Assembly (NCBI GenBank): GCA_025201805.1
Contig: MU619296.1
Location: forward strand, 116,815-180,814
Reading direction: 5' to 3'
From: Parasitella parasitica NRRL 2501
Lineage: Eukaryota; Fungi; Mucoromycota
Length of the DNA stretch: 64,000 nucleotides
Shown here: positions 1 through 64,000 of the stretch, piece after piece
Position numbering within the stretch: position 1 is the first letter of the stretch
How the letters are laid out: each line of letters opens with the position of its first letter
Position numbers and translations under genes: made by a program
Notes under the pieces: model-generated
What the model was told of the DNA's origin: nothing
The model's input: the letters and a program-made list of their open reading frames with translations, nothing else
The model's database searches: none

Positions 1-218
1 AGAGGAAGAACAAGAAGAAAAGAGTCTGGGCAAGCCAGGGAATTTGCTTTGGCTGTACTGGATGAATGACAAAATCAAAAAGAGAGGCAACCAAGATGAG
101 GGTGATCTGAGTCTAGGAACTGAGCTAGTGTACAAGCATCAACACTGGAAGCGAGTGAAGAAAGAGTTTTTGGGCCGTTTAGCACAACCCGGAGAGAAGG
201 GCGAGACGACTTGAACAT
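1..218 (-). CDS. 5' part of an unknown protein-coding gene that runs off the window
   Basis: ATG at 218 reads MFKSSRPSLRVVLNGPK...HPHL. A short putative intron ending in a pyrimidine tract + CAG follows, then the frame stays open (VQPKQIPWLAQTLFFLFFL) to the window edge. No recognisable domain. Confidence 0.5.
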
Positions 219-927
219 TTTGTAAATAAACGATTCAGTCGACCGGCAATCATGAGTTGACGATGGTGTAAAAAAGATAATATTGAGATCATGGATGTAA
301 CATATACTATTGTGATTTGTATTCAATGCAAGTAAGCATTTCCCTCTTGTAATTTATAGCGAAAATAGGAACAAGATGTTATTTTTGAATATTATATTGA
401 CCATGATAAAAATTTCTCGGAAATATGGGGCATTAAAAGAGCATGCTGCAGACATCCAAAACCTCATTCTCGACCACATTTACGACCACGAGTATTCCTT
501 AGATTGCAGATTTATAGTAGCGAGTTAGCTATATACATAGAATTCAAAATTGTATCCAACTCTATGATTATCAAATGAATAAAAAGCCACGGTATCAGCA
601 TATCGGCTCTTTATATTGGGGATACCGGTTGGCAATATGAGATTCTCTTCTTAATAGATATAGAAGTATCGCAACTGGAAGAACGCGTAATTAAGCTTCG
701 CAAGAAATTTAGTCTTGCAAGCAGTTTGCAGCATGGAAATACCAGTCATTTAGGTATGCTTTTGAAATCGTGGTTGTATAGATTATCATCTCTTTCCTTG
801 ACTTGATTTTTTACAAACGCCCCTTGATCAAATCTAGCGTGACAGGAAAATAACAAAGGACGGCTTCTTGCAGTTCAAAAAAAAAAAGTATAAATAGGGG
901 TCTTATTCCTGCAATCTTTTGTTCTTC

Positions 928-1090
928 ATACTTACCTGGGTCGTGTATCTGAGCTCACTAATCTTGGATATACAGCGAGAGTGGTTAACATTGCACAGCG
1001 TTGACTATTCATGCTGCGAACAGCCTTCGGGCTGTCTCGAGATCATAATTTTTGTTTGGGGGGAATAAGTGGTTCGCCGCGTGTTCCCCT
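928..1090 (+). ncRNA. U1: U1 spliceosomal snRNA
   Basis: 5' ATACTTACCTG; helix H GGTC/GATC; 11-bp SL1 stem GTGTATCTGAG/CTTGGATATAC; SL2 loop ATTGCAC (990-996, U1A site); SL3 ACAGCC-TTCG-GGCTGT; Sm site AATTTTTG (1047-1054); SL4 with a TTCG loop; TATAAAT about 35 bp upstream. Confidence 0.96.
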
Positions 1091-2349
1091 GAACACATTT
1101 CCCATTATAAATTTTACACAAACGAAAAAACATTGTAAAATCAATATTCTACACCTAAAAATACATGATCTGTTTAAACTCTTTGCACATCTCTTGGTCG
1201 GTGATTTTCAGCTCCCCAAAACCAATCTCATGAAACACACAGTAGACCATAGAAAGGGTTTTGTATCGTGTAAATGTAGCAAATAGTATGAGTATGGTTG
1301 GTGATTGCACAAACGCCAGCTAGGCCAGTAATGATAAGTTTAAATCCCGACTTCTTATTTGTCTTGTTTTCTTTGGATTTGACCTCCCATTTGGCAAAAT
1401 ATCGCGATTATCACAACGATATTTGTATAGAGAAGCTGTAGCTTACGAATTAAAGTTTATACTAGCGTTGTTTGCGCATCTAATGGTACCAGTTTCAGAT
1501 TTTATTTTTTTTCACTCAAGACTTTTCAACAATCGCGAAAATCTAAATATCAGGTTTTTGTCCGAAAGGCAAATTTTTGCATAAAAACACTGCCAAGCAG
1601 ATGGCTTCACGTGAAAGAGCAAAGCTTCCTAGTTGATTTTCATTCAAAAGTGTTGTACTAAAAACTCTCGTTTTTTTAAGTTAAAATGCAGAAAAAGCAA
1701 TTCCGAACGATTCGGCTCTATAGAAGTGTTAAGACTCTGACTTATTATGGTCTTTTGAAAAACGAAAAAAAATACTTACAGGGTGTAGTGCGTGATATGT
1801 GAACTGGTTTTAGCCATATCTGCGTTACAGAAATTGACAAATAGTCCCAATAAAATCCTTCAGGGCGCTTGTTTTGGCTAGAGTTCAGTAATGGATCTTG
1901 CGCATGCTAATGCTAAACATACAAAGTCTATTTTGTATATGCTTTGCTATAGCTTGTCTGTTCTAGACCTACAAAGGCAATAGTCTTGCTATATAATATA
2001 TGGTTCAGCTTGAAGAAGGAGCGTATACCACTCATTCTGTTCCGTTCCTGAAAATTCATTTCTTGTGTTTTATACTCCAGTCAACTGCCATATATAATAG
2101 ATGGCGGGATATGATGGATTCTGAATATTCAATGTTTTTTATATATAAAAATGCAAAACCAGCCACATCTACAGCTACTACAACGTCTTCATGATGATAC
2201 GAAATACATGTATTGATTTTTAATCATTATCTTTCATGTTACAAAATACGTCACATTACTTTGTTTTGAGCATAATATTCTAGCCTTTCCTGTTCTCCTT
2301 TCATTGTCCTTTTTCATCTCTCTCTCTTTCTCCCTCTCTATTTGCCTCT

Positions 2350-2412
<63 letters not shown>

Positions 2413-2713
2413 NNNNNNNNNNTACATTGGCACTTGACATTTCATTGAATTGACATTCCGCGTTATCACATCCATCGATATTATACAATAGAACGTTCAC
2501 GGAGAGGGGAATCCTGATTGACTAGTTTTTCCATCCTAAAGATAAGGCTTTCTGAAATAAATAGACACATATACACAATTTTTGGTAACGAACATAAAGA
2601 GATCAACTTGTCAACAAAAAAGATCTCGTGAAAAAATAAAAATAAAAAAAACTAATCTGCCTGTATAATTTTAGCAAAGTTTATAATACATCAAATAAAA
2701 GGGGGGCATTAAC

Positions 2714-5700
2714 ATGAGCGGAAATATCAAAGTTGTAGTGCGATGCCGACCCCTGAACGCTAGAGGTTAGCAGCTTGATTCAAACTATGTGTGGTATTAT
2801 AACTAATGTTAAATAAACAGAGAAAGCAAGAGGTGCAACCACTCTTATACGAATGACTGGAAATCAGACAATCATCACAAAACCTGCCAGCCCAAACGCC
2901 ATTCACCAAAAGAAAAAGGGTCAAAAAGACGAAGAAGAGAGTGTCAAAGCATTTACGTTTGATAGATCGTACTGGTCTGCAGATAAAGATGACGATCAGT
3001 ATGCAGATCAGGAATTAGTGTATAATGACCTTGGAAGAGAGCTTTTAGACCATGCATTTGATGGCTACAACTGCTGTATTTTTGCATGTAGAGTAATGCA
3101 CCATGACTGAATTGGGGGGGATCTGACTAACCTTTTTATCAATATGTAGATGGACAAACGGGATCTGGAAAATCGTACTCAATGGTATAGGTATATTTAC
3201 ATGCAGCGTTTCCGACTCTACTGATGCCTTTTGATGAATTAGATGGGCTACGGCGAAGATAAAGGAATCATACCGCGAACATGTTCAGAATTGTTTGAAA
3301 GAATATCCGACCTGACCAGCAACGTCCTAAAGTTCCAGGTAGAAGTGTCATATATCGAAATCTACAACGAAAAAGTACGCGATCTGCTGAATCCTGGCAA
3401 CAAGGGCAACTTGAAGGTGAGAGAACACCCCACCATTGGACCTTATGTCGAAGATCTCTCCCGCCTTGTCGTCAATTCGTTTGAAGATATTGACCACTTG
3501 ATGAGCGAAGGAAACAAGGTAGCTACAAACAGGAATTCGGGATACACAAACAGCCAGCCAACTAATGATTAATTGATAGGCTAGAACAGTTGCTGCCACC
3601 AACATGAATGAAACATCGTCTCGTTCTCATGCAGTCTTCACACTCTTCCTTACATCTAACCGGTTTGAAGAAGTAGCCAATTTGAACACAGAAAAGGCAT
3701 CCCGTATTAGCCTGGTTGATTTAGCCGGCAGCGAGAGAGCAAACAGCACTGGTGCCACTGGCGCCCGACTCAAGGAGGGTGCAAACATCAACAAATCTCT
3801 CACCACGCTCGGTAAAGTGATCGCGGCTTTGGCAGAGCAATCATCACAACCCAGCAACAAAAAATCGCCATCAGCCCACATTCCTTATCGTGATTCTGTA
3901 CTGACGTGGCTCCTCAAGGACTCTTTAGGTGGTAACTCAAAAACAGCCATGATAGCAGCGATTTCACCTGCTGATTACGACGAAACAATGAGCACCTTGC
4001 GCTACGCAGACCAAGCTAAGCGAATCAAGAACAAGGCCATTGTCAACGAAGACCCTAATGCCCGAATGATACGAGAGCTGAAGGAAGAGCTGCAAGCGTT
4101 GCGCGATACTTTGATGATCTATGCGCCTGAAGAGGTAGAAAAAATTACGCTACAGAAAAAGTCTTCAGGAACGAGGAGCAGTCGAGCCTCATCTCGTGCG
4201 ACAGCAAGAGCCACATCTGCTTCACCCATGTTGCTCATGTCGCCCGAAAGCCCGATCACAAAGCAGCGAGGAAACAGCCTATTAACCAAGGAGCAAGTGA
4301 TAGATCAGCTGCAGTCGTCCGAGAAACTGCTGTCGCAAGTCAACCAGACATGGGAGGAAAAGATGAGCAAAACCGAAGCCATCCACAGGGAACGCGAGAA
4401 AGCGCTGGAGGAGCTGGGCGTCATTGTTGAGAAGAACAATATGGGTGTCTATGCGCCTAAATCGATTCATTTGATCAATCTCAACGAGGATCCGCTGATG
4501 ACAGAATGTTTGATGTACCAGATCAAGCCTGGAATCACCCGTGTAGGCAGGTTGGGAAGTCAAGTGCCTGCTGACATCCGTCTCAGCGGCAGCGAGATAC
4601 TGGATGAACACTGCTACTTTGAAAACATGTCGATGCCATTGGAAGAACAGCAAGACGAACAAGATATGGTCAACAACGTGGTTACTATCCACCCTATGAA
4701 AGAATCAGTTACTCTAGTCAACGGCATGCGCATCTCTCAGCCAAAGGTGCTACACAGCGGATACAGAATCATCTTTGGGTCTGGTCTCCATCACCTGTTT
4801 CGTTTCAACAACCCCGATGAGGTGCGACGAGAGCGCGAGCAGCTGCAGCAGTGTGGAATGTCGCCAAAAATCAGCACGAGCATTTTTCCTAGCATGATGG
4901 AGCGTGGAGACAGCGCTGCTCTGTCTCCAACAGGCACTTTGACACACATGACGGATGTTACGGTCGGCGGCAGCATCGTAGACTGGAGCTTTGCCCACAG
5001 TGAGGCGCTTCGGAAGTTTGGTGGCACAAGAAACACGGATTTGACTATTATGACAGACGAGGATCTCAAACAGTTGTCGGACGGTATTACTAAAGTGCGA
5101 GAATTTCGAAACAGGAAAAGGATATCATCGGATAGTCATAACCTGCTATTTGAGGACCCCGATTCTATCATGACAACCACCACTGTGTCACCGCGAACGT
5201 CGATTAGTTCCTCTAGCAACAAGCGATTTAGCGCAATCTCGTCTGTCCCTACCGTCTTTTCCGACCAAGACCAAGATAACGATGACCCCCACTTGCAGGA
5301 ACATGGCAAAGGCTTTTTGTCTGCCTCCATGTCCAAGGAGGAGAAGGACGAGCTTGTTCGCATCGCAACAGAGGAAATGCAGCAGCAGCTAGAGCTTCAG
5401 AAGCAAGAGTACGAAGAAAAGCTCAAGCTTGTCGAGTCGTCCAATATGAAGACAGACGAGCTCAACCGCGAGCGCGATGAACTTGCGGCCAAGTACGCTC
5501 AGATCAAGCAGGACATGGAAAAGGTGCTTGAGCAGCAGAAGCTGGCCTATGAATCCAAAATCAAACGGATCTCGGCACATCTGCCTCCAGGCACTGCCCT
5601 CAGCTGCGACAATCTGCTCGTGGGTTACACTGCTAAAAACGCAGCTGAAAGCTTGATGCGGGCCACAATTGAAAAGTGGCGCCAGCTGCGATTTGTCAAG

Positions 5701-8663
5701 ATGGCCGAAGACTGTCTTATTAGCGCTGTGGTTCTCAAAGAAGCCAACATCATGGCCAAGGAGCTGGGCAAAAACGTCGTCTATCAGTTTATTGTAGTGC
5801 ACGACGACATCTCGTCAAACCCGCTATCGTTTTGGGAGTCTACATCTGCATTGCAGCCATTCACACGAGAACCTGACACACATTTGATTAATGAGGCTAA
5901 ACCCTGTTTAGCAGTGCAAGTGATTGATCATGTCCACCGCGCTGCGTACATCTGGTCTATCCCCAAGGTCAAACAACGCCTAAGACGCATGCGTCGACTA
6001 TACGACTACTCGGACCGGCCGCTATTCACAGGCCAGCACTTTAACAGAGAAGACCCCTTTTACGAAACACCGTGTCCACGGTTTTCTCTGATAGGGCTGG
6101 CCCGCATTCCTTTGAGGAATTTGACGCTGCAACTGCATGCCGACAATTATGTCGACGTATACTGCAGAAACACGGGCAAAGTCATGGGCCAGATCCGCGT
6201 GCTGATTACACCAATAGCCCGGTCTGTGTCGAGAAAACTTCAACATCATCAGCAGCAGCTCTACGAGGATACGCCGCAGAGACCAAACCTGTTTTATCGA
6301 AAGAAATCGTCGTCCAGCATCCTGTTGCAGCAAGATCAAAAGCATGTACTGGGCGAAAAGTACCTGCTTCACATTGGGCAGCAGCAGGTGTTCGAAATAC
6401 GTATACAAGAGCTCAGAGGTGTTTCAGAAAACAACTTTACCCAAGTCCACGCTCAGTTCAGGCTGTCTTCCTTTGGCAACGTGGAACGCTACGCTACTGC
6501 TGACAAGATATACCAGACAGATCCCATCAGCAACTTTGGAGCGGACCCGGTTGTCTTTAACCAGTGCCAAACCTTGTCTGTCAATATCACCGAAAACATG
6601 ATGGACGTCATCTTGAATCAAGGGCTTACCGTCGAAGTCTACGGCCAGGCACAGGAAGACTACCTCTATGGGTTAGTAGAACATGTAAGTAACAGTAGCG
6701 GCGCGAATAGTAGAAATGCGTCACCCACGACACCGACATCTGAACAATCTGAATTATTTGCAAAGGCGGTTGCATCTGAAGTAGGCAACAGTGGCAATGT
6801 ACCAGCCAGCAGAAGAGTCTCCATCGATAGACGATTTACAGAAGAACAGAGCACATACGACGGCATACTTATGGAAGAGAGACATGATGTTTTGGCCTGG
6901 ATCCAGATCTGCGAGCTGAATTCTGACGGAGAATATGCGCCTGTCAAAGTAATGCATACAGAAGTCAATGACTACCAGCATCACAACCACCATGTCAAAC
7001 ACCGCCAAGACGTATTCTGTCTTCGCCAGGGTTTACAGCGACGTCTTGCGTTGACTTTGTCGCACGATTCCGGAAAGAAGTTCGAATGGCTAAGCATCAC
7101 GCAAGCAAAGATCGGCAACATACGGTTAATAGACAGCAAGGGCCGCCTGACAGACTCCCCGCCACATCCTCCCGTTGAAATCCACTTGTTCCCTGATCAA
7201 AGCGAAATCACGTATGAACGAAACGGAACATCCAAGATGACAGCTCAGGGCCCATGGGACAGCTCCCTGCACGATTCGCTATTCTTGAACCGAGTAACAG
7301 CTGCAGGCCAAAGGGTTCGGTTGACATTGTCGTGGCAGATTGAATGCGACAAGTGCGTGGCGCCACTGCAGTTTGAGATGGACATTTCGGTCCAAATTCA
7401 GGCTCGAGATGCGACCATCAGTGCGTCGGCCTCATCATCGTCTGTGTTTAGACAATTCCTGCTGGGTGGAGGAGACTCTGACTCGAATGGACGTGTCAGC
7501 AAAACTGTGTATAAATCAAGTGGGCTGTTCACGGTGCAGCTGAAGCCACCTATGACTCGACAGGTACGAGAATTATGGCGACTGAATACAGCAAACAAAT
7601 ATGTGCGTGGCGAAGAGTTCATCGGTTCCTGGAAGCCCCGTGGTGTCTCGCTTATCACTGACTATCGGGCTGCACGAAAACGCATGTTGCACCGGGAAAG
7701 CGTGGCTGCATTTAGACATTCTTTGGTTTTGGCAGGGCATCCACAAACCAAGGTTATCCAGCGCAGCCAGTCTGACCATGCGCTTACGCTCCAATGCCAT
7801 GGTGCTACTCATATTTCTAAAATCAACGATACTGATATTACACTCGCCAAGAAAAAGACAGAGCCTGAAGCATTGCTCAAGAAGGCGCTTGAATTATGGA
7901 GAACTCAATTTGGAATACGAGAAGAAGTAGGTGTACATTTGAAATGCGTGCTGCACAAAAATATTAACGCCTATAATTAGATTGTGTTTAGCCAAGATCC
8001 ACCAAGCATCACGTCCCTGACCGGCTCTTCAAGCACAAACAGCATCAGCAGTGTCAAATCTTTTAGCAAAAAGTACTCAAAGATCAAGCTAACATCTGAC
8101 ATCCAGCAATTGCATCCTAGGTATGCTTTCTACGTAAGGAATAACGTCCGTTTTCTAACCATTCATTTGCAGCGATACAGTCACCAAGAAGGGCTATTTG
8201 CTACACCCTGAAAACGTGGACGATGCATGGCTAAAGCACTGGTTTGTGCTTCGACGGTAAGATATTGTTCAAAATATGGGTTGGTATTAGAAGCGCTGAC
8301 TGTGTGCAATGTAACACGCATAGTCCGTTTATTATTATTTATCAAGATCAAACTGAATTGGAGGAAATTGGCGTGTTTAATCTATCCTCTGCCCGGGTAG
8401 ATTACAAGTCTGATTTGGAAGAAATGCTTCAGGTACGTTCTTGTTTAAAACTACAATGAGGGTTGTTTCCTCTATATTGAATTCTAAATTGGATTTTAAT
8501 ACCAAATTATTGCCTGCATAAATAGAAAAAATACACGTTTGCGATTTACACCAACAACAATGCCTATTTACTGCAAGCAAGTGATTTTGAAGACATGAAA
8601 GATTGGATTTCAAAGATCGATCAGTTTTATCCTGTAAAGAAACTCGAAAATTTAGCCTCGTAG
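2714..8663 (+). CDS. Kinesin-3 (Unc-104/KIF1 family) motor with FHA, stalk and C-terminal PH domain; multi-exon
   Basis: [13 protein letters not shown] start, GQTGSGKS P-loop on a small exon, [36 protein letters not shown]-proximal HLINLNEDP, and PH exons ending ...[19 protein letters not shown]. Confidence 0.95.
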
Positions 8664-8731
8664 TTTTTTGTATATATTATTATAAAGTGTCTGTTATTGT
8701 TATTATTACTGTTATTAAGGAGGCCTCTTTA

Positions 8732-8734
<3 letters not shown>

Positions 8735-8804
<70 letters not shown>

Positions 8805-8837
8805 TTTTTTTTTTTTTATTTTTTTTTTTTTTTTTTT
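8735..8837. repeat. Long poly(T) tract (others at 2353-2412, 42972-43045, 57817-57884; poly(A) at 50791-50822 and 60119-60183)
   Basis: Directly visible; exact lengths may be assembly-dependent. Confidence 0.9.
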
Positions 8838-9051
8838 CATTCTGTATATTGAAAATACTCCTATGATGCTGTGTTGAATAAAGCAATTTTACCTAATAGC
8901 ATATTACCTTTTGTTGCTCCTCGTACACGTGAAATTTGTTTCCGAGTAAATTTAGCGAGAGCTCATCTTTTAATGCAGGTATTTCTTTGGTTTCTCTCTT
9001 TTTCCTTTCGTTTATCTCTTTCCCCTTCTCAATTAATTATCACCAAAAACC

Positions 9052-10759
9052 ATGACAGATTATCAATCAAACAATCATGTTCATGGTTGGCTAAAAGATG
9101 TGCCCGGTTACCGGGAAAATTATCGAAACCAGAGAGAGATGATGCAACAAGATGACTCAAAGAACTTCGTGTAAAGTGTATTCCAAAGTATATAAATATA
9201 TAAAACTGCTATTGTTTTGGTCAGGATTTTAATAAAATGAGAAAAGAAAGAGAAAAAAAAAAGGGCATGAAAAAGGGGCTGTGTGTACAAAATCACAAAA
9301 GGAGAAAGCGTTTATTATATGTGTGTCAAAGGAGAAAAGCAGGGTTCTAATCCATTTATTTCATGTACAATATATAGTTCGCCGCAGAAAGAAAGACCTT
9401 CATCATTAGCCTCCATCAGCTCTGCGGACAGCATAAATTTGGATGACTTGATTAATGCCAACTTTACGACTGACATGGACGACGAAACCGATTTATCGGC
9501 ATTGGCTTCATTGGAGCTGGATGATTCGAATGAGGATTTTTGGAAGATGGACAATGTAAGCATTGAATTTCAAAGCATTTTATCGGTTAATTTACGACTT
9601 TCCATGTAGATTTTCAATCATCATATCCCTACTTCAGAGAAACCGAAAATTCTGCTCGACAACGGTAATAGATCAAGATATGAAAGCGAGGAAGAGTCGG
9701 ACTCTAACAATACTAGTGCAGAGGATCTGCATGAAAGCCCTCTTTATAACAACGTATGTACTCTGATGCTCTTTACAAACTCTAAATGTATATGCTAAAC
9801 TTCCATCTAGGCAACCGAGCATAGCTTCCTTGATCCACTTGATATAAACACTCCTGCAGATTATGGTAACTGCAACATAACATGGCATACAGACACCGTG
9901 CTCATGCCCATTCATTATCATAGACGTGCGCTTTTCAAATATGCACCTATCTTCGCCGAGTTCTCCGCTAAAGAGGTCCGATAGATTTGGAAGCTTTAGC
10001 AGTGAAAACAGTATGAACTCTCTATCGACAATTGTTGCGGCAAACCGTAACGCTCAACGTCAAAATGTCTACCCAAGCGCATCGACATCCACGTCGTCTG
10101 TGAGCAGCCATTCAACGTGCAAAACAAGCCATTCCTCCTTCTTTTCTCGGCCTGCAATGACCAAATCTGAATCAAGCAAAATTAGCAGCAGCAGTAGACT
10201 GAATGGGCCAAGAAAGCCTTCACTAGTATCAAGCATTTCAGAAAATACAGGTACATCAGCATTAATGTCATCAGCGACTCGTCTTCCGTCTCGTTCTGTA
10301 TCACAAATTGGTCTTGCTAGGCGTGCTACACATATACCAACACCATCTTCCAAGACAGCTAGTCAGTTACCATCGCCTACAAAAACAGGCCCTTCACCGC
10401 AACGAACCAAATCAACGGCATCTCTCGCGCATAAATCAAGTAATGGGAATCTAAGCAAATCTACCAATCGCATTGGACAGCCTAGCAAACGAGCCAGCCA
10501 TATCCCCTCGCCTAGTACTAAAAGAAGCACCACATCGCTTGGAATTTCGTCCATTTTCTCTCCGCAAAAGCAAGCGCAACCGCTGCAACAAAAGAATCAG
10601 CAGCCCAGTAGCAAAGAGTCTTATACTCGGCCAAACACTTCCATGAGCGCATCAAAACCGTCGCCTACAAAGTCGTGCTTGCGCACGCCCACAGTGATAA
10701 GAACCCCTACATCTTCTAGATCTAACGGTTTAAAAGCACCCAGCTCTCGTGTCTTATAA
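9052..10759 (+). CDS. Low-complexity protein (acidic N-half, Ser/Thr/Pro/basic C-half), function unknown; multi-exon
   Basis: ATG at 9052 (MTDYQSNNHVHGWLKD), GT-AG introns joining short exons to a long final exon (ORF 9926-10759) with repeated RA(T/S)HIP(T/S)PS motifs. Confidence 0.75.
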
Positions 10760-10890
10760 AATAATGAATCTAATTAATTAATAATACATCATATAAATTG
10801 TTTCATTTTTGCCCTTTGGTTGTTTTGTCATGTGGCTCCATATTATGGTAGAGAATTAAACGTTTATTAAAATATAAAGGCAAAGATGAA

Positions 10891-12537
10891 CTATAAAGCG
10901 CTCCTCTTTGTCACATCCAGGTGACCATAATGAGCAGCCTTTTTATACCATTTGGCTGCAATTTCCATTGATTTCGGCGTACCGATGCCATGTTCGTGAT
11001 ATATGCCTAGAGTGTAATAGGTCCTCGCAGTCAAAGACTTTGGTTCGATATGCTTTGAAAGCTTGGCTGCTTTGCGAGCCCATAAGTATGCTTCTTTGTC
11101 GGACTGTGTGATCAAGTCTGTCTTAAGAGACCCAGTCAAATACCAACCGGAGAGCGCAAGACATGCTTCAGGGTACTCTTGCCGTGCAGCCAAAGAGTAC
11201 CAGTAGATAGATTGCGACTCATCTTCTGGGCAGTGATAACCGCATTCGTAGCACTCGCCGAGCTTGGATTGGCTAGGCGCATAGCCCAAACGAGCAGCAT
11301 TGTGCAAGAGCTTTATGGCGTACTTTGGGTCAGGGATCATGCTTGTGCGCTCACACTCCTTGGTTAAATGAACTATGGCAAGTGCATGAAGTGCATGAGG
11401 TAACGCAATACCTCCGTGACCTCCGATTGTAGTTGCTTTGGACTTGTCAGCAGGAGCCAGCGGAGCTATGGCAGTGCAAGCAGCACGCTGAAGCCATACA
11501 ACAGCCTCACGTCGTGAAATGGGGTGGTCGCAATACCCTCTCATTAAAATCACACCCAACCTGTACATGGCGGGAACGTGCATAAGGTGAGCAGCTTTGC
11601 GGTAAAAGGTCAATGCACGAGAACTGTCTTTAGATGTGCCAATGCCAATTTCATAGCACACGGCAGTGCGATAGGTTGCTTCAGGATGGCTATACTTTGA
11701 TGCTTGGACATACCATTGAAACGCTCTCTTGTGGTTTAATGGCCAGCCTAGTGCGCCCATACCATAGCAATTACCGAGTAAAAATTGTGCTTCTGCTTCG
11801 GCTCCTTGCCCAGTATGTTTGCTTGAATGCGCCAATTGTTTTAATAGCTTTTTTGCCTCCATGACCATGGCTTCGCCGAGTGTCGTAATGGACGCAGCTG
11901 CAGTGCTATTGTGGCAAGTGCTCGTAATGGCTGTCAGCTTTAGATTGACGATAATGTCGTCGAGCATGCGGTTGCTGTGGGTCGGCTTTTCTTCTTGGGA
12001 GAGTAAGATGCGGTTGTTTGGGTCTACTTGCCTCGCACTTTCCATTAAATGCAGACACAATGCAAGCTGGGAGCTGGAATTCCCGGTCGTTTGTTCAGTT
12101 TCGCACAGCTGATGCACTTGCTCGATAGTGTCTGGAATTGGCCATTTATTGTGATATTCACTGCTGCAGAAGAATTCACTGGAAGTAGACATACCGCCCA
12201 ACAAAGACATGTTCAAGGACTGTGCCGATTCAAAAAGCAGATCTGTGGGCAGGTTTTCCATGGACTCTGAAAATACTTTTTGCTGGTGCTGCTCAATCTC
12301 GTGCAGTGAGTCTGAAGATTCTAAAAAGTCTAATGATAACCCCAGCAGTGAACTTTCCCTATCGATGGAATCTTCGCTTCGATGGGTGACAACGTCGATG
12401 GTAGGCGACGCCTTGGCCCTGGTTTTGATGACTGATTTGAGCGCTGAATTGTCAATATCGTTTGCGGCCTTTGTGTCTGTTTTAACTGATGCAGAAGCGG
12501 ACTGCCATTGCTTCCATATTGATGCCACTGATTGCAT
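10891..12537 (-). CDS. Sel1-repeat protein, Chs4/Skt5-like chitin synthase activator family; intronless
   Basis: 548-aa ORF with tandem Sel1 repeats (AQFLLGNCY..G, HPEATYRTAVCYEIGIGT, ACLALSGWYLTG) typical of Chs4/Skt5. Confidence 0.85.
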   Translation of the reverse strand: MQSVASIWKQWQSASASVKTDTKAANDIDNSALKSVIKTRAKASPTIDVVTHRSEDSIDRESSLLGLSLDFLESSDSLHEIEQHQQKVFSESMENLPTDLLFESAQSLNMSLLGGMSTSSEFFCSSEYHNKWPIPDTIEQVHQLCETEQTTGNSSSQLALCLHLMESARQVDPNNRILLSQEEKPTHSNRMLDDIIVNLKLTAITSTCHNSTAAASITTLGEAMVMEAKKLLKQLAHSSKHTGQGAEAEAQFLLGNCYGMGALGWPLNHKRAFQWYVQASKYSHPEATYRTAVCYEIGIGTSKDSSRALTFYRKAAHLMHVPAMYRLGVILMRGYCDHPISRREAVVWLQRAACTAIAPLAPADKSKATTIGGHGGIALPHALHALAIVHLTKECERTSMIPDPKYAIKLLHNAARLGYAPSQSKLGECYECGYHCPEDESQSIYWYSLAARQEYPEACLALSGWYLTGSLKTDLITQSDKEAYLWARKAAKLSKHIEPKSLTARTYYTLGIYHEHGIGTPKSMEIAAKWYKKAAHYGHLDVTKRSAL

Positions 12538-12627
12538 TTTGGTAACGATTGAGGGAAAAGAGAGAAAGACAGCAGTTGTTAGGAAAATAAATAATTTATT
12601 ACATGTATATTACACGCGGGATATTTT

Positions 12628-15600
12628 TCATTCATTATCATCGCTATCAACCCAGGCCTTGGAGATCACATCCTTGCCTGTCTTGATGTTGTTATCGTAT
12701 TCCTCAATCAGCTTTTGGATAGACGCTACTTTAGCAAGCAGAAATTTGATTCTCGCTTCGATTTCCTTGGGTGGTCGGTTGGGCGAATTGATGTTTGTTA
12801 GTTTGTTGATGTTGTCCTCAAGTTTTGCAATGTCTGCCTCGGATTGTTTTTTCAGCGCCATGTTGGTTTCAACCTCCATCGACGCAGCAAAAATCGTGTC
12901 TGACACTAACCTGTTGAACACAGTATAATACACGGGCTTGCCAGGGCGGATGGAGTTTGCACGCCCTTCTTTCTGCACAACAGTAATCATTTCGGCTCTC
13001 TCCAGTGCTTTTAGTGGCGCATCATTACCGAGGAAGGCAGGGCCCCATTTCAATTCATCGTAGTTGATCTATTCACATCAGATTAGATTAGATTCACACA
13101 CTCGCCTGCACAGGCGCAATTCAAGTTCTTACGCTCATTCTGTTTGTAAAGTATTTTACAATCGTCCAGAACTGTGTAGGTGTCCATTCTAATGTACTAC
13201 TCTCATCGGAAGAGTCCCCAAATCCGTATTTGCGAATTTCAATCAAATGTCGAGTGACAATGTCTTCGAAAGCAGCTGTAATTTGTAATTTGGAATAAAA
13301 CGTCAGACTACGCCCAAGGCTTTCTATTCTCACGTCCAAACCTACTCTGGGCATCCATCTTCATCTTCATCTTTTGAACCAGCAGCTCCAGTTCAGTCAA
13401 TCGACCACCAAGAGCAGCAACTACATTAGGGAGATCAGGATCTTGAACTTCAGAGCCGAGCTGTTTGTTGATAAAGGACATGGCCATTTCAGGAGGTGCA
13501 TCCGAAAGCGCAATGTTGGAGAAGCTCTTTCCTGGAAGTGCTTTTCCAAGCGTCTTCATCACGCTTGCATTTGAACTGACAAACACAACATGAGCAATCT
13601 CGTTTTCAATCAGCAAGGCAGCCCATTCAGCAAGCTCTTCCCAAAGCTTAGCATTCTTTGCAGTCTCACGGTACATGTAGTTGTCGATGACCACAATGGG
13701 AATACTCTTTTCGTCCAATTTATCTTCGTCTGCGCTATCATTGCTCTTTTCATCTGGCACAGTGCTCGGTCTGCTTTTACGTCCAGTTATGATGCTCTTC
13801 AATCTTTCAAGAATGTTTTCACGCTGGGCCTTTTCCTTGGCTCTTTTGCGGGCTTCCTTTTCATTGGGCACGACATCTCTTAATGCGATGGCAACCGTCT
13901 CCAGGATGGCTTTGGTCTGAGAGTCTGGATTTGTGGAAAACCCAGTTTTCTGGCCTGTTGTTGCAGCGACGACGGTGTCAATTAAACCATTAATGGACGA
14001 GACCCAGGTGAACACAGGGAAATAACCCACCTCTTTGGCGAGGCTTTTGGTCATGTCCGACTGATGTCTACCGTTACCCACAGTCTCGCAATCAATAAAC
14101 AGCTTATTTCTGGCATCATAAACTTGGTCAGCACAGAGGCTATGCTTAATTTGACATATGCTATATACGTTACTTTCTGTCCTTGATTGCTGATTTCACC
14201 AATGCCGATTTGCCACTTCCTTTATGACCAGAAACAAGCACAAAGGTTTCTAAATGTCTAAGGATTCAGCAACTTGTGCTTGCATTTTTTTTTTTTTTTT
14301 TTATTATTATTATCACATTCTCAACCAACTTACCTGGCGTTTCGGCAAACCATGAAATTAACTTTTCTGTTTTCTCAGTGTCGTCTGCCCAAACAGATGA
14401 GCCAACATTAGCTAAATCTCGAGTACCTCCTGGCATCAACCGGGCCCAGGTTTCATTACGCAGCCAGCGATAAATGGCATACTCTTGAGGATTGAATCTC
14501 TGGTTGATTTTTGATTCGATAAAGAATACACGAATTGGGTCAAACACAGCATAGGTTATCCCTGCAAATACAGCTGCCAGTACCGGAATTGTGATACGAG
14601 GGTGATTTACGAGCCAGTCTTTTACAACGTTTGTGCGCTACAGATGAACTATTATGAGTGCGTTGCATAACATATATATCCGTGTAAATATATATCCATA
14701 TTACCAGCTGTTTTTCGTACAACATGTTCAATCGAGTCCCATCAATGTAATGCCCATGCAAGCAATTGCGAGCGCTGGTAGCATGTCGGACTCTTGTGAA
14801 TTGTGCAATTGCATAACGAGCTGGATCTTTGGCAACAATAGGGTTCGGGTAGAGCGCTATATCAAACACTCTTCCATATGGCCTCAAATGCTGATACAAC
14901 CTCTCTACATTGACAGCTTCCCCTTGAAATTCAATTCGAAGCCGATTGGTTGGGTATCTGGCTATCATGTCTTCCATGAATGGCGATCCCTTGACTAAAA
15001 ATGCTCTGACTGATCGAAAATTGAATGGCGCAACGATGTTATGCTGTGTAATGTATTCGTTGACTCTGGCGACAATGTCAGTTGCAATATTGACTTTTGA
15101 TCCATCAGTGCTTTTGAATGCGAATGTAACAATTGCACCACCATCCTTTGTGCTACAATTGAATGTGGATGGACGATCAGTTCTTCTGGTGTTTTCTATA
15201 TAAATATACATGTAAAACATACCGCGCAAATATCTCCTTAATTGCAAAGTTGTATGGCAGATCTTCGGAAGGTATGGCTTGGTGTGCTTTTGATTCAAGA
15301 AAGTTCTTTGAGTTTCGAAAAAAGATTTGTCGTATGTCCAGACCCCCCATTTTCAAGGGGAATACGTTGTCGAGATAAAGTTGGGCCGTTTGCTCTCTAG
15401 TGACTTGATTGATGGGGATTTCCACAATTGATGGCTATCTCGGATATGAAATTACAGACTAGATGAAATGCACATCTGTTCTACATCTTACCTGAGACAC
15501 GGGGTTAGGAACCTTCGTAGAAGACTCTTCTGCAAGTCTCGCAGACAAGCTTTTGAAACTTCGCGTTCTAGACGCTCTGTTGTGATGAGCAACAAAGTTT

Positions 15601-15695
15601 ACTAGTGAAGTTTGTCTCGGTAGAATAGCACAAGATGCCTTTCTAATCGCTTGATTTCTGGGCCAAGCATTCGCTTGAATACGTGACAAAATCAT
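12628..15695 (-). CDS. YME2: Mitochondrial escape protein 2 (RRM + RNA12 domain); multi-exon
   Basis: Mitochondrial presequence, LYLDNVFP, RRM with ATSARNCLHG, FDPIRVFFI, VGYFPVF, WAALLIENEIAHVVF, LGGRLTEL, IRPGKPVY. Confidence 0.93.
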
Positions 15696-16129
15696 GTTGG
15701 GTCGAACGAAAAGAAAAAGAATGTGTTTTATGCGGGGCTTTTTTCATTTTGTAATTGTAATTTGCATGGAAAGGACTGGGTCGCAAATCACATTTTGACA
15801 TTGGGATGACGGAATTCAATAGACACTTTGTGATAAAGAACTTTTGTATACAGCTATTACAGCATTCAAATTTATGAATTGGTAGATAATATTACATTAT
15901 ACACGCATGATCTACCTTGAAAAAAGAAAGAAAAAAAATCCCTGCATTTGAGTTAGATCTCTTCTTTCTCTTGGCGATCAGCAAAATAAAACAAAAAAGC
16001 ATAGGGGGGTGAAAAGCAAAGAGATGAAAATCATACAATTAAACCCTCTCCTGAAGCATATATAAATACCAAGTAATGTTCAATAAACAGATTCTTCTTC
16101 TCTTTCTCTCTTTTCTTTCCCATCTTGAA

Positions 16130-17337
16130 ATGTCCCGCAATAGCAATACCAAACAAAAGACACCTCTTGTCACACACTTAGTTGCTGGTGGTGCTGCTGG
16201 TCTTATGGAAGCATGCACTTGTCATCCATTAGATACAATTAAAGTGAGAATGCAGCTCTCGAAATCCGGATCAAGAAGCGCTACGGTAAGCCTTGTCTCT
16301 TTGTATATTCCAGGTCATTTGCTAATTGGAGCTTCAGGGTCAACGTCTTGGCTTCTTGGGCGTTGGTGCCAAAATTGTAAGAAATGAGTCGTTTTGGGCA
16401 TTGTATAAAGGTTTAGGTGCTGTTGTGTCTGGCATTGTCCCAAAGATGGCTATCCGCTTTTCTTCTTTTGAGCTTTACAAGTCTTGGATGGCTGATGAAA
16501 ATGGCGTAGTGAGTACCAGCTCCGTATTCTTGGGTAAGTTAGAGACATATATCTACCATGGAAGGATGATATATTAATCGCATCACGTACATACATACAG
16601 CTGGTCTCGCTGCAGGAACTACAGAAGCAGTTTTGGTCGTTAGTCCTATGGATTTGATAAAGATTCGTTTGCAGGTATGTTTGCCAATCAACAAACTTTA
16701 TTTGTGATACTCAAGATGTAAACACAGGCACAACGTCATTCCATGGCTGATCCTTTGGACATCCCCAAGTATCGCAACGCACCTCATGCTGCTTATACCA
16801 TTGTAAAGGAAGAAGGTGTTAGAGCATTATATAAGGGCGTTACATTGACTGCATTGAGACAAGGTAAATATAACCACTACGAGAAGCGGTGCGCATATAT
16901 TAATGTTGGCTGTATATGCGCCTGTGTCTTTAGCTACGAATCAAGCTGCAAACTTCACTGCATACCAAGAAATGAAGAAATTTGCTCAAAATGTTCAAGA
17001 CTTGACCGAGCTGCCTTCATACCAACACTTGATCCTGGGTGGTGTTTCAGGTGCTATGGGTCCGCTTTCCAATGCCCCTATCGATACTATCAAGACTCGT
17101 ATCCAAAGATCCTCTGCTCCCGGTAGTGGTTTCGAAAGATTCAAGACCGTAACCTCTGAAATTATGAGAAAGGAAGGCTTCTTTGCCTTTTATAAGGGTT
17201 TAACTCCTCGTTTATTGAGAGTTGCACCAGGCCAAGCTGTAACCTTCATGGTTTATGAAAGAGTTAAAAGCATTATTGATAGTTTCTCTGAAAAAGTGCA
17301 AGATGGAGAAATTACCACCAAATTGGTCACCAAATAG
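16130..17337 (+). CDS. SFC1: Mitochondrial succinate/fumarate carrier; multi-exon
   Basis: Carrier signatures CHPLDTIKVRMQ, SPMDLIKIRLQAQ, APIDTIKTRIQ, plus the Sfc1-type HSMADPLDIPKYRNA and RVAPGQAVTF. Confidence 0.93.
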
Positions 17338-17821
17338 ATTCACCCATTATTATCATATAGTCTTACATTAAGTATAAATAAAATTAACGCGCTAAACTCG
17401 AAAATGGCAACATAGGCACAGAGTGTACTGTATCTCCAAATATTACGAAATTTAGCAAGAGTGATATTTTTATGGAGCTACCACGATTGAAATTTTAATT
17501 AGACTTGCCCTAAACAAAAGGTACAGAAAGAAGAAAGGTTATGTTGTCTGTAAATTTTCAACATACTCGAGAAAAACAATAATGTACTGCAGTAATAATA
17601 TAAATGCAATTATGAAGACCTTTAAAATAATTCAAACAATTTAGTGGTCTATTTCAGTAGGAAAGTGTTATAATATCATAATAAGCAGTACTTTCTTCGA
17701 GCAGAAATGCTTTCCTTGGCTTCTTTACCAAACATGAGCATTGATGATAGGGCTTTTATTTATATAAGAGAAAACGAACTTTAGCAACAATATAAATATC
17801 AAATGTGGCCTAATAGAAGAT

Positions 17822-19306
17822 CTACATATTAAGTCTTTCAAAAACGTATTCCTTTTCATCGCCTGTAAAAGGAATGCCCAATTCAATCAACTTCTTGAAG
17901 GCATTTGCAAAATCTTTAAAGAAAGCAGCAGTATCCTTTGCATACAATTCAAAGTAGGGTTTCAGCTTGTCATCTTCCAACATGGTGATCTCAATAGGTA
18001 GCATCATGACTTCGGGATTCGCTTTATCGACCCACTGCCATAGACCATTAGGGAGGTCTTTCTTTACCCACTCACGAGAAGTAATTGCTTTAAAGTACTC
18101 GTTGGAGAAGAAGGTGGGGGCTTCTTGCCAAGGTCCATCGTACCCACTGCGATCAAGGTGACATCTGCCTAAAGAATGAGCACCAACCAATGCAACGATT
18201 TCGCGATCGTTAAAACCCTAAGCAAAACGACATGTTGTTAACCATAATATACACAAATTCCGAGGCTTATTTGGCTGCCGTACCATACGATAAAAGATTT
18301 CACGAACATGATCTGCCTTCTTGGATCCATCAGGAAGACGACCGTCAGGAGTACATTTGTTCTCGCCTTGATCTCGGCGGCCAGGTTTCCACTTAATATC
18401 AGGGCCACCCTTTCGAATAGAATGTTAAAATAATTTCCGATATACATATACAATAGTCAAAACTTACAAGCTCTTGAATAGCAACAACGCCCCCTAATGT
18501 ATACATGTCGCCATAGCTAAGGTCAGGGTATTTAGGCTTGATGTGTTTCTCTAGAAGATCACGAGCGACTTCCAACCCGTTGTTGGCGCTATGCTGTGCT
18601 TCCGCTCTGAACCGCATTGTGCCGCCGTTACTACCACCAGAACCGTCCTCAACATTGTAAGTACCAGATGAATGCCAGGCTAAACGCAAAAGGACGGGTC
18701 CATAAGATCCATCATCATAACTAAGTTATATACACACAATCAGATGGCTTGGCGTAATAACTTTTAATATTATGGAATTACTCACTCTTCATTGGAATCC
18801 AATAATTCAGCAATATCATTGTAGACTTGTTGATAGTTGATTTCTTTTTCGGGTGCTGTCTTTTTAGAGCTGTCAGGCTTGTTGGTAGGCTCTTTCCTCG
18901 TGTCGTTTTTTGGTTTTGAGGTGCTTTTAGGTCCTGGCTCCATCTCCTGATCCTTTGTGGTAGCTGCAGCTGCAGTATTCTCGAGCTGCTCTTTATGGAC
19001 GACCTCATCGATTTTATCTGCTCTCTTTTTTTGATAATATGTGTATGCGGCGCCGAGAGAGATACAGCCTAATTAAACGGGCATGATAAATAAGAGTAGG
19101 CGTAATTTATTGCACGTATAAGGTGGATTACCAATCCATAACAAAGGGTTCGAGCCTGAACTATGATTTCCTGCAGGAGGGACAGTAGCAAAAGAACGAC
19201 GCATAATGGTGGATGTACGGACATTGACTGTCAAAGCTGTAGGTCGAATTGACTGACGTGCGCCGTAGCGAGATGCAAGACAGCCGAGTGTACGCAAGGA
19301 AGACAT
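17822..19306 (-). CDS. CCP1: Mitochondrial cytochrome c peroxidase; multi-exon
   Basis: Presequence and TM segment; [21 protein letters not shown] (distal R/W/H); GAHSLGRCH (proximal His); SGYDGPW (Trp191 equivalent). Confidence 0.93.
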
Positions 19307-20270
19307 TGTTTAAAGTTTATTGTAAGATCAAATTGGGAAAAACAAAGTAAACAAATTATCATACCAAAACATTCTCTGTTATTTCTTTCATAATTAGCAG
19401 GGGTTTCAAAGGCTATTATGTAAAGATGACTACAAATTTATGCTTGCGCCTTAAGGAATCGGAGCAAGTTTATTTTAGAAAGAGATCTATGTGATATTAG
19501 TTACAATTGCTATTAAGGTACAATGTCGCTATATCTACCTCCATGATACCTTCTTTTTTTTTTCGTAGATAAATGGTCTTGTGCTTTAATATACATCACC
19601 TGTAATTGAGGATTTAGTAAAATTAATCTTGAACAAATGTGTTCAGATTCTTGGGACATTTTGCGCATATGTTTGGTGGCAGAGTGTTCACTTAGTGGCC
19701 TTTTGAGATTGGGTTTTCAGATCATAAAACTTTATTTTCCACTCGTAGAAGGTTTTCTCAGCATATTTAAGCTTTTATTTTTTTTTGATAAAGCATTGCA
19801 ATGACTGTAGACACTCGGCCCTAGAATCTTTAATTAAGCCTGACTGGTACGATGCAATACTTCATACGGATGAGCTACGAGATAGTGTGCTAATCGATAC
19901 AGATTCAGTTGGAGACGCTGGTTGTGCTGAAGACCTGAACAACGATAGCAATGGCATAGGAAATTTGCGTCCACCCCAATTTTTATATGCTGATGGAAAG
20001 CGCTTTTTTGTTTAGTGGGCGAAAGAGAGATGATGCACATAAGAATTAGTTCTTACTCGTATGTAATACTCTAATATTTTATTACTGCTTCATTGTACAT
20101 AACAGGCCTCTACAAACGCATATTTTGTAGTATATCGTTCAACTGCTTGTATACGTTTGTATTGTTAAAACCCCACAACTTTTGGGTGGTTTTAACAAAA
20201 ATATTTTTCTGCCCTGTTTATTCAAAGATTCCCCTTTTCATTATTCTATTCTAAACAAAAAAAAAAAAAA

Positions 20271-21617
20271 ATGAATGGCAACGTAGATTTAAAGGATTCT
20301 CGCGTGCCTACCTTTATTCCATTTGAACGAAATGTAGATAAGTCAGCGACAAACCCTGCTACCAAAAGAAAAAGAACCGCAAAAAGCGACAACACGACTA
20401 AACCTCAAAAGAAAAAGACATCAAAATCTGTTAAAAAAGGTAGCCTCATACCGTTGCCATCGTTACAACTTATTTATTCTTTGGTTTAGTCAAGCAATCT
20501 TTCAAAGAAGAGTCTAGTCAAGAGGATATTGAGGTAAGCTATACGCTGATACAAGAGAGGGGAGGTAACTGATTTCCTACGTAACTGAAAAGGAACCTAT
20601 TGTTCATCATGTTTGGATTGGTGCTGCAACAAATGAAAAAAAGGGTGCTTTTGCCATCTATCACGGCGAAAAGGATAAACGAAACTACACTCATGTCTTC
20701 GAGAAGAAAGACGCACTTGAAGACTTAGAATACGCATACGTTTTGGTCAGTATAGTAACATGAGTACAGCACTCGATTGCATAATACTAAACGAGGCGTC
20801 TATTAAAGGGTGCCTTGAAAGCCGTTAGGTTGTCCAAAAATGACAATACACCTGTTATTGTAAACACCACTTGTAGAGATTTGCCAAGAGCTATTGCTGG
20901 TAAAGCAAGGGCTTTCCATTATGAGAACATGGCCCACGAAATTCGTGATATTATAGATAAAAAAGAACAACTTTTGTCTGTGGTAAAATGCAAATATCAA
21001 ACAAAAATTCACATTGAAATGTAACACGGTTTTTTATTATTAGCGCCATAATTCAGATAGACATGCCACTAATAATCAAAAGGCAGCTTTGGCTCTTGCA
21101 GAAAAAGCTTTGGATGGAAGGTAACTAATAAGTATTTATGGTATGCTATCCAGTTTATTCAGTGGTCTTTCATTTCCAAATTTTCAGCAATCAAGACAAG
21201 CAAGAGATCGAAAACTTGACTGTGGGAGAGCTAACGCGAGTTGTAGAGAAAGAAACAGAAGATGCGACTTTAGTTTCTTCGACCACTAACGAAGATCAGT
21301 TAAACCTCATTGTAGAGGGTGCGATTAATACTGCTGCAGAAATTGATGCCGAAACGATTCAAGAAGCTGTAGAGTCTGCCATCAATTCTAATGCATCAGT
21401 TGACAAGGATGTTGTCGTGGAAACGCAAGTTGAAACTTCAGTGGAGACCACAGTTGAAGTCAAAGTCATTGAAAATCAAACAGAAACATCAGCCTTTGAG
21501 CCGATGGACTTGGTACAAGAAGAAGCACAGGCACCCAAGTCATCCTGGGCCACTGTGTTGGGTCTTCAAAGCATTATCAATGTATTAAGCTCTCCTTTCA
21601 AAGCACGTAGAAACTAA
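20271..21617 (+). CDS. Six-exon gene: basic NLS-like N-terminus, RNase H1-like domain without catalytic residues, acidic tail
   Basis: Exons 20271-20439, 20490-20533, 20593-20745, 20809-20982, 21044-21120, 21189-21617 splice in frame at GT-AG sites. The central domain follows the RNase HI secondary-structure pattern (by-eye alignment). Confidence 0.75.
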
Positions 21618-22965
21618 AAATGTTCACTTATCCAAGATTCTATATATACTAATAAACATTTTCGTCATTTCCAACAACCTGCATTTTGATTCTGTACCCA
21701 TTTCTAAATGAAGGCGTGCAAAATTTATCGAAATCAAACGTTGAAAACATGCCCTTGATCCAAGTACTATCGCTGACGGAGATCGCAAAGGCTTTTCTGA
21801 ATGTATGTGCATACAGATCTGCATTGGGCAAACAGATTACTTGGTTATAAGGATTGTTGGTACGCGTTATATTGGCATCTGTCCTGTTGCCTCGTTACGA
21901 GGAGAGCCAATCAGTGTCATCTAAAACAGTGAATTTTGCATGTTGTACTGGTGAATGTTTTTCTAAAATTATTACGACGTCTCATACATGCTCGAATGTT
22001 TAGTGCAGCATCGTTTATTAGCTCATGTTCTGCATATATCAGCGACTGGTATCGCTTGGATTTTCTTTGTTTGCAAACGTGATGCAATTAACAAAGCCCA
22101 TTCATTATTAATCAAACTTTATTTATGAATAAATTATCCAGCTGTCAATCATATGTTTACGCAATATTAACAGTGAGTTCATCTTCTAGTAAATATGAAT
22201 AGCATTTTTGGCCTAAGTAGAAAAATGTGTCAAAATGTCATTTTCACTGGGCGTTTTCCAACCATTAAAATAGTTCTTAATTCATCCAGACATAAACACT
22301 ATAGTTTTGACAGACATTACTACACAAGCATTTAGTAATGGATGCTCAAAATTTCTTCTGAATTTGATTTTCACACTTATCCGGAATAGCTAGTTAAACA
22401 TGTTCCTTGGACTAGACGTGACCAGATTACGACGTTTGCGTAATACTTACCTTTGAGTATCCGCATCATGGGTATTGTGTTTCAAACAAACTGCACATCC
22501 ACGGATATAGTATAATGCACAGAGGCGCTAACGTAGTACACAGGCTAGCAAGGTATGAGAATAGATCTTTGTGACCATCGTTCGTCTTAGTAATCAAGTG
22601 CATTGCTGAAGTGTTGGTACTGTGGCAATAATGTGAATAGCCGTTGATGGAGTGAAATTTATATAGAAGAGAAACAAATCATTAATGTATGATGGACTTT
22701 ACAGAATAAATACATCTCGGGATCTACTGATATGTAATGCTGCGCTCATTTTCCTGGAGAAGACGCCATTGCGATCGACTTACGACAACTGCCATTTATA
22801 GTCATTATCTCGGGGTCTTTTCATGTGTTGAATTAATAATCACAGCAAACTTCTCAATGCCTTGTACAGCTATATAATAAAATCATTATACAAATTAAGC
22901 TTCCTTTGCTTCTTTTTTTTATTTTTATTTTTATTTTATTTTTTTAACATCTTCGTTGGAAAAAA

Positions 22966-23742
22966 ATGGATAGCATCTTTTCATCGTCCCAATCTCCTCT
23001 AGACTCGCTTGTATTTGATTCAGTGACAGATCCTCTTAAACCATTGGATATGGAAACAAAAGAAAACCTTGAATTATGGGTATATACATGCTTTTTTTTC
23101 AAAGAGATTAACTATCCTGGATACTCATCTATCCCATAGACAAATGTTCAATTTACACACGATGTTCAGCCAGGAAGTGGTCTTTATAATGACTCTATAA
23201 AATCTCCACTCTCATCAGTATCAAGCCAAGAATCTACCAGTGCTGCTTCAAGTAATAGTCTGTCAAATATAACTTATGAAAGTCTTGCAAATTACTTGGA
23301 TTTCGAGCTTCCTAAACAACATTTAACAGTACAAATTGATGATCAAAATAAACAACAGCAACAGCAATCGAGACGACAATTACTATTACCCAAAATTCCA
23401 TCTAATGCAACCCTTGAAGAAATCACCAAAGTTTTATTCTCGAGTATACCTAATACAGCAGCAGCTACAACTACCACTAAAATCCCCATCACATCTACAA
23501 CAGCCAAAATAAGCAAAGAAAAATCGGCGGTTGAAGAAGAAAAAAGAAAAAGAAATACAGCCGCAAGTGCAAGGTTTCGCATCAAGAAGAAACAAAAAGA
23601 GCAATCCATGGAACAAACTGTTCGTGAATTGACTCAAAAATCAAGTGGATTAGAGAACCGTGTCAAAGAATTAGAGCTTGAAATCAAATTTTTGAGAGGT
23701 CTCTTGATTGAAAAGAAGCAAGACGAAGAAAATGCCAACTAG
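22966..23742 (+). CDS. bZIP transcription factor, MetR/Cys-3/Zip1-like; one intron
   Basis: bZIP EEEKRKRNTAASARFRIKKK...LENRVKELELEIKFLRGLL. The N-terminal LELW|TNVQF motif across the intron resembles the MetR-family motif. Confidence 0.85.
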
Positions 23743-26700
23743 CCTTTTTTTTCCTTCTGTATTAACTCCTATGCTATGTTATGATTTATGCTATACCTTC
23801 TGTAAATAAACGTTATTTATTGATCTCTAGATGACTTCAGGAATATACAATAGCCATTGTTTACTTGTATTCCGTATATTTATCAATGTCCCATGATATA
23901 ATTCTCGGATCATGCGCTGTATTTATATGTACATTTGTAAACACAACCAAAAGATAAGCTCAAAAGTTTCCCAAATTTATTTGCAGGAAGCTTATATTTC
24001 ATCTCAAAACTTCTCTATCTCCAGTTATCAGCCGTCTGAGATGCATTAATGCGAATTGCCGGTTAGCACATGAGAATTAGCGGTACCAATGCCATCTAGA
24101 ACGTGTTAATACATGCTCATACACTAAAATGCCGTTTTTATTAGTAAATAATAAGACTTGGATAGTTGTGAGTGACACTTTCTCTGGATGAGTCTTATTC
24201 ATCAAGCGGTAATAACCGTTAAATGACGAAATCGATGTGGTTACCATTACCTTCATTAAACAGAGACCAAGGGGTAACTATATACTGTAGGTCGCATTTG
24301 GATAATTGCGATAATTTTTTGGTTATCCTGTTGTTGCTTCAAGTGATGTCTATCTTAAAAAAGTCACGTCTTGTCGCCGTTGAGCATGTATGCCACCAAG
24401 TACTCGAGCCTTAGGATTGAGGATGTGCTTATATGTCCTTAAAGGTTTCTGGGGACATCCAGGATACAGTTGGTTAGTTCGAAAAATTCATTGATGAGGA
24501 ACACATCAAGATCATGTTTTTGAGAAAAAAGTGACACCCAACGCCACGAATTGACTCATGATATCTTGCTATGAAGGCCGACCAATTCCCATGATGCATA
24601 TAGCCTCAGTAGCTTCTCACTCAATCTTATCAACTCTTGATTTACGTTCAGATTGGTCAACTTAAACCCAAACCTATCATCCTCTATGCAGAAACTAACG
24701 ATTAATCATTTGCAGATGTTTAATGATAAATAGCAATCTTATACAATTGCGTCTGCTTGTGAACGAGTTATGCTGCACTGTGTAAATTGTTGCTGCATTT
24801 TGCTGTGGTAGCAACTTAGAGTCTTGCAAAGAAATCTGTTAAGAAGATAGCCTTTTGCTACAAGGTAATCATGGTATGTAAGGATGGCTCACCAGATATT
24901 ACTCTTTTAATTGACTTAAATTAAACATTTATGTAATTTATGTATCTTGATTTAAGGAATCGCGAAGGCGTGACATGATATTTTAGTCGAGTTTGCAAGC
25001 TGCTAATATCTTTTGGTTAAAACAGAGTGCATGCAATAGCCATACGAATAAATACTTTACTACAGAAGTAGTCTTCGACAAGATGTAAGCACCCATGTTG
25101 ATATGGATAGTTTAGCGAAGCCCAAGAAAGTAACGACAATGCGGGTAGATATGTGAGTATGGCAAGTGCATGTCTCAATGCCTGAAACATCAGTTTGCAA
25201 ATTTACGACAAAGTTTTTTGTTCTAACTTTCAAACAGCATTCACTAAATAGTGTGCAGGAAAATGACTAGGGAGAAGCTATAACAGTTAGTATTACTACT
25301 CAAACTACCTGCTTTGCTCAAGGTTTTGCTCATGTGTCACACTAAGTCGGTAGTACGTAAGTAATCCCAATTTCGACAGGAAATAACATCCAAACAAAAT
25401 ATCATGCATGGTACGGGAAGATGAATTGATTTTAGCCTGAAAACCAATAATAGATTTGCTTAAGAATTACACCTTATATGGGTATATCCATAACATTTAT
25501 TCGAGAAGAAGTGAGATTTTTTGGCAGATTTATTTAACATTGACTTTTGAGATAATTTTAGCGTACGTTTAATAATAATTTGATTAATTGTCACTACCAG
25601 GTGTATTAACAATATGCATCTAATACTTGGTTTTTTATAGAGCCTTAAGCACTGTTGTGCTTCCAAATCCTTCGCGATATACCCTATTTACGCGCTATTT
25701 CTTCATTAATAAAGCCAAATAATTGGTATATTAACGCAAAAAAAAAACTCTAAACATTACTAAGTTTGACGGTATGATTGTCATATATTTTACTCGAGGC
25801 GCAGAGATAACGCAATTGCACGCCCCTGAGCGGAGCTGACCTGTCAAATGTTTTTATCAAGACAATCTCGGTATTTTGCGGAAACTTAGCGCCAGAAGCA
25901 AAGTCTTGTTAGTAAAAACTTTAAGATAAAGCTGTTAATATGTGCAAATTGTGAACATAAAATATTTTCGAAAAACTTGGCTTTTTTACAAAATACAATG
26001 GATTCTTCAATTTTTACACTCATTTGACATAACACCACATCTTTTCTCAATACATATTTCAAATACGTTATACAGGCGACCTCCTTTTGACAGGAATTCA
26101 GTTTATACACGAACTGAGCAGATAATCGTCTGATACAGGACAATCAATGTTTCATGTTTACTTAAGAAGATGTCATATTTTCAGCTCAAGCTCAATACGA
26201 CTCTCTCTTCATGAAACTCCTTGGTATCATAATGGCTGGAAATATCTCTTGCTGACATTTCAAATATGTTCAACAGGCACATTTTTATAGGAATAGATTA
26301 CTCGATTCAAGTCAGACTGACTCCAGTTAAGTCAAAATCTTCTAGCTATCACTATTTTTAGACAGTAGCAATCATTGATAGCATTTAACCATCATTTAAT
26401 TCAAAAATATTATAAAATCTGATTATAAAATTCGAGTTAAAATATCGTAATGTGTTGACTTACAAAGTTTAAGGTTTATGTGAAACAAACACATGCACTT
26501 TTTCACAAAAATAAATTAGTAGAACGAGATTTTTATTATTGATTAGAGTACAAAATAAAAGGTGGAAAGGTTAAATATAAAGAAAGTAGACGATTATATG
26601 AAAATATAAAATGTATAAATGTAAAATATTAAAAGAAAAAATTGTACTTTCAAGAAAAACAATACAAATCTAGTTTTTTTTTTCTGGTTTTGGATGAATT

Positions 26701-26786
26701 GTTTCAAAAGGAGCTTACAAATTATTGTGAATGGTAGATGCTGAAAGTAAAATAATGATAATATAACGCGAAATCGCCTCTTTCAT

Positions 26787-27958
26787 CTACATACAGAAGC
26801 ACTTAGATTCCTTCTTTTCCTCCTTCTTGGCTACATTGGGTTTGGGAGTTGTGGGTACAGTGGTAGAATTTTTGTCTTCTGCAACATCAGGTTTTTCATT
26901 AACTTTAGGTTTAGACTCGGAATTGGGCACTTCCTTAGCGGGAACAGGTTCTATATCTTTTGCTGCAGCGGAAGGAGTTTCGTGGCTGATAGGGTTAGCT
27001 TCAGAAGCTGGAGCGGTATCGAGCGAAGTTGTAGTGGCATCAATAGTAGGGGCAGCAGCAGTAGCAGGAACAACTTCCTCAATCACGTTGACCTTTTTGT
27101 TGTCATCAGCAAAGCCCAAACCACGATGGAAAATATTCAAGAGCTTGGCAAAGTTTTCGCCCTGAGTACTAGCAATCTCGAGTTCTTTCGTAGTAGGTTC
27201 ACGTGATCCATCACCATTAGCTACAAACAGAAAATGTTAATAACCAAATCAAATGATCGATTGCAAAAACTTACCAATAGTACCAGCGCCATAAGGAGAT
27301 CCTCCGATAACTTCAGTGTTATCAAATAGATTACTATTAGCAAAACCCAAAGGAACATAATTGAGTCCATGATGAGCGAAATAAGTCAACAATGTGTAAG
27401 CGGTAGTTTCTTGACCACCGTGTTGAGAGGCAGTAGAAAAGAAGGTGCCAACGAACTTGCCAGATAATGCACCAGTAGCCCAGAGAGCACCAGTGGCATC
27501 CAAGAAAGATTTCATCTGCGCAGGTAAAGTGCCAAAACGAGTAGGTACACCTAAACAAATATTATACATGTCAATCTTTAACCTGTTTCGCGCGGATGGA
27601 GAAGGCGCGTGCGCACGTTGTATACAAGCACAAAATGACACACGATCGCCCATAACCCAGTATATATTTACCAAACAAAAATGCATCAGCTTTAGTAAGA
27701 GCATCAACAGTGATAATGGGAATATCAGGCTTGGGAGGCGCATGCAATTTCTCAAGGATTTCATCGGATAAAGTTTCTGGGACCTAACGCAACAATACAT
27801 TGATCAACTAAATGTTCAGTTTGCAAAATGTCAACTGTTTGTTTTACCTGAAATAACTCGACAGTGACGCCTTGGGATTCGAGACCTTTTTGGACATCCT
27901 TGGCTACTTTGTAGATGTGATGGTAGAGAGAGTAAATGATAATGTAAACGGTAGGCAT
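26787..27958 (-). CDS. Flavodoxin-like NAD(P)H:quinone oxidoreductase (WrbA family), Ycp4-like with C-terminal extension and CaaX; three introns
   Basis: IIYSLYHH, GVPTRFG, STASQHGGQETT, GGSPYGAGT; Pro/Ala/Glu/Lys-rich tail ending KKESKCFCM*. Confidence 0.92.
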
Positions 27959-28568
27959 TTCCTGGGTTTTTTTTTCGAATTAGAATGAAAGAAGAAAGAA
28001 GAAAAAAAGAAAGAAAAATGTGTCGAAATCTGTCTTTTTTCTATTATGATGTTTTTATTTTCAAGTACAGAGGTTGAACAATGACTGGATTATTAATGAT
28101 GGAGCACTGCCATTACAACTCATACACATACAATCTGCATCAAGATTGAAAATAAGCAGAAACCAAGGGAATGAGGAATCATTATTCCATATAACTTGGA
28201 ACAACATTAGTTTATCGTCTTATCCTTCGAATACATTGTGTGCATAGAAGATGCCATAAATATACACTTTTAAAGGTAGCTCAAACAACATGTTTATGTG
28301 ACAAATACAGCTGCAAACTCTAAATGTAAGCAATGACTAACAACTTAATAATGCAAAGCAGTCGCATTATTAATGTACAAGTACAGGATGAATTTCAAAG
28401 CATGACAAACTGATCGCTAATCAAAACAATCAAACTCCCTGAAAATATGGTGTGCATGTTATTCCCTACTTCCCAGAGGTCTGCCACATTTTTCCACTAT
28501 AAATATCAGCAACACGACTTATTCTTTTCTTTCAATTTCTTTCATTACCGAAATCTCAATTATAAAAG

Positions 28569-29183
28569 ATGGCTGCCAAGGTTTATATTATCATCTACTC
28601 TCTCTATCACCACATTTACACTCTTGCTCAAGAAGTCCAAAAGGGTCTTGAGGCCTCTGGTGTTGATGCTAAGATCTATCAAGTCCCAGAGACTCTCTCT
28701 GATGAAATTTTGACCAAGATGCATGCTCCTGCTAAGCCCGATGTTCCCGTCATCACTGTTCAAGATTTGAGTGAAGCTGATGGTTTCTTGTTCGGTATCC
28801 CTACTCGTTTCGGTACTATGCCTGCTCAAATCAAGGCTTTCTTGGATTCTACTGGTGGTCTTTGGGCCTCTGGTGCTCTTGCTGGCAAGTTTGCTGGTAC
28901 TTTCTTCTCTACCGCCTCTCAGCATGGTGGTCAAGAAACCACTGCTTTCACTACCGTCACCTACTTTGCTCACCACGGTATGGTCTATGTTCCTCTTGGT
29001 TTCAGCCATCCTCACCTCTTCGACAACACTGAAGTGATTGGTGGTTCTCCTTACGGTGCTGGTACCGTTGCCAATGGTGACGGCAGCCGTCAAGTCTCTA
29101 AAAAGGAAATAGAAATTGCTCTTACTCAAGGTGAGAATTTTGGTAAGATCATCAGCACCTATGTCAAGGGAAAGACCGCTTAA
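28569..29183 (+). CDS. Flavodoxin-like NAD(P)H:quinone oxidoreductase (WrbA/Pst2-like); intronless
   Basis: 204-aa ORF with IIYSLYHH, GIPTRFG, GGQETT, GGSPYGAG; strong codon bias; TATAAAT at about 28498. Confidence 0.95.
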   Translation: MAAKVYIIIYSLYHHIYTLAQEVQKGLEASGVDAKIYQVPETLSDEILTKMHAPAKPDVPVITVQDLSEADGFLFGIPTRFGTMPAQIKAFLDSTGGLWASGALAGKFAGTFFSTASQHGGQETTAFTTVTYFAHHGMVYVPLGFSHPHLFDNTEVIGGSPYGAGTVANGDGSRQVSKKEIEIALTQGENFGKIISTYVKGKTA

Positions 29184-32100
29184 ATCACACCATCATCTTA
29201 TATCATTTAATTAACTTAACGGATCAAATCAATAAAAACCGTGTATCATATTATAACAAGGATAGGGTGGGATGTTGAGTTGGTTTTGGTTTCACGGGAA
29301 TTCCGGATTGGGGCTTTGTGAGCAAGATTAAGCCTATTATTGAATCGTAGCCAATGAAACAATTGACAGAGTGTAAACGCGATATGTGTTCCGACTTTTG
29401 TATAGAAATTCAATTACGGGAGAGGGTAAATTCTATTAAAGAATTTGAGAGTTTCATGTAATGAACGGTACATCTTATTAAGACATTGAGCTCTCTTTGC
29501 CTTTAAGTCGCTAAGACGTGATCTTTGTTTGAAACCTTGTAAGCTTTTAAAATAACAAAACTAGCGACTACGTTGCACCATCCTAAACTCGATATTCGAA
29601 GGTAAAGCTTATTAAGATTATAAACCGTAATAAAATCAATATATAGACGCCTACAATCTATAAATAAAATAATGGTATGTTTGAATCCATGGTTTACTAG
29701 GGGTGTGTTGAATTCGACGTCTTGAAAATTTATGCGTTTTCACGGCTTTCGCTTAATTTCACTACTGTACATATTGTACAGCCAGGCGAATGTTATTGTG
29801 GATAATGCAAAAAGTAATACCTGTGGTTGATTCATCATTTCATCAGTCGAAATGTTGAAAGTTATTTTAGAAAACCAATAGGACATTTCTCTATGCACAT
29901 AAGTTTTGGATTACGTTTCTGCACGATTGATTTATTCAGACACTTGTAATATCCAGCAGCTATAGAAATAGCTAAATTGGTGTCAAACTGCATATCTGAA
30001 CGCTTTTAAATTTTTCAGTCGTTCTCTACCATTTTCGTAGTTATTATATGGTAGATACTTTGAATATATTTGATATATAAGTATCTTTCATAGGAGTGAT
30101 AGCATTTGTAATTGTTAGTAGAAATTTTGACACATTAAAACGAGAAATATAAACTTGCAAAGAAAACAAATTATTTGTGTTAGTCATGACTGTAGCTTTT
30201 TATTAACTTTTCACCAAATGTATTTTCTTAAGATTGTTTGGCATGAATCATATTCAGTAACTATATACTATATATGTCAAAAGATGCATGTTTATTGTAT
30301 TTTGCTTCAAAGTTCATCAATCAAGTTAGCCACATGTTTATTTTATTTATTCTTCGCCATTTTCATTATTTCCTTTCGAAACGCAACGATAAATTATGAT
30401 CAATATGTTTGTCTTATGCATCTACAGACATTGATTTGATTCATGAAGGAAGTTGTTAATTGGCACACTAAGGAATAAAAACGTGTTTAGGCTATTCATG
30501 AAATAGGCCAATAATAATGATTTGATGCAGTATAATTCCCCATATAATAATTGTTTCAATTGCATTGTCCCTTAGCTGTAAGCAATACTCTGCAATCCAT
30601 GTTATTTATAACTTAGGATATGTAAACATTGCATTTTTTGATATATGGTGTACACTATTTAATCAATTATTGGTAATATACTTAAATCGAGTTGTTTGTA
30701 GAAGATTATATATGTGCAAATGAAACTTTTACCATTCAAACTTTCCTGGATTCCCTGACTGGATGTCCTCTCTTTTTCATTTTAGCCTCATGAGCTATTG
30801 GAATATTGTTTTCTCTGACTGTAATCACGACTCATGAATTACATTACCAGCTTCGTATCATCAAAATTTCCTAATGCAAAAACGCCAAATGCAAGTAGTC
30901 AATTCATAGCCTTAAGCATATCCATCTTCAGATACAATCTCGTGATTGGTCAATTTCCTGAATACTCTATTATCCAACTTTCTTAGGATCTATTGATGTG
31001 TTGCCCATAATGAGCATTATATCGCCGAAACTTGGATAGATACATCTATAAACCAGTTAATTCGATAGTTATTATATTAATTCTATTACAATGAATCTGT
31101 ACACTCAACTGATAAGAGCCAAATATATATATAAGAGCATGATTTCTTGCCATCATAAAAATTATTCAACTAAAATCTAAATCAAGAATGAACTTTTCAA
31201 TACTTCCACCAATTGTTATATTTATATGGCTGTTTATAATTCAGGTCGACGCTTTTTGTGTTTACAACAAAGTAGAGCAACCCCCAGGCACGCCTGAAAC
31301 TACATTTCAGTTGAGACAAGAGCCTTTGCATGCAGGATTCAACTATTTCGCGTATGTAGTATGCTAAAAACCAGTTTATCAAAAAAAAAAAAAACTAACA
31401 ATATACCATTAATAGTCGTTTTTTCAGAAAGAAATTGGAATTCGGTGGAAAGGCATGCTGCCCGTTCGCTAGTGGAGATTGTGTCAAATCAAAAACTAGC
31501 AATGAAATACTCTACATGGCTGTATGTTAATAACAAAGATTCGCACGATTGCACAGATATATCTAACGCTGTATGATAGGTAACAAGAACCACAGGAATT
31601 CTTGAATATGGTACTGTTCGTATAAGTTTTCCAGCTGGAGGTTGGATCGAATTTCATGGCGATGAAAAACCCGAAAATTATGAAATTAAAGTATTCAATG
31701 CAAACGGTTCTCCGTTTAAGTATGAATGGAAACATAACTTTATGGCAGGAACTCAATGATATTATAATCTACTTTACACCTTACAAAAATCATAGAAAAG
31801 GAATGGAAGTTTATTTAAATCAATAAAGAAATTTTGGGTAAAATCCTGGTGCACCTAATATGTGTCAAATTGTTGTTTTTATTACTATCATAAATGCAAT
31901 TTCTTTTTCTTTTACATTGCTTTTTTTATCTCTACATCTGTTCATTAACACATTAGTCAGGTCATTTTATAAGAACTCAGCATTAAGTATCGTTATTTCC
32001 AAACTTAGTTACTTTTATGAAGCCAAGTGCTACTCTAAAACTCTTTGGCAAACATTTACTTGCACAAAAATCCACCTTTATTATCTATTCACCCTAATTT

Positions 32101-32628
32101 GCCAATAAATTTTGTTTGAATTATTTTATCTTATTCTTTACTTGACAAGTTGTACAACTATTAGCCTGGTGGTCACTACAACATAGAAACTTTTTTTTCT
32201 GGAAACGCATTCTCTATTTACACATTGTTTATTTTACTACACTACGGTCGTACTATTTTCGTTCATTGGACACTCATGTCAATCTCAGTTAGTACTCTCA
32301 ATAGTCAACATAGATCTCTGATATGAATAGCAAATCACTTGTAAAATTAATAAAAATCATGATCCATTAACTGATATATAATTTATCTTATTGAAGTTAA
32401 TAATATCACGACATCTTGTGCAGAGATGTGTTAGTTTTGTGTTATGTTTAAATAAGTGTATATAAGTATAAAGTAAGAGATAAAAGAAAGATGATGTTCA
32501 TTCTTTTGTGTTTCAATTGATATTTATAATAACTAAAAGTGTTGACACACAGACTTTGTGTGTACCTCACAACGACAAGAACAATAACCAGAAACGTTTC
32601 ACAATTTGTGTATGCAAAAAAAAAAAAT

Positions 32629-32702
32629 CGCTCCCGGGTGGGCTTGAACCACCAACCTCCTGATTAACAGTCAGACGCGCTAGCCAATTGCGCCACGGAA
32701 GC
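32629..32702 (-). tRNA. tRNA-Asn (GTT)
   Basis: Reverse complement GCTTCCGTGGCGCAATTGGCTAGCGCGTCTGACTGTTAATCAGGAGGTTGGTGGTTCAAGCCCACCCGGGAGCG folds as a cloverleaf with anticodon GTT and T-loop GTTCAAG, followed by an oligo-T Pol III terminator. Confidence 0.97.
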
Positions 32703-33314
32703 TTATTTTTTTGTCAAATGTAGAATTTAATAATAGGTAACCAGCAAGTATAATATGGAGGAACAACACGTGATATACACCATGCAATGTTTGGGCAAAT
32801 GTTAGATAAGAGAGAATATAATAGGTTTTGATTAACAGAATAAAGATGATGTTTATTTAATAAATTTTATGTTATATTTATACTAATGGTAAACTATTTC
32901 CAGAAGTTACCATGGTTTTGTATTTGTCTATCTTGGTTTCTAGAAATTGCTATCTATTTATATATAATATAAGTAAGCTTATGTTTCTTGAACTTTCTGG
33001 AAAGAGGTACTCTTGGCTTGAACTTAAGTTTGCCCGGCTTGGCCATTGCTACCTCCGGAATACCTGTCGAACCAGTGCTGACATTTTCGTAACAGATATA
33101 AATTATTTTTCATGGTGCTAATTGATTATCCGCACGTGATCAGAGTCTGAGCCAATTGAAGCTACGTTCCTGAACCTGATGTTGAATTCTGGGAACGTCT
33201 CATCTTAGATATATATATTATACTTATCTGACCCCATTAAGCCGAGGACATGCCCGAGGACTCCTGCTTAAAAGTGTCCCGATGACAATAAATAACTCCT
33301 ACAAATAAGGCTAT

Positions 33315-33849
33315 TGTCATGAACCATGTTCAAGTATCCCAAGTATCTCAAGTATCTCCCAAGTATCTCAAGTATCTCCCAAATATTTCAAGTATCTCCC
33401 AACTATCTCAAGTATCTCCCAAATATTTCAAGTATCTCTCAAGTATCTCTCAAGTATCTCAGTAACTCACGTCACCAAGTAACTCACGTCTTCAAGCAAC
33501 TCACGTCATCAAGTAACTCACGTCATCAAGTCTAGAACATCTGTAGTTTAGGTTCACCCGTAAACCTATTTACAGTATAGTCTGTCGGCACCTAACTCCG
33601 TGTCTCACCATGATAAGGATTAGTCATTGAGATTACTAATCCTTCCTCACGTAATAATGAATAAGCAACGTTTCCCATGCTAATGTCGCGGACATGATGT
33701 CCGCACTCATGTCTCCAAAAAGTATAAATAGTCCACGTTCTTCGTCTCTTTCCTTTTCCCAGTGTGGATTATCTTGTATTCTAAATAATAAAGATAATCA
33801 TCTCTTCTTACAAAACTATTTGATTATAACCGTCGCCAAGTTCCTGACA
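33315..33849 (+). mobile_element. Solo LTR (535 bp) with 5-bp target-site duplication
   Basis: TGTCA...TGACA inverted termini flanked on both sides by GCTAT; internal TATAAATA (about 33723) and AATAAA (about 33787). Confidence 0.85.
33331..33530. repeat. Two adjacent minisatellites inside the LTR: CAAGTATCT(CC) units (20-bp period), then four 17-bp AGTAACTCACGTCATCA units
   Basis: Directly visible: 33331-33460 and 33461-33530. Confidence 0.95.
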
Positions 33850-34249
33850 GCTATTTAATTGGCCATGATCCATCTTTACTGTCCTGAGTGTGTTTGTTGT
33901 GAGTGTTTGTTTAATTTTTGGCATTTTGTGATTCAAAGTATACATTTCANNNNNNNNNNNNNNNNNNNNNNNNNNNNNNNNNNNNNNNNNNNNNNNNNNN
34001 NNNNNNNNNNNNNNNNNNNNNNNNNNNNNNNNNNNNNNNNNNNNNNNNNNNNNNNNNNNNNNNNNNNNNNNNNNNNNNNNNNNNNNNNNNNNNNNNNNNN
34101 NNNNNNNNNNNNNNNNNNNNNNNNNNNNNNNNNNNNNNNNNNNNNNNNNNNNNNNNNNNNNNNNNNNNNNNNNNNNNNNNNNNNNNNNNNNNNNNNNNNN
34201 NNNNNNNNNNNNNNNNNNNNNNNNNNNNNNNNNNNNNNNNNNNNNNNNN

Positions 34250-34960
34250 ACAAGAATTTCTAGCTTTTTGTGATCGAAATTTTGGGTTAGAAGATCCCAC
34301 AAGGCATACTGTTACTGGATCCAAGGTTGCGTTTTACATCGAAAAAGAGGTATTAACAAAACTATAAGCATTTGTTCAATGTCTAATGGTTTTCTTTCAC
34401 CACAGCTTTCTCAACGCAAGAAATTAAGACTTAAGCATGGCGAAGATCCCAATGCAACTCTCAGTGCAAATACAATTGAGATCCATCTTGCAGCAATTGT
34501 CGATCTTTGGAGAGATCAACGAAACAAAGGCATAAATAGTTTCCCTCATCCTCGAATTGAATGTGAACAATTTATGGATACTCTCGCAAGAAAAGAGAAC
34601 AAGAAGAAGAGAGAAGAGTATCAAGACCGTGCAGCACTAACTGTTGGTGATGGATACACGACGGTCGAGGAGTTGACGGCTTTGATTGATCACTACATCG
34701 CTCAAAATAGCGAAGAAGGCTTGCGTAATGCCTTAATTTGTTTACTCTCACATTACATGTATCTTCGTGGAGCTTCTGCTCGTCAAGCTGAATTAGCGGA
34801 TCTTCAGTCGCTAAATTTTGCTGCTGAAGGGCCTACACCTTGCCCTGCCTTGCTGTTTCTAATGACTGATAGCAAATCAAACAAGCATGGAGCCATTCAG
34901 ATATCTGGATGTATGCGAAGCAAGTGCACTGAGATTTGTCCGCTCATGATGCTCTCTGTG
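34250..34960 (+). mobile_element. Truncated Crypton-type (tyrosine recombinase / Ndc10-like domain) element with one intron
   Basis: EFLAFCD...VTGSKVAFYIEKE, intron 34350-34405, then AAIVDLWRDQ...NSFPHPR...DRAALTVGDGYT...LLSHYMYLRGASAR..LADL...SKSN..G...MRSK..EICP. The 5' end lies in an N gap; homology ends before the HxxR/Tyr region. Confidence 0.8.
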
Positions 34961-35750
34961 AAATACATTCACCATGATGATCTGCATTCCACTTCTAGAT
35001 TCATCCAGTAATCTTAAATTGATATAAACTACAAATGCGCACAGATAATATGATGTGCAATACAGATTTATACTATATAAGATATAAGCTAGAGACGGCA
35101 CCATTAGGATGGAAGACGCTATAGACGGTAGATACTTATATCTCGACACGAGCCTTTCAATATCATATATTTGCTCGTAACTTGTGCTAAAATGACCGTA
35201 GAACCATGATCTAACTTGGAAAACTTAGCGTTGACTTGGCGCTATCTGGAAACAACATTGGCGGAGTTTCAAAATTTCAAACTCAGATTCAAACTCCGTG
35301 ATATTATTTTTGTCTCATTGTGCGATTAATGGATTATTTTTTACGCCTTATTGAATTTTTTAACATTTAAAGTCTTTCACCGGAATTTTGAATATTACTT
35401 TCTCTGTTTGGAGAGGTTTTATTTGAAATAAAAATACATGATAGTTTATTTCTTGCTTTGAGTCATAAACAGAGACGTGATCTATTGGCAAATGCTCGTG
35501 GGTTGTGTTCAGGATTGAGTTTGACTTTCGATTGGGAAATGAACACATCCGTCGTGGTGATTGATAGTAATGGCGGTGGCTTTTAATTTGTTAAAACGCT
35601 GCAGATGTCAGAGTAGTATTGTTTTATCCAAGTTGATGTATCAATTCTAAAACCGGATGTCAATATAATATAAACTCATCCTGAAGAGTAAAACATCAGA
35701 TCATAAAATAATATAACTTGTTGTGCCAGTGTCAAAGGGCGCAGCGTAAT

Positions 35751-36100
35751 TGATGTGTCAATTTCCCAACCGGAAGTCAAACTCAAGTAAACTCAATCCT
35801 GAACACAATTCAGGAACATATCCCAATGGATCATGTTCCTTATTTATAACTCAACATGACATGTTCATGGATAATAGATACGATCTATCGTTCCATTCTC
35901 TAAATCACACCATGTCTCACACTTGTATCTTATCCTCCCATCAGTCCACTTAGATTCACTAGTATATAAACCATCATTTTTTCCATGTAATAAACGAGAT
36001 CTTTACCTGATTAAAAAATGATTTATCAGAATGAGAAATCATCTTTACCTGATTAATTCACAACTGTTTTATTTGAATAATTTCTCATTCTGATAAATCA
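35751..36100 (+). mobile_element. Solo LTR (350 bp) with 5-bp TSD
   Basis: TGAT...ATCA termini flanked by GTAAT on both sides; TATATAAA (about 35963) and AATAAA (about 35989). Confidence 0.8.
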
Positions 36101-36122
36101 GTAATGTTATGTAAATAAGATT

Positions 36123-36593
36123 TGTATAAAGTAATAAAGACTTTCTGAATAAAACCAGATACAAAACTGAAGACTTTTATTGACATAAGATATGATCTCT
36201 ATTTATACTAAAATATATCCTAATCTATGTTTATCCACATAACATCTGATGTTTGACAAGAAGTGCCAAACCTTATTAAATCACAGCATTTCCAGGACAG
36301 ACCTATCTTTCTATTTTACATTAAAGAGAAGATTGGGTAGGATGTCTTCCCGACATCCCGCGATCTGATCTAGATGTATTCTTTGAATAAGCCTGGAACC
36401 TTACAAGAGGTCCAATTACAACTTGTAGTTTATTCCTTATTTGTAAAAGAATTACCAACAATTAATATCATGATCCATGCATTATGACTAAGTTAGATAT
36501 GACATATGTAGCCTTTATATGGATGATACAACAATATTTTTTCCGTGAATCCATAGATCAATTTATACCGATTCCACAAACATGAAATATACA
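36123..36593 (-). mobile_element. Candidate solo LTR (471 bp) with 4-bp TSD
   Basis: TGTATA...TATACA termini flanked by GATT; TATAAAT and AATAAA read on the minus strand. Confidence 0.6.
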
Positions 36594-36848
36594 GATTATA
36601 TTTTATATAAATACATCCCAGATCTTTCAACTTGATGGATCTTGGCTTACATTTTTAACTTTGAATAAATATCGAAGAGTTATAATTGTATATCCTTTCC
36701 GCTTTTTTATTATATTTCTTTATCGCATATGGCATGATTGTAGTGGTTTCTTGCTTGATTTATTGTCTTTCCTAATAGCCGTTTAATGATACGCAATTCT
36801 TTGTTTATTAATTATAATTCTATTAAAAGTCTACTGCTGCTCTAACAT

Positions 36849-39800
36849 CTATTCTCTCTTCGACCAGCCACATTCAGCGTTCGAATCTTTCACCATGTCT
36901 ACCAATGGGAAATAATGATTCACCATTTTTACAGAAAGCATTATTGGGACATTATCAAAACTAAGACAGCGTACACGGACATAAGTGTTATCTTCAGCAT
37001 CCTTAACAGCAACGATGAGATCATCCAAGGTTACTACTTTCTTTGAATTAATGTGGGTAATCCACATTGTAGGCACCAAGCCATACATGTATGCAGGGGA
37101 TCCCTTTGAGCGCGCAGAAATGTAGATTTGAGTTGGCAACGTTTTGCTTTGCTGTAAGACAGCTTTATGGGGTTCTGAATCAAGAGATAAAGCTTAGAAA
37201 CCACATGTATACCTCTTTTGTAATCTTTTACTTGAACTTTACCATGTAATGCTGCACCTGCCCAAAATATAACTCTGCTTGTTCCATCGCCTGAAACTGG
37301 GCTCGTTTTGACCTTGACAACCATTTCCTTCTTAGCACGTAAGATGGTCATTTCAATTTCTTCTGAATCGTATTGAACGTCCATCTCAAACATGCGAGTG
37401 ATCACTTTTCCATTCACAGACAGAATCAAATCCAGTTCTTTCAGCACTTTTGAACTTTCCGATGCTGCTTCTGTTCTACGGATCATAAACAGTTGGTGTT
37501 TTGATGGATTGGCTTGCTCTACTTTACGAATCCAGCCATCTGATAAACCCATAGCTGCCGCTTGCGCCATTTGAACAGGCATTAGCTCGACATTGATGCT
37601 ACAGAGCGCAACATGTTCTTCTCCACTTCGCAGACGATCCAAAACAGTGCGCACGGTCGAAATATGGATACCGAGATGATATTCATTATCATGTCCATTC
37701 ATATTGCGTTCTCCCAAAAAGTTCATCCACAAGCCTTGTACAAGCCCATCAGAACCTGCTAAAATACCAGAGGAACATTGAAGCGCTAATGGTGTATCCA
37801 GAGTAATAGCATCCATGTTGATACTTCGGAATCGAGGTGTCTATAACAATATGCGTTAGTTTTGTTTTGACTATATAGAAAATTAGATATATGCACTTTA
37901 CTCCATTGTGTGGTATTGTTACACACGTAACGTCGGTGATGACAGTGTTTAAACAGACTGGTCTTTGATTGTGATTATTGGCTACCAAGGTTACTTTATG
38001 CCCTTGTGACAATGTCTTTTCACTAAAAGGAGCACTCAAAACATCTGTATCACCTAATAGCTTAGGATCATACTGAACAACTGCAAAATTGTGTGTGGGA
38101 TGCAAAAACTAAGCGACAACATCAGTATCTTACGCAAAAAATGTTTGGTTATTTTCAACTTACTAGCACCTTGGCAGGGATGACAAGAGAGTCTGCTACA
38201 TTCAGTGTCAAATCACCCATAGACGTAGGCACGATGCTGCGGCTTACAATAACGAGGCCCTTTTCTTTATCGACAACGACACCAGTGCCTTGTTTACGAT
38301 TGCGAGGAAAGCCGTCTAAACGGCAAGGCATATAGAAGCTGACTTTGACCAAGCAGCGGATTAGGTTCTTTGCAGGACCAAGACTATCATCCAATTGAAT
38401 AAAGTGTTTAGTGGATGGTTTGAGAGGTTTGGGAGGCAATGGCTCCCCTAAATCAGTGAAATCCCATAATCCAGTATTGTCGTTTCTTACAGCTAGTCTA
38501 AAGCTGGACCAATGTCTTTCAACTTGCACCACAGCAACCAAGATGGTGTGAGTATCAGCAATTGAATAGTAGACAACAGGTACACGCGCACGGTCAGGGA
38601 TAGACTTCATGACTGAAATAAATGTATCGAGGTTGGGTGTATCTTTATCGTCGACAGATTTGATGATCCAGCCGTTGTCAGGTCCGTCAAGACGGAACAC
38701 TAAATCACGGGTTAAATTATGAATGACAGACACTATCCTCGATGTAACACTTACTGCCCGAAGGATCAGCAACATAAACGCCTTTGCAAGGGATACAGTA
38801 AGCTCTGGCTAGTTGATAAGAGACTTCATTTAATTTGGATCCACCAATCTCGACATAACGGTCAGGGGTACTATGATAAATAAAGTGGCAGGGTGAATAC
38901 GCATGTTAGCTGCTACTTTGACTTTCCAATTGCTTACATAGCATGAAGATCTCCCACTTCAATATTGAATTCCATAGGTTTACCTCCACGCTCAACACAG
39001 ATAGTAACCTCGTTTCCAACATTCGAATCAAGCATGGATTCGAAAGGTACAAATTTGGTGATATACTCGCCATTGATTGTCAACAAAATATCACCTTCCT
39101 CTAATTTCTTATAGGCAGGACCGTCAGGCAAGACAGTTTCTGTTACGAGAAGACCAATTTCATCGGGATACAGCTTTCTCAGTTTTTCCTCAGTTTCTGG
39201 GCGTAAACCTAATCTGCGTGCTTCATCAAATGGACGGTATCTATGGAGATGTCAGTTTTGTTTCGTGTCCAATTGTGCAGTACTTACGTAAATTGTGTCT
39301 GAATATCACCACGAGGCACAGGTTCACCTCTTTGGATGAAACCCAATGCATGCTTAATTCTATCTAAAGGCAAGAAAAAATCGGTGGCAGCTTTTGTATG
39401 GCCACCTGCTTGTAATGCCACAGCATTACCCTCAATATCAATGACAGGTGAGCCTGAACTTCCACCACTAGTGCTTGAAGCAGCTTGCCTATCATTGAAA
39501 TTAGTAGCTATAGCAAGCGCTGCCTCCATACTTTACTTACAGATAAAAAGTATTGAAATCGTTATATGTCAAATCGCCATACTCAGGCGTATTGCGGTCC
39601 AATCTCGAGATTGAACCAGCCAAAATACTGAGCTTCTCGCCAGCGTCGTTACTATCGACAGACATTGAGCCGTTAGTTCTCCTCAACGCCATCTTACCAT
39701 TACACATCCTTACCCAACGACTCGAATATCCAAACCCACTTTGGCCAATTCAGGTCGAAGTTCGACTTGGGACAATGGCATGTACTTGATTTTCTTAGGA

Positions 39801-40449
39801 TCAAATCTAATTAAGAGAGATAGATCGAAGAATTAGCGTCGGATAGCAAGAATGAAGCTACCACTACATTTACTTTAAGAAGCCAAAATCATGGACAGGA
39901 TCACGATAGATAGGATAAACATCTACTTCCTCGTGGTCATGACAAATTGCTTCACCTACAAACGGACCAGCACAGGCAACATGTCGATTCGTCAAGATGA
40001 TGCCCTTCTTTGCATCAACTATGAATCCAGAGGCTTCAGAAGTCTCAGGACCTATGAAGAACAAACAAAAAAAAAAAAAAAAAAAAAAAAATTAACTCTT
40101 CAATGCCCTCATGTCATAATACTAGTGGTAACCAACCTTCAGTGTCGAATGCGGCTACCTGGCTGAAGCGGATAGAAACGATAGCTTTGACTACGTTATT
40201 AATGGTTCCTTGCCATCTGGAGGGCTTCAGTTCAGGAATGATGGGCAATGCATCAGTCATTGCAGCAGCATCTTCTAGCAACGCGTCCTCCTCTTCTTGA
40301 TGTTGATGGGACAAAGAATCCACCTTTCTCCGTTTGGCTGGATATGTCGATGTAGTTGATGCGGGTGAGTCACCTCCCTCAAAATTGCGATCTTTGGGCA
40401 GCAAAGGTAAGGAAGAAACCTTTTCTGGAGTCAATCGAGTGTTGTTCAT
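36849..40449 (-). CDS. NMA111: Nuclear HtrA-like serine protease Nma111 (duplicated protease + PDZ modules); multi-exon
   Basis: [49 protein letters not shown], a degenerate second protease module and C-terminal HYFP. Confidence 0.95.
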
Positions 40450-40673
40450 CGCCGATTATTTGGGTAGGAAGAGTGCAAGGATGCTGCAAGATGCTTTCCT
40501 TTCCATTGTTTTAGCTTGACATTGAACCGTTTTCAGAGTATTACCGGTCACATGGAAAGCCTAGTTTTCAATCTTTTTCGCAACAGGAGCCATTGAAAAC
40601 GACACAAAGCGCCAAAAGAGGGAAGCGTGTTTTTTTTCTCTTGCAAAATATACGAGAAAAAATACCCAAATCC

Positions 40674-42216
40674 ATGAAACGAGCGAGCGAAAAAGAAGTA
40701 ACTTCTGTCCACAAAAAGCCCAAAAGCGATGCCATCCAACTTCGTTCTGTACGAATTCTTCCAAACGCTACCCAGAATCAGCTTGTCAGCAAGAACAAGA
40801 CCAATGGAGAGATAGAGACCATTGTCTTATCCTCTGACGAAGAAAACGATGATCCAGCACCGTCACTCAAGGCCAAGGCAAGAGAACTGCTGCCCTCCTC
40901 CAGCACTTCTGATAGTCAAGATTTAAAAAGTTTGGAATTCACCATCACTAAACAAGCGACGTCTGCTCTTAAACAATCACCTGCCTCTGCTCGCCAAGTC
41001 CCTGTTGATAAATCGACCCAACCGCTTCCCATGAGACTTAACACCCAAAAGAAGCCAAAGGTTCGGATTCCCATAAAGAAAACGTCGATCTCAGCCAGCA
41101 TAAACGAAAGTAGCGACGACGAGGGTGTGAGCAATGCGAATCAAGATATAGAGGCAATGTCGGCTGAGCCAAAACTAAATTCTAGTCTCGAAGCAATCGA
41201 TGATGACGACCAGGAAAAAGAAGAGGTGGATGAATTGGACTCTGACTCGGATTTGGATGAATCCACCTTGCAAAAAGTGTTTCCACTTGCACCACAAACA
41301 AATCACCAGCAAACCAAACTGCCGTACAGCCAAGCATTAAGCCATCTGCAAGAAATCTCAAAACCGCTCGACACAATTGCTCACCAGGAAGAACTCGTAA
41401 AATCAGCCGCTTTGATGAGAAAGCTTCCTGCGCGCGAAAGCCGAAATAAAGTCACCACTTACAACGACATTGCCAATTCGCTTGATCCGAGCCAATTTGC
41501 AGTTGATTATCTATCGTCAGCAGACGATGAGAGCGAAATAGATGCCTTCAGCTATGGCAACGCATTTAGCCACAACGACGACTCTTTATCTGCTGTCTTC
41601 ACCAAATACAGCAAACAGGCCAATTTATCCCGCCCACGCAGATCACTAAAGACTGGGTTTGTCTACGATACTGCCATGTCATATCATGCCACTCCTGATG
41701 ACACCGAAATTCATCCTGAAGACCCCCGGCGTATCTTTAAAATCTTCAACATAATAGAGCGTCGCGGTTTATTATCAGAGTGCAAGCGCATAAAGAGCAG
41801 AAGAGCAACTAAAGAGGAGATCTTGCTTGTACACAACATTAACCATTACAGAACGCTAAGAAACACCTCAGGTATGGTAACCCCCTACCAAATGCTGGTT
41901 TTCTTTTTATAACATGATTTCATACAACAGACTTGAAGAGCCGTGCTGATTACATGAACATGGAAAAGGACTACGACTCAATCTATTTGAATTCCAACTC
42001 ATTCGAAAGTGGCCTTTACGCTGTAGGGAGTCTGTGTAATTTGATTGAGGCAGTTGTGCGGGACGAAATCAAGAATGCGTTTGCTATTATCCGGCCTCCT
42101 GGCCATCATGCCGAATCAGACGTACCCATGGGCTTTTGTCTGTTTAACAATGTTGCTATCGCTACCAGATACTGCATGAAACGGTTGAATGTCAAAAAGA
42201 CGCTTATTGTTGATTG

Positions 42217-42261
<45 letters not shown>

Positions 42262-42933
42262 GGACAAGATGCAGGCAGATGGGAATTTAACTAGACGTAA
42301 TTTCAGGGACATACATTTCGGAAATGGCACTCAAAACATTTTTTCTGATGATCCAAATGTATTGTACATCTCATTACATCGATTCGAAGACGGCTCATTT
42401 TACCCTAGCGATCTAAAAGGATGTGCTTCATACACTGGTCATGACAAAGGACTTGGAAAGACTGTGAATATACCATGGCCTTGTGCAGGGATGACAGATG
42501 CCGATTATATTTATGCATTCCATGAGATTGTTATACCAATTGCCATGGAATTCAACCCCGAAATCGTTATTGGTAAGTGAAATACATGCTTTGGGCGGTG
42601 AATGTGCTGTTCAACTATCTGATAGTGTCCGCTGGATTTGACGCTGCTATCAATGACCCAATTGGCAAATGTAAAGTGACGCCAGCAGGCTATGGACAAA
42701 TGACACATTTGCTGAAAGGTGTCGCAAACGGTAAACTGGCTATAGCATTGGAAGGAGGATACGACTTGAACTCCATTGCTATTTCGGCACTTGCCTGTAT
42801 GAATGTGTTGCTTGGCGAAGCACCTGAGCCGATTCAGTCCACGCTATTCCCTCAGAAGCAATGTGTACAAACCATTGAAACTGTGAAAGAGATCCAAAGA
42901 CATCACTGGAAATGCTTTTCCCAAGAGTTTTAG
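40674..42933 (+). CDS. Class II histone deacetylase (Hda1/Clr3-like) with a long disordered N-terminus; multi-exon
   Basis: HPEDPRRI, IRPPGHHAE, GFCLFNNVA, VDW|DIHFGNGTQ, VSAGFDAA..DPIG, ALEGGY. Confidence 0.92.
42218..42258. repeat. (TG)n microsatellite directly after the 5' splice site of an HDAC intron
   Basis: About 19-20 TG units following GTAT. Confidence 0.95.
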
Positions 42934-42969
42934 ATTTTATATATGTATTTTTTCATTTTTTCATTTTTT

Positions 42970-43045
<76 letters not shown>

Positions 43046-43050
43046 CATTT

Positions 43051-44607
43051 TCAAGCCTTTTTAAAAAAACTAAACAAGTTAGATTGACCAGTGGGTTTTT
43101 TAGCGTTTTTAACTGCTTTGCTAGACTTTTTGGTATTTTGCTGTGCTGTCAAAGCTTTAGAGGGCAAAGCTGCAGTTGGAGTCGATGATTTGATCTCGTC
43201 TTCATCGACTGTTTCCCATTCCCAAACTTCTTCTGTCACTGTTTATAGTGAGTGAATTTGTCATTATTAGTGGCAAGATCATCCTTTGCATGCAACAAAA
43301 TGAAAACGTACCGAGGAAACCACGGCTGTTCTTTGTGGTCTTTTTCTTCAGAACCTTTCTTCTCGCTTTCCCAGAAGGTGCAGCTGCAGAAACAGGCGCT
43401 GAAGGTTCTCTTTTTTCTTCATCCGTGTCCATGTTAACATCTTCTTTCTCTTCTTCAACCTCCAAATCTTCTTCAATCTCCAAATCTTCTTCTGGTTCAG
43501 GCTCCCTCACCTCTTCTTTCTCTTCCTCTTCGTCCTCGTCTTCCTCGTCTTCCTCGTGTTCTTCTTCGTCAGAGAAAATATCAGACGCCTTGATCGAAGT
43601 TTTGGCCATACGAACGTCTAAATCATCTTGATTCTCATCAATGCCATACTTTTATCACAATCGCCCAACCGAATTTTCTTACCATGTTCGTTCTTGGGCT
43701 TCATCTTAGCAATGGATTTCTTGGCTACGGGTTTGGAAACGGGCTCTTCCATCTTGGCTGATGAAGCAACCGCTTGTTTCTTGGTGATGGAAGGCCCGAA
43801 ATTCAAAGTGCCCTTTCTTTTAGCTGCGGCTGGTGTGTCAGAAGATGGCTTTGATGGCTTTGATGGCTTTGATGACTTTGCGTTTGATTTGGTTTCGTTG
43901 CTGACGATATTCGTAGTCGGAGCGGCAGGTTTGCTTGATATATTGGATGTCAAAGGCTTGGTCTTGGAAATAGTCGATGTTTGGGTTTCATTAGTTGCTT
44001 TGCGAGCTGTCGATGCAGTGTTTCGTAAGGCAACATTCGAGTTCTTTAGAATACCGCATTTCACTCGATCCTCAATAGTGAGCTTGGGGGCATCTCTGCA
44101 TGCACTGTAAAATATCGAGAAATCCTCAGGGTCGAATGAGGTGATGCTGTAAACATGAACACCAGAGATCTCTTTATATCCCTTTTTGGCGTCTACATAA
44201 AGTATTTTTTATGTTATATTTGAGGTACTGCGGGGGAAGGGGAGGGGAACGGGTTTCTTGAAAGACTCACCTTCCAATTTGGCATCTTTCACCAATTGTA
44301 TGTTGAATTGATTGCTTTTCAGCAATATGCCAGTGATGCAATAAATCGCTCGAACATCTTGGTGAGCCTCTGAAAATTCATACAAAACCCTTTGTGTCAG
44401 GATTAGTAAAACATGTGCCTACAGCATTTAGACATGCCGTACTTACTGCTTGGCCTTATTGACGTGGATGCCAACAGCTCGTGCTAAAGATTTATAGGTT
44501 ACCTGTGTTTTGATTAGGCTCATCCCGTTTCTAACGAAATAATGCAGACTTACAGGCTTATTTTCCTGGAGTACAGCGACGTCTAAATACTCCATGTAAT
44601 CTGACAT
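43051..44607 (-). CDS. POL32: DNA polymerase delta subunit 3 (Pol32/Cdc27/POLD3); multi-exon
   Basis: MSDYMEYL...VTYKSLARAVGIHVNKAKQ winged-helix start, GKARRKVLKKKTTKN..GFLVTEEVWEWE, C-terminal PIP box QSNLFSFFKK. Confidence 0.9.
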
Positions 44608-44770
44608 GATTGCTCAGCAAAGATAAAGGGGGGGGGGTTTCTTTTTTACATGCGCGGAATTGGATTTCCATGCAAAAGCTGCACGCGTTTTTGTGACCAT
44701 CCTGTAGCAGCAGCAAGAACATGCACAGGTCCTGGGTACTATTACGGTACCGTATATGGCAAATGTTCCT

Positions 44771-46838
44771 TTAAATTTTGGATTTATTTTGGCCAAATTT
44801 ACTAAAAGCATCCATGTTCAACTCCTCATCCGTCCAAGGTATCAAGTCGAAATCAGAAGCCTCCTCAGAACTGTCGCCATCATTGCTATAATTGACACTG
44901 GCGCTCGGAATGACCGAGCTGCCGTCTTTGCCATGTTCGTGCTCTTTGGATCGAAGGCAGGCAAACAGGCTGTCAGAAGCCGGCTTTTCTTGCGCAGTCT
45001 TGTCCTTGTCGTCTTCTACGACAACGAATGATTTCTGGCGTTCGCGACTATTCCATTGAAGACAGGTCTGCACAGACGAAAACCAATCGTTGCTGGAATC
45101 GCAAGAGCAGAAGGTTTTGACAGGATAAGGAGACACTGTGATTTTGACATGGTCGCCCTGCTTCAGCTCTGTCCTGTTTCTGCCATCAAAGCTACAATAA
45201 GCTGAATGCCTCGACCCGAAAGGAACAACGATGCGAATCACCATCTCGCTTGGTAGGAGCATGGGCCTAAAACTGAGTGTATGAGGACAGATTGGGGTTA
45301 CAAGTGTACATTGCATATCAGGATGTGTAAGGGAACCACTTGCAGAAAGCTTGAAACAAAAAAAAAAAAGGTTAAGTAAAATTATATACTATGTGGAGGG
45401 AGAGGGGGGGGGGGAAATACTAGGGCATTTTACCGAGTAAGCAGTTGATCCAGTCGCTGTAGCAATGCACAATCCATCAGCTTGCACAGTGGTAAGATGA
45501 CGCTCATCACCAAACAGCTCAAGCATAGAAATGTTGGAGCTTGGGCCTCGGTCCACGACGATTTCATTCAAAATGTGGAAATTCTGCGTGGGTACAGTTG
45601 AATAGCACATTACTTTCTCATCCATTAGATTTATAATGCTCTTGTCTCTTTTGGATTCCTGCTCAAACGCTTTCCTCATCCATGCTGTTTCCATCAGCTC
45701 CCACTTGCTCTGATCATCTGCCAACGATGCCCCATCAGGGTCGTCCATGGTCACAGATTGTGTCCATACTGTATCGCTCTGCGAGCCTCTCCTTGCACGC
45801 ATTAAACAGTACGGGTCTTGTTTGTAGCGATACACTGTGCAGCTAAGACGCATGCGATTAGTATGCTTCAGACGCCCCTCAAATAGGTTTTTTAGCTCCT
45901 CCTTGTAGGTGGTAGACAAGAAGGGTGCAAGGAATCCCAACGAGCCCAAGTGGAATGGCATAATAGGAGGGACAGTGGTCTGGAACATGGTTGAAGTGAA
46001 TAGGATAGTGCCGTCTCCACCAAGCTGCATGGGTTTTAGCGGCCGTTAGTGTTGTCATCTCTGCTTATCCGATGCATATTTTACCGTGATAATGAGACTG
46101 AATAGCTCAGGCTGCTTATGACAGAGTTTGGGCGTCCAGAATTTGAGATGTGTTCCATAGACGCAATCCTTTTCCACAAGCTTGCTGTACCCAAAGCGTT
46201 TGGAGTTCAGCAGATGTGCATCTACGTAGCTAAAAGACGCATATATTTTTAATAACCATACAAGCTGTAATGCACAAGCGCTGTTATTTACACTATAAAA
46301 GGATTCTTCTTTCCAAACCGAGGAGTAAATATCAGCCATTCTGCTAATTGACGCGTAAAGGAGACCAGTGTGTTGTCCTTGGCTTTGGTCATGACCAAGA
46401 TTCCATTGTTTTTGGGGTCCCAAGTGTCCATAGTCCGAGAAAAAGCTAGCAGTAATAATCAATGGGTATTTTCGGTAGAGATTCGAATAAAGTACCATAC
46501 CTTGCTTTTTATTGGGAGGAGGAGGAGGACTTGACCCCGCGTTAGCTTCTCGCTTCGTACCACCTGGCTGCATTGATATTATAAAGCAGAATAATTATCG
46601 TCAAAAGGAAAATCAAAGAGATGCGAAAAAAAAAAATACCTGAATGTTGTTTCATATCGTCAGTATCAACGACTTGATGCTTATCTGTCTTCCAAATCAC
46701 CTCGCTGAAAACAATGGTATACATCAGTTTTATATGAACGAGTTTCGGGCAATGTTGATGTAGCACATGCCTGTATATGATATTTCACTAACCAGCTTGT
46801 TATACATGGACACAGATCTCGTCTTGCATATCTATCGT
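44771..46838 (-). CDS. ATP-NAD(H) kinase (Utr1/Yef1-like); multi-exon, 5' end unresolved
   Basis: LGGDGTIL, FHLGSLGFL, LNEIVVDRG, QADGLCIATATGSTAYS, TPICPHTLSFRP. The start codon could not be fixed. Confidence 0.9.
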
Positions 46839-47535
46839 CTAATAAAATTGAAAATTTTACAAATCCTATCGCAGCTCGACCACGACCACGGCAAATTTGG
46901 TCAGAAGGCGTTATTTTGGCGCCTTTCTCTTACAGCATTACAACGTATTGGTGAGCATTTGTAGAACATTTGCTCAGCAGATTGAATCAAACAGGCATGT
47001 AAATTGTGCTTTTCTATCTCTGCTTTTCAAGTGTTTTTGCTTCCTGCTACTGCTGACCGACACGTATTATTACCAACTATGTTTCTAAATTTGTGAGCAA
47101 AGGGCATATACCTGTATTTTCCTATTTGATTCGATTGGTTGGATGGTCACCATGGGCACATCATTGTAACCATTTTCTCGGCTTTGACATCTCGGATGCT
47201 ACGGAGTAATGTTTTAAGTAGCACATCATGGGACAACTGACACTTGTAAGGTTTCTCATATTAATAATCATAACGAAAAGGATAATTGGGTAAAATAATG
47301 TGTGGAGATATTGAACTGCTGAAAGGCATCTGCTTGTAGGGATCGCCAGTTGGTCATGGAAGATGAAGCTTACTAATTAAATTAATAGGTGAATGCCCTG
47401 CACTTCGGTAATTTGATTTTGCCGCAATTTGATGTTGTATCGATGCGGGTAGACAAAAAGTTTATACCTTGCTTTTCGGTATTGCTGTTTGGTTTTTTTT
47501 TTCCTTTCAGTTTTGCACATGTGGTCAAAAATACT

Positions 47536-50500
47536 ATGATGAACAATAACTATTTTGACGTGAAAACACCAGACAACATTTCAGAAGCTGATTTGAGCTC
47601 TTCAGACAAGAAACGATATAGAATAACTCGTGCCTGGTAAGTGTTAATATGTCGAAATAGAGTTTTTTTTTTTTTTACTGACGTCTGTCTCCTCTATCAG
47701 TGATTACTGCAGAAAGAAAAAAGTGAAATGCTACTTTACGCCAGGACAAGCCTGTTCAAATTGTGTTTCAAGTGGAATAAGATGCGAATTCAACGATGGG
47801 TAAAACTCATATATATATGTAAATTGCGAGGATGGGAGACTCATTTGAAATAAATCTACTTGCTAGTGCCAAAAAACGTGGACCACCAAAGGGGTAAATT
47901 AGATATATGTGGGTAATAGTTTGTTTGAGATGGCTGATGAGTTGAAACAGTTATATCGACGCATTGGAAAAACGCATCCGCAGGATTGAGGAATCACTAC
48001 AAAACGGCCCTCAAGCAAACACAGCAGCAGCACAGCAATCACCAACACTGCTGCATTACGATCGTCAGTCTCCATCTAGATTTGATTCAATGCAGTCAAT
48101 GAGCACAGCCAGTGCAAGTAAACGGCCTCAAGGCGCATCGTCCGACAGAGTTCAATATTTAGGCGATATGTCAAGTTTTCAGTTCTTTTCGAATAAAATG
48201 CATTTGGATGGCAAAGATACGAAATGGAAAGGCCATCATATACGTAAATTCGGGAAGCAAGTTGTTTTAGTCGAGGACGGTAAAGATGAGCAAGGGGCAG
48301 ACCCTGAAAATCCACAATTGCAACTACTGCCGTATGTCAAACCAATCCATTATTGGATCTACTCCGTCACTGGCGTAGATAGACATACAAGCGACCGTTT
48401 ACTTAAAATGTGAGTGTTCGGATGCATTGGCTCATAGATGAACATAATCTAATTGCGCCGCATACAAATATGATAGCTATTTCGCCAATATTCATCCAGT
48501 ATTACCAGTGGTCAACAAGACTCGATTTCTACTACAATACCGAGACCAGGCAGATACGTACCCCCCAGCCGATTTATTGAATGCAATGTTTGGTGCTGCT
48601 GCAAGATTCGTTGAATGCGAAGCCCTGATACAAAAGTCTAAATCAAATCAACCTCCGGATGTTGTGTGGGATGTCCCACTGGGATGGTCGGACCAGTTCT
48701 TTGACCAAGCCCAGGGTATCATCACCACTTCTGCTGCAACACCTACTATTTCCAAAGTACAGGCCATTATCTTGATTCACAACCACAGCGGCAACCTCGA
48801 CTCCAAGTCATCAGCATGCTGGTTATTGGGCGGTTTGGCCATACGATTAGCTCAAGGTCTGGGGCTCAATCGGGATTGTGAGGAATGGGACATCCCTGAA
48901 AGCGAAAAGCAAACAAGAAAAAGAATCTGGTGGTCTCTGTATGTCGCAGATCGATTCCACTCTGCCTCTTTGGGAAGGCCCATCAGCATTAGAGATGAAG
49001 ACAATGACGTTGGCTATCCTGATGCAACCGCCACATGGAAAGAAGTACTAGACGAACCCGACGAGGAGCAGACAGCGCTGGAACCCTTGGCAGAGCCTAG
49101 ATTTCCTTCTGCCATGAGCAGGCCGAAACAGCAGCATCGGCAGCTTGATGCAAAAGTTGGCATTTATCAATTGTTCCTTGAGCTCATCAAATTGTCTGAA
49201 ATATTGGGCCGCATCCTCCAGGGACTCTATACGCCCAAAGCCAAAAAAGTGGGGCTGGAACAAGGAAGCGATGCAATTGTAACTCAACTCGACCACCAGC
49301 TAACTGAATGGCGTTTTGGGTTCCCCGAAGCATTACAAAGGGCAAACTTTGAAGATTTTGACGAAAGCAAGGGCTATTTGGCCCCTGTTACAGGTAAAAA
49401 AAACACTTTTCACACTGTTCTAAGACTTGTACCCGATATGCTCATCTTTTTCTCTAACAGCATCTGTATTGCTGTGTTATTTCAGTCTGTTGATTTTGCT
49501 TCATCGCCCATTCATCGAGGCTGTCGCAAATGGGAAAAAGCCAAGACCTTCTTATTCATCATTCAGAATTGGTACTAGTGCAGCCACTCGCGGCATTCGG
49601 ATTGCCTCACAAATGACGATTCGTGATTTCTTGATGTTTCCATACTCTTTTAGCTTGTATCCAGTGCTTCAATGCTGCTTAATCCACATGTATAATACAA
49701 AGAATCTTGATGCACGAATATCAGCACCTGCAAAAGCTGATTTAACAAAGGGCATAACACTCATATCTCGACTAAGAGCCATGTCAAGCACAGCAGAGAG
49801 GTTATATCGACTACTAAAGACTATCATGAACAACAAGGAAATCGAAGTAGCTGTACCACCTTCTGACTCGGAAGAGTCTGTGCGTTCCAGAGATAACAGT
49901 ATCGATAGTACGACAATTCCATCTCGTTTGTCTGATGTTGGGCGAGGGGCTAACACGAGAAATGCAATGCACTCACACCAGCAGCAGCAAATAGCACCAC
50001 AAGCCCCATCAGGCAGGATAACGCCTGTTATTGCTCAATCACCTCAAGAGCAGTACTATCCTAAACGACAATTTCAGCAATCTCTTTCCGAAGTGATAGC
50101 ACCTCCCACAATGGATGGATCCAGTAAGTGCGCTAATCAACTGCCGATGAAAAAAGCTAACCTTTGTCTCTAGTGTCTCAATCATCCGCACCTTCTCCTA
50201 CATCCATGTCAGAAGCATTCAGTTTAAAGCAGTTTGGATTCAACAATACGCTTGGAGATCCGAATCAACTAGATTACACTATGCAAGACGTATCTGCATT
50301 TTCCAAGATGGAAACCTTACCCCCTATGCCCATGTACAGCAACGGCAACAGCAACAGCAACAGCAACAGCAGCAGCAATCTATTTCAGCAGCCTCAAAAT
50401 CACTCTGTGAATACATCATCGCAACTATTATCATTTGTACCTAATACTAGCACATCCATCCCACCTCCTCAACAGCCTCATGCTCCTACATCAATGCCTC

Positions 50501-50655
50501 TTGCACATCCGCTATTAGACAGTAGCAATGAAGGTTTATTCAGAAATAATCCAAATAATCCCTTTTTTGGGATACCCACTTCAATGGATTGGACCGAATG
50601 GAACGAATGGAGTCAAAGCAATCAAGGAAACACAACTTGGCAGCCACCTGCTTGA
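47536..50655 (+). CDS. Zn(II)2Cys6 transcription factor with fungal TF middle-homology domain; multi-exon
   Basis: RITRAC|DYCRKKKVKC...PCSNC...C; micro-exon AKKRGPPKG; YFANIHPVLPVV; AQGLGLNR; RKRIWWSLYVADR..S..LGRP. Confidence 0.93.
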
Positions 50656-50789
50656 AGCCCTACACCAGTTGTGCAATAAAATATGTGACCATCATGTAAA
50701 TTTTAAGCCTATATCTCAATGAATGTTTTTCGAACCAGTGGGTGTTCTACTTCTTCTTCTTCTTTGCATGCCTAGTATATTGCTTATTG

Positions 50790-50824
<35 letters not shown>

Positions 50825-50841
50825 GCAAAAAATAGCAAAAA

Positions 50842-53033
50842 ATGGCAGATACGAAAGTTTCGTTGGAACCGAGGCAGGTAAAAATAAAAGAGCATTAGTG
50901 CCCGCATTACTCTGTAATTAACAACGGCAATGTGCAGAAACGAATACGACATTTACAATCAATAGCAGCTCGGAACATTGTATGGAAAACCATCCAAGAC
51001 CACGATCAGGACGACTCTCTGTGGCCATCGTCGGCAAGCAGTATGAAGAGGTCTGAAAGCACGACATCAATAAACACGGCAACTGCTGTAGAGGACTCCT
51101 CGTTGATGAAGAGAGCCTATCAAAAAAGCGAGCATGCATATAGTCTAGGTCTTCTAGACGCCTATTTCACCCTTTCTACTGGCAACATTTGCCAGCCTGC
51201 ATTTTACAAAAGCGAAATGATACCCAATACTCTGAATCCCACATTTCGATCGCTGCCATGTCCGTTTGATTGGATGAATTGGTACGACACTGCATCAAGT
51301 ACACTCATCATCCGTCTTTGGACAAGACATTCCATACCTGAATCCGCTGGCCAACACACCGAACCCGTCCTGGGCTATGCAGACGATGATGATGATGATG
51401 ATGATGATGCCGATGATGGATTCCAGTTATTAGTCGAGTGGCAGGTCGATTTGAACGCGTTAGTATGGATAGGGAAATCAATGCAGCTCAAGTTTCCGGA
51501 AAACACACTTTTGGTCGAATTAGACGACGGATTTTATTCTGCTCCAGACATCAAGACATTCACTACTACTGGCCAGAGTAAAAGGTCCAGCTTGTTGGGT
51601 ACGGATTGTTCACAAGCAGAGACTTGCAGCATCCACACAGTGAGTTCGATGCACAGAAACAAACGATCTTACACTTACAACAATATCATCAAGTAAGAAA
51701 TTCTGTCCACTTGTGGTTTGCGCTGCTCATTACTCTCCAAATAGACTAAACACTTTTATCGACTGCATATTTGATACTCAAACGTCGTCAAACGAGATCA
51801 AGCAGAACATCCAGGACATTCTAGACCAGGAAGACAGAGGATTTCGATTAAGCCGAGAACTAAACCAACACAAAGCAAACCTGATTGAAAAGGAATACAA
51901 ATTGATGCAGCAAAAGAAGCTGATGGTGCAAAAGAGAGAGAGCATAAAGCAAAAAAAAAGGGAGATAGATGCTCGTAAAACGGACTTGCTGGATTCGGTC
52001 CAGAGACACGATGAGGGCTTGAACGATTTACAGGAAAATGAGCTCGTGCTGGAAAAGAATATCAAAATGCGACAAAACATGTTCCACACGTTGAGCAGAA
52101 GAAAGAAAGAATTGATTGCTGATTTATTCTCTATATACCCCATAGAACAGGTAAGAAGAAATTCCATTTTTTTAACCTCTCCCCACCTTAAACTATATGT
52201 TGATATCTATATAAAAAGTCATATGATGATTCGCAACAGTTTCGCATTCGAGGTATCTACTTGCCAAACTCGGTGTACGATGGTCAAAATGACGAAATGA
52301 TAGCCACGGCACTCGGCTTCACTGCTCATTTGGTGTCCATGTTGGCTTACTATCTTGAAATTCCCCTGAGATACCCAACCACGCCCATGAGTTCGAGGTC
52401 AACCATAGCAGACTTGGTTTCCTTGATCAGTGGTTCGAGAGAGTTAGTATCTGCATGTTACAGAAACATTATGCGATGTTGAATGGATTACTTAGGTTCC
52501 CGTTGTATGCCAAAGGCGTTGATCGTTATCGGTTTGAGTTTGGCGTGTTTTTGTTAAACAAGAATATTGAGCAGGTAAGAATCATACGATTTTAACTAGA
52601 CAGTGAGAAAAAAAAAAAACTAAGCTTCTTGACAAAGCTAATGAACGCCTATGGTCTGATTGTCATTGATCTGCGACATACACTGCCAAATATACACTAC
52701 TTTATTCAAGCTATTCTCACGACATCAGTGACATCTAAACCTACTTCAATGTCTGTGCTGTCAATATCATCTTATGCCAACGGTGGACATGCAACGAACG
52801 ATGAAAACGGTGCGATACGACAGGACCATAATCATCTCACTTTACAACCAAATGCACTGCCCCAACCTCCTTCCCCTTCCATCTCTACCCAATCTATTAA
52901 TACCTTTACTCATTCACCAAAGTCATCCATCAGTTACCCCTCTGCCAAATTTTTAAATACGCCTCAAACATTGGCCGCTCCAGCATTGTTGGATGCAATA
53001 ACTACGTCTTCAAGTAGCCACTCGACATTTTGA
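50842..53033 (+). CDS. UVRAG/Vps38-like subunit of PI3K complex II; multi-exon
   Basis: MADTKVSLEPRQ|KRIRHLQSIAARN, YKSEMIPNTLNPTF (C2-like), coiled coil, IYPIE, ALGFTAHLVSMLAYYL..PLRYP, RFEFGVFLLNKNIEQL, DLRHTLPN. Confidence 0.88.
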
Positions 53034-53397
53034 AATAAAACAAAAGAGATTTTCTTTGAATAATAGCAGCGAATCAATCGATCAGCTTGAGAGCTTGATG
53101 AATACTACATTGCTGGGACTTGCTACCACTGCACATTGTAGGTACACATGGAGATGTTTAGCCTGTAAAATAGCGCTTCAGTCCAATATGAACTTTAAAC
53201 AGTGCGAAGCTTTTGTATCAGATTACCTAGTTGATTGGTAAAAGCATTTATGCTGGTGATGACTATTACTTGGTAGTACCTAGTCCATCTCAAAAGAATC
53301 TAATTTCATTTAACAATCCGCAAAATGTTTTAAATGTTTTATTGTGCTAGGGTGGGTTCTCTTGAATGATGGATCTCATCTCTTTCGCTTGTTCATC

Positions 53398-54712
53398 ATG
53401 GTTACTGTTGGTATCGTCGGCGTCGGCCTTGTAGGCTCTGAATTAGTCTCTCAAATCTTGAAGTCATCCTACAAGGACGTATTTAAAGTTGTCGGTTTGG
53501 CCACTTCTCAAAAGATGGTTGTTTCTGATGCCCAGTATACGTCATTGTCTATTGATCAAAAATCTGAACTTCGCTCTACTGTAATTGCCAGTAACGTTCA
53601 AACAGATCTCGCTCAATTCGCAGACTATCTTGCCAAGTCAAGCGAGCACTCTGTGATTGTGGATTGCACTGCTTCGGAAGACGTTGCTAACCTTTATCCC
53701 ACATGGCTCCGTGCTGGCCTCAGTGTTGTGACACCCAACAAGAAGGCTTTCTCCAGTTCCCTTGATCTTTTCAAAGAAATTCAGGATCTTGCCGTTAACA
53801 CCAGCCAGACAAAGAAGGGAAGGTCTCCGTTGATCTACCATGAAACTACTGTTGGCGCTGGATTGCCCGTGCTGTCTACGTTGACTGATTTTGTTAGAAC
53901 TGGTGATGAGATTGAGAAGATTGAAGGTATCTTTTCAGGCACCTTGAGTTATCTCTTCAACAATTTCTCCACTTTGACATCTACTGCCGCTACTCCTAAA
54001 CCATTCTCGGAAACCGTTCGTGTGGCCAAGGATTTGGGCTACACTGAGCCTGATCCTAGAGATGATTTGAACGGCATGGATGTTGCTCGCAAGGTAAAGT
54101 TGTCATTGCAGACTTATAGAGCGGGGGGTGGAGGCGGAGGAAATGTGCATCTCAACATTTGCAACTAGGTTACTATCTGTGGTAGATTGGCTGGTCTCGA
54201 ACTGGATTTATCCACTCTTCCTGTCGAAAACATTGTGCCTAAAGAACTCCAATCGATCAAATCAACCGATGAATTCATGGCCAAATTACCTGAATATGAT
54301 GGCCACTTTTCCAAATTAAATGCTGAGGCTTTAAAAGAGAATCAGGTTCTCCGTTACGTTGGTTTGGTTGATGTTCGAGGTGGACAAAGTGGTGTCAAGT
54401 TGGCCAAGTAAGCGCTTTTCATCCATGTGATTTTGTAAATGTTGATTTTTTTTTTTTTTTTTTTTCTCAGGTATCCTGCCACTCATCCTTTTGCCTCTCT
54501 CCAAGGCAGTGATAACATTATCAAATTTACCACTAAATATTTCCCCAACGGTGTTATTATTCAGGTATGTTCTGCCAAAGTAGGTGTATTGTAAATAAGA
54601 GTAATAATGGTAACAATGTATGTAATAGGGTGCTGGTGCCGGTGCTGCAGTTACAGCTTATGGTATTTTCACTGATCTTTTGAAGATTCAGGAACGTGTC
54701 GAAGGCTTTTAA
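53398..54712 (+). CDS. HOM6: Homoserine dehydrogenase; multi-exon
   Basis: GVGLVG, VVTPNKKA, ETTVGAGLP, GIFSGTLSY, GYTEPDPRDDLNGMDVARK, QGAGAGAAVTA. Confidence 0.96.
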
Positions 54713-54725
54713 AATAAACGAGATG

Positions 54726-55519
54726 CTAGAGTATATTGCAATTGGTTTCACGGTCATGTGAAGAAGAATTCAATTTAACTAGATTTGTACAAGACAATAA
54801 TGTTTAAAATTAGTAAGACAGTAGTGGGATGATTTTTTTTTCTTTTCCTGGTACCTGAAAGTGCTACCTTGGCTGTTTCTTGGAAGCACTCTTTGACACC
54901 ACGTTTATGCTTAGCAGAGCATTCTAAATATCTCAACGCATTAATGCTTCTGGCCATTTCAACACCCTGTAATATGTAATCAGAGAAGATGCAATGTCAA
55001 ATTTTACTCTGCTGGCTGTGATTTCAAACCTACCTCTTCATATAATATTGTATTTCTCTTTTCTTCTCTTAAATCACATTTCAAGGCAACGAGAACGATT
55101 TTAGCGTGGGGCCCTCCATGCTCTGTCACTTCATCCAGCCATTTATCAGGTATGTTTTGAAACGAATCTCGATTTTCTACCGAGAAGCACAGCATAAACA
55201 CATGTGTATTTTCATAAGACATTAGTCGAATCCTATCAAATTCCTCCTGCCCTGCCGTATCATACAAAGAAAGATTGATCGTTTGCTGATCTACAGTGAT
55301 TTCCTGGACATAGTTTTCGAATACGGTGGGCTCATAAACCTGAACAACATAGATGATATTAGAACATGGAAGGGATTTCGCATAATAAGGAACCCGAACC
55401 TGAGGGAAATAATCTCTAGTAAAGACATTTAGCAACGACGTCTTCCCGCAGGCACCATCTCCACATACAACAAGTTTTCGATTTTCTGTTTTGATTTCGT
55501 TTTTTCCGCACAACAACAT
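54726..55519 (-). CDS. RHO3: Rho3 GTPase; three introns, ending CNIL* (CaaX)
   Basis: N-terminal LCG (Rho3-type Cys), GDGACGKTSLLNVFTR, YEPTVFENY, DTAGQEEFDR, LKCDLR, YLECSAK; last exon ...DRETNCNIL*. Confidence 0.92.
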
Positions 55520-55740
55520 CTGACTTGGTCTGTTGCGATGAGAAAAAGAGAAAAGATGCTTCTAATAGCGGCAGATTTGAGTCTTGTTCTTAACATACTG
55601 TTACTAATGATTTGGCCAGCCGCTAATGAACACATTCTGATGACGGCATCTTGCTTGTTTCTGTTTATAAAAATCTTTACATTTTACCAAAAAAAAAACC
55701 CTTTTTGTTTTTGTACACATACAGTTTTATACACATAAAA

Positions 55741-57138
55741 ATGTCTGCTACAACAACTGTTTATGTTGGTAACCTCGATCAAAGGTACAAATCAGATTGA
55801 AAGTAGGCTGTATTTTACTGAACTTGTCTTGTAGAGTGACTGATGACATGTTGCTTCAGTATTTCGCACCCATGGGTGCTGTAGCAAGTACTAAAATTGT
55901 CGCTGTAAGTTGGGGTATGCAAATTAAAATGCAAATACGCGTGCTCATTGTAAAATTGTCCATTATAGATGCACAAACACGGTCATTTTGTACGTTTCTA
56001 TTCATCCTGTCATTTTGGGACCAAAATCCAGTAGTTAACATGTCCCTTTTNNNNNNNNNNNNNNNCAGCCTAGCGTCAATTATGGTTTTGTTGAATTTGT
56101 TGAACCTGCTGGTGCTGATAAAGCTATCCAAGAGCTGAATGGCTGCAAGGTTTTAGACTATGTAAGTTCAGTGCTACTATGCCCAAAGTACGGGCTGGAT
56201 GGGATCCGAAGAAAATTTTTACTCAACCCATTCTACATGTAGGAGATCAAAGTTAACTGGGCCCAACAAGGCCAACAAACTCAAAAGGAAGAGGTCCCTA
56301 ACCACCATCAAATTTTCATTGGCGATCTTGCACCTGAAATTACCGATGACTTATTATCCCAAGCTTTCGGTGTGTTTGGTAACTTGGTGTAAGTTTTTTT
56401 TTTTTTTGTACACTGAAAAGGATTCTTATTGAATTTCACATGATTTCGTGATTAGAAACGCTCATGTTATGAGGGACACCATGTCTGGGAACTCTAGAGG
56501 TTTCGGCTTCGTTGCTTATCGTGAAAAATCTGAAGCTGATCAAGCGATTGCTTCTATGAACGGTGAATTATTAGGATCTCGCAATATTCGTGTTAACTGG
56601 GCTACTCAAAAGGGTCAATCTGAAGCCCCTCCTCCTCGCCCTGGGCAGCAGCTTCCTTACGAAATTGTCCTCCAACAAACACCTGCCTATTTCACTAGCG
56701 TTTACATTGGCAATTTATCTCCCAACACTTCTGATAATGATTTGTTACAACCTTTCCAAAGATTTGGTTTCATCCAAGAAGTTAAATTGCAAGCTGACAG
56801 AGGATTTGCTTTCGTCAAGTGAGTAAATCCTGTTAGTGAATCAGAATTTCCATGGCTTATTTTATTTTGTTACAGGTTGGATACACACGAAAACGCTGCC
56901 AATGCTATTGTTCACTTACAAGGTATAAATATCAAAGGTCGTGAAGCCAAGGTGAGTTTTATTTAGCCAACGAGAGATGACGAAAAGCCAAATCTGATTT
57001 ATTTCTTCAAATTATTGCGAATAGTTATCATGGGGTAAGGATCGTGCTCCCAACAACTATTCTGTGTACAACAATGGTTATAACAACGGTGGTCCACGTC
57101 AACAAAGCAATAGCTGGCGTCAAGACAATAGAAATTAA
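55741..57138 (+). CDS. PUB1: Three-RRM poly(U)-binding protein (Pub1/TIA-1 family); multi-exon
   Basis: VYVGNLD, NYGFVEF, EIKVNWA, IFIGDL, SRGFGFVAY, RNIRVNWATQK, VYIGNL, DRGFAFVK, KLSWGK. Confidence 0.9.
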
Positions 57139-57814
57139 ATAGCTTTTTTTTTATTATAATAATGCTCCTTTCATATCGTAATTAACACATTATAAATATA
57201 TCAACAGCAACACACTCACAAACGCACAGGCACAAGCAAAAACGAAACAAACTTTTTTCTNNNNNNNNNNNNNNNNNNNNNNNNNNNNNNNNNNNNNNNN
57301 NNNNNNNNNNAAAAACCGATATATTCACATCTGCATAAAAATAGTGTTACGTAAATATAGTAGCCTAGTCCTTTGTTCATTTGCTTGCAGTGTATACTCC
57401 TCTGCACATTACATTTGCAGCTTTGAGCCGAGACGCGATATAGTTCCCTTACGCAAATATTACACCTTTGAAAGGCCTATCTTGAATAGTCTATGCTGTG
57501 AATAAATAGATAGACCTACGACATGACCCATTTACAGTAGCGATTCGATTGAGCGTATATATTAGTGCGATTTCTCTCTTGGATAATGTCGTTCTGTTCA
57601 GAGACCAAAGCATAGAAATCAGACTTCTTTTGTAATGTTCGGAATGTTTACGAAAATAAGAAGGCACTGATTTATTGAATAAATTGTTGGGAGTAGCACT
57701 ACTGTTGCTTATAAATGCGGCAACAGAAGGAGATATAAATCAATCGAAACAAAATGATAGATGCGAATTCAAACTAGATAGTCGATGTACTGGTTACTGT
57801 TACCACGCCCTCTG

Positions 57815-57885
<71 letters not shown>

Positions 57886-58386
57886 ACCATTTAGCGATAT
57901 TCGTTACCTGTTTTCAAATACTACACTTCAACAGAGCTAGAACAGCGTATTAATTATAGAAAATTGATGCAACAGCTAATCGTCGATATATGCTTCAGAT
58001 ATTAATGATCTGCCATAATATAAAATGGGAAATCATGATAATGTGCTTCAATTGAAGATTGGAGATTGTCCAATGATGTGTTGCTATACTCGTCGAAACA
58101 GGAGAATAAAGTCTCTGTTTCAAATCAAGAAGGTTATATTGCAATATTTGAAATTGTGTATCTAAGGTTTTACGAATATAATAAGATAATCCTTTATTTA
58201 GTAAAAATGATATGATTATTTATACTTTAACAATTCGGTGATGGATATTTAATACAGTTATTCGGTTGTAAATATTGAATATAGTATAGCAAAGGACTTG
58301 ATACTAGAATAGTAATGATTGTAAGGTACGACCCTTGATCTCAATTTGGTAAGTGTCTTGGTGCATCTAAACGGTTACCACATATC

Positions 58387-59323
58387 TGTAACACAGATCT
58401 GTATGATTGACAAACAATAAGATGCTGTCAAATCAAAGATCAATAGCCTTGTAGTATGATAATACATTGGACTCTGTTGAGGATATGATGTTGCTTGCAA
58501 ATTACTCTTATCAATTAGTATCGACTAGTATTTTGAATAAATCACCAAATATTTATGTGCTTGTAAAAAGTATAGATAATAGACGCAAAATTGAATATTT
58601 AATAAAGAAATCTCTAATCTTAGTATCTCGTTGATTCAACGTTCTATTTTATACTTTTCTTATTTTCGATCTTGCAGATCTCAACATATGCCATATTATT
58701 TTACGGTCAGATGTTTCATTACTTTTTAATATGAGTTTATTATATAGCATATATTAGTATCTTGGAGAATTGATACATATATATCATTACTGATTTTAAG
58801 AAAGGTAAGATTGGAGGATGATGGGATTAATGAAAGTGCGGGTATAATATCCATATTTTATAGATCGATCATCAGTTCATGCTATATTGAATCATGAGTG
58901 TACTACTCAATGGGTATCAGCTGTGTACATAGTCGGAAGAATAGAATAGCCAACATATAAGATAAGAAATGAATCTTAACAAATCACAATACATGCAAGT
59001 CAATGTATAATATAGCCTGATATTTTGATCAAAGATCTCAATATAATAGTGAGGTTATAAAAGATCGATAGAATATTCTTTGAAGATTGATGATGATAGA
59101 GATGTGATAGTGGGAACTATATAAAGAGGGCATCAATCTGTAATCATTAGAGTTCTCCAGTCTGAACAAAATAATAAATCTATACATTATCTAGTTGATC
59201 TATCTTGTTTATATATATATATATATTTGAATATCTTTATATCAAGTATATTCCACAGAATGCATTATTATGTAAATTATGAAGCAAAAATGCCTAATAT
59301 GTTCGTTGTAAATTAGCTCTACA
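58387..59323 (+). mobile_element. LTR-like remnant; boundaries uncertain
   Basis: CTATATAAAGAGGG (about 59118) followed by AATAAA (about 59173). TGTA...TACA with a flanking TATC 4-mer is one possible boundary but could arise by chance. Confidence 0.4.
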
Positions 59324-60114
59324 TATCAATGTAAATACTGGCATGCTGACTGCCTATGTTCAAACAAAGTCGGAAAATGATTATGTATTTTTAATTCTGT
59401 TTATTATTTTTTTTTTCATTACTGTTTTTCTCATAAAATCGCGATTAATTTGGCTAAGTCAACCCTAAAATCCTAAAAACAAAAAAACAGGGTTTCCCCC
59501 TGTTTTGATGTTAGGCGGAGCTTGAAATTCGACCAAAAATAGAAATTGGTAGAATTTCAAGGAATACCACCCCTAAACAGCCAAAAAATGCCTTACCACA
59601 CTTCAAAGCTTAGGATAAAATGGCCCATCTCAAGAACTGCTAGAGTAAGCACAGTAGATGAGTAGAAACAGCCTACATGCTCCTGTATGACCTGGATAGA
59701 GATCTAATGTCAAGTTTCAATGATAGGCTATCCACTTGACATGAAGAGAGAACCAAAACTACAAATGCAAAACAAAAAAGATTTTTCAGTTAGTAAAAAA
59801 GCTCTTACAAAACATAATAAGAAGTGATATTACCTGAAGGAACTACTGCACCAGAAACACACCATCTTTTATATTGTTTTCTTGTGATAGGTTCTATAAA
59901 AAAAAGCAAATGAGAGTGTTAGTTATGTTTATTTTTTAAAAAACGTGGGTAATATTTACTGTTTTTAAAGAAATAAAGCGACTTTACCCACAACCAAAGA
60001 GGTACAGCGTATAAAACCAGCAGTAATGAACACAAATTCCACGCGTTTGCATTGTAGATATTCAAGCATAAGAGTATATAATAGTAACATAATAGCGGAA
60101 TAGAAGTAAGGAAG

Positions 60115-60146
<32 letters not shown>

Positions 60147-60149
60147 GTG

Positions 60150-60180
<31 letters not shown>

Positions 60181-61535
60181 AAAGGAGGCGTAGCCATAAT
60201 TTTTAATACGCCTGTGACCTTATTTTTGCGTGAACAGTAAATGCATGCAAACCAGTAAACAATATAAACTGATAAAACTAAGGTAAAAACTATAATCTGG
60301 TGCACCAAAGCTAAACGACAAGATAACCTTGGTGTTGTGGAATATGATACTTTTTATGTATTGAAAATTGGTTGCTTGAATGAAAAGCTATTTCAATTTA
60401 AAGCCTTGATGAAAAGAGGACAAAATGGGAAAAACAGCTACGTCAAGTCTCATAGTTTTTTTGTGAACTATTGGTTATGACAGCTAGGTTTGGATGCATT
60501 GTAGCATTCGAATGGTGTATTATAATTGACATGTGGGTTGTTTCTCTTGTCTCTACACTGCTCAATACAAACAAGCGAAATTGAGAAATCTGCGACATGA
60601 AGCAGTATCATTTTCAAAATATTACGGTTATAAGGTATGTTTTGTTTTTTATTGGTATTGTATTCAAAATATAAAGATGCTGATCTATCTTTTAGTACTG
60701 ATTTCTTGAAAGAGAGACGGTTTTATACCGATGTATTATGGGATAGTTACCAGATATATCTCTAAAGCCTTTGATTGAGCACGGGGCTGAATTTAAAAAA
60801 GCAAGCGCATTTTTAGGTTTTAAATAATTTAGTTAGCCAAAAAACCCAATTCGAAACACTTTGATTGCATATTTGATGCCAAATTCAATACAAAGTCTCC
60901 AAGCATAATACGACACATTGATACAAGAGTTGGTGTGCTCTGTCTAACTGTGCAAAGATTACAGTGAACTGTTTTGAAAAATAATGGATGAAACAGAAAA
61001 GCCGAAATTCTGTTTTTTAGTCCAAAATGCCTGATTTTTGATAGTCTAATGTTTGAGCAAAAATTGCGAAAGACATAATCCTACAGCTCATAAATATTAT
61101 GCAGTATTCTCTAGGTTTTTAGCTTTTTTTTTTACAATTTAACATTTATTCAGTTCATTGATCGAGTGGAGGAAAAACTACAAAATATATCGGTAATCAC
61201 AAGTGAGCCCTTTTTAGAGGTCGGGTAAACTGCATACCAAAAGCTTTCTTCCCCTATTGATATAGAGATCAAATTGTTCCTGGAGTTTAACAGAGCAAGC
61301 ATTATTGTACAATTGTATATAATCTTTTTTAAGAGAACATTTTTTCCCTTATAGTTTGGAATAGGTTCTCTTTATATATGGAAGATCATCTCCGTTTTCC
61401 CAATATAAAGCGCACAGCAAAATGTTGTGCTAATGTGTTACTTTAACGTGGTGATAAAGACTCTGAATAAAACTCCAATACACAACTGGAGAATTTTATA
61501 GACATAAGTGTTGATCAATCATTATCCACCTAACT

Positions 61536-63830
61536 TGCTATAAAATCAGCAAGATCTTGTTTTGGCAGTATCTCGACAACTAAAATAGATATTGGAATTC
61601 GGAAAGTGTGGTCTATAGTGTTATGATGTCAAAAGTCTGATAAAATAAATCTGCCAAAGAATTACACTTTTATTCATAATACATCTCTCGATGTATTATA
61701 TACATATTCATTACACTAGGGTTCTATACTGTATAACTGCATAATGTAAATCATGACTACCCATGATTTATTGTAAGACCCTGCGGGACTGATCATCTGA
61801 GATCCTGATGTGAGACCTTGCTATGTTATTGATGTAACATAGAGAAATAGTTATTGTATAATTTTCTTGGAACCCAGACCTGCATCTAAAAACGACTCTG
61901 AAGGTTTACCCAAAGTTGAAAATTGAAAATCGAATATGAGGTTTGAGGTTCAAACATAGCAAAAGCCGAAAAATGGTCAGAAATACATAAGACTCGGACA
62001 TGTTGTAGTAGAATGGTGCAAAAGGAAAATATTTTAGCTAAAGATTAAATCTCTATTGCTTAGCAGTTTTTAAATTTATTAGAGATTGTAAATTAAGTCT
62101 TTAAGCGGAAAAAAAGGTAATATTTCAGATTAGATGTTATTTATTTCATCCAAAGATAAAGGTATACAAAAATGGTTTTTGAGCCCGTATTATGCAGTAT
62201 CTCAGCTGTCTATTCATATGGAGACATACGCAAAGTACCTGTTAGAATGATACTTTGCTCCTCAATTGAAAATAGGTGTTTGACTCATTTACAGCAAAAA
62301 AAAAAAAAAAGACTGTAGATTGAATCTCAGCATTGTGCGTCCATTTGGCCCAAACCAAATTCTCAAAAATCTTGCAAACTTCACTACTAGATACCTCAAG
62401 AACGTAATAGATATATCGGATATGCGTACTAAGTGTTTTATAACAAAAAATAAATTTTGCATCCAACCATATACATCACAAGGGTATACAAACACTTTTT
62501 CTTATTAACAATTTTCAAATATTCAAAAAACGCCCTTTTTGATAGTTTTTGAGTAATATTAAGCATATTTTGAGCACATTCAGCTCTATAAAGTAGACTA
62601 AACAAATCATCATGTCAATATCTACTCATTAATACCTTTTTCACAACTGTAGCTCTAGTATGTCTGCCAAAAATCACAATCGTGTCTCAAACAAATTAAA
62701 TCTACGATTTTCCGGCCTTATACTTAGAAGGCCAAAATGAAGCCATTCAAAAGGGTAAGAATCAATTCCGTTTATCGAGATTTTCTCGCTCAGAAAGTGG
62801 TATTTTTTGACCAAATAAAAACCATTTGTTAGCTATGTTGTGGCTCTATTTTTGTATTGCTATATAATGTATTGTTATATACCATTTATTGCTCTGAAAG
62901 TTATGAAAATAAACTAAGCCTCTGCCAAAAACATATGAAAAAAATTTTTTTTCGACATATCTATCTAAAAAATAACGCATCTGGTAGATAATCAGATTTC
63001 AATAAGATTTTAATAATCACTCAAGCCAAAGTGTCATAGTAGTTTTTTGAGAAACAGGGGAACAAAGTTTAACGTAAAAAGACAAAATTGGCCCAAGCTT
63101 GTCGAATTCGAGCTTAAATACGACATTTTTATTACCAGTAGTTGTACTAGAGTGTGCTTTATTACTTTACTTAAGAACCTGAACTTGATTTAGTTGCCAA
63201 ATATGGTACTTGTTATAGGAACATATGCTGTAAAATCTGCAAAATCTGCAAAATCTAGTTTTGGCAATATCTCGACAGTAAAGATAGATATCAAGAATCG
63301 GAAGACATAGTGGCTTACAGTTATCATACCAGTACTTGAACCTATATTTGCCTTGAACCCCAAATCCGTACCTAAAAATGACTCTGAAGGTTGACCCAAA
63401 GTCGAAAACTAAAAATCGAATATGAGGTTTGGGGTCCTAACATAGCAAAATCTAAAAAATGGTCATACGTGCATAAAACTCGGATATGTTGTAAAAGGCT
63501 GCAAAAAAAAAAGATTTTGGCTGAAAGTTTTATCTCTATCGCTTAATAGTTTGTAAAGATATCAGAGATTATAGATATTATGCTTTGAAGCATGGAAAAA
63601 GGTGATGGTCATGATTAGGTGGCATCTATTTTAACCAGACCATAAAGCTACTACATAAAAATAACATTTGAAGTCATATTTTACAGCATCTTGGCTATTG
63701 ATTCATTTTTATACATAACCACATTGCTTATGGAATTTATGTTTTGCTCTTCAATTGAAATAGGTGCTTTGCTTCTAAAGGCCCTATATTCACACTGGTA
63801 AATTCAAGCTCAAAAATATGTTCCCATTGC
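61536..63830. repeat. Degenerate direct repeat: copy A about 61536-62345, copy B about 63226-63830
   Basis: Core 61870-62065 vs 63355-63550 shares e.g. GACTCTGAAGGTT.ACCCAAAGT.GAAAA and AAAATCGAATATGAGGTTTG. The flanks also align (TTTTGGCA.TATCTCGACA; TCAATTGAAA(A)TAGGTG). Confidence 0.85.
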
Positions 63831-64000
63831 AATACTTGCGCTAATATTTCTAAATAAATAATAAGTAAATATAGCAATTGTTATGCGCAGAGGATATATA
63901 AATATGATCTGCTCAAAAAAATGTATAACTAACTTTATAAAAATAAAATCAGACATAAAAACTAATTGTTGTATCCATAGAATACCATGGTTACCACTAT

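What the first reader, a model, noticed from the sequence alone, without database searches (positions are those of the whole stretch)
20271..21617. Intact gene for an apparently catalytically dead RNase H1-fold protein (pseudo-RNase H)
Seen: spliced exons 3-5 give HHVWIGAATNEKKGAFAIYHGEKDKRNYTHVFEKKDALEDLEYAYVLGALKAVRLSKNDNTPVIVNTTCRDLPRAIAGKARAFHYENMAHEIRDIIDKKEQLLSVRHNSDRHATNNQKAALALAEKAL. Known: the eukaryotic RNase HI pattern is VYTDG...G.GVYFG..DPRN...RAEL.A...AL...L.I.TDS...V.F.HV..H...GNE.AD.LA. By eye the scaffold aligns end to end (AIYHG..D.RN, VIVNT, SVRH, AALALA), but all four metal ligands are replaced (D->G, E->Y, D->T, D->L) and the basic protrusion is shortened. All five introns are clean and in frame, so this does not look like a decaying pseudogene. 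It also has KRKR/KKK NLS-like motifs and an acidic tail. Inference: a nuclear pseudo-nuclease that may bind or protect RNA:DNA hybrids or act as a scaffold. No single ORF in the track reveals it. This is the best candidate for an undescribed system in the window.
Basis: partly seen in the sequence, partly recalled or inferred. Interest (0 to 1): 0.8.

Follow-up and report, generated by a model that had tools for sequence, protein, structure and literature searches.

The report
Dead RNase H1 paralogue in Mucorales
This is a real, spliced and evolutionarily conserved gene of the mould Parasitella parasitica; its protein keeps the fold of the enzyme RNase H1 but has lost all four catalytic residues and the known substrate contacts, and it belongs to an uncharacterised family so far found only in Mucorales, with unknown function.

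Summary
Six exons at 20271-21617 (+), with five GT..AG introns, splice to a 348-codon frame. That frame is letter for letter NCBI KAI8641217.1, a "hypothetical protein" of Parasitella parasitica.

Evidence that the gene is real and maintained:
- It is single-copy in this genome.
- It is syntenic, and keeps its intron positions, in another Parasitella assembly and in two Mucor species.
- dN/dS over the domain is 0.10-0.21.
- Transcript-derived contigs of a Mucor hiemalis-like orthologue are spliced at the homologous junctions.

Exons 3-5 (residues about 72-207) fold with pLDDT 84-96 into a type-1 RNase H domain:
- The family profile matches a profile of eukaryotic RNase H1 at 96% probability (E 2.6e-9).
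- It does not match the genome's retroelement RNases H (0.4%).

None of 19 family members has an acid at the first three catalytic positions, and only Sporodiniella keeps the fourth Asp. The hybrid-binding domain, the basic protrusion and the residues aligned to the human enzyme's hybrid contacts are also gone.

So the fold and the "dead enzyme" reading hold. The "binds or protects hybrids" inference is not supported and is, if anything, weakened. The strongest conservation sits on the segments that form the old active-site cleft and on two short terminal motifs. Function remains unknown. The scan had not noted this family on other DNA.

The parts
20271..21617 (+). Whole gene, ATG to TAA: 6 exons and 5 introns, encoding a 348-aa protein (P0001, NCBI KAI8641217.1).
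   Evidence: It is single-copy in the 32.8-Mb assembly.
20271..20439 (+). Exon 1 (codons 1-56 plus 1 nt): the basic, predicted-disordered N-terminal region.
   Evidence: pLDDT is below 55. Net charge of residues 1-72 is +7.
20289..20324 (+). N-terminal short motif, residues 7-18 (LKDSRVPTFIPF). R11, V12, P13 and F15 are invariant in 19 of 19 family members.
20364..20426 (+). Bipartite-NLS-like basic stretch, residues 32-52: KRKR, an 11-residue spacer, then KKK.
   Evidence: K32, R33, R35 and K44 are nearly invariant and P45 is invariant. Calling it an NLS is inference from the classical bipartite pattern.
20440..20489 (+). Intron 1 (50 nt, GT..AG, phase 1).
   Evidence: Position and phase are kept in L008, L009 and L010.
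20490..20533 (+). Exon 2 (the rest of codon 57 through codon 71): linker.
20534..20592 (+). Intron 2 (59 nt, GT..AG, phase 0).
20593..20745 (+). Exon 3 (codons 72-122): strands b1-b3 and the start of helix aA of the RNase H-like domain. W79-I80-G81-A82 (20614-20625) replaces the enzyme's YTDG. Y120 (20737-20739) replaces the catalytic Glu.
20746..20808 (+). Intron 3 (63 nt, GT..AG, phase 0). It holds an in-frame stop if retained.
20809..20982 (+). Exon 4 (codons 123-180): aA, b4, aB, aD and the start of b5. The family signature N141-T-T-C-R-D-L-P148 lies at 20863-20886. T143 (20869-20871) replaces the catalytic Asp. R145, D146 and L147 are invariant. The basic protrusion is missing between aB and aD.
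20983..21043 (+). Intron 4 (61 nt, GT..AG, phase 0).
21044..21120 (+). Exon 5 (codons 181-205 plus 2 nt): the end of b5, the loop and helix aE. R181 is invariant, H182 is in 17 of 19 and S184 in 18 of 19. R186 (21059-21061) is invariant and replaces the enzyme's conserved His. L196 (21089-21091) replaces the fourth catalytic Asp.
21121..21187 (+). Intron 5 (67 nt, GT..AG, phase 2).
21188..21530 (+). Exon 6, first part (residues 206-320): extension of helix aE, then a predicted-disordered acidic tail rich in Glu, Thr and Val (net charge -23).
21531..21617 (+). Exon 6, last part (residues 321-348 plus stop): conserved basic C-terminal motif (SSW, then a short helix, then L..SPF and basic residues). 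S325 is invariant. W326, L339, P342 and F343 are nearly invariant.
   Evidence: dN/dS here is 0-0.10.

Best explanation
The gene encodes a non-catalytic paralogue of cellular RNase H1, found so far only in Mucorales.

Shown:
- It is a real gene under purifying selection, and its orthologue is transcribed and spliced.
- Residues about 72-207 (exons 3-5) keep the complete type-1 RNase H fold and are homologous to eukaryotic RNase H1.
- No member has an acid at the first three carboxylate positions, and one of 19 keeps the fourth.
- The conserved His, the N-terminal hybrid-binding domain and the Trp-bearing basic protrusion are gone.
- The positions aligned to the human enzyme's phosphate-pocket and 2'-OH contact residues (a list I recall from the literature) are not conserved.
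- A normal RNase H1 gene remains elsewhere in the genome.

Inferred:
- It cannot cut hybrids by the two-metal mechanism, and it probably does not grip them in the canonical way.
- The family's most conserved residues are W79/G81/A82, Y118/Y120, T142/C144/R145/D146/L147/P148, R181/H182/S184/R186 and K193/A195. They lie on the five segments that build the active-site cleft in real RNases H. The old cleft has therefore most likely been rebuilt into an Arg/His/Tyr-rich binding pocket for a different ligand, either a partner protein or a phosphate-bearing molecule.
- The domain sits between a basic N-terminal disordered region with a bipartite-NLS-like motif and a long acidic tail, and it carries two near-invariant short motifs at the extreme termini.
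- The most likely role is a nuclear adaptor or scaffold that recruits partners through those motifs and the rebuilt pocket.
For: Gene model:
- It equals a database protein.
- Intron positions and phases are conserved, and synteny (peroxidase upstream, bZIP downstream) holds in L008, L009 and L010.
- dN/dS of the domain is 0.21 at dS 0.31 and 0.10 at dS 0.66.
- The transcript-derived contig L012 lacks six 55-62-nt GT..AG segments that are present in the M. hiemalis genome. Four lie at junctions homologous to the window's introns 1, 3, 4 and 5, one lies near intron 2, and one is extra. L013 and L014 carry the same uninterrupted ORF.

Fold:
- Two AF2 models give core pLDDT 80-96 and the order b-b-b-a-b-a-a-b-a.
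- The Foldseek hits listed are all type-1 RNase H (cellular RNases H or the RNase H domains of reverse transcriptases), with probability 1.00.
- ESM features score 0.93 for 'Ribonuclease H'.

Homology:
- hhalign of the family against 26 eukaryotic RNase H1 sequences gives Prob 96.2%, E 2.6e-9 over 125 columns.
- Against the genome's own RNase H1 alone it gives 80%.
- Against the genome's retroelement RNase H ORFs it gives 0.4%.

Loss of catalytic and contact residues. No Pfam RNase_H or hybrid-binding domain is found. A bona fide RNase H1 with a hybrid-binding domain is present at G000:C37.
Against: - There is no experimental datum on activity, binding, localisation or partners.
- I could not inspect model coordinates, so the clustering of conserved residues in the old cleft is inferred from the alignment and from general RNase H architecture, not measured.
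- The terminal motifs are not confidently docked or structured in either model (pLDDT about 45-59), and they match no motif class I could name.
- Conserved acids D/E117 and D146 lie near the old site and could still hold a metal.
- Transcript evidence comes from an orthologue, not from Parasitella itself.
Confidence: 0.6

Rival explanations
1. Hybrid or R-loop reader or protector. The dead domain, helped by the basic N-terminal region, still binds RNA:DNA hybrids without cutting them, and so shields or marks R-loops or retroelement replication intermediates.
For: It has the type-1 RNase H fold and descends from RNase H1. Conserved basic residues R145, R181, R186 and K193 sit on cleft-forming segments. 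The N-terminal region is lysine-rich. Engineered catalytically dead RNase H1 is known to bind hybrids (established knowledge).
Against: There is no hybrid-binding domain and the basic protrusion with the two invariant Trp is deleted. The positions aligned to the human phosphate-pocket and 2'-OH contact residues are variable or hydrophobic. Domain net charge is -8 to +4, against -4 to +6 (median +2.5) for real RNase H1 domains.
Confidence: 0.2
2. It is still an enzyme. Catalytic groups have migrated (D/E117, D146, H182, R145/R181/R186), giving either residual metal-dependent nuclease activity or a new chemistry on the RNase H scaffold.
For: Invariant polar residues are concentrated on active-site-forming segments. 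D/E117 lies one helical turn before position 120, and D146 lies three residues after position 143. Migration of the fourth acidic residue is known in type-1 RNases H, for example LC9-RNase H1 (PDB 4ibn, listed).
Against: The first Asp, which bridges both metals in all RNases H, has no acidic replacement anywhere in residues 79-82. At most two or three conserved acids lie nearby. Geometry was not checked.
Confidence: 0.1
3. It is a domesticated retrotransposon RNase H rather than a paralogue of cellular RNase H1.
Against: The profile match is to cellular RNase H1 (96%), including the G..Y.G..D.RN loop typical of eukaryotic RNase H1. It does not match the genome's retroelement RNase H ORFs (0.4%). 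No RT or integrase remnants flank it, and the locus is syntenic among host genes.
Confidence: 0.06
4. It is an annotation artefact or a decaying pseudogene.
For: No Pfam domain is found. The only names are 'hypothetical' apart from one unsupported label. No expression data exist for this species.
Against: 19 orthologues have invariant motifs. dN/dS is 0.1-0.3 over the whole gene. Introns are conserved. An orthologue has spliced transcripts. The fold is confident.
Confidence: 0.02

Closest known systems
Eukaryotic RNase H1 (Pfam PF00075 catalytic domain with the PF01693 hybrid-binding domain), e.g. human RNASEH1 and the genome's own copy at G000:C37
   Different: The D-E-D-D tetrad, the conserved His, the Trp-bearing basic protrusion, the phosphate-pocket and 2'-OH contact positions and the hybrid-binding domain are all missing. 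The family has gained a basic N-terminal region, an acidic tail, two terminal motifs and its own signature (NTTCRDLP, VRH.S.R). It is not detected by PF00075.
Archaeal and metagenomic RNases HI without a basic protrusion (Sulfolobus tokodaii RNase HI 3aly, LC11-RNase H1 3u3g/4h8k)
   Different: Those are active enzymes with the full carboxylate set. No sequence-level link was found.
Fungal pseudonucleases of the RNase II family (Ssd1), PMC8097288 and PMC8934651
   Same: The same kind of event: a fungal lineage keeps a nuclease fold after losing the catalytic residues. Ssd1 uses an alternative RNA recognition site rather than the old active site (abstracts).
   Different: A different fold and superfamily. 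Ssd1's ligand and biology are known, whereas nothing is known here.
Non-catalytic RNase H-like domains inside large proteins (the Prp8 RH domain)
   Same: An RNase H-like fold re-used as a binding or scaffolding module.

Membership tests
RNase H type 1 (enzyme family, Pfam PF00075) | Five-stranded mixed sheet with helices in the order b1-b2-b3-aA-b4-aB-(aC)-aD-b5-aE | tested here: met
RNase H type 1 (enzyme family, Pfam PF00075) | Four metal-binding carboxylates (D-E-D-D, or D-E-D-E) | tested here: not met
   The aligned positions are a gap or I/V80 or G81, Y/H/S120, T/S/A/G143 and L/I/M196. Among 19 members, only Sporodiniella has D at 196.
RNase H type 1 (enzyme family, Pfam PF00075) | Score above the Pfam gathering threshold for PF00075 | tested here: not met
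   No PF00075 hit even at E<=10, for the exons or for full-length P0001, P0004 and P0005. The six-frame PF00075 scan of the genome finds six other loci, not this one.
RNase H type 1 (enzyme family, Pfam PF00075) | Common descent (profile-profile homology) | tested here: met
   hhalign A2 against A3: Prob 96.2%, E 2.6e-9, 125 columns in the expected register.
Eukaryotic RNase H1 (full architecture) | N-terminal hybrid-binding domain (PF01693) | tested here: not met
   No PF01693 hit. All the full-length RNase H1 homologues listed that I examined carry it, while a few truncated or variant rows list only PF00075.
Eukaryotic RNase H1 (full architecture) | Basic protrusion with two conserved Trp (the DNA-binding channel) | tested here: not met
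   W218 and W223 of the genome's own RNase H1 are invariant in A3. They fall in a 13-14-residue gap of the family. The model goes from aB (146-152) straight to aD (161-173).
Eukaryotic RNase H1 (full architecture) | RNase H activity on RNA:DNA hybrids | not testable with these tools
   This needs a cleavage assay with recombinant protein.
Retroelement RNase H | Sequence relation to RT-linked RNase H, and RT or integrase context | tested here: not met
   hhalign gives 0.4% to two retroelement RNase H ORFs of the same genome. The neighbours are host genes in conserved order.

The most novel reading that the evidence does not exclude
The old RNase H1 active-site cleft has been rebuilt (R145-D146, R181-H182-S184-R186, Y118/Y120, D/E117, K193) into a functional site of a new kind. 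It would be either a new catalytic centre on the RNase H scaffold or a specific reader of a phosphate-bearing ligand or nucleic-acid end. This would give Mucorales a lineage-specific nuclear factor, possibly tied to their unusual RNAi, retrotransposon or centromere biology.
Probability: 0.12. Interest if true: 0.75.

Novelty: new variant of a known kind. Interest (0 to 1): 0.5.

Why it matters
Pseudoenzymes are common, but I found no description of a free-standing, catalytically dead paralogue of cellular RNase H1 (literature searches).

This family is conserved, expressed and, as far as detected, confined to core Mucorales. That group includes the agents of mucormycosis and has unusual genome-defence biology.

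The family gives a clean natural experiment on what an RNase H1 fold does once catalysis and canonical hybrid contacts are lost. It is also a lineage-specific, probably nuclear protein that can be knocked out in the genetically tractable Mucor lusitanicus (orthologue P0013).

If it turns out to bind hybrids or to regulate R-loops or retroelements, it would be a natural counterpart of the engineered dead RNase H1 used as an R-loop probe.

Tried and rejected
1. Exon-by-exon Pfam and PDB sequence searches found nothing meaningful. Full-length Pfam and a family-profile search of PDB sequences also found nothing relevant. Sequence-to-model methods do not see the relationship. Only profile-profile comparison, structure and language-model features do.

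2. The PF00075 six-frame scan of the genome does not hit this locus.

3. I tried to build a prokaryotic RNase HI profile through the search for related loci. It returned one locus only, so I used the third word search on the genome's own RNase H1 instead.

4. A second AF2 run with the deeper alignment tested whether the terminal motifs dock on the domain. Their pLDDT stayed at 51-57, so no conclusion follows.

5. Net charge as an argument against nucleic-acid binding gave only a modest shift, so I treat it as weak.

6. I compared the N-terminal RVP(T/S)F(I/V) motif by eye with the PP1 RVxF, calcineurin LxVP and PCNA PIP-box patterns. None fits, so I make no claim.

7. The Arabidopsis RNase H1 paper was checked for an inactive paralogue and reports none.

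8. The label 'oxidation resistance protein 1' on the Mucor velutinosus orthologue P0014 was rejected. The protein aligns full-length with this family and has no Pfam domain on record.

9. Model coordinates are not exposed by the tools, so distances within the old cleft could not be measured.

Full report
**The gene**

The window is fungal DNA. It corresponds to G000:C60:116815-180814 of a 32.8-Mb, 450-contig assembly.

Reading 19800-22100 and joining the candidate exons in a script gives six exons:
- 20271-20439
- 20490-20533
- 20593-20745
- 20809-20982
- 21044-21120
- 21188-21617

The five introns are GT..AG and 50-67 nt long. The open frame has 348 codons. Three further points follow:
- Intron 3 carries an in-frame stop, so the domain cannot be read without splicing.

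**How the spliced model was searched**

Pfam and PDB sequence searches with the separate exons found nothing. A full HMMER search of 1.84 billion representatives with exon 4 alone (58 aa) returned a 348-aa protein, P0001, at 100% identity.
- P0001 is identical over its whole length to the spliced model.
- It is NCBI KAI8641217.1, [quoted passage not shown].
- All later full-length searches used this database record by its id.
- Exons were joined only inside scripts, to check the frame and to compute dN/dS.

**Is it a live gene?**

Exon 4 is single-copy in the genome. Three lines of evidence point to a live, maintained gene.

Orthologous loci were fetched from a second P. parasitica assembly (L008), Mucor lusitanicus (L009) and M. 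circinelloides (L010).
- All have the same neighbours: a peroxidase gene upstream on the other strand and a bZIP gene downstream. These match window 17822-18689 (-) and 23296-23742 (+).
- All have the same five intron positions and phases, while intron lengths differ freely.

Nei-Gojobori estimates:

| Pair | Region | dN/dS | dS |
|---|---|---|---|
| Two Parasitella assemblies | RNase H-like domain | 0.21 | 0.31 |
| Two Mucor species | RNase H-like domain | 0.10 | 0.66 |
| All six pairs | Whole gene | 0.11-0.29 | - |
| All six pairs | C-terminal motif | 0-0.10 | - |

Three Logan assemblies (SRR14532547, SRR14532556, SRR14532558) carry an uninterrupted 1044-nt ORF for the orthologue P0004.
- I aligned one of these contigs (L012) to the M. 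hiemalis genomic locus L015. The contig lacks six segments of 55-62 nt, each bounded by GT..AG once the gap ends are slid by up to about four bases.
- It also lacks the introns of the neighbouring peroxidase gene, so the contig derives from spliced RNA.
- Four of the six junctions map to the window's introns 1, 3, 4 and 5. One lies near intron 2, in a poorly aligned stretch. One, near residue 149, is an extra intron of that lineage.
- The splice model is therefore supported by transcripts of an orthologue, though not yet by transcripts of Parasitella itself.

**The family**

Word-indexed searches with P0001 and then with an 11-sequence profile found 19 distinct full-length members:
- Parasitella
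- Mucor: circinelloides, lusitanicus, fragilis, velutinosus, bainieri and hiemalis
- Cokeromyces
- Benjaminiella
- Blakeslea
- Choanephora
- Gilbertella
- Rhizopus
- Sporodiniella

All are Mucorales. All carry "hypothetical"-type names, apart from one unsupported "oxidation resistance protein 1" label, and none has a Pfam domain on record.

RNase H1 proteins from Thamnidium, Cunninghamella, Absidia, Umbelopsis and Mortierella relatives are in the same database, yet no member of this family was returned from them. That search is limited to shared 5-mers and to 8000 candidates, so absence is only suggestive.

The alignment (A2) shows four zones:
- a basic N-terminal region with an invariant R-V-P-x-F core and a KRKR...KKK stretch
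- a well conserved domain of about 135 residues
- a variable, strongly acidic tail, with net charge -18 to -46
- a conserved basic C-terminal motif

**Fold**

Two AlphaFold2 runs, with the 11-sequence and 19-sequence alignments, give the same core at residues 73-207.
- Core pLDDT is 80-92 in the first run and 84-96 in the second.
- The elements are b1 76-84, b2 88-94, b3 103-108, aA 116-133, b4 138-142, aB 146-152, aD 161-173, b5 178-182 and aE from 190 onward. The rest is predicted disordered.

Structure searches agree:
- Foldseek against the PDB lists only type-1 RNases H, either cellular enzymes or the RNase H domains of reverse transcriptases. The best E-value is 4.5e-6, with probability 1.00 and TM up to 0.67 on the target.
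- Language-model features independently point to "Ribonuclease H" clusters, with score 0.93.

**Homology and origin**

| Comparison (hhalign) | Probability | E-value |
|---|---|---|
| Family profile vs the genome's own RNase H1 (single sequence, L002 ORF, PF00075 at 123.7 bits) | 80% | 1.4e-5 |
| Family profile vs a profile of 26 eukaryotic RNase H1 proteins | 96.2% | 2.6e-9 (125 columns, b1 to aE) |
| Family profile vs two retroelement-type RNase H ORFs of the same genome (controls) | 0.4% | - |

The shared G..Y.G..D.RN loop is typical of eukaryotic RNase H1. Sporodiniella still has the enzyme's A-D-x-L-A in helix aE. I read the family as an old duplicate of cellular RNase H1, not as a domesticated retroelement domain.

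**What was lost** (register, column counts over 19 members)

| Feature in RNase H1 | State in this family |
|---|---|
| First Asp | A gap, or I/V80 or G81; W79 is invariant where the enzyme has Tyr |
| Glu | Y120 (Y 15, H 3, S 1) |
| Second Asp | T143 (T 11, G 4, S 2, A 2) |
| Fourth Asp | L196 (L 8, I 8, M 2, D 1) |
| Conserved His of the b5-aE loop | Invariant R186 |
| Two Trp invariant in RNase H1 (basic protrusion) | Fall in a 13-14-residue deletion |
| Hybrid-binding domain | No match |

By my knowledge of the human RNase H1-hybrid structures, R179, T181 and N240 form the phosphate pocket, and N151, N182 and Q183 contact 2'-OH groups. In the family, the positions aligned to them are variable, hydrophobic or acidic. 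I take this residue list from the literature as I remember it, and I did not verify it here.

Hence catalysis by the two-metal mechanism is very unlikely, and the canonical mode of hybrid binding is not conserved either.

**What was gained**

The family's invariant or nearly invariant domain residues are:
- W79, G81, A82
- Y118
- T142, C144, R145, D146, L147, P148
- V180, R181, H182, S184, R186
- K193, A195, A199

They lie on b1, the start of aA, the b4-aB turn, the b5 loop and the start of aE. In real RNases H, these are the five segments that build the active-site cleft. That they face one pocket is an inference from the alignment, because model coordinates could not be inspected.

An Arg/His/Tyr-rich pocket suggests a phosphate-bearing or protein ligand. 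Two conserved acids near it (D/E117 and D146) leave a small chance of a relocated metal site.

Domain net charge is -8 to +4, against a range of -4 to +6 (median +2.5) for RNase H1 domains. This is weak evidence.

**Verdict**

The observation and the structural reading are right:
- this is an intact, selected gene whose orthologue is expressed
- it encodes a catalytically dead RNase H1 paralogue
- it belongs to an unnamed family so far found only in Mucorales

The functional reading (a hybrid binder or protector) is untested and is somewhat disfavoured. My best guess is a nuclear adaptor that uses a rebuilt cleft and two terminal linear motifs. I found no description of such a family in four literature searches. 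The nearest conceptual precedent is the fungal RNase II pseudonuclease Ssd1 (PMC8097288, PMC8934651). The scan's earlier notes hold only this same finding.

Noticed in passing
window 17822-18689 (-) and 23296-23742 (+): The neighbours are an intron-split haem peroxidase (PF00141, cytochrome c peroxidase-like) and a bZIP_2 transcription factor. The order peroxidase / this gene / bZIP is kept in Parasitella, M. lusitanicus, M. circinelloides and M. hiemalis.
   Followed up: partly
L008 (GCA_000938895.1) against the window: Two assemblies both labelled Parasitella parasitica differ by 21% in this protein (dS 0.37) and by 17% in RNase H1 (P0026). That is more than expected within one species, so the strains may be very divergent or one label may be wrong.
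   Followed up: no
L015:3001-4517 (M. hiemalis, protein P0016): The deposited gene model looks wrong. It has a 38-residue N-terminal extension and lacks 24 residues of strands b2-b3, compared with the transcript-derived orthologue P0004.
   Followed up: partly
P0014 (Mucor velutinosus): The orthologue is named 'oxidation resistance protein 1' in NCBI and UniRef. It aligns full-length with this family and has no Pfam domain on record, so the name looks like a propagated error.
   Followed up: partly
L012 and L015, near residue 149 of the protein: The M. hiemalis lineage has a sixth intron inside what is exon 4 in Parasitella and the M. circinelloides group, so an intron was gained or lost within the family.
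   Followed up: partly
G000:C189, C94, C55, C99 and C72 (L003-L007): Five weak PF00075 matches (24-29 bits) lie in long open frames. I took them, without checking, for retroelement-type RNase H domains. Only two (L003 and L006) were compared with the family, as negative controls, and none was otherwise examined.
   Followed up: partly
L011 (Apilactobacillus apinorum contig NZ_BAABVU010000012.1): A bacterial contig matches residues 6-271 of the fungal RNase H1, that is the hybrid-binding domain plus the catalytic domain, with 59% identity in the best segment. It could be an ordinary Firmicute RNase H with a hybrid-binding domain, or it could be contamination.
   Followed up: no
P0006 (5843 aa): A very long protein matched exon 4 weakly in four stretches (E 7.5e-5, residues 9-32 of the query). 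It is probably a repeat or compositional match.
   Followed up: no
window 16076-17337 (+) and 13308-15298 (-): ORF fragments of a mitochondrial-carrier-like gene, and of an RRM-like gene split by introns. They look like ordinary fungal genes.
   Followed up: no
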